IMG/VR virus record: IMGVR_UViG_2531839252_000007
Direction: 5' to 3' (one strand)
Origin: a virus
Lineage: Duplodnaviria; Heunggongvirae; Uroviricota; Caudoviricetes
DNA length: 12,956 bases
In this document: positions 1 to 12,956 of the stretch, piece after piece
Position numbering within the stretch: position 1 is the stretch's first letter
Layout of the letters: each line of letters opens with the position of its first letter
The notes under the pieces: model-generated
Databases searched by the model: none
Told to the model about the DNA's origin: nothing
The model's input: the letters and a program-made list of their open reading frames with translations, nothing else
Program-made: the position numbers and the translations under genes

Positions 1-1260
1 ATGGCAAAGCTGACAGATATCCAAATCAAGTCATGGATTAAGGCAGGAGAGCGCTTCGAGGGGCGCTCTGACGGCAACGGGCTATACCTTCGCTATCGAG
101 CGGGGGATAAAGTGCCTGTATGGCGTTTTCGATATCAGTTCGCTGGGAAATCACGGGTAATGCTTATTGGATCTTATAGCGAAATATCCCTTTCCAAAGC
201 ACGGGAAATAGCCAAGGAATTATCCGCACGTGTAGCCCTAGGCTTCGATGTCGCCGGGGAAAAGAAAGCGCGAAAAGCGGCTGCTATAGAAAAGATGGAG
301 CGGGAGAAAAACGCGCTTCGCGTGTCAGAGCTAGCAACCGAGTATTTCGAACGGCAGATTTTGGGACGCTGGAAACATCCCGATCTTCTGCGCCGGAGAA
401 TCGATAAGGATATCAACCCACATATTGGCAACATGAAGATAGAGGACGTAAAACCCCGTCATATTGATGCGATGCTACAGAGCGTTGTTGATCGTGGCGC
501 TCCAACCGTAGCTAATGACGTTCTGCGCTGGACTAAACGCATATTCGATTATGCTATCAAGCGTCATGCACTGGAATTAAACCCAGCTGGAGCATTTGAT
601 CTGTCAGACGCTGGCGGGCAGGAAAGTAGCCGTATGCGCTGGCTGACCCGTGAAGAACTTATACGTTTTTTCCAAGCTATGCGCACTGCAAAAGGATTCA
701 GCCGCGAGAACGAGCTGACCATGAAGCTAATCCTCTGCCTGTGTTGTCGCAAAATGGAGCTGTGCGGTGCTCAGTGGGATGAATTCGACCTTGATGAAGC
801 AGTGTGGCATCTACCAGCAGAACGCGTTAAAAACGGCGACGCTATTGATATACCACTACCTCCACCTGCGGTTGGTTGGTTGAGAGAGCTTCGCACTATC
901 GCGGGCAGTGGGAGTAAATGGGTTCTCCCCGCGCGGAAGATGCAACACCGCATGATTCCCCACATTCAGGAAAGCACACTCCCCGTGGCGCTGGCAAAAG
1001 TACGCCGCGAAATGCCAGAAGTACCAAACTTCACAATTCACGATTTCAGACGTACCGCCCGCACCCATTTAGCGGCGTTGGGTGTCGATCCCGTAGTCGC
1101 AGAACGTTGCCTGAATCACCGCATTAAAGGCGTTGAGGGTATCTACAACCGCCACCAGTACTTTGAAGAACGACGGGCAGCCCTGGAACTGTGGGCGGGG
1201 CTTCTGGTTTCGCTTGAACGAGGGGAAAACTACAATGTTATTCCTTTATCTAAAATATAA
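1..1260 (+). CDS. int: Tyrosine recombinase / phage integrase, P4-like family
   Basis: 419-aa ORF. The N-terminus (MAKLTDIQIK...GNGLYLRYRAGDK..WRFRYQFAGK) is typical of P4-type integrase N-domains. C-terminal catalytic signatures HDFRRTARTH (H-x-x-R) and GIYNRHQY (catalytic Tyr region) are present. The window begins exactly at the start codon, so promoter and att site lie outside it. Confidence 0.93.
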   Translation: MAKLTDIQIKSWIKAGERFEGRSDGNGLYLRYRAGDKVPVWRFRYQFAGKSRVMLIGSYSEISLSKAREIAKELSARVALGFDVAGEKKARKAAAIEKMEREKNALRVSELATEYFERQILGRWKHPDLLRRRIDKDINPHIGNMKIEDVKPRHIDAMLQSVVDRGAPTVANDVLRWTKRIFDYAIKRHALELNPAGAFDLSDAGGQESSRMRWLTREELIRFFQAMRTAKGFSRENELTMKLILCLCCRKMELCGAQWDEFDLDEAVWHLPAERVKNGDAIDIPLPPPAVGWLRELRTIAGSGSKWVLPARKMQHRMIPHIQESTLPVALAKVRREMPEVPNFTIHDFRRTARTHLAALGVDPVVAERCLNHRIKGVEGIYNRHQYFEERRAALELWAGLLVSLERGENYNVIPLSKI

Positions 1261-1275
1261 AAGTTTTGTTTGAAG

Positions 1276-1380
1276 GTATTCACCCTATTCACCTTTTTAA
1301 TTAACTTCATGATTTTAAATAATAAAAAAGGGTGAATACTTACAGTAAAACTAATCACCTTAGTATTCACCTGTTCACCT
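1276..1380. repeat. Iteron cluster (TATTCACC/TGTTCACC octamers, direct and inverted) with AT-rich tract; putative ori of a P4-like replicon
   Basis: Octamer copies at about 1277-1284, 1286-1293, 1364-1371 and 1372-1379 (+), 1331-1338 (inverted, GGTGAATA), and a degenerate AATCACC at 1353-1359. An AT-rich stretch at 1294-1329 lies between them. The same motif family recurs at 11742-11843. Confidence 0.6.
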
Positions 1381-1452
1381 TCTAAAGCTGCTGTGGCTGC
1401 TCCCCTTGCCCGAAAACACGCCAGCCACCAGCGTTAAAAAATACAAAAATCA

Positions 1453-1476
1453 TCATCGTCCAGATCTGGACGATGA
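1453..1476. repeat. Perfect 22-24 bp palindrome (CATCGTCCAGATCTGGACGATG)
   Basis: The sequence at 1454-1475 equals its own reverse complement, and one further flanking base pair extends it. It lies in non-coding DNA between the iterons and the first cargo operon. Confidence 0.85.
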
Positions 1477-1571
1477 CGCCAGCACTCACTCTACAAAACA
1501 ACCTAACTTATTGATTTCAAAAGTAGAGAAAATCTGCTTTATGCCACTAGCTCGCACCCGTCCCCAAAAAG

Positions 1572-1603
1572 AAAAAGCCCGCGCTGGAGACGCACGGGCT
1601 TTT
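1572..1603. terminator. Putative bidirectional intrinsic terminator
   Basis: GC-rich stem AGCCCG(1576-1581)/CGGGCT(1595-1600), preceded by an A-tract and followed by TTTT. The loop is rather long, so confidence is moderate. Confidence 0.45.
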
Positions 1604-1677
1604 GGGTACCGATAACCATGTTTGGAATCAACTCATTGAGTTCTGACCTCAATTTGCATGTTATCACAAGAAAAACA

Positions 1678-1726
1678 CATTGCAATAATTGCAACAACGA
1701 ATATTATCATTGCGTATAATGAAACA
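1678..1726 (+). promoter_or_regulatory. Candidate sigma70 promoter and operator for cargo operon 1
   Basis: Consensus -10 TATAAT at 1715-1720. TTGCAA hexamers at 1680-1685 and 1689-1694 sit inside the palindromic element ATTGCAAT-AATTGCAA (operator-like), but spacing to the -10 is not ideal. A 13-bp inverted repeat AACTCA-T-TGAGTT lies at 1630-1642. Confidence 0.4.
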
Positions 1727-1760
1727 TAAATATCCGATAGAACATACTGAGGTCTGACCG

Positions 1761-2312
1761 ATGAAAGATATTACAAACATCGCAGTGACTGGCGAAGATG
1801 GCGTGGTGACGTATGCCGACGGCAGTAAAGAGGAGTTCCAGTGCAGCGGAACCGTTGCGACCATCATTGCAAGTCTTGCAACGACACTCGAGAAAGAACG
1901 CAAAATGCGCATCGCCACCGGCGACCGCCTGCGCCGCATGTACACCCGCGACAGTGATATGATTTCCCGCGGTTTGAATGGCACGTCTGCTACTTCCACG
2001 GCACCGACAGCAATGAATGCTGAGTTCATGCGTCTGGTACGTGCCGTAGCGCCGAAATACGATTCAGCACTGCCCGACGCCGACCCGCGCATCGTTGCGC
2101 TCGATGTGCTGCGCTACGCCCCTGCTGAGGCGTTCAGCGCCGTACACCCTACCCCAATGTCAGAAATCCAGCTGGATCAGGCTATCGATATACTCGAGCA
2201 GGTTGGCGACTACATGAAAGCAAACAATATCGCTCCGAAAATAATTTCTACAGGAGACGCAATCCGCAGCATCAATGCTGACAACGCCACCTTCTGGGGC
2301 AAAAAACACTAA
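1761..2312 (+). CDS. Hypothetical protein (183 aa), first gene of cargo cassette 1
   Basis: Long ORF with a GAGG Shine-Dalgarno about 9 nt upstream of the ATG. No family recognisable from sequence. The antisense ORF 1664-2092 is judged spurious. Confidence 0.75.
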   Translation: MKDITNIAVTGEDGVVTYADGSKEEFQCSGTVATIIASLATTLEKERKMRIATGDRLRRMYTRDSDMISRGLNGTSATSTAPTAMNAEFMRLVRAVAPKYDSALPDADPRIVALDVLRYAPAEAFSAVHPTPMSEIQLDQAIDILEQVGDYMKANNIAPKIISTGDAIRSINADNATFWGKKH

Positions 2313-2318
2313 AGAGAT

Positions 2319-2513
2319 ATGAGCATGCCTATCTATGACCCGAAATTAGCCGCAGGCAACCCACAGCGCGCCCACCGCCCGATGCTGACCCGTCAGGATC
2401 TTGAAGCGGCAAAGGCACGCAATAACTTCGATCGCCAGAGTCGCAACCTGCAGCAACTCAACGAATCAAATGCACGGTTCTGGAGTGAACAGAATGAGAA
2501 AGCCAAACGTTAA
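2319..2513 (+). CDS. Small hypothetical protein (64 aa)
   Basis: Begins 6 nt after the upstream stop and is basic and Q/R-rich. Its 3' end overlaps the next start by 20 nt. Confidence 0.5.
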   Translation: MSMPIYDPKLAAGNPQRAHRPMLTRQDLEAAKARNNFDRQSRNLQQLNESNARFWSEQNEKAKR

Positions 2514-2670
2514 GCCGGTCCTGCTGTCCGCCGAGCAGATGCAGGCCATACGCAACATTCAGGAACGTGAACGCCAGCGCTCCAATCTCGGCGTCGCTCC
2601 CACCGTTCACCAGATTGCCCGCGGCCTCATGGCTAAGGCTCTGGCCTCACTGGCAAGCGAGGGCGTGTAA
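2494..2670 (+). CDS. Small hypothetical protein (58 aa), possible DNA-binding or adaptor protein
   Basis: The ATG at 2494 has a GGAG Shine-Dalgarno 8 nt upstream. The track ORF 2401-2670 is trimmed to this start because the longer version would overlap the previous gene by over 100 nt. Its stop overlaps the next start (TAATG). Confidence 0.55.
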   Translation: MRKPNVKPVLLSAEQMQAIRNIQERERQRSNLGVAPTVHQIARGLMAKALASLASEGV

Positions 2671-3341
2671 TGGGCGCCATTCACCAGATATATGAGCAGG
2701 AAATGTTCTATAACTGGATAGGCGATGGTAAACGATGTGTAGCATTCCACGAAGCGGGCCATGCAGTAGCCGCATGGCTTATTCGCTTAGATATGCAGGT
2801 TATCGCCATTATGGATGAATCCGGCTACGTTGCTGGCGAACATGTACATGAAGCCCAGTGTTTGGGCGTTGTTAAACACGGCATAATCCACAACCACGAT
2901 CTCAGGCGTTTGCGGGAGAGTAAATCTGGTGTAGTTGGGCACGATGGCAAAGTTATCCCTTTCATACGCTACTACGCGGAAGGTATAAAACGCGATGCAA
3001 CAAAGGCCGCTTTTGTAGCCCTCGCTGGACCAGTAAGCGAAGCCCTTTACGAAAATAACGAAATTTTCAATAAAAAGTATTCACTCCCTCACCGCTATGA
3101 CATGGCTAACGTAAATGACATGCTCGATTTAATATGTGCCACGGATAAGCAAATTAACAGGAAGTTAATGCTTTCTAAACTTGTTGAAAAGACCAAATTC
3201 CTCATGACTCAATACTGGCCGGAAGTAGGAAAAATAGCGCATTTGCTTGAGCGGGATAACATTGTTAATGGGCGCGATGTTAGCTCGCTAATCGGCCTCA
3301 ACGTCATTGACCGGGCAACGCCATTTTTGCTGGCGGAATAA
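2670..3341 (+). CDS. Standalone zinc metalloprotease-like protein with HEXXH motif (FtsH / M41 protease-domain-like)
   Basis: AFHEAGHAVAAW motif at residues 26-37 (HEAGH at nt 2748-2762) resembles the FtsH active-site helix. Downstream LAGPVSEALYEN resembles the FtsH LAEE region. No AAA+ ATPase or transmembrane segment is present. Start is coupled to the upstream stop. Confidence 0.75.
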   Translation: MGAIHQIYEQEMFYNWIGDGKRCVAFHEAGHAVAAWLIRLDMQVIAIMDESGYVAGEHVHEAQCLGVVKHGIIHNHDLRRLRESKSGVVGHDGKVIPFIRYYAEGIKRDATKAAFVALAGPVSEALYENNEIFNKKYSLPHRYDMANVNDMLDLICATDKQINRKLMLSKLVEKTKFLMTQYWPEVGKIAHLLERDNIVNGRDVSSLIGLNVIDRATPFLLAE

Positions 3342-3417
3342 CCCCTGCCCGAGCTCATTCGACGATTTATTCCTCGGCGGGTAAGCTATACCGGTCTACC
3401 TAACTGCGAGCACAAGG

Positions 3418-4476
3418 ATGATGAATAATTTAATCAATCGCATTGCTTTAACCTTTCTAGCGTTAGTACTCACAGGCTGCACTGCGGGGAAAATCGATCC
3501 CGCAAAAGCGTTAACACAAATGCATATCGTCAAAAGTGATGACTATAAGAAGCGCCCCGGCTGGCCTGCGTTGGTTCGTCTGGGTACTGACGATTGTGAG
3601 ACATACAAAAGTGGCGGCGGTAGCCTCTTTAAGTGGGACGGGCTGACGTGCAACGACAAAAGCATTATCCTGGCGGTTAATAGCAAACCACAGACCATTC
3701 CAGTGTTCTACGCTGCTTACCATGAATACGGGAGCTATGGGGTCGGGGAACTATCCAATTTTGACAATAGCACCCGAACAGGTGAGGAAGCCTCGAAGAT
3801 TCTGGTTAACCTGACCACAGTATTGAACAATCCGGCAAAAGTTGACGCTATCTATGCTGACTATGAAAAGGATCGTTGGAGCATGGGACTTGGTACAGTC
3901 AACGAAAGCGATTTTAAAAAGAGCCTGGCTACTTTTGCTCAGGAACGGGATAAGCTTGCCTCTGAATACCATAAATTACGTGACGCAAACCAAAAGAGAT
4001 ACCTAGCTGAACGGGACGAACGAATCAAACGTGAGAAAGAAGAGGCCATGGCCTCTGAAAAAACGATTGATCTCGTGTTATGGCAGAATCCAACAGTTGA
4101 GCAACAGATGGTTGTTGACGCTCTGCACACTATTAAATTCACAATAAGAAACGATGGCGTGGCATACGCTAACGGTCGCCGATTTATGTCAATTGCCGGG
4201 ATGGAATATCTCAGGAATAGCCTAGCTCTGAGTATGGAGTCATGTTCAGACGCTGGGGCATATGTTGGTGATACGGCATTAAATCGCGCATGTATTCAGG
4301 GCTTGGCGAGGAACATTGTTGAGTGGGGGAAAACCGCCAACGACCGTTCTATTTCAGACAGAGCATGGAACGCAGCCGCAATGGATGGCAGCATTAACTA
4401 CAACCCAATCAAGTATGAAATCCTGTTTTCACATTGGGCAGGAATGGCCCGTGTCTACTCTGCTCGTGGATATTAA
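3418..4476 (+). CDS. Lipoprotein (352 aa) with signal peptide, lipobox and charged coiled-coil-like segment
   Basis: The N-terminus MMNNLINRIALTFLALVLTGC has a hydrophobic core and an L-T-G-C lipobox. An AAGGA Shine-Dalgarno lies upstream. The middle region KLRDANQKRYLAERDERIKREKEEAMASEK is coiled-coil-like. Confidence 0.85.
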   Translation: MMNNLINRIALTFLALVLTGCTAGKIDPAKALTQMHIVKSDDYKKRPGWPALVRLGTDDCETYKSGGGSLFKWDGLTCNDKSIILAVNSKPQTIPVFYAAYHEYGSYGVGELSNFDNSTRTGEEASKILVNLTTVLNNPAKVDAIYADYEKDRWSMGLGTVNESDFKKSLATFAQERDKLASEYHKLRDANQKRYLAERDERIKREKEEAMASEKTIDLVLWQNPTVEQQMVVDALHTIKFTIRNDGVAYANGRRFMSIAGMEYLRNSLALSMESCSDAGAYVGDTALNRACIQGLARNIVEWGKTANDRSISDRAWNAAAMDGSINYNPIKYEILFSHWAGMARVYSARGY

Positions 4477-4526
4477 ACACTGCGCTTCGAACTGATAAAT
4501 TTAAGCTTAATCAGTACATTACTGTT

Positions 4527-4552
4527 AGCCCGCATTTTAGCGGGCTTTCTTT
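4527..4552 (+). terminator. Rho-independent terminator after the lipoprotein gene
   Basis: Stem AGCCCGC(4527-4533), loop ATTTTA, stem GCGGGCT(4540-4546), followed by TTCTTT. Confidence 0.7.
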
Positions 4553-4569
4553 AGTTGAGCTTTGTACAA

Positions 4570-4585
4570 GATGTAAATTTACATC
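4570..4585. repeat. Perfect 16-bp palindrome GATGTAAATTTACATC
   Basis: Self-complementary and AT-rich. It sits between convergent genes, about 35 nt past the stop of the minus-strand peptidase gene. It could be a minus-strand terminator hairpin or a binding site. Confidence 0.5.
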
Positions 4586-4618
4586 CTGATTATCCAGTGC
4601 GCCGTAAAAGCTGGCAAT

Positions 4619-5731
4619 CTATTTAACTAAACGTAAATGTGACGGGCGTATCCCCGATTCCTGGGTACTCGATTTTCCACCATTGATAGCTTCCATAAAG
4701 AAGCTGTTACTGAAAGTAAGTGCACTCGCTTCGTCCGCAGGTAACCTCAACTGCTCGAGAATATCTCCCCTTTTAACGCCTTTGCTGCGTAGGGCTGAAA
4801 ACACTTTATCCAGCACTAATGACTTTTCACGTTCAGCAATCCCTTGAGGCTCACTCGTACGATATCCACGGCGAGCAAGTTCTATCGATAGCTGTCGATA
4901 ATGCCATTCGGTAGATAAACCGACATCAAACGTACGGCGCACCAAAGCCGCCAATGATACCCGCCAGTTCTTTTTTAACGAGATGAGTAGATCAAGCGAT
5001 GGCATTCTTGGCACTAAAGCTAAAATACTACGCTCAGGCATCAAAAAGGCCGATGCGAATCGATCTGCATCCTGCTCAGCTTGGCGGCCGTTGTTAGTTG
5101 AATGTTTATGGAGAACCAAGTGCCCCAGTTCATGAGCTGCATCGAATCGACTACGCTCCGGCGTTTTCATTGTATTCAAAAGCACAAAAGGTTTTTCATC
5201 CATCCAGAAAGAAAAGGCGTCTACTTCAATACAATTTTCCGCGAGAGAGAACACACGGACCCCATTAGCTTCAAGAAGATGGACCATGTTAGAGATGGAT
5301 AATTCACCTATCCCCCAACTTTCTCTAACCACGCGAGCAGCTCGCTCAGGCTCAGAATAACCATCGAAACTACAATCAGGTACATTAGGTTTAGGAAGCT
5401 TAAACTGCCCGTCAATCCAAGCTGATAGCTCTTGCGCGAGCTTTCCGGCTCCGAGTGCTGAGTCCCTTTTCTGTGCCGTCAACTTTGTCATTGCACGGAA
5501 ACTAACGGCTTCTGGCGACAGAGTAGGTACATCCCTGTCGAGGAAGAACTCAATCGGATAGCCCAGAACAGCAGAAATCCGTTCCATGGTATCGCTGGCT
5601 ATGGCATCAAAAATCCCTGCTTTCTCGTAATTCGAAATCGTCTTACTAGTCAATTCTGTAGCTTCAGCTAAAGCTCTTTGTGTCAGGCCTCTCCGTTCTC
5701 TGGCTATACGTAAACGCTCTGAATTAAACAT
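4619..5731 (-). CDS. XRE-family HTH fused to ImmA/IrrE-type (M78, COG2856-like) zinc metallopeptidase, with C-terminal extension of about 130 aa
   Basis: N-terminal HTH LTQRALAEATELTSKTISNYEKAG. HELGH at residues 200-204 (nt 5120-5134, verified by reverse-complement translation). Followed by EQDADRFASAFLMP, the characteristic ImmA/IrrE E-x-x-A-x-x-F-A-x-x-x-L-x-P signature. Starts 9 nt after the upstream gene stop. Confidence 0.9.
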   Translation of the reverse strand: MFNSERLRIARERRGLTQRALAEATELTSKTISNYEKAGIFDAIASDTMERISAVLGYPIEFFLDRDVPTLSPEAVSFRAMTKLTAQKRDSALGAGKLAQELSAWIDGQFKLPKPNVPDCSFDGYSEPERAARVVRESWGIGELSISNMVHLLEANGVRVFSLAENCIEVDAFSFWMDEKPFVLLNTMKTPERSRFDAAHELGHLVLHKHSTNNGRQAEQDADRFASAFLMPERSILALVPRMPSLDLLISLKKNWRVSLAALVRRTFDVGLSTEWHYRQLSIELARRGYRTSEPQGIAEREKSLVLDKVFSALRSKGVKRGDILEQLRLPADEASALTFSNSFFMEAINGGKSSTQESGIRPSHLRLVK

Positions 5732-5740
5732 GGTGCATAT

Positions 5741-6460
5741 TTAGCCTGTTTTTAAAATGTCGAGATCGATATCCGGTGTAAACTGCGGTACATCACCGTT
5801 CTGAACAATAGGGTCAGGTTGATGAGGAGCAATAATTAAACGTGTGGAGAAGGCATTAACTACATTCTTGTTATTGTATGAAATCGGGCGTGAAAGCTCA
5901 GCTCGGATCCCCACGCGCTCATCCCCGTCAATTTCATAAAAATCGTAAAGTAAAAACCATAAGTCCAGTCCGATTTTATTCGGTAGCAGTGGTATAACAT
6001 CACCTTCCGGCATGTCTAAATCCAGCTTAAGCTGGCTATCATCCAGGATAAGCTCACCCTGACCCGGGGTGTTATTATGGATTAACCCCATCAGCTCACA
6101 AGTAAAATCACCTTTCTTCATGCGAGACTCAGGAAATCCATGAACCAAACCTGTCTGATCACACCCCCGGCAGAGGTAAAGGGCAACTTTATCACTTACA
6201 GTCAGTTCAACATTTCGCAGGGACAGACGTTTGTAGCCTTTCGGAGCCAGAATGTCGCGGGCTGCACTCACCCCCTCACCATAGAAATATTGCCCACGTG
6301 AGGTCTTGGGGTGATTCTGAGTCGTCGAATAACGACCAGACAAGCCACGCTCAAGAATACGCCTGAGATCACTTTGGCTCAGATTCAGGGACTGCAGGTA
6401 GGATTCAACATCGTCAGGATCTGCCAAAACAATGGTTTTTGCGAGATTATGAGAGTACAT
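5741..6460 (-). CDS. Hypothetical protein (239 aa), first gene of minus-strand cargo operon
   Basis: ATG at 6458-6460 with an AAGAGG Shine-Dalgarno 8 nt upstream. No recognisable family. Co-oriented with, and 9 nt upstream of, the HTH-peptidase gene. Confidence 0.8.
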   Translation of the reverse strand: MYSHNLAKTIVLADPDDVESYLQSLNLSQSDLRRILERGLSGRYSTTQNHPKTSRGQYFYGEGVSAARDILAPKGYKRLSLRNVELTVSDKVALYLCRGCDQTGLVHGFPESRMKKGDFTCELMGLIHNNTPGQGELILDDSQLKLDLDMPEGDVIPLLPNKIGLDLWFLLYDFYEIDGDERVGIRAELSRPISYNNKNVVNAFSTRLIIAPHQPDPIVQNGDVPQFTPDIDLDILKTG

Positions 6461-6485
6461 CGGAAAAGCCTCTTATATATTTTCT

Positions 6486-6520
6486 ATTTTTTATACCTCA
6501 TTTGAGGTTTAAAAACAAGA
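6486..6520 (-). promoter_or_regulatory. Candidate promoter of the minus-strand operon with palindromic operator in the spacer
   Basis: On the minus strand: -35 TTGTTT (plus 6513-6518), 17-bp spacer, -10 TATAAA (plus 6490-6495). The spacer contains the inverted repeat ACCTCA-tt-TGAGGT (6495-6508). Confidence 0.45.
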
Positions 6521-6666
6521 AAATCACTGTATAAAATCTCAGAGATAATCGACAGATTAGAGAGTATTATCCATATTGAGGCTATCCCGACGGGGAGAAA
6601 AGCGGCTACGCCTTGCCGCCTGCCTCCCCCATTATCTCAAGGCGGTGACGTGTAAGGCGAACGTGC

Positions 6667-7485
6667 ATGAGTGGTTTTGTTTTTCCTTTCGAGTTTCAAC
6701 CAGTGCCAGAGGCATTGGCAATCCTGAACGACATGGATATTGCTCCCTTTGAAATAACCGAAAAACACCTAGAAAGCTGGTGGGCGGAGGGGAAAATTCA
6801 ACTGTGCTTTAACTGGGGTAGATTCTGGAAAGCTGGCTTAGCCGACGAACTGGCAAAAACAGAAGGCTACGCAGAATTAGGGGCGAAAGAAAAGATCACT
6901 GCGCTCAATGCTGTATCCGCTTCCCCCGAGGCTAACATCAGTCTTGTCGTGCCATCTTACAGCGATTTAAGTTTTATCTGGCGCGGGCATAGCGACGATC
7001 CACTCCCCTGTATCGAGGCCAAACCCTACGGGCTTGATCAACCTTTTGTTATCAAACGCGTTCCTCACACCTGCGAGGACTATTGCGATTACGGTACGCA
7101 GCATTGGGAAAAACTTTACCATTCGCTGCACATTTCGAGTATGGTGCTGCCGCGTGCTGAAGCTGAAAAAATTTATTATCTCTGCAACCCTACAGCTATT
7201 CCAGGCATGGACGAAAAGACGGCATCTGCAGTATCTGCGAAAACGGTTAACTATCTGGCCACTGCTTTAAAAGCTTTTATTCACATCCATTACGGGGCTG
7301 ATGTGGCGGACAACCTGCGCAAACATCTTGAGGATCCCACCAGTGATATACGGAAAGACTTTGCGAATAAAGGGATCAAAGCGCCAGGTGGAAAAGCGCT
7401 GGCCAGCCATCTGAAAAATATTCTGATTGAAGTTTTACCCGCGCTCGACAACGTCGATGTGGAGAGTGACGCTGGTAATACATAA
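6667..7485 (+). CDS. Hypothetical protein (272 aa), divergent from the minus-strand operon
   Basis: Coding-like ORF with AAGG about 9 nt upstream of the ATG. Contains a Cys/His-rich patch HTCEDYCDYGTQHWEKLYHSLH. No recognisable family. Confidence 0.7.
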   Translation: MSGFVFPFEFQPVPEALAILNDMDIAPFEITEKHLESWWAEGKIQLCFNWGRFWKAGLADELAKTEGYAELGAKEKITALNAVSASPEANISLVVPSYSDLSFIWRGHSDDPLPCIEAKPYGLDQPFVIKRVPHTCEDYCDYGTQHWEKLYHSLHISSMVLPRAEAEKIYYLCNPTAIPGMDEKTASAVSAKTVNYLATALKAFIHIHYGADVADNLRKHLEDPTSDIRKDFANKGIKAPGGKALASHLKNILIEVLPALDNVDVESDAGNT

Positions 7486-7547
7486 CCCCGGAACATTCCA
7501 TATATTCCGACGCATTAGAATATTCCAGAGCCCATCACCATAACCTT

Positions 7548-7581
7548 GCGATTACCTTCTCACTCAATAGCAGGTAATCGC
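7548..7581 (+). promoter_or_regulatory. Inverted repeat GCGATTACC/GGTAATCGC overlapping the alpA ribosome-binding site
   Basis: 9-bp arms at 7548-7556 and 7573-7581 with a 16-nt spacer. The right arm ends at the base before the alpA ATG. Three TATTCC-like repeats lie upstream at 7494-7526. Confidence 0.4.
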
Positions 7582-7794
7582 ATGAAATCGCAAACTTTCA
7601 CCTTTCCCACCAATGGCAACGCACGAGCCAAACAAGTGGCGCACTATCTTGGAGTGCATATCAGCACCGTATGGCGCTATGCAAAACGTCCTGATTTTCC
7701 AAAACCCCACCAGTTAACCGACGGCGTGACCGTCTTTGACGCCGCAGCTATTCGCCAATGGAACAAGCAAAAAACCGGGGGTGAGAATGCTTAA
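7582..7794 (+). CDS. alpA: AlpA-family (P4 Vis / CP4-57 AlpA-like) small HTH regulator or excisionase
   Basis: 70-aa product MKSQTFTF...VAHYLGVHISTVWRYAKRPDFPKPHQLTDGVTVFDAAAIRQWNKQ matches the AlpA/Xis-type pattern (LGVs.sTvWR...FP.P...W...I..W). An in-frame start also exists at 7546. Confidence 0.85.
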   Translation: MKSQTFTFPTNGNARAKQVAHYLGVHISTVWRYAKRPDFPKPHQLTDGVTVFDAAAIRQWNKQKTGGENA

Positions 7795-7848
7795 CGCGAC
7801 CGTGAGCACACCCTGCACGACAGCCGTTCGATCTCCATTGTTGGCGGG

Positions 7849-8043
7849 TCAGGCTTTCGGCTCAATACCCAGCCGCTGGAGTTCTTTGCGCCCCAAGGTT
7901 TTCATCCAATTAGCTAAACTCATACCTGCATCTCGTGCGGCGGCCTCGAATTGCTCTTTCAATTCTGGGGCGATCCTCACTTGGAAAGCTGGTGCCTTTC
8001 CCCTGCCTTTGGGCTGTTTATCACGCTGTATTACTGTTGACAT
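7849..8043 (-). CDS. Ribbon-helix-helix (CopG/Arc-like) small DNA-binding protein, likely repressor
   Basis: 64-aa product from M18 of the track ORF; the upstream AGG gives a better ribosome-binding site than the 8094 start. FQVRIAPELKEQFEAAARDAGMSLANWMKTLGRKEL fits a strand-helix-helix pattern. Divergent from the replication operon. Confidence 0.6.
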   Translation of the reverse strand: MSTVIQRDKQPKGRGKAPAFQVRIAPELKEQFEAAARDAGMSLANWMKTLGRKELQRLGIEPKA

Positions 8044-8177
8044 GTATGTACCTATTAAACTAAGATTCAAATCAATAGGTACGCACCTTAACATGTTAAG
8101 GTCAGAAAAGACAACGCCCCGTATGTGTTGCGAGCACTACGGGGCGTCTAACCAACAACGTTACGGAGACTAACGCT
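8044..8177. promoter_or_regulatory. Densely structured control region between the RHH gene and the replication operon
   Basis: Inverted repeat GTACCTATT/AATAGGTAC (8048-8056 / 8074-8082). Perfect 16-bp palindrome CCTTAACATGTTAAGG (8086-8101). GC-rich inverted repeat ACGCCCCGTA/TACGGGGCGT (8114-8123 / 8138-8147). Confidence 0.5.
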
Positions 8178-8378
8178 ATGGCTAAGCCGCAGTGTACCCA
8201 AACTCACCCCAAATATCAGTATCGTTTTATGGCGCTCGATCGCGCTGACCGCCAGGCAAAACCCTGCAAAATCATTGTTGAGGCCACCAGCGAGCACGAA
8301 GCGCGTAAAGTGCTGGCTCCTCACTACATCCTGTCACTGTCCGCCGTTTTGCCAGTTCAGGAGGTGAGCCATGTTTAA
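8178..8378 (+). CDS. Small hypothetical protein (66 aa), first gene of replication-module operon
   Basis: GGAGA Shine-Dalgarno 9 nt upstream. The operon is tightly packed. Confidence 0.65.
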   Translation: MAKPQCTQTHPKYQYRFMALDRADRQAKPCKIIVEATSEHEARKVLAPHYILSLSAVLPVQEVSHV

Positions 8379-8565
8379 CGTCATTGTCACGGTCACCTAT
8401 CACTTTTCGGGAACGATCCGTCGTTTTGCTATTCCGGAACGTTTCAATAATCGTGAGCTCGCAGAGAAAGCAGCGCAGCAGTTAACCCATACCAGCTATC
8501 TGGATGATGGAGTGAGCAGAATTGTGACCCACGCGGCGGAAGTAGTGGAGGTGCGCCATGTATGA
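8371..8565 (+). CDS. Small hypothetical protein (64 aa)
   Basis: AGGAGG Shine-Dalgarno 6 nt upstream. Start overlaps the upstream stop by 8 nt. Confidence 0.7.
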   Translation: MFNVIVTVTYHFSGTIRRFAIPERFNNRELAEKAAQQLTHTSYLDDGVSRIVTHAAEVVEVRHV

Positions 8566-8746
8566 CGCCTACCTGAACCCAAAGGACGCACTCCGTCCGA
8601 TCGCCGTTGCACTCGAGGCTGTGCAGTTTATCGCGCTTGACCCGGAGAATACCGATTTAGCCCATGAGCTGATCGCCTGGGCACTTGAAACAGCCGCGCG
8701 TGCCTCAGCTGCGCAACGTAACCCCCCGGAGGGTAAAAATGCTTAA
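8558..8746 (+). CDS. Small hypothetical protein (62 aa)
   Basis: GGAGGTG Shine-Dalgarno upstream. Start overlaps the upstream stop. Confidence 0.7.
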   Translation: MYDAYLNPKDALRPIAVALEAVQFIALDPENTDLAHELIAWALETAARASAAQRNPPEGKNA

Positions 8747-9047
8747 TCTCAATACATGGAATCTTTTCACGCTGCCGCTGAACGGTGGCGCAGCTGAGAC
8801 AGCGCCGGACGATCTGCGTCTGCTGGCCGCTGTGGGGGACGAGGCTCGCAACGACTACCTGCGCGGTGTAAGCGCCATCGGCAATCTGATCTTCTGGGCA
8901 TGTGATAACCCCAACTACACCGACCATAAAGCTGACCTGCCAGCGCTGGGCGCATTCCTGAAACATACCGCTGATATGGCGCGCGCTGCCGAATTCATGG
9001 CGGGACATCTGGACTCACTGGCTGACGGCAAAGAGGGAGGCAAATAA
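8739..9047 (+). CDS. Hypothetical protein (102 aa)
   Basis: Trimmed from track ORF 8685-9047 to the ATG at 8739, which has a GGAGGG Shine-Dalgarno and overlaps the upstream stop. Confidence 0.6.
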   Translation: MLNLNTWNLFTLPLNGGAAETAPDDLRLLAAVGDEARNDYLRGVSAIGNLIFWACDNPNYTDHKADLPALGAFLKHTADMARAAEFMAGHLDSLADGKEGGK

Positions 9048-9268
9048 TGCCACGCAAACATCGCTCATCAAGCAACCTGATCAAATTAATGGAACGCCAG
9101 AAAGGTATAGGGCGCGACGATATCCAGATCGCAGATAATCGCCCTACATTCATGCCGTACGAGCCGAACGGAACCTACGCCACAAACCGCCATACCCGCC
9201 GTATGCTACGCAAGCTCCACGGCATCCAGGCAAAAAGAATGTGTGATCTGAAAGGAGGTCAGAAATGA
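9047..9268 (+). CDS. Small basic hypothetical protein (73 aa)
   Basis: AGGGAGG Shine-Dalgarno upstream. TAATG start/stop overlap with the upstream gene and ATGA overlap with the primase gene. Confidence 0.65.
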   Translation: MPRKHRSSSNLIKLMERQKGIGRDDIQIADNRPTFMPYEPNGTYATNRHTRRMLRKLHGIQAKRMCDLKGGQK

Positions 9269-11679
9269 TTGGATTCGATCACCTGATGGAGCAGGGGCAG
9301 AAACGCACCCCTGCTCGTTTTACTGCAAATAGCTTTTCTGACCTGTGCAACGCTATTCTATCGCATCGTGTGCAAATTTCCATCACCCCAGAAATGACAG
9401 ATGAAGAGCGACGTAAGGAAAAGCAGAAACTGTACTGGTTCTCGGCAACTACCCAGCAGGACGGGCAGCGACGTAAACCCGAAAACATGGCACCGTGTGC
9501 TTTCGGTATGCTGGACATTGACGGCAGCACTCCCGGTGCAATCACAGCACTTGTACAGGTGTTCCGGCGATACTCAATGCTGGTGTACCAGACGGCCAGC
9601 TATACGGCGGATGAACCTCGTCTGCGTATTGTGTGCGAGCTTTCCCGAGCGGTTGAATCTGACTACCGCCGAGCGACAGGCGAATCCATAGAAACTTTGT
9701 TGATGCAGGAGGCTGGATTCTCATTCGCCAGCCTGGCGGATAAGAAAGCACGCTGGGAGAACGGCAGCGATTATGTTGTCTTTGACCGCAATGTATACGG
9801 CGCTCAAAGCTATTGCTACTGTCCACACTCTGGAGCGAAAGCCCAGAATTACGCGGGCGCGGTAATCGACGTAGGGGCGTTACCGGAACCCGCCCAGCTA
9901 CCAGCGAAGGCGGCCAAAAGCAAGGCAAAGAAACAGCGCCAGCGTGACGCCGCGGCGGTAATAGATGCTGATTTTGACGATCTGAGCGCCGGACCGGATA
10001 ACTTCCTTATCGCCGACCTGCGCAGCGCACTCTGGTTTCCCTCCATGCTGCAAAAGGCATGGGACAATGGGGCGTGGATTGAGCAGGGCTACCGCCTTGC
10101 ATCTCTCAAAGGCACCGATTTTGAGGACGACGCGCGGCAGCTGTGGGTCGAGTGGTCATTGACCGCGGCGGATGGCTGGCCTGATGAAGAACTTGATGAA
10201 GTCGCAGCACAACGCTGGGATGGTCTCGCCCCTGACAAAACCAGCTATAAAGCTATTTTTACTGATGCTCAGGCGCAGGGGTGGAATAATCCGAGCACAT
10301 GGCGAGCAAAGGCCGCGTACATTGAGAAAATGGCCCCCAGCACACGCGGTGAACTGCTAGCGCAATATTACGGCAACGTATGCCTGAAAGCTGATGGCAA
10401 CATGGTTTATCACTATACCGGGCAGGGGTGGGAGCACATCGCCGATGCCGAGTTGCGCCGCCAGCTTTCGCATATTTTCAAAGATAACGGGGTCCCCTTT
10501 ACACCGTACGAGGTTAAAAGCGCGATTGAGGCTATGGGAATGCTTCTGCCTTTAATGGGAGAAACTCCTCGTAACCTGATTGGCTTTGCCAACGGCGTTT
10601 ATGATCTCGAGGCGCAGCGATTCCGCCCCCACTGCCCAGACGATTGGCTGACCAGCCATAACGGCGTTGAATACACGCAACCGGTTAAAGGCGAAACCCT
10701 GAAAAACAATGCCCCAAACTTCTGGCGCTGGCTGCATCATTCCGCAGGGGGCGACTTCGACAAAATGGAGAGAATCAAAGCCGCTCTGTATATGGTGCTG
10801 GCAAACCGCTACGACTGGCAACTGTTCATCGAGGTTACCGGTGCTGGTGGCAGTGGTAAAAGCGTGTTCACGGGTATTGCACGTATGCTGACGGGCGAAC
10901 TACACGCCACCAGCGGCACAATGGAGGACATGGACACCGCGCGCGAACGCGCATCTTTTGTCGGCAAAAGCCTGATCACCCTACCCGACCAAGCAACATA
11001 TACGGGTTCCGGGCCGGGTATCAAGGCTATAACGGGCGGCGACGTGGTAAGGATCGACCCAAAGCACGAAAAGCCATTCCATACGGTTATTCGCGCCGTT
11101 GTCATCGCAACAAACAACGAACCTATGCGTTTCACCGAACGACAAGGCGGGATATCGCGGCGCCGGGTTATTTTCCCGTTTAACCATGAAGTGCCGGAGG
11201 CGGAACGTGATCCCCATCTGCTCGATAAAATTAAAGCCGAACTGCCGGTAATCGTCCGTGGTCTGCTGATTGACTTCGAACAGCCAGGCAAAGCCAAATC
11301 GCTACTTATCGCGCAGCGTGATTCAGCGGAAGCGCTGCAGGTGAAGAACGATAACGACCCGATGTATGGCTTTTGCTCTTACCTGCTAGGTTTGCCGAAT
11401 CCCGAGGGCATGTACATGGGCGATGGGCGCATGGCGCGAGAGCCACGCATCTACCTCTATCATGCTTATCTGGCCTATCTGGAAGCCTACGGTTATCAGA
11501 GAACCCCCACCCTGCCAAAGTTCAGCGGAGATTTACGGGACACGCTCAAAGCCTTTGGTATTACTCTGGACAGTAAAAAGAGTAAAAAGGGCAAAAGATA
11601 TAACGTCAATTTGTCTGACAGGGCACAAGAATGGCTGGGAGAAGACGAACTCTCAGCTGTGCCCGACACATTGCAGTAA
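9265..11679 (+). CDS. Replication primase/helicase (N-terminal AEP/prim-pol-like domain, P4-family/D5-like SF3 helicase domain)
   Basis: 804 aa with an AAAGGAGG Shine-Dalgarno. Walker A VTGAGGSGKS at residues 526-533 (nt 10840-10863) sits in the middle, as in P4 alpha and D5-type helicases. N-terminal MLDIDG (nt 9508-9525) is an acidic D-x-D motif consistent with an AEP-type primase. Confidence 0.85.
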   Translation: MIGFDHLMEQGQKRTPARFTANSFSDLCNAILSHRVQISITPEMTDEERRKEKQKLYWFSATTQQDGQRRKPENMAPCAFGMLDIDGSTPGAITALVQVFRRYSMLVYQTASYTADEPRLRIVCELSRAVESDYRRATGESIETLLMQEAGFSFASLADKKARWENGSDYVVFDRNVYGAQSYCYCPHSGAKAQNYAGAVIDVGALPEPAQLPAKAAKSKAKKQRQRDAAAVIDADFDDLSAGPDNFLIADLRSALWFPSMLQKAWDNGAWIEQGYRLASLKGTDFEDDARQLWVEWSLTAADGWPDEELDEVAAQRWDGLAPDKTSYKAIFTDAQAQGWNNPSTWRAKAAYIEKMAPSTRGELLAQYYGNVCLKADGNMVYHYTGQGWEHIADAELRRQLSHIFKDNGVPFTPYEVKSAIEAMGMLLPLMGETPRNLIGFANGVYDLEAQRFRPHCPDDWLTSHNGVEYTQPVKGETLKNNAPNFWRWLHHSAGGDFDKMERIKAALYMVLANRYDWQLFIEVTGAGGSGKSVFTGIARMLTGELHATSGTMEDMDTARERASFVGKSLITLPDQATYTGSGPGIKAITGGDVVRIDPKHEKPFHTVIRAVVIATNNEPMRFTERQGGISRRRVIFPFNHEVPEAERDPHLLDKIKAELPVIVRGLLIDFEQPGKAKSLLIAQRDSAEALQVKNDNDPMYGFCSYLLGLPNPEGMYMGDGRMAREPRIYLYHAYLAYLEAYGYQRTPTLPKFSGDLRDTLKAFGITLDSKKSKKGKRYNVNLSDRAQEWLGEDELSAVPDTLQ

Positions 11680-11700
11680 CTTGTAAAAAATCACCAAGAA

Positions 11701-11722
11701 CCCCGTAAATCGGGGCTTTTGT
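11701..11722 (+). terminator. Rho-independent terminator after the primase/helicase gene
   Basis: CCCCG stem, TAAAT loop, CGGGG stem, then CTTTTGT, starting 22 nt after the stop. Confidence 0.7.
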
Positions 11723-11741
11723 CTATTTATTAGTCTGAAAG

Positions 11742-11852
11742 GGTGAACAGGTGCGCATACCTTAACAAAGCTGTTCACTCTAATAATTTTCTTTAATATC
11801 AGTACACTACCCGCAATAAGTGAACAGATGGACGGGGTGAACACTTCACACC
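11742..11852. repeat. Second iteron cluster (TGTTCACC family); putative crr-like cis replication region
   Basis: GGTGAACA at 11742-11749 and 11836-11843 (perfect reverse complements of TGTTCACC). TGTTCACT at 11772-11779 and AGTGAACA at 11819-11826 (one mismatch each). Degenerate CTTCACACC at 11844-11852. Confidence 0.6.
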
Positions 11853-12338
11853 TATAGCGCGAAATATTTTAATATTTGCAGTTGAATTGCAATCCTTGAA
11901 AACAGAAACGCGTAGCAAAACGTAGAGTGCTGAAAAAATTTTGTTGGGGAGCAGTTCAAACTGCATGAGCAATTTTCAAGCACTCCTCTTTGTCTTGTAC
12001 CCAAGACTGTACCCAATAGAAAAAATAGAAAATAAAAACTCAGCAATAGCAGCGATTGGTGCCACTACTCAACATTCAGATTCATAAGCGACATATCTCC
12101 GTAGGCCGTTGTTAATTACAGCGGCGCTACGCATATAGTTTCGTCCTCATATTTATTTACTCCATACTTTTTCTAATGCATTTTACTTATCACAAAATCA
12201 GAAAAATGCATTCTTACTACAGAAAATAGCAATTTCACATAACTACAAATTATCAATCTATTCTCTCCTTAAAAAATCTCAATCGTGACAATGCGCACAA
12301 ATCGCTACCCTTCCAGACAGATTTTTAGGGAGAGAACC

Positions 12339-12956
12339 ATGCTGTTACACATTTTGTATTTGGTTGGCATTACTGCCGAAGCCATGACGGGGGCGCTGGC
12401 GGCCGGACGACGGCGTATGGATACATTTGGCGTAATTATTATTGCGACCGCCACGGCAATTGGCGGAGGGTCAGTGCGCGATATTCTGCTGGGCCACTAT
12501 CCGCTCGGCTGGGTCAAACACCCGGAATATGTGATTATTGTCGCTACCGCCGCAGTACTCACCACTATCGTTGCTCCTGTAATGCCTTACCTGCGCAAAG
12601 TGTTTCTGGTGCTCGATGCGCTCGGACTGGTGGTCTTTTCTATCATTGGCGCACAGGTTGCACTGGATATGGGACACGGCCCGATCATTGCCGTTGTCGC
12701 AGCTGTGACGACCGGCGTATTTGGCGGCGTTTTGCGCGATATGTTCTGTAAACGCATCCCGCTGGTATTCCAGAAAGAATTGTATGCCGGTGTCTCATTT
12801 GCCTCCGCCGTGCTGTACATCGCGCTGCAACACTATGTTTCTAACCATGATGTGGTAATTATCTCCACCCTGGTATTCGGCTTTTTTGCCCGCTTACTGG
12901 CGCTACGCCTTAAGCTGGGATTACCGGTCTTTTACTACAGCCACGAAGGACACTAA
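12339..12956 (+). CDS. yicG: UPF0126 family inner-membrane protein (YicG/YadS-like); probable host backbone gene
   Basis: 205-aa product from the internal ATG at 12339, which has an AGGGAGAGA Shine-Dalgarno; the track ORF starts earlier at 12285. Highly hydrophobic, with the duplicated GGGSVRD / FGGVLRD motifs typical of UPF0126. The gene symbol is from memory of E. coli YicG and is tentative. Confidence 0.85.

Follow-up and report, generated by a model that had tools for sequence, protein, structure and literature searches.

The window analysed here, a stretch of 12,956 nucleotides, is occupied over positions 1-12084 by a single integrative element, which comparison of occupied and empty sites identifies as a site-specific island inserted in the 3' end of E. 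coli yicC. We consider it probable (about 0.7) that this element is an integrative island of the phage-satellite group that includes P4 and the Gram-negative PICIs, lodged in the final ~21 nt of yicC. The element is neither a phage nor a plasmid.

Boundaries of the element and insertion in yicC

The right junction was located at 12084/12085 by comparison with the element of strain DEC5B and with the empty yicC-yicG site. A sequence-only reading of this DNA had described a near-complete integrative element and predicted its right junction between 11853 and 12280; both proposals hold. The last 405 bp of the element (11680-12084) are 100% identical to the DEC5B element. From 12085 on, the sequence is that of the empty site, its first letters being the yicC stop codon. 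This host flank (12085-12956, plus strand) agrees at 99.4% with the empty site of CFIAFB20120266 and consists of the stop codon and the intergenic region of a dinD-less lineage, followed by yicG (12339-12956), whose product carries a Gly_transporter domain. The left junction lies outside the window, as had been expected; in DEC5B, CU42ET-1 and E2348/69 it falls within the last 21 nt of yicC, ~190-210 bp 5' of the int ATG. Once ~200 bp are added to the left of the window the element measures ~12.3 kb, and the window covers nearly all of it.

The attachment site had been anticipated as a tRNA or another attB. The genomic context shows that attB is the end of a protein-coding gene, yicC, and a tRNA search found none. 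The element ends at 12084 with an attR core remnant, CAGATTCA (12077-12084, plus strand), a copy of the yicC 3' end recognised by comparing empty sites (L002, L003) with occupied ones (L001, L004). This attR is slightly damaged, with 10 nt of the yicC remnant missing. A doubled arm-type motif, TGTACCCAA-N3-TGTACCCAA (11995-12016, plus strand), is presumed to be the Int arm-binding site of attR, on the basis of the repeats, their distances and the equivalent present in L019, a PICI at the same yicC site. In L001 and L004 a further exact copy of the 19-mer lies 79 bp 5' of int, and the spacing to the junction is 78.5 bp for the attR copy and 132.5 bp for the attL copy. At the level of sequence comparison, the element boundaries and an att duplication with doubled arm-type sites are thereby established; the flanking direct repeat that the sequence-only reading had proposed to look for does exist.

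Integrase, regulators and replication module

Positions 1-1260 (plus strand) encode a P4-type tyrosine integrase, specific for the yicC 3' end, with Arm-DNA-bind_3, Phage_int_M and Phage_integrase domains. Its identity is 27% to P4 Int and 80% to the integrase of L019, the canonical PICI of strain 64.1, which uses the same yicC int/att module.

Two clusters of iterons were found, in agreement with the origin-like repeats suspected earlier. In cluster 1, which is ori-like (1277-1379), T(A/G)TTCACC is present five times, in both orientations. This motif is the P4 type-1 (alpha-binding) iteron, and a cluster likewise follows int in the Serratia relative L017. Cluster 2, which is crr-like, was found by motif search after a terminator (11701-11843 for the whole), with two copies each of TGTTCACC and TGTTCACT. 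It is kept in L016 and L017, and P4 crr occupies the matching place (alpha terminator - crr - attP). TRTTCACC occurs seven times in the window, only at 1277-1379 and 11742-11843, that is, after int and after the primase gene; shuffled sequences gave a mean of 0.58, and none of 200 shuffles reached 7. The iteron TGTTCACC is identical to the annotated P4 type-1 repeats.

The alpA operon is headed by an int-alpA RNA motif (Rfam RF02996; 6575-6642, plus strand), which scores 46.5 bits (gathering score, 35.8). This RNA exceeds the gathering score here and in five relatives and heads the alpA operon every time; in L004, L016, L017 and L018 it precedes the homologous gene by 24-25 nt, and in L019 it lies immediately 3' of int. 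The next gene (6667-7485, plus strand) holds a conserved position before alpA and encodes a fast-evolving 272-aa protein, possibly a MerR/AlpA-like winged helix. It is followed by a gene for an AlpA/Vis-type excisionase and regulator (7582-7794, plus strand; PF05930, E=7.7e-07; phrog_66, excisionase and transcriptional regulator). Divergent from the icd-primase operon, a ribbon-helix-helix (RHH) protein of the Arc/HicB-like type (7849-8094, minus strand, annotated start 8043) is a repressor candidate (phrog_228 Arc-like repressor, 2.4e-05; HicB, 0.0015); its gene is swapped for that of a YlcI/YnfO protein in otherwise near-identical elements.

Six translationally coupled genes occupy 8178-11679, with start/stop overlaps of 1-8 nt. 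The first encodes an Icd/Kil-like small protein (8178-8378, plus strand), named Icd-like in RefSeq, with 44% identity to the P4 kil/'cI ORF' region (E=5.6e-13; phrog_1743). Four small ORFs of 64, 62, 102 and 73 aa follow with overlapping start and stop codons (8371-9268, plus strand), among which o62 and o102 have homologues in L016-L018. The last gene encodes an 804-aa primase-helicase (9265-11679, plus strand) with D5_N, DUF5906, Pox_D5 and, above cutoff, TIGR01613 (P4 family). Its C-terminal 480 aa are P4 alpha-like, comprising the D5 helicase and a DNA-binding domain (43% identity to P4 alpha over aa 314-791, E=1e-120), and its N-terminal ~350 aa form a different primase domain, common to DUF927 proteins, with PriCT_2 in relatives. 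All ORFs of the element are intact. Thus, domain and PHROG searches place the integrase, AlpA, divergent RHH gene, coupled small genes and primase/helicase where they had been proposed. An alpha-like helicase and DNA-binding domain, together with two TGTTCACC iteron clusters placed like ori and crr, mark a predicted P4-type replication module.

Module A, variable segment and RosmerTA

The ~6 kb before alpA had been described as unrelated cargo. This applies to the segment ~3330-7537, which alone differs between the two alleles seen and holds a lipoprotein gene and RosmerTA. It does not apply to 1572-3341, a conserved module, nor to 6575-7485, where the conserved RNA leader and conserved-position gene form the head of the alpA operon. 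As only two cargo alleles were seen, the label 'hotspot' is based on a small sample.

The segment common to other genomes begins at 1572, and a bidirectional terminator hairpin after int (1573-1603) forms the left edge of this portable module. Module A proper (1761-3341, plus strand), delimited by conservation across elements, consists of four coupled genes of 183, 64, 58 and 223 aa. It is 99.3% conserved in the alternative-cargo element L004. In L006 and L019 it lies 3' of the primase, and in Klebsiella PICI-type satellites the first gene past the primase encodes a homologue of the 183-aa protein. Judged from these positions, 1572-3341 is a conserved module that other PICI-type satellites carry in their late zone, behind the primase. 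The last gene product shows an FtsH-like HEAGH zinc-protease motif and a weak Peptidase_M41 match; the module matched no PHROG, PADLOC or NCBIfam family, and a structure model was uninformative. The conserved module 1761-3341, present in the late zone of related PICIs, would be the best candidate for a helper-interaction function.

Within the variable segment, a predicted 352-aa lipoprotein (3418-4476, plus strand) displays a signal peptide and a lipobox-like LTGC in its translation, with no family or phage match in domain, defence and phage-family searches. Its gene is missing from L004 and accompanies module A in L006. The two genes of RosmerTA lie on the minus strand: RmrT, the toxin (5741-6460; PADLOC RmrT, E=1.1e-52, full length), is encoded upstream of RmrA, the antitoxin (4619-5731; PADLOC RmrA, E=1.3e-149, full length), with a 9-nt gap. 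RmrA combines an XRE HTH with an M78/ImmA zinc peptidase (Pfam HTH_3, Peptidase_M78). The RosmerTA of the PADLOC models is likewise a two-gene operon, toxin first, with an XRE HTH and M78/ImmA antitoxin; the system here is a member of the known RmrA/RmrT subfamilies with no notable difference. L004 and E2348/69 carry a different RmrA/RmrT allele in the same slot. The suggestion that the element is a carrier of accessory or defence genes is thus supported by the PADLOC detection of RosmerTA.

Comparison with known satellites

P4 (NC_001609) and Enterobacterales P4-like satellites share the integrated order of the element: int - variable/defence zone - vis(alpA) - kil - small genes - alpha - terminator - crr iterons - arm sites - att. 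The placing of the defence system between int and the regulatory region is also that of the P4 hotspot (PMC9122126). Homology to P4 is real in three genes (Int, Kil/Icd and the helicase/DNA-binding part of alpha), and the alpha-binding iteron is identical. Unlike P4, the element is without sid, delta, psu, epsilon, cos and the C4/cI-seqA immunity RNA, in whose place stands the RHH protein. The N-terminal primase domain is unrelated to that of P4, the ori-like iterons follow int instead of lying between vis and sid, and the target is yicC rather than a tRNA. Indeed, protein, domain and PHROG comparisons including P4 found no homologue of Sid, Psu, Delta or Epsilon, as already noted for the first three; no cos site or C4/cI immunity RNA was found in the element, and Pfam-type domain, PHROG and P4 searches detected no capsid, terminase or Ash homologue. 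The earlier description of the backbone as P4-like therefore stands for the layout, the three genes and the iteron. It fails operationally, since the element has 3/7 of the SatelliteFinder P4-like core components (PMC10085698); with 3/7, and with Sid, Delta, Psu, Epsilon, cos and C4/cI RNA absent, it would count as a "Type C PICI".

With Gram-negative PICIs (EcCICFT073, EcCIMP1) the element has in common Int, AlpA, a P4-family primase with iterons, an Icd-like gene, a size of ~12 kb, the lack of structural or lysis genes and the int-alpA RNA 5' of the alpA operon. PICI late zones hold module A genes, and EcCIMP1, like the element, has no recognisable packaging module. The element differs in that int and alpA are 6.3 kb apart, its late-zone-like module and defence genes lying between them and not after the primase. 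It also lacks capsid, Rpp, TerS and PerC genes. Helper-embedded PICIs differ in other ways: their attP motif is TGTATTGC (PMC10111431) versus TGTACCCAA in the element, the integrases of the Klebsiella examples fetched are only ~26% identical, and they target a prophage late gene, whereas the element targets a chromosomal one.

Spread of the element and alternative explanations

Copies of the element in O55:H7, O45:H2 and other strains show 99.5-99.7% identity, and dinD-plus and dinD-less contexts alike are occupied. The final 405 bp of the element match DEC5B at 100%, the adjoining yicG flank at only 94.7%. On sequence grounds, the presence of almost the same element in unrelated E. coli lineages thus indicates horizontal spread. 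Among 5,426 complete E. coli genomes, only 17 had the full backbone, and the element is therefore not a very successful one.

No helper-exploitation function was identified in the element, which counts against the satellite reading. A degenerate P4-type prophage remnant, having lost sid-delta-psu, epsilon and cos and persisting immobile as a fixed defence island, would explain the absence of every P4 helper-exploitation gene, the damaged attR and the rarity of the element. We regard it as unlikely: the backbone ORFs are intact and translationally coupled, near-identical copies sit between flanks that are 5% different, and attR deletions of varying length have been reported to be a typical feature of PICI integration (PMC10111431). 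Moreover, Salmonella and Serratia relatives have the same layout at a primase identity of 62-85%. The int-alpA zone was read in four of them, and none has sid, delta or psu; this gives no indication of a recent loss from a P4 and favours a stable lineage over decay. The complete replication module with its two iteron clusters, and the lack of any packaging signal or gene, would also suit a self-replicating, plasmid-like integrative replicon, its excised form kept or lost unpackaged and its spread due mainly to generalised transduction or flank recombination. This is somewhat less probable still, as every characterised element that combines int, AlpA, Icd/Kil and a P4-family primase is a helper-dependent satellite (PMC6092414, PMC10085698, PMC11773190), and close relatives hold captured P22-type ejection-protein genes in the int-alpA zone, which implies a virion-linked life cycle.

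Least likely is an integrative mobilisable element that conjugative plasmids or ICEs would move, in the manner of the known yicC-targeting islands MGIVflInd1, MGIVmi1 and IEEcoMOD1. Islands mobilised by IncC and SXT are documented to target the yicC 3' end (PMC8409611), and the RHH protein weakly resembles the relaxosome proteins TraJ and MobA (E ~1e-4 to 4e-3, well short of the cutoffs). However, no relaxase, MobI, MpsA, TraG, TraN or other transfer domain was found in any ORF, and there were no near-identical plasmid matches, so that the plasmid or ICE affinity raised as a counter-test did not appear. The backbone genes are homologous to those of P4 and PICIs, and a canonical PICI with C4/isrK immunity RNAs (L019) uses the same int clade and att.

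Proposed life cycle

For a phage satellite, we infer that a helper phage mobilises the element. While it is integrated, the RHH protein would keep the icd-primase operon off and RosmerTA may protect the host through abortive infection. A signal, most probably from an infecting or induced helper phage, would lead to expression of the operon of the int-alpA RNA, 272-aa gene and alpA; recombination by AlpA and Int at the yicC core would then release the element, and the alpha-like protein would bind the iterons and replicate the circle. The DNA would be packaged by a helper that is presumably not P2-like; cos, Sid, Delta, Psu and Epsilon are missing. Altogether, the element is an ordinary, though uncharacterised, relative of known phage satellites.

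Integration site and ends of the island

In all genomes whose context was read, the island lies directly 3' of yicC. Its right end was placed by comparing the window with the occupied site of E. coli DEC5B (locus L001) and with two empty sites, those of K-12 (yicC-dinD-yicG) and CFIAFB20120266 (yicC-yicG, without dinD). Positions 11680-12084 are 100% identical to the DEC5B element, and the sequence from 12085 on is that of the dinD-less empty site, its first bases being the yicC stop codon. This comparison sets the right junction at 12084/12085, within the interval (11853-12280) predicted before any database search (the sequence-only reading). The left junction, which the same reading had put beyond the window, falls about 190-210 bp before position 1. 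Thus, the island is about 12.3 kb long. The tRNA-type target also considered at that stage was ruled out, since the tRNA scan of the window was negative; the target gene is yicC. The window host lacks dinD, yicC and yicG being adjacent (12085-12338, against 16085-17431 in L001), like several E. coli such as CFIAFB20120266.

On the right, the element finishes with 8 nt, CAGATTCA (12077-12084), that duplicate the 3' end of yicC, and the final yicC codons are replaced by the element's own copy. In DEC5B, the att repeat spans about 21 nt (CAGATTCA-ACATTGAATAA, against CAGATCCAGAATATTGAATGA at attL). The attR remnant is short by 10 nt in the window (12077-12090), by 1 nt in DEC5B (L001 16077-16097) and by 6 nt in strain 64.1 (locus L019, about 16925-16945). 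All these losses begin immediately 3' of CAGATTCA, which probably marks the position of strand exchange, and they agree with reports of variable damage to attR in PICIs (PMC10111431).

An exact 19-mer, TTGTACCCAAGACTGTACC, is found at 11995-12013; DEC5B and CU42ET-1, the latter with a sister element, have a second copy 79 bp before the int ATG. This 19-bp direct repeat was rejected as the att core, because by the empty sites the junction maps to the end of yicC, about 70 bp outside the repeat. TTGTACCCAAGACTGTACC is a doubled motif with a spacing of 12 bp, and the distance between its centre and the junction is 78.5 bp at one end of the element and 132.5 bp at the opposite end. We read these doubled motifs as putative Int arm-type sites, not as the crossover. 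Arm repeats also flank the core on both sides in P4, and the geometry agrees with the 81±2 and 132±2 bp of helper-embedded PICIs (PMC10111431), whereas the motif sequence differs.

Strain 64.1 carries a canonical Gram-negative PICI at the same yicC site (L019 4390-16730), with an Int 80% identical to that of the island and an equivalent doubled motif whose attR-side spacing is the same within 1 bp. Thus, one int/att module serves two differently organised satellites. An att site that prophages never use is one of the criteria for Gram-negative PICIs (PMC6092414); among the yicC sites read case by case, the occupants were the present element and another PICI.

Gene organization

The window was mapped from a six-frame ORF listing and domain scans, which recovered every backbone component named in the sequence-only reading (integrase, AlpA-type and RHH regulators, coupled operon and primase-helicase). 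The int gene (1-1260) encodes a tyrosine integrase with an Arm-DNA-bind_3 domain and is followed by intergenic repeats and terminators (1261-1760). Module A (1761-3341), which comprises four coupled genes of 183, 64, 58 and 223 aa in the ORF listing, precedes a predicted lipoprotein of 352 aa (3418-4476). The minus strand then encodes RmrA (5731-4619, 370 aa) and RmrT (6460-5741, 239 aa). Downstream lie a gene for 272 aa from the ORF listing (6667-7485), alpA (7582-7794; PF05930 above cutoff), a minus-strand RHH gene (8094-7849) and six translationally coupled genes (8178-11679), the last encoding an 804-aa D5_N/DUF5906/Pox_D5 primase-helicase. An AT-rich spacer of 600 bp separates it from yicG (12339-12956). 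Along the window, G+C dropped to 37-42% in 1250-1750 and 11500-12250. A perfect 24-bp palindrome, TCATCGTCCAGA|TCTGGACGATGA, lies at 1453-1476, between an iteron cluster and the int terminator. A Leu-leader-like Rfam match at 1571-1706 (E=0.36), which overlaps the int terminator, was dismissed as chance.

Relationship to P4 and the replication module

Comparison of every window protein with P4 by tblastn, as had been proposed from the sequence, gave three real matches: Int (27% identity, E=1e-21), an Icd-like protein against the P4 kil/'cI ORF' region (44%, E=6e-13) and primase residues 314-791 against P4 alpha (43%, E=1e-120). AlpA showed no direct sequence match to P4 ORF88, and nothing beyond noise was obtained at E<=1 for sid, delta, psu, epsilon, orf151, orf106, gop, beta or cII. 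Pfam and PHROG scans of the window also returned no Sid, Delta or Psu family, and searches of it for P2/P4 cos and lambda cosN gave nothing beyond chance; the earlier failure to recognise capsid-hijacking genes or a cos region by eye was thus borne out. Neither a Phage_ASH domain nor a P4 epsilon match was found in the window for Epsilon/Ash; Phage_ASH is present in a Salmonella relative (L018). The Rfam scan of the window gave no C4, isrK or other immunity RNA at E<=1, and both C4 and isrK are present in L018, L019 and a further locus, L010.

The primase scores 109.9 against TIGR01613 (cutoff 108.7). Its N-terminal ~350 aa (9265-10310) are not homologous to P4 alpha and are 58-71% identical to DUF927 proteins of about 910 aa from Klebsiella and Salmonella; PriCT_2 is recorded in some relatives. 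This non-P4 N-terminus, common to the DUF927 proteins, indicates domain shuffling between two helicase classes. A PDB sequence search with the N-terminal domain as query was uninformative.

The annotated type-1 iterons of P4 are TGTTCACC. T(G/A)TTCACC occurs in 7 copies in the window, all within 1277-1379 or 11742-11843, against a mean of 0.58 in shuffled sequence (0 of 200 shuffles reached 7). The second cluster lies 3' of the primase terminator (11701-11715), and relatives retain both clusters. As crr follows t-alpha in P4, the crr-like cluster of the island is in the matching position; the ori-like cluster, however, is displaced to just after int. The island would replicate from these iterons. 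It has in common with P4 proper the TGTTCACC iterons in two cis-acting regions (ori and crr), and differs from it in having no P2-type cos and no cI/C4-type immunity RNA with seqA (isrK).

The interval between int and alpA

Conserved and variable parts were defined by comparison with the sister element (CU42ET-1 and E2348/69). Positions 1-3329 and 7538-12956 are conserved in it at 99.3% and 98.6%, respectively, and a 103-bp stretch at 6576-6678 at 78%. Within 3330-7537, the remainder is replaced by a segment without the lipoprotein gene; the lipoprotein had no tblastn match in 50,697 phage records. The minus-strand pair was identified by PADLOC as a RosmerTA system: RmrA matched over its full length (E=1.3e-149) and combines an XRE HTH with an M78 zinc peptidase, and RmrT (E=1.1e-52) is co-oriented with rmrA across a gap of 9 nt. 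The replacement segment of the sister element encodes another RosmerTA allele (RmrA 3.5e-125, RmrT 8e-16).

Module A recurs in other satellites. Other E. coli genomes carry the segment 1572-4486 at other locations, with 93% identity; its copy in strain 47-1826 comes after the primase, ProQ and PerC genes of another PICI-type island, close to a tRNA-Ile gene. Homologues of the 58-aa (70%) and 223-aa (89%) genes follow the primase of the canonical yicC PICI of strain 64.1, and 183-aa homologues (46% identity) occupy the first gene position behind the primase in satellites of Klebsiella, some of which lie within prophage late regions. The module A proteins had no PHROG, PADLOC, NCBIfam or phage-record match; the sole exception in the family searches was the 223-aa protein, with a weak FtsH/M41 HExxH motif, and this protease-like protein was without a tblastn match in the 50,697 phage records. 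Judged from these contexts, module A is a satellite module, not random cargo.

The 103-bp stretch is the Rfam int-alpA RNA (46.5 bits; gathering score 35.8). With its spacer, it lies at 6575-6666 in the window, 8256-8348 in the CU42ET-1 locus (L004), 6626-6717 and 5029-5119 in the Salmonella loci L016 and L018, 7141-7229 in the Serratia locus L017 and 5658-5743 in L019. In the window and four relatives, the RNA precedes the start codon of the gene ahead of alpA by 24-25 nt; in L019, the canonical PICI, it is directly 3' of int. One stem of the Serratia RNA carries a compensatory C-G to U-A change. Rfam lists this RNA as an sRNA gene. RNA and spacer, with an AAGG Shine-Dalgarno, are much better conserved than the ORF behind them, and this conservation, with the fixed spot before the alpA operon, suggests that the RNA is a cis-acting leader of that operon.

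The 272-aa gene has homologues in the same position in L017 and L018 (37-51% identity) and weak matches in L016 and L004, which makes it a fast-evolving backbone gene, not cargo; its protein model weakly resembles MerR/AlpA winged helices. The sequence-only reading had described this interval as about 6 kb of unrelated cargo. Part of it is cargo, but the sister and relative comparisons take module A, the int-alpA RNA and the 272-aa gene out of the random-cargo category.

Downstream of alpA, the small repressor is swapped between elements otherwise ~98% identical: RHH in the window (7849-8094) against YlcI/YnfO in two near-identical copies (L008 8383-8565, L009 8399-8581). This exchange looks like immunity-type swapping.

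Relatives and classification

The context of relatives was taken from contigs encoding primase homologues; a direct contig scan gave one locus. Islands with homologues 62-85% identical repeat the layout of the present one: int, iterons, variable zone, int-alpA RNA, 272-aa-family gene, alpA, small minus-strand gene, icd, small genes, primase, iterons. In Salmonella, the island whose primase is 85% identical also adjoins yicG; an SLT-domain protein and large unannotated proteins are encoded in its variable zone. In the Serratia island, this zone contains P22-type ejection-protein genes (DUF2824, P22_gp7, Inj_translocase, P22_gp16), and a third island (Salmonella) has BrnTA, Ash and C4/isrK RNAs. 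Ejection genes in the int-alpA zone hint that the lineage exploits P22-like helpers. Ejection-type genes (DUF2824, gp7, gp20/Inj_translocase, gp16, SLT-domain protein) between int and alpA were recorded in L017 (1692-6667) and in L015 and L016 (1-6562).

That the island is a P4 which has recently lost its late genes is improbable. The architecture given in the sequence-only reading largely stands; SatelliteFinder, however, requires of a P4-like element five or more of seven components (int, psu, delta, sid, alpA, epsilon, alpha; PMC10085698), and the island, with three (int, alpA, alpha), falls outside this operational family. Moreover, sid, delta and psu are in none of the relative islands, which favours a distinct lineage over a recently decayed P4. 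The island shares with Gram-negative PICIs (PMC6092414) an integrase, an AlpA master regulator and a replication module with iterons; its ~12.3 kb fits their 12-15 kb, and PHROG scans found no structural or lysis genes. The order differs: int and alpA are 6.3 kb apart, with a late-zone-like module in between, whereas L019 shows the canonical order, with int and alpA adjacent and the late/packaging zone after the primase. No capsid, Rpp/TerS or Cpm packaging/interference module was recognised in the window by Pfam, PHROG or NCBIfam scans. The SatelliteFinder definition would make the island a 'Type C PICI', which is regarded as an ambiguous class and left aside (PMC10085698); one member, EcCIMP1, has been shown to be helper-mobilised without a known packaging module (PMC11773190). 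The strain 64.1 PICI also has an int-alpA RNA, PerC, a gene of the pRiA4b ORF-3 family and, within a long Icd-like gene, the isrK and C4 immunity RNAs.

A conjugatively mobilised island (IME) is a minor rival to this satellite reading. The yicC 3' end is a known target of such islands (PMC8409611), but domain and family scans of the window found no relaxase, MobI, MpsA or other transfer-gene domains, although an oriT could escape a search of sequence alone. A plasmid origin was rejected, as the only plasmid matches were 79%-identical integrated relatives on Pantoea megaplasmids. The phage collection gave no match to the island apart from P4 alpha.

Distribution and significance

Megablast against 5,426 complete E. 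coli genomes found the whole region at 99.0-99.7% identity in nine; a further eight, EPEC E2348/69 among them, have about two thirds of it. The full backbone is present in 17/5,426, in different serotypes and with or without dinD at the site. Compared with DEC5B, the window shows 100% identity over the final 405 bp of the element and a mean of 99.7% over the whole match, against 94.7% for the yicG flank, a contrast that supports recent horizontal movement. We infer that the island excises and that a helper phage mobilises it; the ejection-protein genes that relatives have captured hint at P22-like phages as possible helpers.

Altogether, the island is a well-bounded variant of a known element type. 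Our broader reading is tentative (probability roughly 0.3): with its Salmonella, Serratia and Citrobacter relatives, it would form an undescribed satellite lineage that combines a P4 integration/replication chassis (alpha with TGTTCACC iterons, kil, vis) with non-P2 helpers. Exploitation functions would lie in the int-alpA zone; module A, with or without the lipoprotein, would act as a new helper-interference/defence module, and the int-alpA RNA as a cis-acting switch of the induction operon.

Known categories gain detail and none is overturned. Satellite finders leave out thousands of int-AlpA-primase islands ('Type C PICI') in which known hijacking genes are absent, for that very reason. The island is a clean, bounded example in well-studied strains (EPEC E2348/69, O55:H7 DEC5B); it links Type C PICIs to P4 by way of the replication origin, shows in its two RosmerTA alleles that defence genes are swapped, and offers testable candidates both for a helper-interaction module, so far missing, and for what the int-alpA RNA does.

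Follow-up and report, generated by a model that had tools for sequence, protein, structure and literature searches.

Positions 1277-1379 of the window (the whole stretch of DNA that was analysed, 12,956 nucleotides) very probably hold a complete module A of a P4/PICI-family replicon, which, judging from sequence comparisons and by analogy with known members of the family, would form a bipartite origin of the alpha type together with module B, a second iteron cluster located past the primase-helicase gene. The window corresponds to a ~12.3-kb integrase/AlpA/primase island that is inserted into E. coli yicC at its 3' end. The architecture of the cluster at 1277-1379 somewhat favors its assignment as the crr-type partner, and by architecture the second cluster would be the module of the P4-ori type. 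Initiation may take place at module A as well, as its spacer is the most easily melted stretch of the window. The earlier note had read the cluster as a replication origin; primase homology, the relatives of the island and the geometry of the modules support that reading and refine it to the crr-type half of an origin. The E. coli island would thereby gain a concrete replicon, consisting of one initiator and two defined cis modules. Systems of this kind are already known from P4 and related islands, and the island is a further example that will not surprise a specialist.

An iteron array with an A+T-rich spacer follows the integrase gene

The array begins 17 nt past the integrase stop codon (1258-1260), immediately downstream of the gene as previously described, and no ORF of at least 50 aa in the ORF list of the window overlaps 1261-1405. 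It is built from the following elements:

1277-1284 and 1286-1293, + strand: left iteron pair of module A, TATTCACC-C-TATTCACC (sequence, motif count)
about 1294-1330: spacer of module A, 37 bp, 89% A+T, candidate unwinding element
1331-1338, - strand: inverted iteron, reading GGTGAATA on the + strand (sequence, alignments)
1352-1359, + strand: degenerate iteron TAATCACC, 13 nt past the inverted iteron
1364-1379, + strand: right iteron pair, two abutting sites, TATTCACC (1364-1371) and TGTTCACC (1372-1379)

Six octamers of the (T/G)(A/G)TTCACC family had been claimed for this region. Five exact T(A/G)TTCACC sites in both orientations are indeed present in the window sequence, but the sixth site, TAATCACC at 1352, is degenerate, as it departs from the family at one position; relatives of the island carry TATTCACC or TGTTCACC at exactly this place. 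The TRTTCACC octamer is enriched in the window, where it has seven matches as compared to 0.58 expected from 200 dinucleotide-preserving shuffles of the window, none of which reached seven. Outside the cluster it occurs only at 11742 and 11836, downstream of the primase-helicase gene, which agrees with what had been noted earlier. An unbiased scan of the 12,956 bp for 7-mers that occur at least four times within 160 bp returned two places only, and these are the two clusters. Across 66 kb of E. coli host DNA the background is 0.106 octamers per kb, with a maximum of one per 110 bp; the cluster contains five exact sites in 103 bp. A chance origin of the octamer cluster is ruled out by the shuffles and the host background.

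The AT-rich tract that had been described among the octamers, at 1293-1329, is the least stable 37-bp duplex of the window, with a nearest-neighbour dG of -35.8 (mean -51.0, sd 4.4). No DnaA box is located near module A or module B, and neither module matched an Rfam family at the gathering threshold, the sole match in the window being the int-alpA RNA at 6575-6642. A full-text literature search for the string TGTTCACC retrieved unrelated primer lists only.

The intergenic DNA past module A (1381-1760) contains a perfect 24-bp palindrome at 1453-1476, within a terminator-like hairpin at 1451-1478, and a second such hairpin at 1573-1603 with runs of T and A on both sides. The IHF consensus WATCAANNNNTTR has only two matches in the window, at 1504-1516 (- strand) and 1626-1638 (+ strand).

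The island encodes a predicted iteron-binding initiator

The gene located near the opposite end of the island encodes a primase-helicase that is related to the alpha protein of P4:

9265-11679, + strand: primase-helicase of the P4 alpha/D5 family, 804 aa (Pfam D5_N, DUF5906 and Pox_D5; TIGR01613, 'primase, P4 family')
11350-11637, + strand: its C-terminal winged-helix origin-binding domain, aa 696-791 (phmmer against PDB 1KA8)

Over aa 314-791 the protein and P4 alpha share 43.5% identity, and a phmmer search links aa 696-791 to 1KA8, the solved origin-binding domain of P4, with E = 5.8e-16; the helix YLYHAYLAY is conserved between the two. The wing of the island domain has the motif KKSKKGKRYN, which fits the pattern of relatives with iterons of the TGTTCACC type. 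The primase-helicase is predicted to be the iteron-binding initiator of the island, and the module A array is the predicted target of its C-terminal winged-helix domain.

The N-terminal third of the protein (9265-10320, aa 1-352) is not of the zinc-finger/Toprim primase type found in P4 alpha. Residues 14-351 resemble protein P3 of phage APSE (about 31% identity), and the N-terminal ~350 aa have no Pfam or NCBIfam match and only 7 homologues among 5.8 billion proteins. Invariant in this region are FG..D.D (aa 80-86) and residues T110, A111 and S112 of a TASH stretch in which H113 varies; these we take to be reminiscent of primase-polymerase (AEP) motifs. An AlphaFold model of the region is poor (pLDDT 51.5), and a Foldseek search of the PDB with this model returned nothing significant, the best match having E = 0.065 and the LigD polymerase domain E = 0.13. 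In IMG/VR, a search for the same full-length primase returned one locus, L085, which shares the N-terminal domain only (70% identity). The iterons of L085 differ, with TGAAACA near position 10,330 of that locus, a place that is presumably past its primase gene.

Modules A and B align with crr and ori of phage P4

A second iteron cluster begins 63 bp past the stop codon of the primase-helicase gene and is arranged as follows:

11701-11721, + strand: terminator-like hairpin 3' of the primase-helicase gene, laid out as in P4 (alpha terminator, then iterons)
11742-11843: module B (P4-ori type), 4-5 sites, alignable both to P4 ori and to the second half of the origin in the EHEC island L004
11742: iteron GGTGAACA
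11751: degenerate iteron GGTGCGCA
11772, + strand: iteron TGTTCACT
11780-11818: A+T-rich spacer, 39 bp
11819: iteron AGTGAACA
11836: iteron GGTGAACA

Only two of the octamers in module B are perfect, and allowing one mismatch adds TGTTCACT at 11772 and 11819 to the cluster. Its spacer region ranks sixth in the window in duplex instability. Modules A and B are 10.4 kb apart in the chromosome, whereas in the excised circle they are separated by ~1.7 kb, across attP and int. Three one-mismatch iteron variants are also present within 160 bp inside the primase gene (10823-10980), and in P4 an internal ori2 is located within the alpha gene. The variants in the island are probably a product of chance, as the number of one-mismatch sites outside the two clusters is that predicted by chance.

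The octamer had been taken for the type I iteron bound by P4 alpha at ori and crr, and the GenBank record of P4 bears this out: TGTTCACC and GGTGAACA, as well as the variants TGTTCACA, GGTGAATA and TCTTCACC, are annotated there as 'ori type 1 repeat' in ori (9310-9413) and crr (4291-4590). According to the same record, crr lies directly past the alpha terminator and adjoins attP. Window positions 1268-1390 align with both P4 crr repeats and with module A of L004, whereas positions 11732-11856 align with P4 ori and with module B of L004. Judged by these alignments, P4 crr is a duplicated module A and P4 ori a single module B. Beyond the GenBank annotation, the P4 literature describes binding of the iterons by alpha and looping of the DNA, and replication of P4 requires both ori and crr in cis.

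The island thus shares with P4 clustered, non-coding type I octamers in both orientations, two separate iteron clusters that align to crr and ori, respectively, and an alpha-like primase/SF3 helicase whose C-terminal winged-helix domain is homologous to the P4 origin-binding domain. Module A resembles P4 crr in its octamer family, including GGTGAATA, and in the succession of a pair, a spacer, an inverted iteron and further iterons. It differs in that the spacer is 37 bp instead of 35 bp, the right half contains three direct sites, and TATTCACC predominates rather than TGTTCACC. Furthermore, P4 crr consists of two 120-bp direct repeats downstream of alpha, whereas the island has one unit only, which follows the integrase gene. 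The P4 ori (ori1, between ORF88/vis and sid) combines the octamer with an iteron-flanked A+T-rich tract, as does the island, and its order of a run of inverted sites, a direct site, a spacer and two inverted sites is that of module B; the cluster at 1277-1379 does not have this arrangement. The location of module B also differs, as it lies 4.7 kb upstream of the alpha stop codon in P4 and just past the primase gene in the island.

The iterons of related islands accompany the primase gene and share one module geometry

The relatives comprise 80 loci from Enterobacterales (including Xenorhabdus, Photorhabdus, Klebsiella, Pectobacterium, Serratia and others) in which the helicase and binding-domain half of the primase is 46-60% identical to that of the island. 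In 52 of the 80 loci, the only cluster of at least three TRTTCACC octamers within ±10 kb begins 25-100 bp past the primase stop codon. When each locus is represented by its own most frequent 7-mer downstream of the primase, ~65 of the 80 have a single cluster at +15 to +260 bp past the stop codon and none elsewhere within ±10 kb. These positions support the view that the iterons travel with the primase gene and not with the integrase. The closest primase relative from outside E. coli (L005, 60% identity in the C-terminal part) has no recognisable iterons.

Canonical relatives have an origin composed of two adjacent modules of ~105 bp, A and B. Module A consists of an iteron pair, a 35-bp A+T-rich spacer, an inverted iteron, 13 bp, an iteron, 3-4 bp and two iterons, and module B of 2-3 inverted iterons, 13 bp, a direct iteron, a ~36-bp A+T-rich spacer and two inverted iterons. 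The island cluster follows the former order, with a pair, the 37-bp spacer, an inverted site, 13 bp, a site, 4 bp and a pair. A regular expression for the left part of module A has two matches in P4, which are the crr repeats, one in the island, at 1277, and one per locus in 20 relatives, always 25-45 bp past the primase stop codon. The sites of the opening pair are separated by 1-2 nt in P4 crr and in these 20 relatives, and in every relative found, as in P4 crr, the spacer measures 35 bp. Window positions 1327-1381 are 85.5% identical to the DNA just past the primase gene of L004, whose primase is 48% identical to that of the island.

This geometry bears on the possibility that the array binds the primase-helicase but is mainly regulatory, acting in copy control by titration or handcuffing, or in the control of read-through from int. 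Iteron arrays outside the minimal origin are commonly copy-number regulators in plasmids, and the array is positioned between the int stop codon and the terminator-like hairpins at 1451-1478 and 1573-1603. However, it keeps the full geometry of an origin half, including the extremely A+T-rich spacer, which simple titration sites would not need, and we regard a mainly regulatory role as highly improbable.

The same geometry is shared by at least seven iteron dialects among loci L005-L084 and L088. Lineages without TGTTCACC have, in the same place, iterons of the types GTGTTCAT, T(A/C)TCTACC, TCTCCACC, CTGTCC, GTGTCTAC or TGTATACC, and TCTCTACC is also found. The dialect covaries with the wing sequence in the binding domain: a wing pattern, [KR][KRH][ST][KN].G..[STY]N, occurs together with TGTTCACC-type iterons at 56 loci and both are absent from 19, whereas six loci are discordant (four with TGTTCACC-type iterons and no pattern, two with the pattern and no such iterons). 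The pattern was derived from the data themselves and the counts are uncorrected for the phylogeny that links the loci, so they serve as supporting evidence and not as a test. The wing stretch is a candidate recognition code for this family of initiators.

In having int, alpA and pri-rep, the island resembles Gram-negative PICIs such as EcCICFT073, in which the pri-rep-ori segment drives plasmid replication (Fillol-Salom et al. 2018, PMC6092414). EcCICFT073 has the A+B geometry of the relatives, with TGTCTACC iterons, and in both EcCICFT073 and the EHEC island at the yicC site the two modules are contiguous and immediately 3' of pri-rep. In contrast, only module B (iterons, A+T-rich spacer, iterons) lies past the primase in the island studied here, module A being 10.4 kb away, and its primase has a different N-terminal domain. 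The comparison indicates that the Gram-negative PICI origin and P4 ori/crr are made up of one set of two ~105-bp modules, which PICIs have in fused form and P4-like elements as separate units; this connects two satellite families whose organisation has been described as different. A simple rule is thereby available for predicting the location of the origin and the specificity of initiator for iteron in islands that lack annotation, of which there are hundreds.

Other elements have separated modules as well. In the P4-like satellites L071, L074, L076 and L081 (Serratia, Kosakonia, Erwinia and Chimaeribacter), module A precedes the primase stop codon by 2.5-4.4 kb; L074 and L076 additionally have module B, 0.8-2.1 kb downstream of that codon, whereas L071 and L081 have the upstream module A only. 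What is particular to the island is that module A abuts the integrase gene. In the P4-like satellites module A is located just upstream of the alpA-primase operon, whereas in the island it adjoins int and is followed by ~6 kb of cargo before alpA, a layout that was seen only in this island lineage. Its position after int could be the product of a rearrangement, as most relatives have module A right after the primase.

The cluster might then be an inert relic, the displaced half of a contiguous PICI-type origin, with module B serving alone or the island no longer replicating. Consistent with this, modules A and B are adjacent right after the primase in ~65 of the 80 relatives, the layout with module A after int was seen solely in this lineage (17 of 5426 E. 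coli genomes), and the window copy lacks part of attR and the neighbouring dinD. We nevertheless consider a relic unlikely. Module A keeps all six sites (one of them degenerate) and every spacing, and it is identical in the variant of the island in strain E2348/69 despite different cargo. Module B alone amounts to half of the complement of every canonical relative, ori and crr are both needed in cis in P4, and the four P4-like satellites also carry module A kilobases upstream, two of them (L074 and L076) with module B kept downstream.

A model for initiation at the proposed bipartite origin

A functional bipartite origin could operate as follows; we infer the binding, the looping and the identity of the module that fires from P4 and PICI biology. 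AlpA-driven expression would supply the primase-helicase, which would bind the iterons of modules A and B and bring the modules together; after excision they would lie ~1.7 kb apart. An A+T-rich spacer would then melt, the SF3 helicase would load, and the same protein would prime synthesis, without DnaA. It is also conceivable, if improbable, that the split origin couples replication to excision, with its halves located at opposite ends of the integrated island, module A just within the left end and module B just within the right. Only excision and circularisation would create the ~1.7-kb path; if the halves depend on that path for productive pairing, excision itself would license the origin.

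A different repeat occupies the arms of the attachment site

The octamers might instead serve the adjacent integrase as arm-type sites in integration and excision, an alternative that the earlier note had left standing. The features that bear on it are:

1-1260, + strand: tyrosine integrase, 419 aa, with an N-terminal arm-type DNA-binding domain (Pfam Arm-DNA-bind_3, Phage_int_M and Phage_integrase)
11996-12004 and 12008-12016, + strand: two TGTACCCAA repeats, candidate P-arm integrase sites
12066-12084: what remains of the attR core; the sequence shared with the intact DEC5B island ends at 12084

The integrase is specific for the 3' end of yicC and is 79% identical to the L004 integrase and 27% to P4 Int. 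Comparison with the empty K-12 site reveals a core of ~19 bp that is duplicated at the yicC 3' end, with attL about 190 bp upstream of window position 1 and attR at ~12066-12095 (coordinates of strain DEC5B converted to window positions). Two copies of TGTACCCAA lie 70-90 bp to the left of the core in the reconstituted attP, and two more, one of them inverted, lie to its right at 110-170 bp, upstream of int. Locus L001 contains five matches to TGTACCCAA as compared to 0.13 expected, and four of these flank the att core, on both arms. A fifth copy, at 8193-8201 in the window, is located at the start of the Icd-like gene and is probably due to chance. A direct-direct-inverted trio of TGTACCCAA is conserved upstream of the L004 integrase, in otherwise diverged DNA.

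Arm sites would be compatible with the arm-type DNA-binding domain of the integrase, with the location of the array next to int and with that of the second cluster towards the opposite end of the island. However, arm-type repeats would be expected on both arms, no more than a few hundred bp away from the core, and would covary with the integrase, whereas ~1.47 kb that include the entire int gene separate the octamer cluster from the att core. P4 has the same octamer iterons even though its integrase is only 27% identical and its annotated arm repeats are of the TGCCCCC type, and in the relatives the octamers sit after the primase gene. With both arms taken up by another repeat, TGTACCCAA, we reject the octamers as arm-type sites and assign this alternative a negligible probability; the bipartite origin is the preferred reading.

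A further repeat, separate from the TGTACCCAA arm repeats, is present at L001 3820-3910 between the attL core and the integrase promoter region, where there are two copies of CTGTCGCAT(G/A)(A/T)(A/G)ATTGCA. AlpA or an excisionase may bind there.

The island and its copies in E. coli

The island is located between yicC and dinD, with a match of 99.7% in strain DEC5B (O55:H7) and a partial one in strain E2348/69. It shares with Gram-negative PICIs the genes int, alpA and pri-rep and integration at a defined place in the chromosome (the 3' end of yicC, with a duplicated core), and its genes encode the integrase, cargo proteins, an AlpA-family regulator (Phage_AlpA), an Icd-like protein and the P4-family primase-helicase. 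It was found in 17 of 5426 complete E. coli genomes, namely EPEC strain E2348/69 and 16 others. The 17 copies are nearly identical, and in the copy that was aligned base by base (E2348/69) the modules are identical to those of the window; selection on the iteron sites can therefore not be read from these copies, which are too similar for footprinting.

The window copy may no longer be able to excise, as its attR is truncated. Past the core remnant, 80 bp of unrelated sequence (12085-12164) stand in place of ~1.2 kb with dinD and lead into yicG. This junction has no match in any complete E. coli genome of the collection, and E. coli strains are only 93-95% identical to the yicG flank; the host of the window copy may be outside typical E. 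coli.

The cargo includes a gene pair at 4619-6460 (- strand), in which a 370-aa HTH/M78-peptidase protein matches the PADLOC RmrA model (E = 1e-149) and a 239-aa protein encoded upstream of it matches the RmrT model (E = 1e-52). By these matches, the pair is anti-phage defence cargo. The E2348/69 variant of the island has other genes in its place. The int-alpA RNA (RF02996) at 6575-6642 (+ strand) is matched over its full length at 46.5 bits, above the gathering threshold of 35.8, and lies upstream of a 272-aa ORF that precedes alpA. In EHEC, a different island of the PICI type occupies the same yicC site (L004; E. coli E2855, 4744-20000), and it contains genes for PerC-family regulators, SSB and ProQ/FinO as well as the contiguous A+B origin. 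The yicC site is therefore common to two types of island, whose integrases are 79% identical.

Follow-up and report, generated by a model that had tools for sequence, protein, structure and literature searches.

M41 proteases are ATP-dependent machines whose catalytic sites lie inside a chamber fed by an AAA+ ring. The locus described here encodes a protein of a widespread kind (g4) that has an intact M41 catalytic centre with neither motor nor anchor, which raises the question of what this domain can cut alone. The gene lies in a window of 12,956 nucleotides (the whole stretch of DNA that was analysed, IMG/VR virus record IMGVR_UViG_2531839252_000007), and the operon that contains it is carried by a phage-parasitic island of E. 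coli. Hallmarks of a satellite in the window are an integrase, an int-alpA RNA, AlpA, an Icd-like gene (by RefSeq annotation) and a P4-family primase with D5_N, Pox_D5 and DUF5906 domains. The three features by which a P4-type satellite is defined (P4-family primase, AlpA and integrase) are all among them, and the preliminary description had called the element P4-like; however, this set of hallmarks places it with islands of the PICI/helper-embedded-satellite type and not with P4 proper, and the annotation of the identical RefSeq element includes none of sid, delta and psu, the genes for capsid size and late functions.

The four open reading frames described earlier, of 183, 64, 58 and 223 aa, were recovered at these lengths (g1 to g4, Table 1), and their junctions are as tight as had been claimed: g1 and g2 are 6 nt apart, g2 and g3 overlap by 20 nt, and g3 and g4 meet in a TAATG. 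Every start of g1-g4 has a Shine-Dalgarno-like motif. Against homologues from other elements, all of g1-g5 are under purifying selection (dN/dS 0.08-0.25, with 0.078 for g1, 0.23 for g2 and 0.11-0.12 for g3), and the two tiny ORFs g2 and g3 are thus real genes. The end of the cassette had been set at g4, yet there is no terminator-like site between g4 and the lipoprotein gene at 3418-4476 (g5); with the terminator-like hairpins placed at 1573-1603 and 4527-4546, five genes in one unit are the likelier arrangement. Judged from these sequence signals, g5 is probably co-transcribed with g1-g4, and the transcription unit probably consists of g1-g5. In EC02 and Dickeya g5 also adjoins g4, and in L008-L015, L031 and L035 it is found elsewhere within the same element.

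Table 1. Features of the operon and its flanks in the window
Feature	Coordinates	Strand	Description
Bidirectional terminator-like GC-rich hairpin	1573..1603	.	A-run and T-run flanks; terminator scan, 12 pairs, 7 G-C
Second short hairpin, ATTGAG...CTCAAT	1635..1653	.	Between terminator and promoter region; read from sequence
Promoter-like region	1661..1720	+	Repeated TTGCAA/TTGCGT motifs; perfect TATAAT 1715-1720, read directly
g1	1761..2312	+	183 aa, acidic
g2	2319..2513	+	64 aa; RefSeq start ATG 2325, giving 62 aa
g3	2494..2670	+	58 aa; 20-nt overlap with g2, 1-nt overlap with g4
g4	2670..3341	+	223 aa, stand-alone M41 (FtsH-type) zinc metalloprotease domain
g5	3418..4476	+	352 aa, predicted lipoprotein: signal peptide, lipobox LTGC
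Terminator-like hairpin followed by T-run	4527..4546	+	After g5; terminator scan

The first hairpin marks the upstream boundary of the module. It is kept upstream of g1 in five satellite lineages with diverged flanks (alignment A5); in the other four it follows the primase gene. An Rfam Leu_leader match at 1571-1706 was weak (23 bits, with a cut-off of 50) and was set aside as an artefact of this terminator hairpin. At the alignment columns of the second hairpin, other inverted repeats were seen by eye in L009 (GGTG..CACC) and in L015/L030 (GAGGG..CCCTC). The single promoter proposed for the cassette, with its -10 element at 1715-1720, held up only in part: the TATAAT hexamer is present, but its best -35 element, TTGCAA (1689-1694), lies 20 nt off, and the promoter scan misses the site. 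The calls that the scan did make are 1661-1689 and 1680-1707 (9/12 consensus matches each), and promoter-like sites in the region are not enriched, with 4 found against 5.7 expected in shuffles.

Profile, fold and catalytic residues agree in identifying g4 as an FtsH/M41 protease domain alone, as had been suggested from its motifs, which were found as AFHEAGHAVAAW at residues 25-36 and LAGPVSEALYEN at residues 118-129; the LAGPVSE segment is the counterpart of the FtsH GGRxAEE helix. By itself g4 matched PF01434 below threshold (21.1 bits against a gathering cut-off of 29.9) and over residues 21-44 only, but 70 of 77 stand-alone relatives matched this family at E<=0.01, and a profile of the 77 matched FtsH (2dhr) over the whole protease domain at E=3.3e-20. 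The preliminary description had proposed structural modelling, comparison with FtsH structures and a search for a conserved third zinc ligand, and all three bore it out. AlphaFold2 modelling resulted in a pLDDT of 88.3 when an alignment of 74 sequences was used (close homologues alone gave an unusable 46), and the best 50 matches in a Foldseek comparison with the PDB were all FtsH, AFG3L2, YME1 or FtsHi, with 11-18% identity of g4 to FtsH structures in the fold alignments. We regard the M41 fold of g4 as secure.

Compared with FtsH, AFG3L2 and YME1 (MEROPS M41, PF01434), the 223-aa g4 lacks the AAA+ ATPase and the transmembrane/periplasmic part, in agreement with the first reading of the sequence: the NCBIfam FtsH model scores g4 at 15.6 bits against a cut-off of 600, no AAA domain is present in g1-g4, and g4 has no hydrophobic segment that could serve as an anchor (maximum Kyte-Doolittle 19-residue mean 1.29). 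In the enterobacterial clade to which it belongs, the domain also carries a clade-specific beta-rich insertion of ~45 residues after the HEXXH helix (about residues 45-105), which most other stand-alone M41 proteins lack; these are 18-30% identical to g4 and lie in heterogeneous genomic contexts.

The zinc site of g4 is formed by H27-E28-A-G-H31 and D144, and none of H27, E28, H31 and D144 varies in either of the two diverse alignments (77 and 74 stand-alone relatives). The third zinc ligand is D144, which the profile alignment to 2dhr places opposite the Asp of 'GAENDFRQAT'; its counterpart in E. coli FtsH we take to be Asp495, in the helix after the GGRxAEE-like helix. D109, the candidate from a first pairwise alignment with AFG3L2, is N in two close homologues and was rejected. 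By its predicted catalytic centre (H27, E28, H31 and D144), g4 would be a soluble zinc endopeptidase. Intact residues alone are no proof of this, and the conserved hexamer-forming fold would allow a non-catalytic role as well. One alternative makes g4 a mimic or modulator of FtsH, which would co-assemble or compete with the protease ring of the host enzyme and so alter the stability of its substrates. Lambda CII, CIII and Xis are FtsH substrates important to temperate helpers, and CIII is in addition an FtsH inhibitor, a part that small, basic, helical g2 or g3 might play here. We consider this alternative distinctly unlikely, since the strict invariance of the four residues in ~75 diverse relatives argues for catalysis and not mere binding, the ~45-residue insertion may clash with the FtsH ring, and adjacency to FtsH was seen at one locus only.

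It had further been stated that no characterised system was known to be built around a soluble protein consisting only of the FtsH protease domain, with two tiny partners and a 183-aa unknown. This is supported: no defence-system model in PADLOC-DB v2 matches g1-g5 at E<=0.1, literature searches on M41/FtsH-like proteins in satellites or defence, on the RefSeq accessions and on 5IQJ found nothing relevant, and no functional study of any stand-alone M41 protein was found in the literature. It does not extend to the protein family, as stand-alone M41 domains form at least 252 clusters at 50% identity, bear a RefSeq/NCBI name of their own ('peptidase M41 family protein') and include a relative with the M41 fold and a structure in the PDB (5IQJ, a Vibrio cholerae protein of unknown function). 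An uncultured caudovirus encodes a 214-aa 'Peptidase M41 domain-containing protein', and tblastn with g4 found no homologue in 50,697 phage records or in 72,556 plasmid records. A profile scan of viral contigs confirmed five close relatives, and only five because confirmation used the first sequence of the alignment; in a scan of genome contigs true FtsH genes dominated the matches, and of the four distant loci obtained at least two are FtsH itself. Distant stand-alone M41 genes were seen in varied and often non-mobile contexts, among Rhizobium metabolic genes or beside a full FtsH gene, so that the family overall is not tied to phage conflict.

The four genes occur together in several lineages, but they are not an obligate set. 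The partners of g4 are g1-g3, g1 and g2, g3 only or g5 only. It is intact without g3 in L003/4, L015/16 and L035 and present without g1-g2 in L006/7 and Dickeya; in Dickeya, g3 is deleted with its N-terminus fused to g4, and the g4 active site is again intact. The 327-aa protein encoded upstream in Dickeya was rejected as a fusion of g1-g3, being unrelated by eye, and tblastn with g1-g3 was empty at this locus. That all these sub-combinations occur (g1 alone, g3-g4, g1-g2-g4, g4-g5), together with the ordinary chromosomal contexts of distant g4 relatives, favours a reading in which g1-g5 are independent operon neighbours with no joint function and g4 is a housekeeping-type peptidase outside phage biology. 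This reading is unlikely in our estimate, as most architectures have g1 upstream of g4, at g4 divergence down to 42% identity, and every enterobacterial locus examined is on a satellite-type element that bears an integrase or a primase.

The neighbours of g4 gave few family assignments. No Pfam, NCBIfam or PDB match was obtained for g1, whose family is thus undetected by these searches; its NCBI name, 'XRE family transcriptional regulator', is therefore unsupported, and an Rpp-like identity was rejected, given zero PDB sequence matches of any kind and a term search of the Rpp paper that added nothing. In related satellites g1 is the first gene after the primase and is also found without g4, and it may be a separate satellite gene that normally heads the operon directly after the primase. 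The very basic g2 (pI 10.5) has a C-terminal N..NAxFW motif in common with g1, and g2 homologues were identified in L008-L014 and L034-L038, with a weak match at the same position in L035 and a diverged 55-aa version in L015. A by-eye reading of the likewise very basic g3 (pI 11.4) as a ribbon-helix-helix protein found no support (hhalign probability 1.2% against an alignment of eight such proteins). Both g2 and g3 may be accessory proteins, small and basic, whose loss does not entail the loss of g4.

Two further alternatives depend on these partners. In the first, g4 would be a satellite regulatory protease resembling ImmA/IrrE: by cutting a regulator or repressor, be it g3, g1 or a repressor of the helper, it would switch the satellite or its late operon on. 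The translational coupling of g3 and g4, which stand as a pair alone in L006/L007, the high pI of g2 and g3, as often found in small DNA-binding proteins, and the TTGCAA-like motifs repeated in the promoter region are in line with such a switch. Additionally, the gene order in some distant relatives (small ORF, M41, tyrosine recombinase; L019, L024/25) echoes the immR-immA-int order of ICEBs1. However, g3 has no support for a ribbon-helix-helix or any other DNA-binding family, the XRE name of g1 has no HMM support, the small upstream ORFs of the distant relatives are not HTH proteins, and g4 is kept without g3 (L015/16, L035, Dickeya) as well as without g1-g2 (L006/7, Dickeya), which makes a dedicated repressor-cutting role rather improbable. 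In the second alternative, g4 would be a toxic protease of an abortive-infection or toxin-antitoxin system, restrained by the small upstream protein or proteins and freed on infection. A small gene for a basic protein (g3) that runs into the start of a larger gene for an enzyme, at a TAATG, is the classic type II layout, and the module is mobile, patchily distributed and adjoined by a defence system. An antitoxin-dependent toxin should not survive the loss of its antitoxin, whereas the g4 active site stays intact in Dickeya, where g3 has been deleted, in L015/16 and L035, which have no g3, and in L006/7, which have no g2; PADLOC also gave no match, and we consider a toxin-antitoxin system very improbable.

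The position of the cassette bears on its role. The preliminary description placed it in an integrase-proximal cargo slot; this does not describe the relatives, most of which carry the cassette after the primase, in the late zone. Cassette genes follow the primase in EC02, L008-L016, L031 and L034, and in L006/7 with g3-g4 only (L034 is the one IMG/VR locus checked upstream, with L035-L038 unchecked upstream of g1). Gram-negative PICIs and helper-embedded satellites are organised into integration, Bro, replication and late zones, and the late zone has been described by Tommasini, Mageeney and Williams (bioRxiv 10.1101/2022.07.18.500453), in whose text a term search gave no match for an M41 protease or peptidase. 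As in that description, relatives have the cassette behind the replication zone, amid late genes captured from helpers. In contrast, the cassette in the window is found between the integrase and the int-alpA RNA, and the prophages found here carry E217/Pa193-type Pfam families instead of lambda-type late genes. The operon would accordingly be an accessory one of late-zone type in a PICI/helper-embedded-type satellite, probably relocated in the window to the interval between integrase and int-alpA RNA.

Presence of the cassette is patchy among sister satellites, with g4 in L031 and none in L030, L032 and L033, and its evolution is mosaic: in L009, g1-g3 are 61-75% identical and g4 only 42%, and in EC02, g1-g3 are 99-100% identical and g4 90%. 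Between g3 and g4 of L036-38 there is a captured tail-completion gene (phrog_222, E=1e-47), and prophage structural operons harbour several of the carriers. Furthermore, the cassette in the window adjoins a Rosmer defence system, for which PADLOC identified the neighbours RmrA (1e-149) and RmrT (1e-52); RmrA is encoded 1.3 kb downstream and matches M78 at E=9e-21. Patchy presence, mosaic evolution and adjacency to RmrT/RmrA are signs of a conflict-type accessory gene; a function in the satellite's own life cycle would fit the late-zone position just as well.

Our best guess, which we hold tentatively, is that g4 serves in satellite-phage conflict as an endopeptidase that needs no ATP. Because g4 would be unable to unfold substrates, we infer that it would, independently of ATP, attack one particular protein at a segment that is exposed or disordered, by limited proteolysis like that of ImmA/IrrE or Lit and not by bulk degradation. 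Given the genomic setting, the target may be a protein of the helper or of a competing phage, or a host factor that the phage needs, and its cleavage would tip the phage-satellite conflict toward the satellite. The ImmA/IrrE proteases (M78), which include RmrA, are small ATP-independent HEXXH zinc proteases of mobile elements and defence systems that make a single specific cleavage, and they are our working model for g4. The likeness is functional only: family and fold are different, g4 has no M78 match, g1-g3 match no HTH or RHH family, and no cognate HTH repressor was identified beside g4. Lit, an abortive-infection zinc metalloprotease encoded on the defective prophage e14, stops phage through a single specific cut in EF-Tu and so sets a precedent for a conflict function that relies on a protease; its family is unrelated to that of g4, and the PADLOC Lit model does not match g4. 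A broader claim, that M41 domains lacking the AAA module form a new class of ATP-independent effectors in the conflict between phage, satellite and host, is doubtful in our view. Such an effector would be either a specific protease directed at a protein of the helper or of a competitor phage, or an FtsH mimic with g2/g3 as CIII-like partners, and in the latter version g4 would dock on host FtsH or replace its protease ring and so rewire the stability of lysis-lysogeny regulators.

The fold of g4, its predicted catalytic residues, the gene order, the recurrence of the cassette and its modularity are established here, and even if the conflict function is wrong, the gene set is corrected, the modularity of the cassette is shown and the annotation is secure. 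The location of stand-alone M41 proteins of the Enterobacterales on satellites, near defence systems and captured phage late genes, suggests an unstudied protease-based move in phage-satellite conflict. If true, this would add a new enzymatic type to the interference and defence mechanisms of satellites, and either version of the effector would be the first function for a family of at least 252 clusters at 50% identity.

Alone, the 223-aa product of g4, the last of the four coupled genes g1-g4, scored 21.1 bits against Pfam Peptidase_M41, for which the cut-off is 29.9, and aligned over residues 21-44 only, with AFG3L2 as its single weak PDB match (E=0.0017). When 1.84 billion cluster representatives were searched exhaustively with HMMER (E<=1e-3), 252 proteins matched, nearly all of them 150-240 aa long and thus consisting of the M41 domain alone. 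The profile of 77 relatives matched Thermus FtsH (2dhr) over the entire protease domain (E=3.3e-20), PF01434 was matched by 70 of the 77, and the only invariant columns in their alignment were H27, E28, H31 and D144, to which G120 was added in a second alignment of 74 sequences. Taken together, these results establish g4 as a member of the M41 protease-domain family, confirming the FtsH-like identity put forward in the preliminary description; LAGPVSEALYEN is the counterpart of the FtsH GGRxAEE helix, and the third zinc ligand, which had been left to be checked, is D144, conserved in both alignments. Another candidate for this ligand, D109, is N in two close homologues. Also as first described, an AAA+ module is absent from g4, and hydrophobicity over 19-residue windows peaks at only 1.29; because the module and anchor of FtsH proper are both missing, g4 is not FtsH proper. 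A beta-rich insertion (residues ~45-105) is conserved in the enterobacterial clade and absent from most relatives. The domain-only architecture is already present in RefSeq as 'peptidase M41 family protein' and is therefore not a new category, while no publication on proteins of this kind was found in literature searches and PADLOC models matched none of g1-g5. What is new is that satellites consistently carry the protein in Enterobacterales and that the g1...g4 arrangement recurs.

The sizes and junctions of the four ORFs are as originally reported, and each is preceded by a Shine-Dalgarno-like motif. Comparison with homologues in other elements gave dN/dS values of 0.08-0.25 for g1-g4 and for g5, a 352-aa ORF downstream, and the low values of g2 and g3 indicate that both tiny ORFs are genuine genes. 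A terminator scan placed one strong terminator-like hairpin before g1, another after g5 and none between g4 and g5, so that the transcription unit, which had been taken to end at g4, likely comprises the five genes g1-g5. As for the single promoter proposed, TATAAT is present, but the best -35 lies 20 nt off, the promoter scan did not pick out this site, and promoter-like sites in the region were not commoner than expected by chance. Alignment of upstream regions showed the hairpin before g1 to be conserved in five satellite lineages with diverged flanks. A second short hairpin upstream of g1 keeps its position while its sequence varies among the window and the loci compared with it, L002, L009, L015 and L030 (stems among lineages ATTGAG/CTCAAT, GGTG/CACC and GAGGG/CCCTC); this may hint that a regulatory element with RNA or DNA structure lies here.

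Searches of PDB, Pfam, NCBIfam and PHROG, a profile of 24 sequences included, gave no relatives of g1, and its NCBI label 'XRE family' is supported by none of them. The g2 and g3 products are very basic (pI 10.5 and 11.4, respectively) and were assigned to no protein family by searches; a by-eye reading of g3 as ribbon-helix-helix failed an hhalign test. A C-terminal N..NAxFW motif is common to g1 (INADNATFWGKKH) and g2 (LNESNARFWSEQNEKAKR), is conserved in homologues and looser in the most distant, and might serve as a common docking or recognition peptide. The g5 product is predicted to carry a signal peptide and lipobox LTGC, and g5 varies in position within the satellites where it recurs.

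Features of the window
Feature	Position	Strand	Remarks
Tyrosine integrase	1-1260		window start
Terminator-like hairpin (strong)	1573-1603
Second short hairpin	1635-1653
TATAAT	1715-1720
Cassette g1-g4	1761-3341	+
Shared motif, g1 C-terminus	2267-2312
Shared motif, g2 C-terminus	2457-2513
352-aa ORF (g5)	3418-4476	+
Terminator-like hairpin	4527-4546
RmrA (HTH + Peptidase_M78)	4619-5731	-	PADLOC E=1e-149
RmrT	5741-6460	-	PADLOC E=1e-52
int-alpA RNA motif (Rfam RF02996)	6575-6642	+	46.5 bits vs gathering score 35.8
272-aa unknown protein, AlpA, Icd-like gene, several small ORFs	between int-alpA RNA and primase
P4-family primase	9265-11679
Duplicate of yicC 3' end	12074-12200
Host DNA, yicG	from 12285		window end

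The carriers, ordered integrase - AlpA - (Bro/Icd) - primase - late zone, match in organisation the Gram-negative PICIs and helper-embedded satellites for which this order was described (bioRxiv 10.1101/2022.07.18.500453). In these elements the cassette sits in the late zone, whereas in the window it is flanked, with the Rosmer defence pair RmrA/RmrT, by the integrase and the int-alpA RNA, and it resembles a block of cargo that was relocated together with its upstream hairpin. This cargo (g1-g5 and Rosmer, ~5.3 kb) separates the RNA, which lies just upstream of the 272-aa ORF and AlpA, from the integrase, normally its neighbour. The Rosmer pair (4619-6460) is complete and convergent with the cassette, the inter-operon terminator region being common to both. 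The duplicated yicC 3' end, which shares 97-100% identity with the yicC genes of hundreds of genomes, marks the right attachment site (attR) of a ~12 kb island, so that the island is integrated at the yicC 3' end without a tRNA.

Several carriers sit inside prophage structural operons. In E. coli and Klebsiella (L008-L014, L031, L032), g1 satellites with or without g4 are inserted either in the interval from a Pa193_gp24-like gene to the cement gene or at the major-capsid gene of prophages with E217/Pa193-type Pfam families. The helper-embedded satellites reported by Tommasini et al. are similar, although here myovirus-type, non-lambdoid prophages appear to serve as helpers.

Among 5,426 complete E. 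coli genomes, g4-like DNA was present in 54, g1-g4 in 21 and all five genes in 13; tblastn found no g4 homologues in phage and plasmid collections. Recurrence of the four genes as a set was borne out in part, since g1-g4 occur together in several elements but subsets and g1 alone also occur.

Gene arrangements and the loci in which they occur
Arrangement	Locus
g1-g2-g3-g4-g5	yicC island of the window
g1-g2-g3-g4-g5	EC02, separate tRNA-Gly island, after primase-ProQ-PerC
g1-g4 without g5	E2348/69 and others
g1-g2-g3-g4	L034
g1-g2-g3, 43-aa remnant or complete tail-completion gene, divergent g4 (42-44% identity)	L008-L014, L036-L038
g1, g2-like 55-aa gene, g4	L015/16; probably L035 (weak g2 match)
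g1, g4	Klebsiella L031
g3-g4 only, then PerC	~30 E. coli genomes (L006/7)
g4-g5 only, initial g3 residues fused to g4	Dickeya
g1 alone after primase	L030, L032, L033, very common Klebsiella elements

These arrangements show that g1 is a widespread satellite gene heading the post-primase region and that g4 is an independent, optional unit, most commonly placed downstream of g1. Divergence is mosaic, with g1-g3 61-75% identical where g4 is 42% identical, and 99-100% where g4 is 90%. That the genes lack any joint function is a reading we regard as unlikely, and a toxin-antitoxin or abortive-infection module, against which the survival of g4 without g3 or g2 argues, is highly improbable. The tail-completion/Neck1 gene (phrog_222, E=1e-47) between g3 and g4 is a captured phage gene; in L036-L038 (5307-5900) it begins at the g3 stop codon, and its decay in elements of the L009 type has left the remnant (L009, 9907-10038). 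In Dickeya dadantii (L003, 10001-10060), the g4 homologue is annotated with an N-terminus (MDTGCKVKPVFLGSHQ...) similar to the g3 start (MRKPNVKPVLLSAEQ...), suggesting that a deletion joined the beginning of g3 to g4.

Stand-alone M41 genes also occur in distant loci. In a gammaproteobacterial MAG (L026, 9965-12659), a 226-aa stand-alone M41 precedes, at a distance of 26 nt, a full-length FtsH (FtsH_ext, AAA, M41); the reading to which this one locus relates, g4 as an FtsH mimic or modulator, is one we consider improbable. Two distant lineages (L019, 5684-7482; L024/L025, ~5600-7900) combine a small ORF, a stand-alone M41 and a tyrosine recombinase, overlapping or abutting, in an order reminiscent of immR-immA-int, although their small ORFs are not HTH proteins. 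We assign a similarly low probability to g4 serving the satellite as a regulatory protease in the manner of ImmA.

The analysis shows a soluble domain that lacks a motor but keeps its M41 catalytic centre intact, the satellite carriage, the patchy, mosaic distribution and an orientation shared with late genes or defence genes. The likeliest of the readings considered, though a tentative one, is that g4 may act through limited, specific proteolysis. Lacking an unfoldase, g4 could presumably cut only exposed or disordered segments; the setting suggests that its substrate would come from a phage, or be a host protein needed by the phage, and its cleavage would benefit the satellite. The protein poses a clean, testable question, namely the activity of an FtsH protease domain without its motor.

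Follow-up and report, generated by a model that had tools for sequence, protein, structure and literature searches.

An accessory gene for a predicted lipoprotein common to satellite-like islands and temperate myophages, and its possible role in superinfection exclusion

Lipoproteins that block phage entry are already known from mobile elements, as a few small and unrelated families. The stretch of DNA analysed here (12,956 nucleotides, hereafter the window) represents a ~12-kb island between yicC and yicG of Escherichia coli and carries a gene for a predicted lipoprotein, which a sequence-only reading had taken for cargo and for a possible superinfection-exclusion or envelope factor. The locus raises the question of whether this gene encodes another entry-blocking protein, or whether it serves the host, the growth of the mobile element or a neighbouring gene instead.

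Reading frame, export signal and domain architecture

The coding sequence occupies positions 3418..4476 on the plus strand, starts with ATG and encodes 352 amino acids, a frame supported by homologues and called identically by RefSeq (WP_001334457.1, 'hypothetical protein', E. coli O55:H7 DEC5B). Clustering at 90% identity divides the family into 40 clusters, each named 'hypothetical', and at 50% identity it has 47 representatives in a set of 1.84 billion sequences. With 41 invariant columns besides, the open reading frame is judged from its conservation to be a real gene, with chance excluded. An AAGG at 3414-3417 lies immediately 5′ of the ATG at 3418; it is the only Shine-Dalgarno-like element, abutting this first ATG and standing 3 nt from a further in-frame ATG at 3421. 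Translation may really begin at 3421, since the proteins of one homologue cluster (P0004) lack the first residue.

The N-terminus (MMNNLINR-IALTFLALVL-TG followed by the cysteine) combines a positively charged n-region, a hydrophobic core and an L-T-G-C lipobox (L18-T19-G20-C21, nt 3469-3480), with Thr at position +2, and is predicted to form a type II signal peptide of residues 1-20 preceding a lipidated Cys21 (3418..3480, plus strand). Charged n-region, h-region, lipobox and early cysteine all agree with the definition applied to lipoproteins ([LVI][ASTVI][GAS]-C, with the cysteine within roughly the first 15-35 residues), and the sequence passed a PROSITE-style regular expression. The signal peptide and lipobox pointed out in the sequence-only reading are therefore present, and Cys21 is invariant among 31 aligned homologues of 38-91% identity, every one of which has a lipobox-like tetrapeptide ending there; a [LVIF][ASTGV][GAS]C box is found at the equivalent position in almost every long-form relative. 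Given that residue +2 is Thr rather than Asp, the '+2 rule' predicts Lol-dependent sorting to the periplasmic face of the outer membrane, and Asp at +2 was absent from every homologue checked by alignment and regular expression. Lipidation at Cys21 and outer-membrane sorting of the protein are thus expected from the sequence. The mature product would have 332 amino acids, a mass of ~37 kDa and a computed pI of ~7.1.

An AlphaFold2 model built with the family alignment reached a mean pLDDT of 83.8 for the full lipoprotein and laid it out as an all-helical N-terminal domain, a long helix and an alpha/beta C-terminal domain, all three encoded on the plus strand. The N-terminal domain (about residues 36-175, 3523..3942) was modelled with pLDDT values mostly of 86-97 and contains invariant columns, among them the cysteine pair C60/C78, together with the motifs KKRPGW and YAAYHEYG; it is joined to a different C-terminus in a few relatives (P0048, P0050 and L012). 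The C-terminal domain (residues 213-352, 4054..4473), which surpasses the other modules of the family in both conservation and spread, reached a pLDDT of 95.0 and a pTM of 0.88 when modelled alone from a diverse alignment, and features the invariant pair C276/C292 and the motifs ISDxAW and F-x-HWAGMARVY, the two cysteines being the sole invariant columns across 46 diverse members. The presence of two invariant cysteine pairs, one in each predicted domain, together with the signal peptide, suggests that both domains are stapled by disulfides and that the protein resides in the periplasm.

The segment between these domains had been read as a coiled coil. AlphaFold2 does predict one continuous helix over residues 177-212 (3946..4053), but the surrounding segment 173-215 consists to 53% of D, E, K and R, offers hydrophobic residues at few heptad positions, and is poorly conserved with insertions and deletions, a 374-aa subfamily carrying a 6-residue insertion in the helix. 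The 36-residue charged helix, predicted to span ~5 nm, is therefore probably a rigid spacer that links the two domains rather than a proven coiled coil.

Scans of the lipoprotein against Pfam, PHROGs, PADLOC and NCBIfam returned nothing meaningful, the sole Pfam return at an E-value of 0.1 being a sub-threshold coiled-coil match, and a sequence profile search of the PDB gave coiled-coil noise only. None of these searches revealed homology to a housekeeping lipoprotein, the finding that the sequence-only reading had named as speaking against it. The family is thus an unnamed one of no known fold, whose fold is confidently predicted and has no solved match. Literature searches with the RefSeq accession of the lipoprotein and for the yicC/dinD island likewise found nothing.

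The window island, transcription of the gene and close relatives

The island opens with a P4-type integrase gene (1-1260), followed on the plus strand by a conserved four-gene cassette (1761-3341; 183, 62, 58 and 223 aa), the last gene of which encodes a stand-alone FtsH/M41-like HEAGH peptidase. No signal peptide was seen in the N-terminus of this peptidase, nor did Pfam match a membrane domain, and it is presumably cytoplasmic as judged from its sequence. Beyond the lipoprotein gene, on the minus strand, lies a convergent Rosmer anti-phage defence pair recognised by PADLOC (4619-6460), consisting of RmrA (4619-5731, 370 aa, a helix-turn-helix plus M78/IrrE peptidase, E 1e-149) and RmrT (5741-6460, 239 aa, E 1e-52). 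It is followed by a 272-aa open reading frame in a variable region (6667-7485, plus strand), which matched nothing in Pfam, PHROGs, PADLOC or NCBIfam and is replaced by a different 226-aa gene in strain E2348/69. Beyond it the window encodes AlpA, an Icd-like protein, several small proteins and a P4-family primase. The gene for the Icd-like host cell-division inhibitor (8178-8378, plus strand) lies upstream of the primase operon, beside a small divergent gene (7849-8043, minus strand) whose positional counterpart in other strains is annotated as YlcI/YnfO family, a layout typical of P4-like satellites. Relative to locus L001 (14680-16431, set against window positions 11680-12284), ~1.1 kb including dinD is missing from the window; in DEC5B and near-identical strains this segment lies between the primase gene and yicG, the match to the window falling into two pieces.

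The upstream HEAGH reading frame ends at 3341, leaving the 76-nt gap to the lipoprotein gene (3342..3417, plus strand) that had been described before. As far as ~3405-3410, this leader is conserved in a second lipoprotein-bearing island (L021) and also in islands from which the lipoprotein is missing (L030), and no promoter-like site was found within it. Because a backbone common to lipoprotein-less islands reaches to ~10 nt before the ATG, and given this lack of promoter-like sites in the gap, read-through from the upstream cassette appears more likely than an independent promoter, which tips the earlier choice between co-transcription and independent expression towards the former. Downstream, an intrinsic-terminator-like hairpin with a T-rich tail (4527..4556, plus strand) was found: AGCCCGC-ATTTTA-GCGGGCT at 4527-4546, forming a 7-bp stem with six G-C pairs and a 6-nt loop, followed by TTCTTTAGTT. 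The centroid fold of the region, with an energy of about −12 kcal/mol, retains this hairpin and adds a single 3-bp stem. The gene thus does appear to have a terminator of its own, which is predicted to be decent rather than exceptional and falls short of the strong one first proposed.

In strain E2348/69 and others (AUSMDU00014361 and 2013C-3342) the island has a backbone 99% identical to that of the window yet no lipoprotein gene, and a different RmrA-like pair (27% identity in E2348/69) occupies this position. The occurrence of one island with and without the gene places the latter in a variable cargo region. The gene is present in 15 of 5,426 complete E. coli genomes, carriers of the window-type allele among the complete genomes including human and bovine isolates and the serotypes O55:H7 and O45:H2, and every relative whose context was examined lay on a satellite-like island or in a prophage. 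The designation as cargo therefore holds, and a housekeeping lipoprotein was ruled out by this rarity and by the restriction to mobile elements. Of the E. coli genomes, 53 contain the segment with the peptidase gene and 20 of these retain 80% or more of the whole cassette, which is located either after the primase gene or, as in the window, after the integrase gene. A cross-count placed the lipoprotein gene immediately downstream of the peptidase gene in ~12 of these 53 genomes, and the rest appear to lack it there.

Close homologues (55-90% identity) reside on islands with integrase, AlpA and primase genes. A second E. coli island at tRNA-Ile has the HEAGH gene upstream of the lipoprotein gene with a gap of 79 nt; in Yersinia, where the island is also located at yicC, the lipoprotein gene begins 1 nt after a homologous HEAGH gene, and in Dickeya a 57-nt gap separates the two. 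The Phytobacter homologue lies downstream of a P4-type primase gene, and in Kosakonia a nearby smpB is the sole hint of an island. In Salmonella, Klebsiella and E. coli ECONIH5, the lipoprotein-bearing islands are inserted within the head module of a prophage, with the lipoprotein gene near the integrase gene and 6-7 kb from the peptidase gene; in Salmonella and ECONIH5 it adjoins a TumE-type toxin-antitoxin pair. These in-prophage islands (L004, 7462-19569, Salmonella; L005, 7687-17907, Klebsiella; L022, 6082-17644, ECONIH5) look like satellites integrated into their helper prophage. They adjoin genes for DUF2213/Pa193_gp24, cement and major capsid proteins, the Klebsiella capsid gene looking truncated, and at least L004 and L022 have a DUF2280 (small-terminase-like) gene of their own.

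The window protein found nothing in tblastn against 72,556 plasmids, and together with the Klebsiella relative P0060 it found no family member in 50,697 phage records, which indicates that even sequenced phages seldom carry such a gene. A scan of genome contigs yielded seven loci, too few for co-occurrence statistics.

Remote relatives in the tail modules of temperate myophages

Remote homologues, at ~23-40% identity or detectable at profile level only, were located in the tail module of ZF40/SEN34/E217-like temperate myophages, a lineage defined here by shared Pfam families (cement, major capsid, E217_gp27/gp31/gp41, Pam3_gp18, Dit-like and apex-domain spike). In Klebsiella and Serratia prophages the relative sits between the genes for the baseplate hub and the spike, its start overlapping the hub gene or following it by 4 nt. 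The same hub-spike slot is occupied in Photorhabdus, together with a YafO toxin gene, while in Xenorhabdus a tail-module relative is accompanied by RelB/ParE and in Enterobacter a form with only the N-terminal domain lies directly 3′ of the hub gene. Short forms from Acinetobacter, consisting of a type I signal peptide, the C-terminal domain and the charged helix, occupy a slot downstream of the tape-measure gene, which they follow immediately in two of three loci, one of them next to a HicA-like pair.

The family also has a member in a cultured phage. Gp56 of Pectobacterium phage ZF40, a 324-aa lipoprotein with an LFGC lipobox encoded between the tail chaperone and tape-measure genes, scored 60.8 bits against the family profile and is probably identical to H9C1A6 (324 aa), the single significant match in BFVD. 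The papers on ZF40 that were searched do not discuss gp56, and tblastn with the window proteins found no homologue of the peptidase cassette in this phage.

In phages SEN34 and Klebsiella phage ST405-OXA48phi1.2, unrelated small genes occupy the hub-spike slot, which marks these positions as accessory slots and not structural ones. The lipoprotein gene, which is present in some and absent from other collinear genomes and is replaced in its slot by unrelated genes elsewhere, is thus an accessory ('moron'-type) gene common to ZF40/SEN34/E217-like myophages and satellite-like islands, some of these islands being inserted in prophages of the same lineage. In the associated phages, the tape measure includes an SLT or lysozyme domain. 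More widely, the tape-measure/hub/spike stretch of this lineage forms a recurrent accessory hotspot, which in different phages holds YafO, RelB/ParE, a HicA-like pair or unrelated small genes (L006, 10001-13734; L020, 8001-9708; L026, 8001-9510; L023, 5026-6071; L024, 5179-5850). A virion structural protein was rejected as an identity for the lipoprotein, every member having a Sec signal and close phage relatives lacking the gene.

Possible functions of the lipoprotein

For the functional step we infer, tentatively, that the best explanation is an outer-membrane lipoprotein that blocks phage entry, that is, superinfection exclusion. The gene would be transcribed by read-through from the upstream cassette, with transcription ending at its own terminator; the product would be exported by Sec, receive its lipid at Cys21 and be delivered by Lol to the outer membrane, facing the periplasm. 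There it may interfere with a receptor or, more probably, with genome delivery through the periplasm by tails of the same lineage. Candidate targets are the tape measure, hub or spike of the incoming phage, and the SLT and lysozyme domains of the associated tape measures offer one concrete candidate among these.

Entry exclusion is plausible and consistent with the data, and it is somewhat strengthened because relatives recur in tail modules near tape-measure, hub and spike genes and near toxin-antitoxin pairs. Also in its favour, the exported cargo lipoprotein lies beside a Rosmer pair in the window and beside a TumE-type pair in Salmonella and E. coli. By contrast, at 37 kDa the protein is 4-6 times the size of Llp or Cor, and several relatives are tightly embedded in late tail operons, which argues for lytic rather than lysogen expression. 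In addition, a satellite would restrict its own mobilisation by shutting out phages of its helper lineage.

Comparison with known exclusion lipoproteins bears on this reading in both directions. Genes for receptor-blocking lipoproteins adjoin tail or receptor-binding genes: llp of T5 adjoins a receptor-binding protein gene, as relatives of the window gene adjoin tail-tip genes, whereas the window gene itself lies in the cargo region of a satellite-like island and not among such genes. Llp is likewise a phage-encoded outer-membrane lipoprotein, described as blocking the FhuA receptor and excluding incoming phage (PMC9586334); the window protein is predicted to sit in this membrane as well, and the same outcome is proposed for it. 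The mature Llp has ~60 aa and is carried by a phage, whereas the window protein, on its satellite-like island, has 332 aa in two domains and shows no similarity to Llp in sequence or fold. Cor of phi80/N15/HK022/T1-like phages is an outer-membrane lipoprotein encoded as a moron among late tail genes and thought to inactivate the receptor (PMC7556043). The window protein is non-homologous to Cor and much larger, departing from the small single-domain mature form (~60-80 aa) typical of Llp and Cor, and Cor comes from siphophages whereas the lineage of the window family consists of contractile-tailed ZF40/SEN34/E217-like phages. The closest analogue of the favoured mechanism, a block of genome delivery, is Ltp of Streptococcus phage TP-J34, which targets the tape measure protein and prevents the injection of DNA. 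The repeat domains of Ltp form a Pfam family, and they were not found in the window lipoprotein by a Pfam scan at an E-value of 0.1. Ltp is described as a multi-domain, helical, surface-anchored lipoprotein of a superinfection-exclusion family (PMC3952083). Family libraries and fold comparison gave no homology of the lipoprotein to Llp, Cor, Ltp, TraT or Bor, and Pfam, PHROGs, PADLOC and NCBIfam gave none to a known exclusion protein or defence model; with neither sequence nor fold in common, a several-fold larger size and a two-domain architecture, the protein does not belong to the families of Llp, Cor or Ltp.

A bolder form of the entry-exclusion reading, which we consider unlikely, is that the lipoproteins make up a new family of periplasmic exclusion factors with a novel fold, which ZF40/SEN34/E217-like myophages exchange with the satellites that parasitise them. 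From its anchor in the outer membrane, the conserved C-terminal domain on its rigid helix would bind and neutralise tail-tip machinery of incoming phages of this lineage, such as a muralytic tape measure, hub or spike, so that genome delivery would be stopped after adsorption. The family keeps its link to one lineage's tail module across Enterobacterales and Acinetobacter and also rides satellite-like islands adjoining defence systems. Were the protein an exclusion factor, it would represent a new family with a likely new periplasmic target and an example of a gene common to helper phages and their satellites. The cultured phage member ZF40 gp56 makes the exclusion idea directly testable, and a different function would still annotate an orphan family of exported mobile-element proteins.

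Among the other explanations, a lysogenic-conversion envelope factor would benefit the host independently of phages, for instance by making it resistant to serum or stress, by promoting adhesion or by remodelling the envelope. Lipoproteins of this kind include Bor, Iss and TraT, and an exported lipoprotein, predicted to reach the outer membrane, that travels as cargo on mobile elements and whose allele occurs in human and bovine isolates, O55:H7 and O45:H2 included, could belong with them. However, it resembles neither Bor, Iss and TraT nor any Pfam or NCBIfam family, and its relatives are strictly linked to tail modules across the insect-associated Photorhabdus and Xenorhabdus, the plant pathogen Pectobacterium, and Acinetobacter; such linkage to the tail module of one lineage in very different hosts argues for a phage-centred rather than a niche-specific host function, and we regard an envelope factor as rather improbable. 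It is also quite doubtful that the lipoprotein helps the lytic growth of the phage or satellite, by masking receptors on lysing cells, which would spare the progeny from being wasted, or by aiding envelope disruption or release. A gene that overlaps or abuts the hub gene in Klebsiella and Serratia, belongs to a late tail operon in Acinetobacter and, in the window, apparently depends on transcription entering from the cassette, no separate promoter having been found, would fit such a helper, but these phages have complete lysis cassettes elsewhere, spanin features are missing, close relatives (SEN34 and ST405-OXA48phi1.2) dispense with the gene, and receptor masking overlaps mechanistically with entry exclusion itself.

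That the lipoprotein forms one satellite module with the upstream M41-like peptidase, be it as its functional partner, its substrate or its regulator, seems very unlikely. The lipoprotein gene does lie directly downstream of a homologous HEAGH gene in four contexts (the two E. coli islands, with 76 and 79 nt, Yersinia with 1 nt and Dickeya with 57 nt), yet the peptidase is presumably cytoplasmic and the lipoprotein exported, only ~12 of the 53 E. coli peptidase genomes have the lipoprotein directly downstream, 6-7 kb separate the genes in Salmonella, Klebsiella and ECONIH5, and the prophage relatives have no such peptidase nearby. An obligate partnership was rejected outright on the different compartments and the ~12 of 53 count. 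Equally hard to credit is that the lipoprotein serves as an orphan immunity factor and protects against muralytic enzymes or toxins acting in the periplasm (type VI effectors, bacteriocins or tailocin lysins, for instance), the structural hints towards this remaining at noise level.

Two further identities were rejected. The lipoprotein shares its variable island region with RmrT and RmrA, but Rosmer is a cytoplasmic system of the toxin-antitoxin type whereas the lipoprotein is a single exported protein that matched no PADLOC model, and a role as a Rosmer component was discarded because homologues occur without Rosmer and an RmrA-like pair occurs without the lipoprotein. Spanins were considered as well. 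The o-spanins are small, and the lipoprotein is too large for one; no lysis gene or spanin partner gene was found near it in the window, and no C-terminal hydrophobic segment was seen that could form the membrane helix of a u-spanin. In the two-component arrangement an o-spanin is paired with an i-spanin (PMC6139136), and the associated phages have separate lysis cassettes, ZF40 being listed with spanins of its own (PMC6139136).

Follow-up and report, generated by a model that had tools for sequence, protein, structure and literature searches.

A RosmerTA toxin-antitoxin gene pair carried as cargo of a P4-related island in Escherichia coli

Gene content of the locus and its island

The window analysed here is a stretch of 12,956 nucleotides from IMG/VR virus record IMGVR_UViG_2531839252_000007. 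As stated in an earlier note made from the letters of the sequence, it includes two minus-strand ORFs encoding proteins of 239 and 370 amino acids (aa), designated here rmrT and rmrA for the reasons given below (Table 1). On inspection, the 9-nt spacer that separates them contained no obvious Shine-Dalgarno sequence ahead of the rmrA ATG, and so short a spacer without a clear ribosome-binding site suggests that the two genes are translationally coupled. The GAGG of the Shine-Dalgarno sequence preceding rmrT is conserved in the species alignment. The GC-rich hairpin beyond the end of rmrA scores as a terminator on the plus strand only, and it may also end the rmrTA transcript.

Table 1. Positions of the genes, domains and putative regulatory features in the window.
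Feature	Position	Strand	Basis
rmrT, 239-aa RosmerTA toxin	5741..6460	-	ORF; PADLOC RmrT; identity with RmrT of Millman et al.
rmrA, 370-aa antitoxin (XRE HTH, conserved linker, M78 Zn-peptidase, conserved C-terminal extension)	4619..5731	-	PADLOC; identity; conservation
HTH_3 (XRE/Cro-C1) DNA-binding domain, RmrA residues 7-63	5543..5713	-	Pfam PF01381, E=4e-9
Peptidase_M78 (ImmA/IrrE) domain, RmrA residues 154-266	4934..5272	-	Pfam PF06114, E=9.3e-21
HELGH, RmrA residues 200-204	5120..5134	-	sequence
rmrT-rmrA spacer, 9 nt, ATATGCACC	5732..5740	-	sequence
Shine-Dalgarno AAGAGG of rmrT	6469..6474	-	sequence
46-bp two-fold symmetric element, proposed RmrA operator	6479..6524	-	symmetry and conservation
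-35 TTGTTT	6513-6518	-	inside the 46-bp element
-10 TATAAA	6490-6495	-	inside the 46-bp element
Core palindrome ACCTCA-aa-TGAGGT (ACCTCAttTGAGGT)	6495-6508	-	inside the 46-bp element
GC-rich hairpin between the convergent genes rmrA and 3418-4476	4527..4546	.	terminator scan
SG158 cloned fragment, 2192 bp	4476..6667	-	5' end, exact match; 3' end inferred from stated length
Integrase with Arm-DNA-bind_3	1-1260		
Phage_AlpA	7582-7794		
D5_N/Pox_D5 primase	9265-11679		

The pair is cargo of an island with integrase, AlpA and P4-family primase genes that is located between yicC and yicG in E. coli. The element had been described as P4-like, and the integrase, AlpA and α primase-helicase genes expected of a P4-like satellite are present, together with genes that RefSeq names as an Icd-like gene and 'phage/plasmid primase, P4 family'. 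However, psu, delta and sid were not found, as the other island ORFs match no PHROG or Pfam family of such kind. A complete P4-like satellite was therefore rejected, and the kinship of the island with P4 is confined to its genes for integration and replication.

Ten complete E. coli genomes carry the rmrTA locus at an identity of at least 99%. All 15 species loci examined have rmrA immediately after rmrT, closely spaced and with the toxin gene first, as in the window. The gene for RmrA also follows directly in three remote relatives (24-28% identity) found in a metagenome, an Acinetobacter phage contig and a Sphingomonas plasmid.

Identity of the pair with RosmerTA

A RosmerTA system has two adjacent, co-oriented genes for a toxin and an antitoxin, the antitoxin RmrA containing a Zn-peptidase (M78, HExxH) and usually an N-terminal helix-turn-helix (HTH), and the partner belonging to the catalogued RmrT toxin family. 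Here, the two ORFs share a strand and are separated by 9 nt. The peptidase and the HTH are recognised in the 370-aa protein by Pfam and PADLOC, and the protein matches the PADLOC model for RmrA (PDLC03949) over its full length (E=1.3e-149). The 239-aa protein matches the PADLOC model for RmrT (PDLC03935; E=1.1e-52, profile positions 3-205 of 207). Furthermore, the proteins are identical at 239/239 and 370/370 positions, respectively, to RmrT (IMG gene 2658042941) and RmrA (IMG gene 2658042940) of system SG158 from E. coli OLC-716 described by Millman et al. Gene order and spacing are also the same, and no difference is detectable except possibly the host strain. As judged by sequence, the window carries the type example of RosmerTA, an antiphage toxin-antitoxin (TA) system. 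Since both proteins are residue-for-residue those of the published RosmerTA, the finding made from the sequence is real, but the pair was already known, having been published in 2022.

The RosmerTA of E. coli OLC-716 is given as 'Verified' in Table S11, and SG158 as 'v' in Table S2, of Millman et al. (2022, bioRxiv 10.1101/2022.05.11.491447), where the operon with its native promoter is reported to protect E. coli against phages. The 399 nt provided in Table S2 start at position 6667 on the minus strand and are identical to the promoter region in the window, and the inferred span of the insert includes the hairpin downstream of rmrA. According to the same source, attempts to obtain or transform a ΔrmrA construct failed, 'possibly due to toxicity', and if so RmrT would be a toxin that RmrA restrains. 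The divergent 272-aa gene at 6667-7485, which had been considered as a possible part of the system, lies outside the defence-conferring insert, and none of the rmrTA loci of 15 other species contains it; hence it was rejected as a member.

The functional reading in the earlier note, in which an HTH-M78 antitoxin or switch acts over an upstream toxin in an antiphage module, agrees with RosmerTA. The suggestion that the module is novel falls, as it is 100% identical to the verified SG158. Novelty had been seen from the sequence because the RefSeq labels for the two genes remain generic ('hypothetical protein' and 'helix-turn-helix domain-containing protein').

Features of RmrT and RmrA and their relatives

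The view that the 239-aa protein belongs to no recognisable family holds for Pfam, NCBIfam and PHROG, searches of which returned no match, but not for PADLOC. At 50% identity, the RmrT family falls into ~1,900 clusters, and Pfam has no model for it; none of 70 diverse members had a Pfam match, and all 70 matched PDLC03935. RmrT is acidic (pI 5.1) and, as judged by hydropathy, is a soluble protein with no transmembrane segment. In the RmrTA of Gordonia phage Kita, an ImmA-type RmrA antitoxin and a toxin provide narrow antiphage defence in E. coli, and the C-terminal region of Kita RmrT (node D5) is predicted to be membrane-localised and depolarises the membrane (Ernits et al. 2023, PMC10440598). 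The RmrT in the window belongs to another family, and a membrane toxin of the Kita type was rejected as there is no transmembrane segment.

The fold predicted for RmrT by AF2 (pLDDT 77, pTM 0.74) weakly resembles those of PD-(D/E)xK restriction endonucleases, with no match significant. Sequence and profile searches of the PDB with RmrT also gave nothing significant, the best match, BfiI (2c1l, E=0.15), being taken as noise. P110, E188 and R207 are invariant across the family, and the motifs GD..TG, KG..T and ELS.P are conserved; as judged by family-wide conservation, the conserved motifs do not form the canonical D...(D/E)xK catalytic pattern. The C-terminal tail (PDIDLDI) is conserved and disordered.

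RmrA is conserved along its entire length in the orthologue alignment. The fusion of an XRE HTH with an M78 peptidase carrying HELGH, as claimed in the earlier note, was confirmed by Pfam, with HTH_3 scoring 36.8 bits against a gathering cut-off of 23 and Peptidase_M78 scoring 74 bits against 22. HELGH is invariant in 10/10 RmrA orthologues, and EQDADRFASAFLMP corresponds to residues 219-232. Profile matches of the HTH include the structures of ImmR, HipB and SinR, PDB relatives of the M78 part are 9vzy (E=1.6e-10) and CapP 7t5t (E=9e-7), and RmrA also matches the PADLOC models capP (E=3e-20) and capH (E=5e-7). A conserved linker of ~90 aa (VSFRAMTKL...) connects the HTH to the protease. An extra C-terminal domain of about 130 aa had been proposed; the extension is present, but only 104 aa follow the Pfam M78 match, and the first ~20 of these still align with 9vzy, a solved HTH+M78 protein.

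Like RmrA, the ImmR/ImmA (ICEBs1), IrrE/DdrO (Deinococcus) and CapH/CapP (CBASS regulators) systems combine an XRE HTH repressor with an M78/COG2856 metallopeptidase. These are signal-responsive switches in which the protease cleaves the HTH repressor, leading to transcription of other genes. The two components are separate proteins in those systems, whereas in the window they are fused in the 370-aa RmrA, which has an obligatory toxin partner. A two-protein switch of the CapH/CapP or ImmR/ImmA type does not fit the locus, as both domains lie in one ORF and no regulated neighbour is conserved. RmrA (residues 1-295) shares its HTH and peptidase architecture with the spr1629 family repressor/antitoxin (NCBIfam NF052239), and the spr1630/spr1629 system of S. 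pneumoniae has been linked to clpX essentiality. However, RmrA scores 130.2 bits, far below the curated cut-off of 335, and is thus a relative of the spr1629 family and not a member.

Vmi480/Vmi470 of MGIVmi1 in Vibrio mimicus is a validated TA pair (Luo et al. 2015, PMC4671572). As in the window, the toxin gene comes first (5-bp gap), and the antitoxin, of 362 aa, combines an HTH at its N terminus with a Zn-peptidase. On its own the toxin is lethal, co-expression of the antitoxin neutralises it, and no deletion of the antitoxin could be made. Vmi480 has 198 aa as compared with 239 aa in RmrT, and the likeness drawn here is one of architecture. The prophage-borne pair E101_02645/E101_02644 of E. 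coli E101 consists of a toxin without predicted domains (33% identical to Vmi480) and the product of the gene that follows it (42% identical to Vmi470). This pair makes clpP essential, and the effect is suppressed by T46S in the toxin (Rousset et al., bioRxiv 10.1101/2020.05.25.114553). Rousset et al. are cited by Millman et al. for the Zn-peptidase-antitoxin configuration. The E101 toxin is described as an RmrT in later work, and it is by this description that it is likened to the RmrT in the window; a diverged E. coli homologue (H11) has protein accessions that differ from those given for the E101 toxin.

Promoter, proposed mechanism and alternatives

The candidate promoter in the earlier note, TTGTTT-17-TATAAA, was not listed by a consensus promoter scan because the -35 matches at only 3/6 positions, but it was retained because it is conserved, being invariant across 13 species. 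The palindrome reported with it (ACCTCAttTGAGGT) is present and occurs once in the window, as compared with 0.03 occurrences expected by chance. It forms the core of an element that is symmetric at 19/23 positions, which was reached by 0 of 100,000 shuffles. Moreover, neither TTTCTTGTTTT nor CTC-N4-GAGGT varies among 13 species, across which RmrT identity falls to 39%. This conservation strengthens the earlier proposal that the palindrome serves autoregulation by the HTH domain, and we infer from symmetry and conservation that the 46-bp element is likely to be the RmrA operator.

In the mechanism proposed here, rmrT and rmrA would be transcribed from this promoter and translated in a coupled manner, and binding of the XRE HTH of RmrA to the symmetric element, over both the -35 and the -10, would autorepress the operon. 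RmrT would act as a soluble cytoplasmic effector that does not depolarise the membrane, its α/β core may be faintly like restriction-endonuclease folds, and its disordered tail probably docks onto RmrA or a protease. Neutralisation would involve proteolysis, since cells with systems that are described as RmrT/RosmerTA, or are built in the same way, cannot do without clpP or clpX; the M78 domain may thus prepare RmrT for removal by ClpXP, either by processing or by holding it. In later work using Tn-seq, rmrA and clpX were found to be essential only in Pectobacteriaceae strains with RosmerTA. Phage infection would then interrupt neutralisation, and free RmrT would stop the cell before phage release, i.e. 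abortive infection. Taken as a whole, the best explanation of the locus is very probably that it is the type example of RosmerTA, carried as island cargo, with RmrT restrained by RmrA and a mechanism of this kind. A more specific version, in which RmrT is a divergent PD-(D/E)xK-like nucleic-acid-targeting toxin restrained by RmrA-dependent proteolysis together with ClpXP, and RmrA autoregulates at the 46-bp operator, is speculative and unlikely to hold in full.

RmrA could instead neutralise RmrT solely by binding it stoichiometrically and repressing transcription, in the manner of classical type II TA systems, the M78 domain being a sensor of a phage cue that is self-cleaving or inhibited, does not act on RmrT and is independent of ClpXP. 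This would accord with ImmA/ImmR, IrrE/DdrO and CapP/CapH, where the protease cleaves the HTH repressor and not the effector, and with the fusion of HTH and protease in RmrA, in which the conserved linker could be the cleavage site. However, clpP or clpX essentiality in hosts of related systems is not explained by binding alone, and we regard neutralisation of this type as possible but less likely than proteolysis. Less probable again is that the pair natively serves mainly for addiction or stabilisation and so retains the island in the chromosome, phage defence from a plasmid being a side effect. The failure of Millman et al. to delete rmrA would fit such a role. So would the classic toxin-first, type II-like architecture, the carriage of related pairs by plasmids and mobile islands, and the essentiality of rmrA in system-bearing strains seen by Tn-seq. 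Nevertheless, RosmerTA was reportedly found originally by its enrichment in defence islands, and roles in addiction and defence are mutually compatible. Defence was, moreover, observed by Millman et al. with the native promoter.

It is very improbable that RmrA is a damage-responsive regulator of the ImmR/ImmA or CapH/CapP type, controlling excision or induction of the island or the divergent 272-aa gene, with the 239-aa protein as an accessory. The domains of RmrA are those of such regulators, as reflected in the PADLOC capP and capH matches and in CapP and ImmR among the PDB matches, and the proposed operator lies in the intergenic region shared with the divergent gene. However, the divergent gene is absent in all 15 other species loci, whereas RmrT is always there, the cloned fragment still defends without this gene in the account of Millman et al., and the pair is found on unrelated element types. 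A pure regulator would also not cause the toxicity that these authors suspect behind the unobtainable ΔrmrA, and this explanation is already largely refuted.

The preferred reading of the pair as RosmerTA has no value as a discovery, and defence-finding tools already detect these sequences. Its remaining value is mechanistic and concerns phage sensing, the activity of RmrT and the substrate of the M78 peptidase. Testable starting points for these are the conserved proposed operator, the soluble fold with its weak likeness to restriction enzymes, the disordered but conserved tail of RmrT and the link of related systems to ClpXP. If RmrT did prove to be PD-(D/E)xK-like, this would be the first mechanism for a family of ~1,900 clusters that is without a Pfam model.

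Identity of the gene pair

Both minus-strand ORFs that the earlier note had read as a candidate novel defence or toxin-control operon were found in place (Table). The 239-aa product had no match in Pfam, NCBIfam or PHROG. In the PADLOC library, it was called as RmrT over nearly its full length (PDLC03935, E=1.1e-52) and the 370-aa product as RmrA over its full length (PDLC03949, E=1.3e-149). RmrT and RmrA are the two components of the RosmerTA defence system of Millman et al. 2022, in which the pair is labelled 'Verified' (Table S11) and the SG158 'RosmerTA' clone from E. coli OLC-716 is given with its 2192-bp insert and both protein sequences (Table S2) (bioRxiv 10.1101/2022.05.11.491447).

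Direct comparison showed the window proteins to be identical to those of SG158 (239/239 and 370/370), and the 399 nt of the insert printed in the table match the window minus strand exactly, starting at 6667. Given this start and the stated length, the insert corresponds to window 4476..6667, bounded on one side by the end of the convergent upstream gene and on the other by the opening base of the divergent 272-aa gene; this inferred span includes the promoter and the palindrome but excludes the 272-aa gene. As judged by sequence identity to the validated clone, the window pair is the type specimen of the named RosmerTA system. The functional interpretation in the earlier note was right in kind, but the pair had already been published.

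Features of the window and of the encoded proteins
Feature	Position	Strand	Remark
P4-type integrase	1-1260		left end of island
223-aa protein gene	2670-3341	+	
352-aa protein gene	3418-4476	+	
rmrA	5731..4619	-	370 aa
HTH_3	RmrA residues 7-63		above Pfam gathering threshold
Peptidase_M78	RmrA residues 154-266		above Pfam gathering threshold
EQDADRFASAFLMP	RmrA residues 219-232		
HELGH of RmrA	5134..5120	-	
rmrT-rmrA spacer		-	9 nt, ATATGCACC
rmrT	6460..5741	-	239 aa
RmrT tail, residues 214-239	5744-5821	-	
46-bp symmetric element	6479-6524	-	holds -35 and -10, 17-nt spacing
-10	6490-6495		
Palindrome ACCTCAttTGAGGT	6495-6508		
-35	6513-6518		
Divergent 272-aa gene	6667-7485	+	
AlpA	7582-7794		between integrase and primase
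81-aa ORF	7849-8094	-	
Icd-like gene			between integrase and primase
P4-family primase	9265-11679		right end of island

Regulatory region, antitoxin and toxin

On inspection of the sequence, no ribosome-binding site was evident before the rmrA ATG, and AAGAGG stands before that of rmrT. The palindrome described in the earlier note is found at a single place in the window, where 0.03 occurrences would be expected by chance; the promoter proposed around it was not listed by a consensus scan, its -35 being too weak. In 13 species, a block upstream of rmrT is almost invariant (TTTCTTGTTTT, 4-5 nt, CTC-N4-GAGGT-(A)TAnAAnA...AGrAAAT), and farther upstream the sequence is unrelated from species to species. 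The palindrome arms are kept, and the central four bases vary (AAAT, GAAT, AATT, ATAT, GGAT, AAAC, GATC). In E. coli, an element of 46 nt has two-fold symmetry at 19/23 positions, a value equalled by 0 of 100,000 shuffles; the symmetry in the other species is 14-18/23. The element reaches well past the 14-bp palindrome, and Enterobacterales conserve its outer half-sites, ATTTTCT/AGAAAAT. It resembles the operator of a dimeric or tetrameric HTH repressor occluding its own promoter, and would be bound by RmrA.

The Pfam matches bear out the HTH plus M78 reading of RmrA, although the C-terminal stretch, put earlier at about 130 aa, is 104 aa after the peptidase match. Conservation spans the whole length, taking in a ~90-aa linker (VSFRAMTKL...) and, up to about residue 345, the C-terminal extension. 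The closest solved relative is 9vzy (E=1.6e-10), an uncharacterised protein with HTH and M78 domains, followed by CapP (E=9e-7) and, for single domains, ImmR, HipB and an IrrE orthologue. Against the spr1629 antitoxin family, RmrA scored 130 bits, far below the cut-off of 335.

RmrT is acidic and soluble, and, with a maximum 19-residue hydropathy of 1.03, has no transmembrane segment. In its AlphaFold2 model, built from 26 sequences (pLDDT 77, pTM 0.74), three helices and then a β-sheet form the confident core, and confidence is low in the loop 134-159 and the tail 214-239. The tail is predicted to be disordered (pLDDT below 50). It keeps invariant or near-invariant hydrophobic residues across the family (F227, I231, I235; consensus PDIDI.I) and looks like a short linear or docking motif through which RmrA or a protease adaptor would be bound. 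The family-wide invariants P110, E188 and R207 and the motifs GD..TG, KG..T and ELS.P do not amount to a canonical catalytic motif. The predicted fold faintly resembles PD-(D/E)xK restriction endonucleases, with no significant match, and a nuclease reading of RmrT is a lead only.

The island and the spread of rmrTA

The island is related to P4 only in part, because the integrase, AlpA, Icd-like gene and primase are present but psu, sid and delta were not detected. The description 'P4-like element' hence holds for the integration and replication genes and falls short of the full definition of a P4-like satellite. Between the integrase and alpA, rmrTA sits among other unannotated cargo genes. 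The 223-aa protein contains AFHEAGHAVAA, a zinc motif like that of FtsH, and has a below-cut-off Pfam match to Peptidase_M41 (E=3e-4); the next gene, beside rmrTA, encodes a 352-aa protein with an LTGC lipobox, predicted to be a lipoprotein. PADLOC, PHROG and NCBIfam gave no assignment for either protein, and the two might form a further module for defence or exclusion. The antisense 81-aa ORF between alpA and the icd-like gene, where RefSeq has a shorter hypothetical protein, has a weak match to the ribbon-helix-helix-like Pfam HicB (E=0.0015, below cut-off) and may encode the island's own repressor. In E. coli DEC5B (locus L001 15281-17032), dinD lies between the island primase and yicG, whereas the window (11680-12284) and strain MS 16-3 lack it, with only about 600 nt from primase to yicG; the right junction therefore differs between strains.

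Among one genome per species, 15 loci with an RmrT relative (39-88% identity) were found in Enterobacterales, Photobacterium, Shewanella, Pseudoalteromonas and Vibrio. In all 15, the gene directly downstream on the same strand encodes an RmrA relative (58-87% identity). Three distant RmrT relatives (24-28% identity), on a metagenome contig, an Acinetobacter phage-labelled contig and a Sphingomonas plasmid, show the same pairing. Searching 1.84 billion representatives with a profile returned 1,916 clusters at E≤0.001 (1,118 at E≤1e-10), mostly full-length at 210-225 aa; 70/70 diverse members matched the PADLOC RmrT model, and 0/70 a Pfam family. The locus is rare in complete E. coli genomes (11/5,426), and both E. 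coli loci inspected for context lie in the same island adjoining yicC. E. coli 20220828076 (NZ_CP151161.1; locus L019 5934-7790) carries a diverged copy (about 77% nucleotide identity) in a different island, adjoining IS26/ISCR2-floR resistance DNA with an integrase at the ffs locus nearby; within E. coli, the module therefore travels from one type of element to another. In Xenorhabdus khoisanae (locus L011 3962-4534), rmrT is apparently truncated or interrupted, with an in-frame stop close to its start and an alignment confined to residues 59-239, and the downstream rmrA is intact, which may represent toxin decay with the antitoxin kept.

Mode of action

An operon of these exact sequences defends against phages; the assays, at 37 °C, used SG158 cloned under the native promoter, and ΔrmrA gave no transformants, 'possibly due to toxicity' (bioRxiv 10.1101/2022.05.11.491447). 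The validated TA pair Vmi480/Vmi470 of Vibrio mimicus has the same architecture, in which the toxin comes first and is followed by an antitoxin of ~360 aa with HTH and Zn-peptidase domains (PMC4671572). A prophage TA module of E. coli E101 pairs a toxin lacking any predicted domain (33% identity to Vmi480) with a downstream partner (42% identity to Vmi470); this module renders clpP essential, an effect suppressed by a T46S substitution in the toxin (bioRxiv 10.1101/2020.05.25.114553). The E101 toxin was termed an RmrT in later work. Essentiality of rmrA and clpX in Pectobacteriaceae is confined to strains carrying RosmerTA. The RosmerTA toxin of Gordonia phage Kita depolarises membranes and belongs to a different family from the window RmrT (PMC10440598). 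No paper on the mechanism of the window's RmrT family or of the RmrA peptidase was found in the literature searched.

RmrA would repress the operon via the 46-bp element, with rmrT and rmrA translationally coupled. RmrT would be a cytoplasmic effector, neutralised with the participation of proteolysis, including ClpXP, and released upon infection to cause abortive infection. The main alternative, by analogy with ImmA/CapP, is that a phage or DNA-damage cue would lead the peptidase to cleave RmrA's own HTH or linker, with RmrT neutralised by binding only. Searches of Pfam, NCBIfam, PHROGs and PADLOC gave no match for the divergent 272-aa gene, suggested earlier as a possible part of the system. 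This gene is absent beside rmrTA in 15/15 other species loci and lies outside the published insert, and so does not belong to RosmerTA. On the same grounds, RmrA as a regulator of a neighbouring gene is largely excluded. The regulatory region, the toxin and the antitoxin provide testable leads on the biochemistry of RosmerTA, in which the value of the pair now lies.

Follow-up and report, generated by a model that had tools for sequence, protein, structure and literature searches.

The question raised by this locus is what a 272-aa protein of no recognized family does beside a RosmerTA system. The window, i.e., the whole stretch of DNA analyzed, comprises 12,956 nt of the Caudoviricetes record IMGVR_UViG_2531839252_000007. 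The ORF in question (6667–7485, plus strand, ATG start) encodes the protein that we refer to as X. The two-gene RosmerTA core lies beside it on the minus strand (4619–6460) and consists of RmrA, an HTH protein with an M78 peptidase domain (4619–5731, E 1e-149), and the toxin RmrT (5741–6460, E 1e-52). A first-pass annotation had described the gene as an orphan, and as a possible third component of the HTH-peptidase operon or an independently regulated cargo gene. Our comparison of related islands points elsewhere: X most likely is a DNA-binding regulator acting ahead of alpA.

X in the backbone of a satellite-like island

The 272-aa ORF is real, but the label of orphan does not hold, as homologues are found in 24 clusters of similar length and 34–94% identity. 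The RefSeq entry for X is WP_000012878.1, a "hypothetical protein" of E. coli O55:H7 DEC5B, a strain with 100% identity to the window across 6461–7500. The gene is nevertheless rare. The family holds 94 representatives (50% level, E <= 1e-3), a collection search with the C-terminal peptide of X returned two species genomes only, and tblastn gave no match in phage genomes and a single one in plasmids, on Arsenophonus pArsFIN15. X has no match in Pfam, PADLOC, NCBIfam or PHROGs. The same is true of Pfam for each of 90 relatives, the profiles PF05930, PF12728 and those of MerR included, and family-database scans over these 90 gave nothing relevant. A sequence-profile search of the PDB with X returned no E-value below 0.27.

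Judged by its surroundings, the gene is part of the backbone of a ~12-kb satellite-like (PICI-like, P4-primase) island integrated beside yicC, where EPEC E2348/69 and O55:H7 and O45:H2 strains have islands of this class. The island has the gene content of Gram-negative PICIs, as it is small, lacks structural and lysis genes, and encodes int (1–1260), the AlpA-family regulator alpA (7582–7794, plus strand; Pfam PF05930 E 7.7e-7; WP_000842055.1) and a P4-family primase (9265–11679); no packaging module was detected in it. X and alpA lie on the same strand with 96 nt between them and are thus not divergent. Relatives of X nearly always lie directly 5' of a co-directional alpA, with a P4-type primase gene after it. 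This order recurs in at least 13 independent loci with varied left neighbors, and wherever an X locus has the RNA leader described below, X is followed by an AlpA-like ORF. Leader, X, alpA and primase therefore appear to form a conserved regulatory and replicative backbone. The first three are separable, because pArsFIN15 carries X and its repeats without alpA or the RNA, and L012 and L138 have X without the leader.

The product of alpA is the master activator of Gram-negative PICIs. It turns such islands on during growth of the helper phage, and they are reported to lack a known repressor (PMC6092414). Background on their induction and transfer by a helper phage can be found in the literature (PMC6092414; PMC11773190). 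A protein encoded directly ahead of alpA is thereby a testable candidate for the helper-phage sensing step in one class of PICI-like islands.

To the left of X, the relatives adjoin a CapH/CapP-like pair, DUF3289 with DUF943, a TumE-like pair or Mig-14, and in other contexts X comes straight after int or, on a small plasmid, after RelE/HigA. By this comparison, the hotspot left of X takes up various interchangeable cassettes, RosmerTA being one. X is accordingly independent of RosmerTA, as the first-pass annotation had allowed, but it is not cargo, since it belongs to the conserved island backbone.

The spacer and its int-alpA RNA leader

The spacer between the two divergent units is 206 bp long, as first noted, and extends over 6461–6666, from the rmrT start at 6460 to the ATG at 6667. 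The shared control region that this suggested is real as geometry only, as the spacer is made of a cassette-specific half on the RosmerTA side (6461–6577) and an X-linked leader (6578–6666). Homology to sister islands begins abruptly at 6578, with none to the left of it, and the conserved leader travels with the X gene. The cassette-specific half contains a 22-nt AT-rich inverted repeat (6479–6500/6503–6524) and two promoter-like elements on the plus strand, TTTAAA-18-TAAAAT (6508–6537) and TCGACA-17-CATATT (6549–6577). A -10-like TATTAT (6565–6570, plus strand) can also be read from the sequence 7 nt before 6578, and in several other loci -10-like hexamers stand at the same spacing from the RNA motif, just 5' of its P1 stem. 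Such hexamers 5' of 6578 are putative promoter elements. The X mRNA would start at 6578 or close to it, and the int-alpA RNA would form its 5' end.

We know of no function for the int-alpA RNA, whose Rfam type is 'Gene; sRNA'. The match to Rfam RF02996 lies at 6575–6642 (46.5 bits, gathering score 35.8, E 3.8e-7) and is full-length (model positions 1–71), and sister loci match as well. It has the same features as the motif (Weinberg et al., 2017; PMC5737381), i.e., a three-stem junction, conserved junction bases and a setting between int and alpA. The three-way junction (6578–6626, plus strand) has the conserved junction bases CUA, GAAAAG and CUG and is formed by P1 (6578–6582/6622–6626), P2 (6585–6588/6593–6596) and P3 (6602–6606/6615–6619). 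Among 56 distinct sequences, aligned to our own model with P3 fixed by the search pattern, 94.7% of the cells in the three stems are paired (38–53% in slid controls). In the same alignment 161 cells are altered on both sides versus 50 in shuffles, none of the 500 shuffles matches the observed value, and both-sided changes occur in 11 of 14 pairs. Single-sequence folding of 6570–6675 gave z ~0 on both strands, so the structure of the leader is derived from comparison only.

The inverted repeat CGCCTTG/CAAGGCG is exact, at 6609–6615 and 6638–6644, and appears to be a pseudoknot of the int-alpA RNA (6609–6644, plus strand), in which the P3 loop CGCCUU (6609–6614) pairs with AAGGCG at 6639–6644 (site 1). 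A 7-nt repeat alone could be due to chance, but this one is backed by compensatory changes, CGCCUG/CAGGCG in L004 and CGCCUUA/UAAGGCG in L009, and by complementarity of loop and tail across 36 distinct versions, where it is found in 34 of the 36 distinct-loop representatives. The spacer also holds a stem GGGGAGAAAAGCGGC/GCCGCCTGCCTCCCC (6592–6629). Downstream of the pseudoknot, a short hairpin (6648–6666, plus strand; stem register ambiguous in the window) displays a second AAGGCG in its loop (6654–6659, site 2). Site 2 is likewise complementary to the P3 loop and doubles as the Shine-Dalgarno sequence of X, with 7 nt between its end and the ATG. Of the 36 representatives, 28 have the two sites, compared with 15% of mismatched loop/tail controls. 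In 26 of these 28 the start codon follows site 2 at 1–12 nt (median 6), and in 22 the minimum-energy fold places site 2 within a hairpin loop.

As the paired sites return in 28 of 36 distinct versions, the leader is most likely a cis-acting gate on the translation of X. The P3 loop would switch between site 1, giving the pseudoknot, and the identical site 2, which is the ribosome-binding site. The element is listed as an sRNA in Rfam, whereas here it stands in every case as a 5' leader, whose P3 loop can pair in two alternative ways, in one of them with the ribosome-binding site of the ORF that follows. A limited search of open-access literature yielded no earlier description of such a two-target loop. 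A similar principle operates in IncI-alpha/IncB plasmids, where a pseudoknot controls rep translation (Rfam PK-repZ/PK-repBA). There too a distal hairpin loop pairs beside the ribosome-binding site and sets translation, but sequence and structure are unrelated, and the int-alpA leader differs in having a three-way junction and a choice of two target sites, and it is not known to have an antisense partner. The leader is not specific to X, as RNAs of this type also stand ahead of unrelated genes, among them those for HNH, Rha and Dam, and re-reading it as an apparent cis leader would thus concern many different phage and satellite genes.

Domains of X and the repeats behind its gene

X can be divided into an N-terminal domain (6667–7230, residues 1 to ~188) and a C-terminal domain of 'type A' (SAKTVNYLATALKAFIHIHYGADVADNLRKHLEDPTSDIRKDFANKGIKAPGGKALASHLK..., 7231–7485 including the stop codon). 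In the N-terminal domain, a variable insert separates a conserved beta-alpha-alpha-beta motif (residues ~8–50) from an 'LVIPxxELEK' element (~158–173). The protein evolves fast and is extremely mosaic, with a variable N-terminal and an exchangeable C-terminal domain, the latter showing the strongest conservation across the family. Structure prediction, which the first-pass annotation had suggested, gave a confident AlphaFold model from 84 sequences (pLDDT 84, and 90–97 in the C-terminal domain), superseding an earlier one from 19 sequences (C-terminal domain pLDDT 66). Its matches to solved structures are weak and mostly with MerR/AlpA/Xis winged helices. The N-terminal domain thus gives a weak MerR/AlpA-like signal, and its core may be winged-helix-like.

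The Cys/His patch reported earlier is present (HTCEDYCDYGTQHWEKLYHSLH). H133, C135, C139 and H145 are conserved within a single N-domain subtype only (HFCEYCD..H in P0009 and P0022, HLCETCDQGTEH in P0042), and the cysteines are missing from other subtypes. A family-wide metal site is thereby ruled out, and the patch is at most a site specific to that subtype.

Three GAATATTCC-type repeats follow the stop codon of X (7490–7526), GGAACATTCC at 7490–7499, ATATATTCCG at 7500–7509 and AGAATATTCC at 7517–7526. They are clustered nowhere else in the window and overlap a -10-like TAGAAT (7516–7521). All nine type-A loci examined, with L004, L007, L009, L012, L135, L136, L137 and L138 as the relatives, carry two to three related repeats right after the X stop codon, such as ATATTACGAA twice in L137 and GGAATTTCC in L138. 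Even among distant type-A relatives (21–27% identity where measured), four of five retain GAATATTC(C) or a GGAA/TTCC palindrome. Other C-terminal types have different repeats, and type-B domains are paired with GGAGTTTT..AAAACTCC-type repeats.

Pairwise comparisons show the C-terminal domain and the repeats changing together. The window and L010 have 6573–7197 and the sequence from 7532 on in common and differ in the C-terminal domain and repeats. L013 has a near-identical alpA (98% from 7538) and differs from the window in the same two elements, while L004 shares both with the window (7234–7547) and has a different alpA. Domain and GGAATATTCC-type repeats therefore appear to recombine as one block. 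Their linkage could partly reflect shared recombination blocks, against which the conservation in distant relatives argues. As the type of domain and the type of repeat change together, we infer that the C-terminal domain binds the repeats and sets DNA specificity.

Other roles for the repeats were considered and rejected. They are not AlpA sites, since they change where alpA is identical (L013) and stay where alpA has changed (L004). Nor are they terminators, as type-A repeats form no stable hairpin and no plus-strand terminator is predicted. They also lie kilobases away from the island ends, and an excisionase role of X at the att sites was rejected for this reason. Terminator-like hairpins were observed in some type-C loci. 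A separate inverted repeat, TGCGATTACCTTCT/AGCAGGTAATCGCA (7547–7582, plus strand), abuts the alpA ATG and contains the alpA Shine-Dalgarno sequence. It is kept with this alpA type in L003, L010, L013, L007 and L009, and by this distribution is part of the alpA module, not that of X.

Proposed control of alpA and competing explanations

Taken together, we regard it as reasonably probable that X is an island-backbone gene behind an RNA gate, encoding a two-part DNA-binding protein with its own sites that controls alpA. The protein would consist of a variable N-terminal domain on a MerR/AlpA-like winged-helix core, which is the candidate input (sensor) part, and an exchangeable C-terminal specificity domain. 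The type-A version would recognize the GGAATATTCC-type repeats at 7490–7526, between the X stop codon and alpA, as putative operators. Bound there, X would govern the transcription of alpA or transcription that runs into it, and would probably do so by repression or as a roadblock. Repression, roadblock, activation and autoregulation all fit the loci at hand, because the promoter overlap of the repeats seen in the window is not evident in L012 and L136. A more specific version, which we put forward only tentatively and consider rather unlikely, is that X is a helper-phage-responsive alpA repressor and the int-alpA RNA a translational gate in wide use among phages and satellites, working like a riboswitch or by binding a factor. 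The C-terminal domain would then hold the operators while the hyper-variable N-terminal domain serves as receptor for a helper-phage protein. In the RNA, a shared ligand or a host or phage factor bound by the conserved junction would decide whether the loop pairs with the decoy site or the ribosome-binding site.

If X is such a regulator, it would be functionally analogous to SaPI Stl with an unrelated fold. Like Stl and CI-type repressors, X is element-encoded, highly mosaic and located beside the key activator and early operon, its specificity domain is swapped together with repeated palindromic sites, and it has a variable part that could sense a helper phage. There is no relationship to these repressors in sequence or fold, however, and X is co-directional with the operon that it would control, with the putative sites downstream of its own gene; repression and sensing by X are proposals from this comparison. 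X also differs from the AlpA/Vis/Xis and MerR-type proteins (PF05930, PF12728), with no Pfam match and an hhalign Prob of 17.6%. It is four times larger, has an insert of ~110 residues, and seems to owe its DNA specificity to the C-terminal domain.

The extreme mosaicism and fast evolution of X, often seen in arms-race genes, would also fit a cargo gene at the edge of a hotspot of varied defense and toxin cassettes, such as an effector of anti-phage defense or superinfection exclusion, and X lacks a recognized regulatory domain. Such a role is nevertheless improbable, given that X has a constant position relative to alpA in divergent islands, whereas cargo is not normally held at one backbone position across genera. 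The single motif family behind every type-A domain, the winged-helix-like core and the lack of a PADLOC match also argue against it. We find it quite improbable that X is a site-specific DNA binder without a regulatory role, i.e., a packaging (small-terminase-like), partition or replication accessory protein with the repeats as its pac/cos-like, centromere-like or iteron-like cis site, as X heads an early/regulatory operon away from late or replication genes, merely two or three repeats stand right before alpA, and specificity tracks the C-terminal domain and not the winged-helix-like N-terminus. As for the leader, a trans-acting small RNA or DNA site at 6578–6666, unconnected to X translation, would agree with the Rfam type and with L014 and L034, where the motif begins a few bases past the int stop codon (8 nt in L014) with no obvious promoter. 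This too is improbable, as an ORF begins 4–41 nt past the model match on the same strand in 70 of 73 instances, the Shine-Dalgarno sequence is at the same time the second complement of the loop, -10-like hexamers stand just 5' of P1 in several loci, and no terminator is predicted 3' of the motif.

It is very improbable that X is a third or co-regulated RosmerTA component, with the RmrA HTH binding the spacer and governing both divergent promoters. The divergent layout would allow it, and the 22-nt inverted repeat at 6479–6524, lying between both starts, could serve as an RmrA operator. In E2348/69 and L004 this divergent position is taken by a RosmerTA of another subtype, in L003 and L010 X comes after an HTH + M78 pair, and Xre-type HTH or M78 genes lie left of X in 6 of ~9 contexts, so that some regulatory cross-talk with such neighbors is conceivable. 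However, HTH-M78 genes are absent near X in L007, L008, L012, L014, L135 and L138, PADLOC models miss X, and the start of inter-island homology at 6578 marks the spacer as a junction of two modules. RosmerTA is also reportedly a two-gene system in the description by Millman and colleagues from 2022. Co-occurrence with the operon, which the first-pass annotation had proposed to check, thus gave X in unrelated contexts with other cassettes or none, and RosmerTA is its physical neighbor in a minority of them. The position of RosmerTA in a swappable hotspot is relevant when the system is cloned with "native" flanks.

Gene X in a satellite-like island

A small integrative island makes up the window, with a tyrosine integrase gene (int, 1-1260), hypothetical genes (1761-4476), a minus-strand operon, the 272-aa gene X (6667-7485, plus strand), alpA (7582-7794), small ORFs, among them an Icd-like gene (8178-8378), and a P4-family primase gene (9265-11679), with yicG 3' of the primase. 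With int, alpA and primase present and structural genes absent, the island has the gene set expected for Gram-negative PICI-like satellites. There, alpA serves as the master activator; helper phage induces its expression by an as yet unexplained route, and a repressor is not known (PMC6092414; PMC11773190). The minus-strand neighbours match RmrA (HTH + M78 peptidase, 4619-5731; PADLOC, E 1e-149) and RmrT (5741-6460; PADLOC, E 1e-52), so the operon adjoining X is the RosmerTA defence system.

The ORF of X is real and starts with ATG. It is listed as a hypothetical protein in RefSeq, and is found with at least 99% identity in nine complete E. coli genomes, in all of them at the identical chromosomal site between yicC and dinD/yicG. 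Seven of the nine carry a longer allele (+9 nt; 275 aa, WP_000012879.1), including L002 (9207-10034). X has no match in Pfam, PADLOC, NCBIfam or PHROGs and belongs to no described family. The term "orphan" used in the first-pass annotation does not strictly apply, as relatives do exist: a word-indexed search gave 24 clusters, apparently all Enterobacterales, and an exhaustive profile search gave 94 representatives at the 50% level. The protein is a mosaic, in which the N-terminal motif "Y.L..AA..L......DL...W..G.I.LC" and a later "LVIP..ELEK" element are common to all members and are separated by a variable insert. The Cys/His-rich stretch pointed out earlier is present, but is kept in only one N-terminal domain subtype.

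All island loci recovered have the X relative immediately 5' of an alpA-type gene of the same orientation, with small ORFs and then a P4-type primase further on. To its left, the neighbour differs between loci: RosmerTA of another subtype in E2348/69 (L013) and L004, a CapH/CapP-like HTH + M78 pair in L003, L010 and L011, DUF3289 + DUF943 in Erwinia (L007), Mig-14 in a decayed Izhakiella island (L008), an HTH gene with a TumE-like pair in L009, the integrase itself in L014 and L138, a capsid-like gene in L012, and RelE/HigA on the 16-kb satellite-like Arsenophonus plasmid pArsFIN15. X is thus found without the HTH-peptidase operon of which it had been proposed as a possible third component, an occurrence that the first-pass annotation had named as evidence against its reading. 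It belongs to the backbone and is independent of RosmerTA, which is one cassette among several at its left.

The cassette hotspot left of the RNA leader described below covers about 4480-6577 in the window and has equivalents in L003, L004, L007-L010 and L013, where it holds one of two RosmerTA subtypes, CapH/CapP-like HTH+M78, DUF3289+DUF943, a TumE/HVO_A0114-like pair, or Mig-14. Conserved backbone genes of sister islands further include those for a 223-aa protein (2670-3341) with an HEAGH motif and weak, below-threshold M41/M50 peptidase matches, and for a 352-aa protein (3418-4476) with a lipoprotein-like N-terminus (LTGC). Judged by coordinates alone, the primase-yicG interval (window 11680-12340) seems to lack about 1.1 kb that DEC5B (L001) has there, dinD included. 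pArsFIN15 (L135; NZ_CP038627.1, Arsenophonus nasoniae, 15,977 bp) is recorded as a plasmid and encodes terminase, portal, prohead protease, HNH, VapE and a replication initiator, and in this it resembles a capsid-forming satellite.

An int-alpA RNA leader upstream of X

The spacer between X and the minus-strand operon is 206 bp (6461-6666), and the inverted repeat CGCCTTG (6609-6615)/CAAGGCG (6638-6644) within it is exact; both were pointed out in the first-pass annotation. What was taken for a shared control region is the junction of two modules: in the upstream-region alignment, similarity between islands starts abruptly at 6578. By this alignment, 6461-6577 belongs to the RosmerTA-side cassette. 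An AT-rich 22-nt inverted repeat (6479-6524; 86% complementary, 2-nt gap) lies shortly before the rmrT start and could serve the RmrA HTH domain as an operator.

Over the stretch from 6578 to the ATG, DNA identity between islands is about 75-95%, whereas that of their X proteins is only 36-45%. Rfam RF02996 (int-alpA RNA) matches at 6575-6642 with 46.5 bits (gathering score 35.8), and in L003, L004, L009 and L010 the X gene is likewise immediately preceded by this RNA family. Its stems are P1 (6578-6582/6622-6626), P2 (6585-6588/6593-6596) and P3 (6602-6606/6615-6619), and the inverted repeat is a pseudoknot between the P3 loop CGCCUU (6609-6614) and AAGGCG (6639-6644). About 80 further instances were recovered by scanning IMG/VR with a 16-base junction pattern and by a covariance model trained on eight copies from islands. 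Across 56 distinct sequences, 94.7% of cells pair, compared with 38-53% in slid controls, and both-side changes occur in 161 cells versus 50 in shuffles, with P3 almost invariant, in part because the search pattern fixed it. None of 500 shuffles matched the observed score. RNAs of this type are common in viral contigs (IMG/VR loci L015-L134).

Of 73 instances, 70 are followed on the same strand by an ORF whose start lies 4-41 nt past the model match. The P3 loop has two complements, site 1 at 10-17 nt past P1 and site 2 overlapping a Shine-Dalgarno-like sequence, and both are present in 28 of 36 distinct-loop representatives compared with 15% for mismatched loop-tail pairs. P3-loop sequences are diverse between instances, and both targets vary in step. 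Among these 28, the start codon lies 1-12 nt (median 6) past site 2 in 26 and is AUG in 25, and site 2 falls in a small-hairpin loop in 22 of the minimum-energy folds. Site 2 of the window is AAGGCG (6654-6659), ending 7 nt 5' of the ATG. In several instances P1 is preceded at 7-10 nt by a good -10 hexamer (TATTAT, 6565-6570, is the -10-like hexamer in the window), and in others the motif directly follows the int stop codon. With this architecture, including the second target over the Shine-Dalgarno sequence, the leader resembles a translational gate, and we infer that translation is switched by it. The genes directly 3' are very diverse, encoding HNH and HNH_3 endonucleases (also as HNH_3+AP2), Rha, Dam, a DnaT-like protein, a class-V aminotransferase, a CapR-domain protein and X. 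Such a range makes the RNA a leader device of general use that is not specific to X. The leader analysis offers a mechanistic reading of a known Rfam family, and this cis-acting two-site reading appears to be undescribed within a limited search of open-access literature.

C-terminal domain, repeats and alpA

The 96-nt spacer between X and alpA has two parts. The first holds GAATATTCC-type repeats, namely GGAACATTCC (7490-7499), ATATATTCCG (7500-7509) and AGAATATTCC (7517-7526), which are clustered nowhere else in the window and overlap a -10-like TAGAAT (7516-7521). The second is a 14-nt inverted repeat (7547-7582; 93% complementary) that includes the Shine-Dalgarno sequence of alpA and adjoins its ATG. 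Its conservation goes along with this alpA type, and it may serve in AlpA autoregulation or form a translational hairpin.

Module breakpoints were taken from pairwise blastn. The window and L010 have 6573-7197 (95%) and 7532 onward in common, but differ in the X C-terminal domain and distal spacer. With L013 the RNA and 98% from 7538 onward are shared, alpA being near-identical, while the C-terminal type and the repeats differ (GAGTTTTCATAACTCC, two copies, in L013). With L004, in turn, the C-terminal domain and repeats (7234-7547) are common and the alpA type differs. The repeats therefore travel with the C-terminal domain and not with alpA.

Such repeats, two to three each, occur in all nine loci examined with the C-terminal domain of the window (type A). 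The deciding observation comes from very distant type-A relatives (21-27% identity where measured): right after the stop, most of them retain this palindrome or one close to it. The repeats after the X stop are two copies each of TTGGAATATTCCAAA in L012, TTGGAATATTCCGAAA in L136 and ATATTACGAA in L137, CGGAATTTCCG and CCGGAAGATTC in L138, and GAGAATATTCCAAA and TGGAATATTCGAATATTCCAAAA in pArsFIN15, where the X relative lies 3' of RelE/HigA and both alpA and the RNA leader are absent. Type-B domains pair with GGAGTTTT..AAAACTCC-like repeats (L010, L013, L119, L034). X has a modular build, and its C-terminal type changes together with the repeats 3' of the gene. A 10-bp palindrome that recurs at one position while the DNA around it cannot be aligned has the look of a cognate operator.

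The C-terminal domain of X would then bind the repeats after its own stop codon, and bound X would control alpA; repression or a roadblock would be the simplest mode, given that the window repeats overlap the -10-like TAGAAT. The input may be received by the variable N-domain, and the Xre-HTH/M78 genes that are frequent neighbours could interact with this circuit. In this role X would come closest to Stl and CI, master regulators of satellites or phages whose specificity modules can be exchanged, although its fold and its gene arrangement are both different from theirs. X is thereby a testable candidate for the holding and release of alpA in one class of Gram-negative satellites.

Further along, a minus-strand ORF (7849-8094) between alpA and the Icd-like gene has a weak HicB match, and the region's best sigma-70-like site (TTGACA-18-TAAGAT, 8037-8066, plus strand) lies 5' of the Icd-like gene. 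The isrK and C4 antisense RNA families have no match in the window; in the distant island L012 both match inside the alpA-primase operon (10375-10600), which is reminiscent of P4/P1-type RNA immunity.

Follow-up and report, generated by a model that had tools for sequence, protein, structure and literature searches.

The closest described counterparts of the locus analyzed here are RepX and SymR, two antisense RNAs that repress repA and symE, respectively, by covering the ribosome-binding site (RBS) and start codon, as shown experimentally (PMC8136791, PMC4147584). RepX (Rfam RF00043) is the 75-nt countertranscript of the IncQ plasmids R1162/RSF1010, controls copy number, and depends on FinO, and an upstream repressor gene (F) provides a transcriptional layer (PMC8136791). 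SymR (Rfam RF01809), the antitoxin RNA of the type I toxin-antitoxin pair symE/symR in E. coli K-12, measures 77 nt; it is cis-antisense to its target, with a start 6 nt within the target ORF, and covers the AUG and the Shine-Dalgarno sequence. The target is a single toxin gene encoding SymE, a protein with an AbrB-like fold, and symE is also repressed by the LexA protein (PMC4147584). The CI RNA of P4, the C4 RNA of P1 and P7, and the CA RNA of N15 (RF01695, clan CL00128) are small immunity RNAs located ahead of icd/kil; after excision from the sense leader, they bring about either termination or a translation block at separate targets. In plasmids of the pMV158 family, CopG, a ribbon-helix-helix (RHH) repressor, and RNA II control repB; the operator of CopG is symmetric and covers the promoter, and RNA II is a short countertranscript directed against the site where translation of the replication gene begins. 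Phage satellites such as P4-like elements and PICIs are widespread in Enterobacterales, and the means by which their replication stays silent without a helper phage are only partly understood; to our knowledge, there is no generally accepted repressor mechanism for Gram-negative PICIs.

The window is the whole 12,956-nt stretch of DNA analyzed; its replication operon belongs to an integrative island of the P4/PICI type, which in E. coli O55:H7 lies between yicC and dinD. The ORF at 8178-8378 matched NCBIfam phage_ICD_like (E 5.3e-18), and its product was 44% identical to that of the P4 ORF directly downstream of the CI RNA, an ORF described as kil. This icd-like gene heads an operon in which the four small ORFs abut or overlap (boundaries 8371/8378, 8558/8565, 8739/8746, 9047/9047, and 9265/9268), which is consistent with translational coupling. 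Upstream of it, the original prediction had described a control region of 134 nt (8044-8177) with three symmetric elements, all of which were found: an inverted repeat with 9-nt arms 17 nt apart (GTACCTATT, 8048-8056, and AATAGGTAC, 8074-8082), a perfect palindrome (CCTTAACATGTTAAGG, 8086-8101) that can be extended to 18 bp, and a GC-rich hairpin with 10-nt arms, a 14-nt loop, and an inner GTG/CAC helix (ACGCCCCGTA, 8114-8123, and TACGGGGCGT, 8138-8147). Only 11 distinct perfect inverted repeats (arms of >=8 nt, spacer of <=20 nt) were present in the window, three of them inside this region, and at least one such repeat occurred in just 3.5% of 5000 dinucleotide shuffles of the region; the density of symmetric elements is far above chance. 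The folding that had been proposed as a check, carried out in both orientations, gave structures more stable than those of shuffled sequences (plus strand, z = -3.9; minus strand, z = -4.8). The three elements differ in kind, and we interpret the structured control region as a repressor-controlled promoter combined with a predicted, previously unannotated antisense RNA gene (Table 1). We consider it probable that these form a two-layer control module, in which transcriptional repression by the RHH protein and an antisense RNA of approximately 80 nt act together on the replication operon.

Table 1. Features of the control region and the regulated operon (positions in the window)
Feature	Position	Strand	Remarks
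RHH repressor gene	7849..8043	-	64 aa; annotated by PGAP at the identical locus of DEC5B
Rightward promoter of the icd-to-primase operon	8037..8066	+	-35 TTGACA 8037-8042; 18-nt spacer; -10 TAAGAT 8061-8066
Predicted RHH operator	8048..8082	.	Inverted repeat GTACCTATT / AATAGGTAC flanking the -10 hexamer
Perfect palindrome	8085..8102	.	ACCTTAACATGTTAAGGT; 18 bp
Predicted cis-antisense RNA gene	8103..8183	-	About 80 nt; covariance model R1, 75.3 bits on 8099-8186(-)
SL2, terminator stem-loop (GC-rich hairpin)	8113..8148	-	Followed by UUGUCUUUUC
SL1 of the antisense RNA	8149..8183	-	Loop GUCUCCG, anti-Shine-Dalgarno
Target in the icd-like gene	8165..8180	+	Shine-Dalgarno GGAG 8165-8168 and ATG 8178-8180, both under the antisense RNA
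-10 of the antisense promoter	8191..8196	-	TACACT, within icd codons 5-7
Weak candidate -35 of the antisense promoter	8214..8219	-	CTGATA; 17-nt spacer; 4/6 match; uncertain
Regulated operon	8178..11679	+	icd-like gene (8178-8378), four small ORFs, P4-family primase/helicase (9265-11679)

The original prediction offered two functions for the GC-rich hairpin, termination of antisense transcription or an RNA element of the operon leader, and pointed to a T-rich run on the minus strand; of the two, termination of antisense transcription is supported. The minus strand past the hairpin indeed reads TTGTCTTTTCTG, and the stem of 10+3 bp followed by the run has the form of an intrinsic terminator on that strand; across the family, the 9 nt past the stem contained on average 5.4 T on the minus strand versus 1.2 on the plus strand. 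A consensus terminator scan did not list this hairpin, which we attribute to the rule of a 3-8 nt loop in the scan. The hairpin of the window is fully Watson-Crick paired on both strands, and the assignment of the strand rests on homologues; across about 160 related loci, it forms the predicted terminator stem-loop of a minus-strand RNA. Among 65 distinct hairpins from 84 Enterobacterales loci, 52 stem cells were C·A on the plus strand, corresponding to G·U on the minus strand, versus one of the opposite kind, the search pattern for the hairpin having permitted both mismatch kinds equally. When the whole structure was considered, pairing reached 98.3% on the antisense strand versus 85.9% on the sense strand, with 172 G·U pairs on the minus strand versus 2 on the plus strand; slid-alignment controls gave 36-58% pairing. 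Both-sided changes were found in 107 cells versus 24 +/- 5 in shuffles, and none of 500 shuffles reached 107. The genome sample had been drawn by a DNA pattern that fixes the spacer and the outer stem, so that their invariance in the alignment (A4) is partly by construction. In an independent sample collected by protein similarity, which eases this bias among close relatives only, the covariance model of the family, R1, matched the minus strand in 81 of 82 loci, ending at ATG+9, the G·U bias was seen again (94 versus 2), and the spacer was near-invariant.

These data bear on two other explanations of the hairpin. One is that it acts in the sense leader as an attenuator, a processing site, or an excised immunity RNA of the P4/P1 type. 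By analogy with P4, the original prediction had called an RNA-based immunity switch conceivable. The sense leader does fold better than its shuffles, and a C4-type RNA precedes the icd/kil homologue in P4, P1, and N15. Nevertheless, we regard a sense-strand role as very improbable, since the 172 G·U pairs of the antisense strand are A·C/C·A mismatches in the sense RNA of the homologues, no U-run follows the stem on the sense strand, which lacks a terminator, and the C4, c4-2, c4-a1b1, and isrK families gave no match, either across the window at E<=1 or locally (7990-8420) at E<=10, whereas P4 scored 74.9 and 60.8 bits as the control in the same Rfam search. Conversely, R1 found nothing above 8.6 bits in P4, and the predicted RNA of the window lies on the opposite strand with its own predicted promoter and resembles the C4 type in neither sequence nor structure in either direction of search; the candidate P4/P1-type immunity RNA was therefore rejected. 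The genomic logic is nonetheless common to P4, P1, N15, and the window, in each of which a small RNA, predicted here, controls an Icd/Kil homologue heading an early, replication, or antirepressor operon, and two unrelated kinds of RNA would thus occupy the icd/kil position. The other explanation has a dimeric protein, for instance AlpA or the RHH repressor, binding the GC-rich inverted repeat as DNA. The repeat is perfect in the window, and AlpA, which has no known site, is encoded nearby; however, the loop varies from 12 to 22 nt among relatives, the substitutions are strongly asymmetric, as is characteristic of RNA G·U pairs and unlike symmetric half-sites, and the hairpin stays constant while the neighboring regulators change, which makes a protein site scarcely credible.

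The predicted antisense RNA folded into two stem-loops with an MFE of -36.5 kcal/mol (z = -5.9). Aligning it with SymR, for which a 5' end in the same register is annotated, puts its 5' end near A 8183, and its 3' end would fall in the U-tract 8103-8112 (about 8105). In the lower stem of SL1, the anti-start-codon stretch AGCCAU pairs with UGGUUA; all five pairs of the upper stem, whose sequence was unconstrained by the search pattern, covary (GC<->AU, UA<->AU<->CG). Upstream of the predicted 5' end, three plus-strand positions inside icd were conserved, namely A at ATG+13 (72/81), T at +17 (73/81), and A at +18 (74/81), with +14 to +16 variable, and this pattern corresponds to TAnnnT on the minus strand. 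The -10 hexamers among relatives were TATGCT, TACTAT, TAGACT, TAGAAT, TACACT, TACCAT, and TATGAT. The third position of codon 6 was T whatever the residue encoded, be it His, Ser (from two codon families), or Cys. The candidate antisense -35 matched at 3/6 positions in most relatives, little above background, so that the -10, together with a G at -14 that is partly conserved, would have to account for the strength of the promoter. The functional unit overshoots 8177, the right boundary of the original prediction, and reaches at least 8196. The antisense promoter inside the icd coding sequence lay beyond the coordinates of that prediction and was missed there. The target sequence CGTCTAACCAACAACG occurred only once in the window even at three mismatches, and no second RNA target was found. 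The hairpin might instead be a mere terminator or insulator that keeps stray leftward transcription out of the RHH gene and alpA, with a short transcript of no regulatory role. The terminator features of the minus strand and the RHH gene directly downstream in the same direction agree with this. It would leave unexplained why a conserved -10 lies at a constant spacing within icd, and equally the covarying anti-Shine-Dalgarno stem-loop, the near-invariant spacer in the pattern-independent sample, and the full-length similarity to two functional antisense RNAs described below; we judge it improbable.

R1, which was built without RepX, found RepX over its full length (L091 2819-2907(+), 28.8 bits, E 3e-5), the next best match scoring 11.7 bits; pRSF1010_SL1344 was the RepX reference used. 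It also found SymR of E. coli K-12 over its full length and in register with the annotated 5' end (29.5 bits, E 1.3e-5). Strand and location were as expected for both matches, and the background did not exceed 15.5 bits; the E-values of R1 are rough. In Rfam, no family reached threshold at this locus. Against RF00043, window positions 8112-8185 scored 18.8 bits and the L024/L058 subfamily 26-28 bits, with a gathering cut-off of 55 and 98.5 bits for pRSF1010 as the positive control, and for RF01809 there was no match in the window at E<=10, the same subfamily scoring 30.6-35.3 bits versus a cut-off of 61. R1 links SymR and RepX, which are unrelated families in Rfam.

Like RepX, the predicted RNA of the window is by its position cis-antisense to the gene that opens a replication operon, at the RBS and start codon of that gene. 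Both RNAs have two stem-loops with a GUUA/UUAG spacer within UGGUUAG, a 5' part with AGCCAU, and a -10 inside the target ORF, the TAGGCT of repX aligning with TACACT; the upstream gene F of the RepX system has its parallel in the RHH gene (PMC8136791). They differ in that the target of RepX is repA on a plasmid and that of the window RNA an icd-like gene on a chromosomal satellite, in the sequences of the stems, and in the U-rich tail, which RepX lacks. Furthermore, RepX needs FinO, whereas a FinO/ProQ gene was not found in the window, Pfam detecting none in the island among the ORFs scanned; tblastn with E. coli ProQ matched only two related loci (L062 and L009). SymR shares with the window RNA the two hairpins, the UUAG spacer, an apical GUGUUG..GCAC motif in SL2, an aligned AGYCAU segment at the 5' end, and a -10 (TAGAAT) in the same register; the predicted 5' end of the window RNA would likewise lie within the ORF, with AUG and Shine-Dalgarno sequence covered. 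The repression of symE by LexA is parallel to the proposed RHH layer (PMC4147584); the target of SymR is a single gene, whereas that of the window RNA is the head of an operon.

The predicted RNA most likely represses the translation of icd and, since translation appears to be coupled, that of the primase operon as well, in addition to the repression of transcription. The TACACT promoter in icd codons 5-7 would drive a leftward RNA that starts about 6 nt inside the icd ORF, crosses the start codon and Shine-Dalgarno sequence in SL1, continues through a short UUAG-type spacer, and ends at SL2 and the U-tract. Being fully complementary to the leader, this RNA would pair with the sense transcript and occlude the RBS of icd, and, given the overlap of the downstream ORFs, coupling of translation and polarity would lower primase expression too. 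Both a presumably toxic division inhibitor and the replication of the island would thereby stay silent until induction. The original suggestion of an RNA-based switch is supported to this extent, with the operon leader as the site of action. A structurally well-supported, predicted antisense RNA gene that had not been annotated heads the replication operon, and it is a candidate for a post-transcriptional lock on satellite induction. A different emphasis would make the RNA mainly a type I antitoxin against the presumably toxic Icd/Kil-like division inhibitor, serving addiction or stabilization of the island as SymR does against SymE, with replication control incidental. The in-register match of R1 to SymR, the scores of 30-35 bits of one subfamily against Rfam symR, the similarity of the target to the P4 ORF that follows the CI RNA, and the tandem copies of RNA and icd in some loci are in its favor. 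On the other hand, icd invariably opens an operon whose last gene encodes a primase or helicase, and because the ORFs of this operon overlap, repression of icd translation should spread downstream; the other relative, RepX, is a copy-number controller (PMC8136791), and the two roles can coexist. We therefore consider a mainly antitoxin role rather unlikely, although a real contender.

For the transcriptional layer, the original prediction had suggested operators for the RHH protein in this region, and the left inverted repeat fits this proposal. Its position was kept among relatives, the arms flanking the -10 in all RHH-type loci, and its sequence differed between RHH protein variants (GTGTACACCTAT, GTACGTACGTAA, ATATGCCTAT, TGTATGGACC, and GTGTGTACCTATT). 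Because arm sequence and variant of the divergent RHH gene change in step, we assign this repeat as the predicted RHH operator, a symmetric site overlapping the promoter with a specificity that appears to track the RHH protein. The promoter was the sole sigma-70-like site within 7500-8700 (10/12 positions matching), with a predicted transcription start near 8073; of 82 distinct upstream regions, 57 had TTGAC[AG] at a constant distance to the hairpin, which was -76 in all RHH-type loci. Binding of RHH to the repeat bracketing the -10 of TTGACA-18-TAAGAT would repress this rightward promoter. This arrangement follows the same design as CopG/RNA II; pMV158, however, is a Gram-positive rolling-circle plasmid in which CopG is co-transcribed with repB, whereas the RHH gene is divergent here, and a relationship in sequence is not expected. 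The family profile of the RHH protein matched known structures, with Arc at E 0.036 over residues 11-58 followed by Mnt, SvtR-like 2kel, and HP0222; a PDB search with the single protein as the query gave no matches, and the family profile was needed. Pfam HicB matched 14 of 24 family members (best E 5.7e-7), RHH_1, RHH_5, and Arc were also matched, and the protein of the window by itself was under the Pfam cut-off (19.5 versus 21 bits). These profile matches indicate an RHH fold. The start codon of the RHH gene (CAT, 8041-8043) lies partly within the -35 hexamer of the rightward promoter and was embedded in TTGACATG in all 24 homologues (8043 in the window). The original prediction had also placed an alternative upstream start in the palindrome. 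A minus-strand ATG at 8094-8092 does open a longer ORF (7849..8094), but this start is not supported and was rejected; PGAP and the 24 homologues start at 8043, and the upstream ATG reads ACACG in many relatives. No convincing conserved minus-strand promoter candidate for the RHH gene was found between the antisense terminator and the RHH start, and transcription of the gene by read-through of the antisense terminator is possible.

In hundreds of E. coli genomes, the segment 8103-8161 was conserved (85-88%) immediately ahead of Icd-like genes, and the islands that carry it differ in repressors, replicases, and leftward operator DNA. A search of 5426 complete E. coli genomes with a 552-bp query gave matches in 620, most of them spanning the RNA terminator and spacer segment only, and the RNA was also present in Xenorhabdus, Photorhabdus, Pectobacterium, Erwinia, Enterobacter, Citrobacter, and others. 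We tentatively propose, at somewhat less than even chance, that SymR, RepX, and the satellite RNA are one ancient mobile cassette, which in the P4/PICI-type satellites of Enterobacterales replaced the C4/CI-type RNA as immunity determinant. The cassette would comprise a promoter inside the ORF, AUG-RCU, a Shine-Dalgarno hairpin, the UUAG spacer, and a terminator, and could be attached to any gene that needs silencing. Because its stem-loop sequences vary between islands, the cassette may sort satellites that share a host into immunity or incompatibility groups. As many as five matching places were observed in one E. coli genome, some loci had tandem copies of the RNA and icd, and EPEC E2348/69 has a copy with 98.5% identity, in which the minus strand of NC_011601.1 at about 4,072,514-4,072,594 would match window 8103-8183, provided that the alignment has no gaps. 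In O157:H7 strains, the element directly precedes the Icd-like gene beside roxA (locus L002, 3997-4083). Among known EHEC/EPEC sRNAs, Esr41 is on SpLE1 and the Pas sRNA study leaves the locus untouched; these were rejected as unrelated. Literature searches on antisense RNA at Icd-like genes, PICI/AlpA antisense RNA, RepX in prophages, a SymR-RepX link, and the sequence of the RNA itself retrieved nothing relevant.

The left half of the 18-bp palindrome, CACCTTAACAYG, was conserved, and the full inverted repeat was present in a subset of relatives only, among which there was one compensatory variant (CCTTGA...TCAAGG). The palindrome may form a stem-loop near the 5' end of the sense leader (about +13 to +30), or it may serve as a second site for a protein. 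A leader peptide starting from the plus-strand ATG at 8093, with 26 codons to the TAA at 8171-8173, was rejected; this ATG reads ACACG in many relatives. Its frame is the tail of an ORF at 7736..8173.

The window was 99.9% identical to an approximately 12-kb island between yicC and dinD of E. coli O55:H7 DEC5B, and EPEC E2348/69 has a copy with 98.5% identity. Cargo genes sit between the integrase gene and alpA, and a rightward operon with ORF junctions at 8371/8378, 8558/8565, 8739/8746, 9047/9047, and 9265/9268 leads from an Icd-like gene (icd) to a primase gene. The Icd-like protein showed 44% identity with the P4 ORF after the CI RNA gene and was also similar to the equivalent N15 region. 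Inspection of the 134-nt region between the divergent 64-aa gene and icd confirmed the three symmetric elements of the original prediction at their positions, the palindrome being 18 bp long instead of 16. The 12,956-nt window contained 11 perfect inverted repeats whose arms were 8 nt or longer and whose spacer was 20 nt or shorter. Three of them lay within these 134 nt, and among 5000 dinucleotide-shuffled versions of the region, just 3.5% had at least one such repeat. When the region was folded in both orientations, as had been proposed, each strand was more stable than its shuffles. The observation was confirmed, and its interpretation proved partly right.

Coordinates of features in the window and of second RNA copies in related loci (L numbers)
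Feature	Position	Strand or direction	Detail
Tyrosine integrase gene	1–1260		
alpA	7582–7794		
64-aa gene	7849–8043	minus	
Left inverted repeat	8048–8056 and 8074–8082		GTACCTATT pairs with AATAGGTAC
Palindrome	8086–8101		CCTTAACATGTTAAGG; extends to 18 bp, 8085–8102
Right GC-rich hairpin	8114–8123 and 8138–8147		ACGCCCCGTA pairs with TACGGGGCGT
Icd-like gene	8178–8378	rightward	NCBIfam E 5.3e-18
Antisense −10	8196 to 8191	minus	TACACT
Four small ORFs	between Icd-like gene and primase	rightward	abutting or overlapping
P4-family primase gene	9265–11679	rightward	
Second copy, L172	555–642		
Second copy, L110	722–809		
Second copy, L148	676–763		
Second copy, L151	676–763		
Second copy, L159	684–770		
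Second copy, L168	685–771		
Second copy, L139	677–763		

The sole sigma-70-like site in 7500–8700 was on the plus strand, with TTGACA at 8037–8042, an 18-nt spacer, and TAAGAT at 8061–8066; the −35, whose final bases double as the start codon of the divergent gene (TTGACATG), was kept at a fixed distance from the hairpin across loci. The family profile of the 64-aa protein matched Arc, Mnt, and other ribbon-helix-helix (RHH) structures, and family members were matched by Pfam HicB, RHH_1, RHH_5, and Arc; as judged from these profiles, the family is RHH. In every RHH-type locus the −10 was flanked by an inverted repeat, whose arms varied with the protein variant (GTACCTATT, GTGTACACCTAT, GTACGTACGTAA, ATATGCCTAT, and TGTATGGACC) and were the same for near-identical proteins. 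Because the arms differed between variants and were shared among near-identical proteins, the left inverted repeat carries the signature of an operator; an RHH operator in this region had been raised as conceivable. The left half of the 18-bp palindrome, CACCTTAACAYG, was widely conserved, and the full inverted repeat was limited to a subset of loci, where a single compensatory variant was seen, CCTTGA...TCAAGG. In the sense leader the palindrome would give a hairpin close to the 5′ end, or it could be a protein site. At 8084–8095, and at the matching position in most related loci, the sequence CACCTT(A/G)A, in many cases with CAYG after it, immediately follows the right arm of the operator, and this holds for islands whose repressors are quite different. 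Its conservation was independent of the palindrome, and it could be the sequence transcribed first or be recognized by a shared factor, for instance AlpA, for which no target was found. In E. coli O157:H7 strain 7.1_Anguil (L002), the TTGACATG of the promoter contains the start of an unannotated 57-aa RHH ORF (3774–3944, minus strand; MSTPLEKRS...GIEPKG). The ORF sits in a stretch that the annotation gives, on the opposite strand, as a pseudogene of the Icd-like kind, and the operator at this locus consists of the palindrome GGTAATTACC in two copies.

In a distant BLAST search of complete E. coli genomes with 7849–8400, 620 of 5426 were matched; most of the matches were confined to 8103–8161 (85–88% identity), and the matched segment was unannotated DNA immediately 5′ of an Icd-like gene. 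These islands differed in upstream regulator (RHH/HicB-like, YlcI/YnfO, or none annotated) and in replicase (RepA-type helicase or primase). Their alignments showed a near-constant hairpin and adjoining CTAACCAACAACG next to divergent DNA on the left. The right-hand hairpin goes with icd rather than with the repressor.

To determine the strand of the hairpin, one genome per bacterial species was scanned with a DNA pattern permitting pyrimidines at four 5′-arm positions and purines at their partners; therefore, plus-strand and minus-strand G·U pairs were equally admissible. The scan yielded 84 stretches, two of which (L055 and L090) were chance matches, from Xenorhabdus, Photorhabdus, Pectobacterium, Erwinia, Enterobacter, Citrobacter, Kosakonia, and others. 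In the tested cells of 65 distinct hairpins there were 194 C-G and 13 T-A pairs, and 52 plus-strand C·A mismatches (minus-strand G·U) versus one of the reverse kind. In an alignment of 76 sequences, pairing across the complete structure was 98.3% for the antisense strand (172 G·U) and 85.9% for the sense strand (2 G·U); in the 9 nt past the stem, the mean number of T was 5.4 for the minus strand and 1.2 for the plus strand. From the G·U bias and the T-run, the hairpin is read as minus-strand RNA with the anatomy of an intrinsic terminator, and the suggestion that it terminates antisense transcription was thereby supported; in the window itself, the hairpin is fully Watson-Crick on either strand. 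A protein-binding palindrome at this site was contradicted by the variable loop length and the RNA-type substitution pattern.

RNAalifold and pair counting gave the predicted antisense RNA two stem-loops, SL1 and SL2, the latter being the terminator hairpin. In the pattern-drawn sample the spacer and part of SL2 were fixed by construction, and SL1 lay outside the constraint of the pattern. All five upper SL1 pairs covaried (GC 53, AU 19; UA 52, AU 15, CG 7; UA 64, AU 7; AU 63, UA 8; CG 47, UG 23, UA 3). The SL1 loop presents CUCC, the complement of the icd Shine-Dalgarno (SD) sequence, and in the lower stem AGCCAU, the complement of the start-codon region, is paired with UGGUUA. SL2 includes an inner GUG/CAC helix, and its pair 63–83 takes six standard pair types. 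Two-sided changes were found in 107 cells versus 24 ± 5 in shuffles, with none of 500 shuffles matching the observed value, and pairing fell to 36–58% in a slid-partner control. The predicted RNA of the window (8184 down to 8103) folded to the same two-stem-loop shape (−36.5 kcal/mol, z = −5.9; sense strand of the interval, −28.9 kcal/mol). A second sample was gathered by similarity to two Icd-like proteins, without the DNA pattern. R1, a covariance model derived from the alignment of the first sample, matched 81 of these 82 loci, always on the minus strand and ending at ATG+9; the remaining locus has no upstream DNA. This sample included stem variants beyond the reach of the pattern, for example GAAGCCCCG/CGGGGCUUC, with UGGUUAGA near-invariant, and the strand bias appeared again (G·U, 94 versus 2). 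In seven loci, a second full-length copy of the RNA was found on the same strand, approximately 650–870 nt upstream of the first, and in L002 an Icd-like pseudogene is annotated at the corresponding position, which suggests tandem duplication of an RNA-icd module.

With 81 loci aligned at the ATG of icd, the plus strand was conserved at +13 (A, 72/81), +17 (T, 73/81), and +18 (A, 74/81) and free at +14 to +16, which reads TAnnnT on the minus strand; the −10 hexamers seen were TATGCT, TACTAT, TAGACT, TAGAAT, TACACT, TACCAT, and TATGAT. Codon 6 ends in the T at +17, which was kept with CAT, AGT, TCT, or TGT; therefore, the constraint is at the nucleotide and not the protein level. The C at +20 (minus-strand G at −14) was conserved in 71/81. 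The antisense −35 was weak, 3/6 in most loci and near background (CTGATA in the window).

At its own thresholds, Rfam gave no match for the element in the window or six related loci; the best sub-threshold match was RF00043 (R1162 plasmid antisense RNA, 18.8 bits). On pRSF1010_SL1344 (L091), R1 gave a full-length match at 2819–2907 on the plus strand (28.8 bits, E 3e-5; R1 E-values are rough), exactly opposite the repA start, which is RepX; other matches there were at most 11.7 bits. RepX is a 75-nt antisense RNA with two stem-loops and a GUUA spacer that covers the repA-repC RBS and start codon, binds FinO, and limits copy number (PMC8136791). RF00043, named "antisense RNA", scored 98.5 bits on the minus strand of L091 (2820–2894), where repA lies, and its consensus includes GGAG and AUGG; therefore, this model appears to be built on the mRNA sense, with RepX its reverse complement. 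ProQ/FinO-like ORFs in L062 (2021–2314) and L009 (6046–6303) share 36 and 27% identity, respectively, with the N-terminal domain of E. coli ProQ. They lie less than 4 kb from the RNA element, which is noteworthy given that FinO binds RepX; one Enterobacter PICI was also recorded with a ProQ/FinO-like gene in a survey from 2026 (PMC13612085).

A subfamily including L024 and L029 scored 30–35 bits to Rfam symR on the antisense strand, and R1 matched K-12 SymR in register with the annotated ncRNA (29.5 bits, E 1.3e-5; others at most 15.5 bits). SymR overlaps the symE RBS and start codon, and a symR promoter mutation raised SymE protein seven-fold (PMC4147584). In a four-way alignment, TACACT, TAGGCT, and TAGAAT fell in one column, each followed by 7 nt and AGYCAU; with the annotated 5′ end of symR as a guide, the RNA of the window is expected to begin at A 8183. 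In the SymR-like subfamily, islands (L053 1575–1665, L058 6050–6140, and L069 6645–6735) were located approximately 1–3 kb from a tRNA-Sec gene, suggesting integration at selC. P4, by comparison, has C4 (CI RNA) and isrK motifs 5′ of its Icd homologue, and R1 found no match in P4. An element of the sense leader or a P4-type RNA, both raised as possibilities in the original prediction, was contradicted by the minus-strand bias and the Rfam results. A bare terminator leaves the conserved promoter, SL1, and the likeness to two functional RNAs unaccounted for.

The element is best described as a predicted cis-antisense RNA of the RepX/SymR kind, a new and widespread variant that is located at the start of the replication operons of satellites and is coupled to an RHH-operator promoter; no description of it was found in the searched literature or Rfam 15. 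The RHH protein would repress the rightward promoter, and escaping transcripts would meet a fully complementary RNA of approximately 80 nt, whose anti-SD loop could kiss the SD-containing loop of the leader. The resulting duplex would cover the SD (8165–8168) and AUG (8178–8180) and block icd translation, and primase expression should drop as well because the operon ORFs overlap. The same design of repressor plus countertranscript is found in IncQ plasmids (F protein and RepX), symE (LexA and SymR), and pMV158 (CopG and RNA II). A type I antitoxin role is compatible with this antisense control and may coexist with it.

Elsewhere in the window, the Rfam int-alpA RNA motif (RF02996) was matched at 6575–6642 on the plus strand (46.5 bits; cut-off 35.8), directly 5′ of a 272-aa ORF (6667–7485) that precedes alpA. 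A perfect inverted repeat with 11-nt arms at 7547–7582 (TGCGATTACCT ... AGGTAATCGCA) ends at the annotated alpA ATG (7582), and its right arm includes the likely ribosome-binding site AGG; it could control alpA at the level of translation or as an operator. Located 3′ of the integrase gene (1453–1476) is a 24-bp perfect palindrome, TCATCGTCCAGATCTGGACGATGA, and approximately 100 nt past it, a GC-rich hairpin bordered by A-runs and T-runs (1573–1603), which was responsible for a spurious Leu_leader match, looks like a bidirectional terminator. The cargo gene at 4619–5731 (minus strand) encodes a fusion of an Xre-type HTH and an M78/ImmA-like peptidase domain (match to the NCBIfam spr1629-family repressor/antitoxin, E 1e-37) and is followed by a gene for a 239-aa protein without a family match (5741–6460, minus strand); the two may form a defence or toxin-antitoxin pair.

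Follow-up and report, generated by a model that had tools for sequence, protein, structure and literature searches.

What are the short repeats that follow the primase/helicase gene at one end of a small chromosomal island, and do they serve replication or something else? The analyzed stretch of 12,956 nucleotides (hereafter, the window) represents an integrative island of about 12 kb. The explanation that we favor, with moderate confidence and on comparative grounds, is that this right cluster consists of iterons for the winged-helix domain of the island's own P4-alpha-like primase/helicase, and would constitute the crr-like half of a two-part P4-type origin.

Four octamers within positions 11742-11852 match TGTTCACY exactly, and two of them carry a C-to-T change at position 8 (Table 1). 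The cluster starts 63 bp past the stop codon of the replication gene. Several claims of the initial annotation can be checked here. It placed the octamers straight after the replication-gene terminator, which agrees with the hairpin and T run that precede the first site; the hairpin is kept in a relative (L088) whose replication protein is 66% identical. It described them as mostly inverted, and three of the four strict sites indeed lie on the minus strand. Its count of four to five is correct for the four strict sites, but the fifth is only the degenerate CGTCCATC, standing at a 9-bp offset in the place that the second direct iteron takes in other modules. Finally, it called for a test of enrichment. 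The pattern TRTTCACY has 11 matches in the window, compared with 1.25 +/- 1.10 expected from 200 dinucleotide shuffles (maximum 5), and nine of the 11 fall inside two clusters of about 100 bp. In 400 first-order Markov simulations, 110-bp segments held at most two hits, versus five observed in the left cluster and four in the right one. The left cluster, which had been cited at 1276-1380, is real as well, with its TRTTCACY sites starting at 1277, 1286, 1331, 1364, and 1372. DnaA-box, IHF, and GATC motifs are absent from both clusters, no direct repeat of the right module was found nearby, and full-text searching of the literature for the octamer gave hits in unrelated primer sequences only.

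Table 1. Positions of the repeat clusters and associated features in the window.
Feature	Coordinates	Strand	Basis or remark
Tyrosine integrase	1-1260	+	Pfam Arm-DNA-bind_3, Phage_int_M, Phage_integrase
Partner module (left cluster): TATTCACC at 1277(+), 1286(+), 1331(-), 1364(+); TGTTCACC at 1372(+); TAATCACC at 1350(+), 7/8 positions	1277-1379	+	Motif match
Left spacer, 89% AT, least stable 35-mer in the whole window; candidate DNA-unwinding site	1294-1330		AT content and stability ranking
Replication protein, 804 aa, primase/helicase	9265-11679	+	Pfam D5_N, DUF5906, Pox_D5; PHROG DNA primase families
Winged-helix origin-binding domain, aa 696-791, presumed octamer reader	11350-11637	+	phmmer vs PDB 1KA8
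Intrinsic-terminator-like hairpin CCCCG-TAAAT-CGGGG (11701-11715) and T run	11701-11725	+	Ends replication gene
Iteron TGTTCACC	11742-11749	-	Exact TGTTCACY; identical in L088
Iteron TGTTCACT, sole site in opposite orientation	11772-11779	+	Exact TGTTCACY; L088 has TAGTCACC there
Right spacer between iteron sets, moderately AT-rich (72% AT)	11780-11818		AT content
Iteron TGTTCACT	11819-11826	-	Exact TGTTCACY
Degenerate iteron-like octamer CGTCCATC	11827-11834	-	5/8 positions; weak
Iteron TGTTCACC	11836-11843	-	Exact TGTTCACY; identical in L088
Octamer CTTCACAC	11844-11851		Weaker match than CGTCCATC
att arm region, kept along with the integrase in the Citrobacter element; outside the iteron cassette	11896-11994		Comparison with L006
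19-bp att core TTGTACCCAAGACTGTACC, attR copy, putative right element boundary	11995-12013	+	Direct repeat

The presumed reader of the octamers is the product of the intact replication ORF. Residues 314-791 of this protein, covering the helicase and origin-binding domains, are 43% identical to P4 alpha, and its residues 696-791 match the structure of the P4 alpha C-terminal domain (PDB 1KA8; phmmer, E = 5.8e-16). In P4 alpha, the origin-binding domain is a winged helix that follows the SF3 helicase (PMC2777425). The first ~313 residues show no similarity to the P4 alpha primase domain. Judged from its sequence, the replication protein of the window is a chimera of a different primase domain with a P4-alpha-type SF3 helicase and C-terminal origin-binding domain. 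Its N-terminal ~350 residues (9265-10330, plus strand) are primase-type without a Pfam match, and they share 56-58% identity with the replication-protein N-termini of two related elements, L006 and L088. The L006 protein has a weak PriCT-2 match followed by a DUF927 helicase. Since the primase-type N-terminus is conserved and the remainder is either P4-alpha-type or DUF927, one domain is joined to two different helicase/DNA-binding halves.

P4 provides the natural comparison. In its record (NC_001609), the octamers TGTTCACC, TATTCACC, TGTTCACA, and TCTTCACC are annotated as "ori type 1 repeat" in both crr and ori, with ten copies in crr (4291-4590), described there as "cis required region for replication", while ori (9310-9413) has six. 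The C-terminal domain of P4 alpha reportedly binds type 1 iterons in both regions, and crr is said to be required in cis. In P4, what lies downstream of alpha serves as crr and is not the origin. The P4 gene order is alpha (4636-6969), terminator, crr, attP (4078-4097), int. Once the window is circularised, its order is replication gene (stop codon at 11679), terminator hairpin (11701-11715), right cluster (11742-11843), att arm and core (11995-12013), int. Because this order matches that of P4, the right cluster corresponds to crr in position.

The likeness is not limited to position. The right cluster and P4 crr share the octamer family, with type 1 iterons of the TGTTCACC family in both orientations, the orientation of the module, a spacer AT fraction of about 0.7, a partner cluster with the same iterons elsewhere on the replicon, and a cognate protein with a homologous winged-helix domain. 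With a slightly degenerate pattern, the order of strands is -+-- in the right cluster and -++-- in P4 crr, which starts at +51 from the replication-gene stop; upstream of the replication gene, the left cluster reads ++-++ and P4 ori1 reads ++-++++. Thus, the analogy to P4 crr and alpha drawn in the initial annotation is upheld by the octamer itself, the homologous binding domain, the post-terminator position, the orientation, the second cluster, and the joint change of both clusters in relatives described below. P4 crr differs in consisting of two 120-bp direct repeats of five iterons each, whereas the right cluster is a single module of about 100 bp with four strict sites. The partner cluster of the window lies after int, ~1.5 kb away across att, whereas that of P4 lies 4.7 kb off, upstream of the alpha operon; the N-terminal primase domains of the two proteins are unrelated. 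Comparison of P4 with the window by blastn revealed no similarity in crr, ori, or cos, and only the octamers and their spacing are common. Further homologs of P4 genes in the window are int (27% identity), a weakly similar Vis/AlpA-like protein, and an Icd/cI-region protein (44%); no homologs of cnr, epsilon, sid, delta, or psu were found there, and the island has no capsid-redirecting genes.

The spacing follows one layout: two direct iterons 9-10 bp apart, one inverted iteron ~43-47 bp further on across an AT-rich spacer, and at least one direct iteron ~30 bp beyond. This layout is common to both clusters of the window, to P4 crrA, crrB, and ori1, and to both halves of the origin of the cfPICI vB_KppS-Ant. 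The internal layout of the left cluster is that of the right cluster read in reverse. The two modules differ in their spacers, with 72% AT in the right cluster and 89% in the left one, compared with 69% in P4 crrA, 71% in crrB, and 83% in ori1. P4 ori1 is similar to the right cluster in iterons and module layout, but in its 83% AT spacer and six perfect iterons it is the left cluster that resembles it. In all three variants of the element, the int-side spacer is the least stable 35-mer of the locus or among the bottom three, whereas the spacer 3' of the replication gene ranks from 42nd to 158th; the asymmetry is seen likewise in L089 and L006. Because its spacer is much more AT-rich, the left module is the likelier melting or helicase-loading (ori-like) site. 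The right module is read as an auxiliary site required in cis, because its position and orientation match those of P4 crr. This indirect argument from AT content favors melting at the left module with the right one as its auxiliary crr-like partner.

Relatives of the island provide the strongest evidence that the clusters belong with the replication protein. Within E. coli, the island is carried by 17 of 5,426 genomes; since all of these copies are at least 99% identical, variation within the species is of no use. A scan of genome contigs with the full replication protein yielded, among the matches listed, one locus (L006, from Citrobacter amalonaticus), and a metagenome scan added only near-duplicates, L090 of the window and L091 of L006. 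The integrase of L006 is 94% identical to that of the window, and the att core and chromosomal site are the same; L091 is of the same type. The L006 replication protein shares 58% identity over its first ~354 residues, beyond which it has an unrelated DUF927-type C-terminus. Here, repeats of GAAACCG take the place of both clusters: five copies (2954-3053) directly follow int, and another four (12860-12958) directly follow the replication gene. The DNA on either side has been conserved; homology starts again at window position 1402 (left) and window position 11896 (right), and the 140-bp cassette after int is precisely replaced along with the replication protein. This double swap is good evidence, at the level of sequence, that both patches are targets of the replication protein.

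A further comparison is offered by an IMG/VR contig (loci L088 and L089) that shares the att core and encodes the full-length replication protein at 66% identity. Its right cluster keeps the layout and both TGTTCACC sites unchanged, and the remaining sites are variant (TAGTCACC and GTAATCAC). On the left, TATTCAYM, TATTCACC, a spacer made up almost wholly of AT, and GGTGAATA are retained, and TAGTCACC and five tandem TAGTCATCAC units come in addition; the variant TAGTCAC is present in both clusters of this element. When the window is compared with it, iteron columns are 84% identical on the right versus 49% for other intergenic columns (p = 1.6e-4), and 75% versus 39% on the left (p = 2.5e-5), rough values because each alignment has only two sequences.

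Iteron clusters after alpha-type replication genes are well known, as is the ori/crr pair of P4. A survey of ~78-80 alpha-type loci in IMG/VR detected an iteron array 20-270 bp past the stop codon in nearly all of them. The iteron sequence is clade-specific (GGTATAC, GTGTTCAT, GTAGATA, AGACGTA, or TGTRCACC), and most arrays are single and ~240 bp long, with one forward and one reverse module. A few loci (L019-L025) have one module only within 6-7 kb on either side; therefore, one module may be enough. Identity of the C-terminal domain does not separate the iteron types among 80 IMG/VR loci: identities amount to 35-49% throughout, and loci with TGTTCACC are dispersed among the others. What looked like a second module in L013, as well as other clusters obtained with a looser pattern, was rejected as AT-rich noise.

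In Gram-negative PICIs, the origin lies immediately 3' of pri-rep, with iterons flanking AT-rich DNA, and EcCICFT073's pri-rep-ori segment drives plasmid replication (Fillol-Salom et al., 2018, PMC6092414). In vB_KppS-Ant (LR881103, 11721-11949), all 11 iterons, with an octamer identical to that of the window, lie directly after the primase gene and none elsewhere. Both origins are like the right cluster in that their iterons lie on either side of AT-rich DNA and come directly 3' of a gene for an alpha-type primase/helicase; in the window, the iteron sets 11742/11772 and 11819/11836 surround a 72-77% AT segment. However, each PICI or cfPICI origin is one contiguous array of ~240 bp in which a forward module is paired with a reverse one, and packaging or capsid genes come next; the iterons of the PICI-like IMG/VR loci are contiguous as well. 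In the window, the modules are parted by att and int, the second cluster being 10.4 kb away, and only att follows the replication gene. A system from Gram-positive hosts, on which Ubeda et al. (2007) reported, is alike in general layout and logic, with unrelated initiator and iteron sequences. The variant features of the window are the single module in the crr position, the partner module after int, and the chimeric replication protein.

The geometry of the island is relevant here. The initial annotation took the right cluster to mark the distal end of the element and the two clusters to bracket it, and both statements are true in part. The right cluster does lie on the replication-gene side, but the att arm and core are farther out; the left cluster is on the far side of the integrase gene, not at the left end of the element. 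Everything else lies between the two clusters, but att and int are outside the bracket. The same annotation expected the clusters to come close together on the circularised form, which is consistent with the geometry: separated by 10.4 kb in the integrated island, the two inverted modules would have att and int between them on the predicted circle of ~12.07 kb, at a distance of ~1.5 kb.

From the features computed directly (the motif, its enrichment, the binding-domain homology, synteny with P4, and co-variation and conservation) we infer binding, looping, a melting module, and excision, which could be combined in the following scenario. Int-mediated excision would produce the circle and bring the modules into proximity. 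The replication protein bound to both modules would then bridge them, the AT-rich spacer would open, and the protein would assemble as an SF3 helicase and prime DNA synthesis for the host polymerase. A bolder version of this scenario, which we consider improbable, is that the origin is physically split across att. The half-origins would be far apart when the island is integrated, and excision would license efficient firing as a check against replication in place. Neither half could be dispensed with in that version, given the joint change of both patches in the Citrobacter element.

A rival explanation takes the right cluster for the primary or sole origin, as in PICIs and SaPIs, whose origins come right 3' of pri-rep as iteron sets around AT-rich DNA, and regards the cluster after int as accessory, for instance for copy control. 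Since the region just after the replication gene is the origin in PICI-type relatives, the right cluster could be the origin too. The plasmid replication driven by the EcCICFT073 segment, the confinement of all vB_KppS-Ant iterons to this place, the arrays in the same position at nearly all IMG/VR alpha-type loci, and the two iteron sets around an AT-rich segment all suit this explanation. Nevertheless, we regard it as rather unlikely. The usual arrays contain two modules, whereas the right cluster has one, and in each of the three element variants the AT content of its spacer is far below that of the left spacer. The post-int cassette is argued to be needed, because it was precisely replaced along with the L006 replication protein. 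Moreover, P4, the closest characterised user of the octamer, is known for having crr and not the origin downstream of alpha. Alternatively, the right cluster could bind the replication protein for regulation, namely handcuffing copy control, titration of the protein, or control of transcription into att and int. Iteron handcuffing is established for iteron plasmids, the modules would be inverted and flank att and int on the circle, and some other control may exist, since the window has no homolog of the P4 copy-number regulator Cnr. We nonetheless give this alternative a low probability: across the alpha family, origin and crr modules show just this position and layout, and positive evidence for regulation is lacking.

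The remaining explanations dispense with a role in replication. The C-to-T changes in half of the octamers, the degeneration of one expected site, the lack of capsid-redirecting genes, and the rarity and uniformity of the island in E. coli could all be signs of a decaying relic, or of a chance cluster in a cryptic island. This is very improbable given an enrichment far beyond chance, the selective conservation of iteron columns at 66% protein identity, the joint swap of both clusters in L006, and the intact replication ORF. Even less credible is the proposal that the octamers are attP arm-type sites for the integrase or an excisionase. Their distance to the att core, 150-250 bp, is indeed one expected of arm sites, and P4 has attP arm repeats between crr and int. 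However, the octamers do not vary with the integrase: L006 has an integrase with 94% identity and conserves the segment 11896-12013, yet the octamers are replaced there and follow the C-terminus of the replication protein, and for this reason we rule integrase arm sites out for practical purposes. Besides, the same octamers are present after primase genes in elements with unrelated integrases.

If the two clusters are indeed a crr-like site and its ori-like partner, the ori/crr logic of P4 extends to a P4-related chromosomal island that has no capsid-hijacking genes and uses a different primase domain. Among the by-products of the analysis, the concerted double swap in the Citrobacter element is of greatest interest. 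It amounts to a natural swap experiment, in which the DNA-binding half of the protein was exchanged together with two patches of 100-200 bp located 10 kb apart, and it gives a simple sequence rule for locating origins in such islands. The practical value is modest, namely the minimal cis elements for replicating or engineering islands, here one with an RmrT/RmrA anti-phage system.

This system is encoded by two cargo genes (4619-6460, minus strand) that match PADLOC RmrA (370 aa, HTH and M78 peptidase, E = 1e-149) and RmrT (239 aa, E = 1e-52); by these matches, the island carries a RosmerTA-type anti-phage system. The cargo region varies between otherwise near-identical copies of the island (L002 and L090). 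An int-alpA RNA motif (Rfam RF02996; 46.5 bits, gathering score 35.8) is located at 6575-6642 on the plus strand, upstream of the ORF 6667-7485 and of the AlpA/Vis-like gene 7546-7794, in a segment conserved in L006 and L088. Just past the left iteron cassette, a non-coding stretch (1402-1620), conserved in L006, contains a perfect palindrome CATCGTCCAGATCTGGACGATG (~1455-1476), missing from L089, and a strong terminator-like hairpin AAAAAGCCCGCGCTGGAGACGCACGGGCTTTT (~1570-1603). This stretch may represent the terminator of int or else a small RNA.

The 19-bp direct repeat TTGTACCCAAGACTGTACC flanks the element at five loci (L002, L004, L006, L090, and L091), and in complete E. coli genomes the island is situated between yicC and either dinD or yicG, with no tRNA involved at this site. 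The reconstructed empty attB is absent from all 5,426 E. coli genomes, as is the att core from K-12, and because there is no empty attachment site among these genomes, the boundaries of the island are those given by the direct repeat alone. Outside the window, the ~108-bp spacer between yicC and attL (L002, 3165-3272) is present only in island-carrying strains and is conserved in Citrobacter. It contains the 17-nt sequence TCGCATGAAATTGCAAA, which recurs with one mismatch at window positions 7578-7594, at the start of the AlpA-like gene. The recurrence of this sequence and the confinement of the spacer to carriers imply that the true left boundary may extend to the left of the 19-bp repeat. 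An 18-nt AT-rich inverted match (94% complementary) connects positions 6478-6495, in the divergent promoter region of rmrT and the ORF starting at 6667, with positions 12017-12034, just outside the attR core; it may be due to chance in AT-rich sequence.

The yicC-yicG interval is a variable hotspot (window positions 12014-12284; L003, L004, and L005). In K-12 it contains dinD only, and the intergenic sequence is different. In E2348/69, the island is followed by dinD, and the strain of the window has the island without dinD. In strain 2014C-3338, the same interval is occupied by a different island with PerC-family and Doc-toxin genes.
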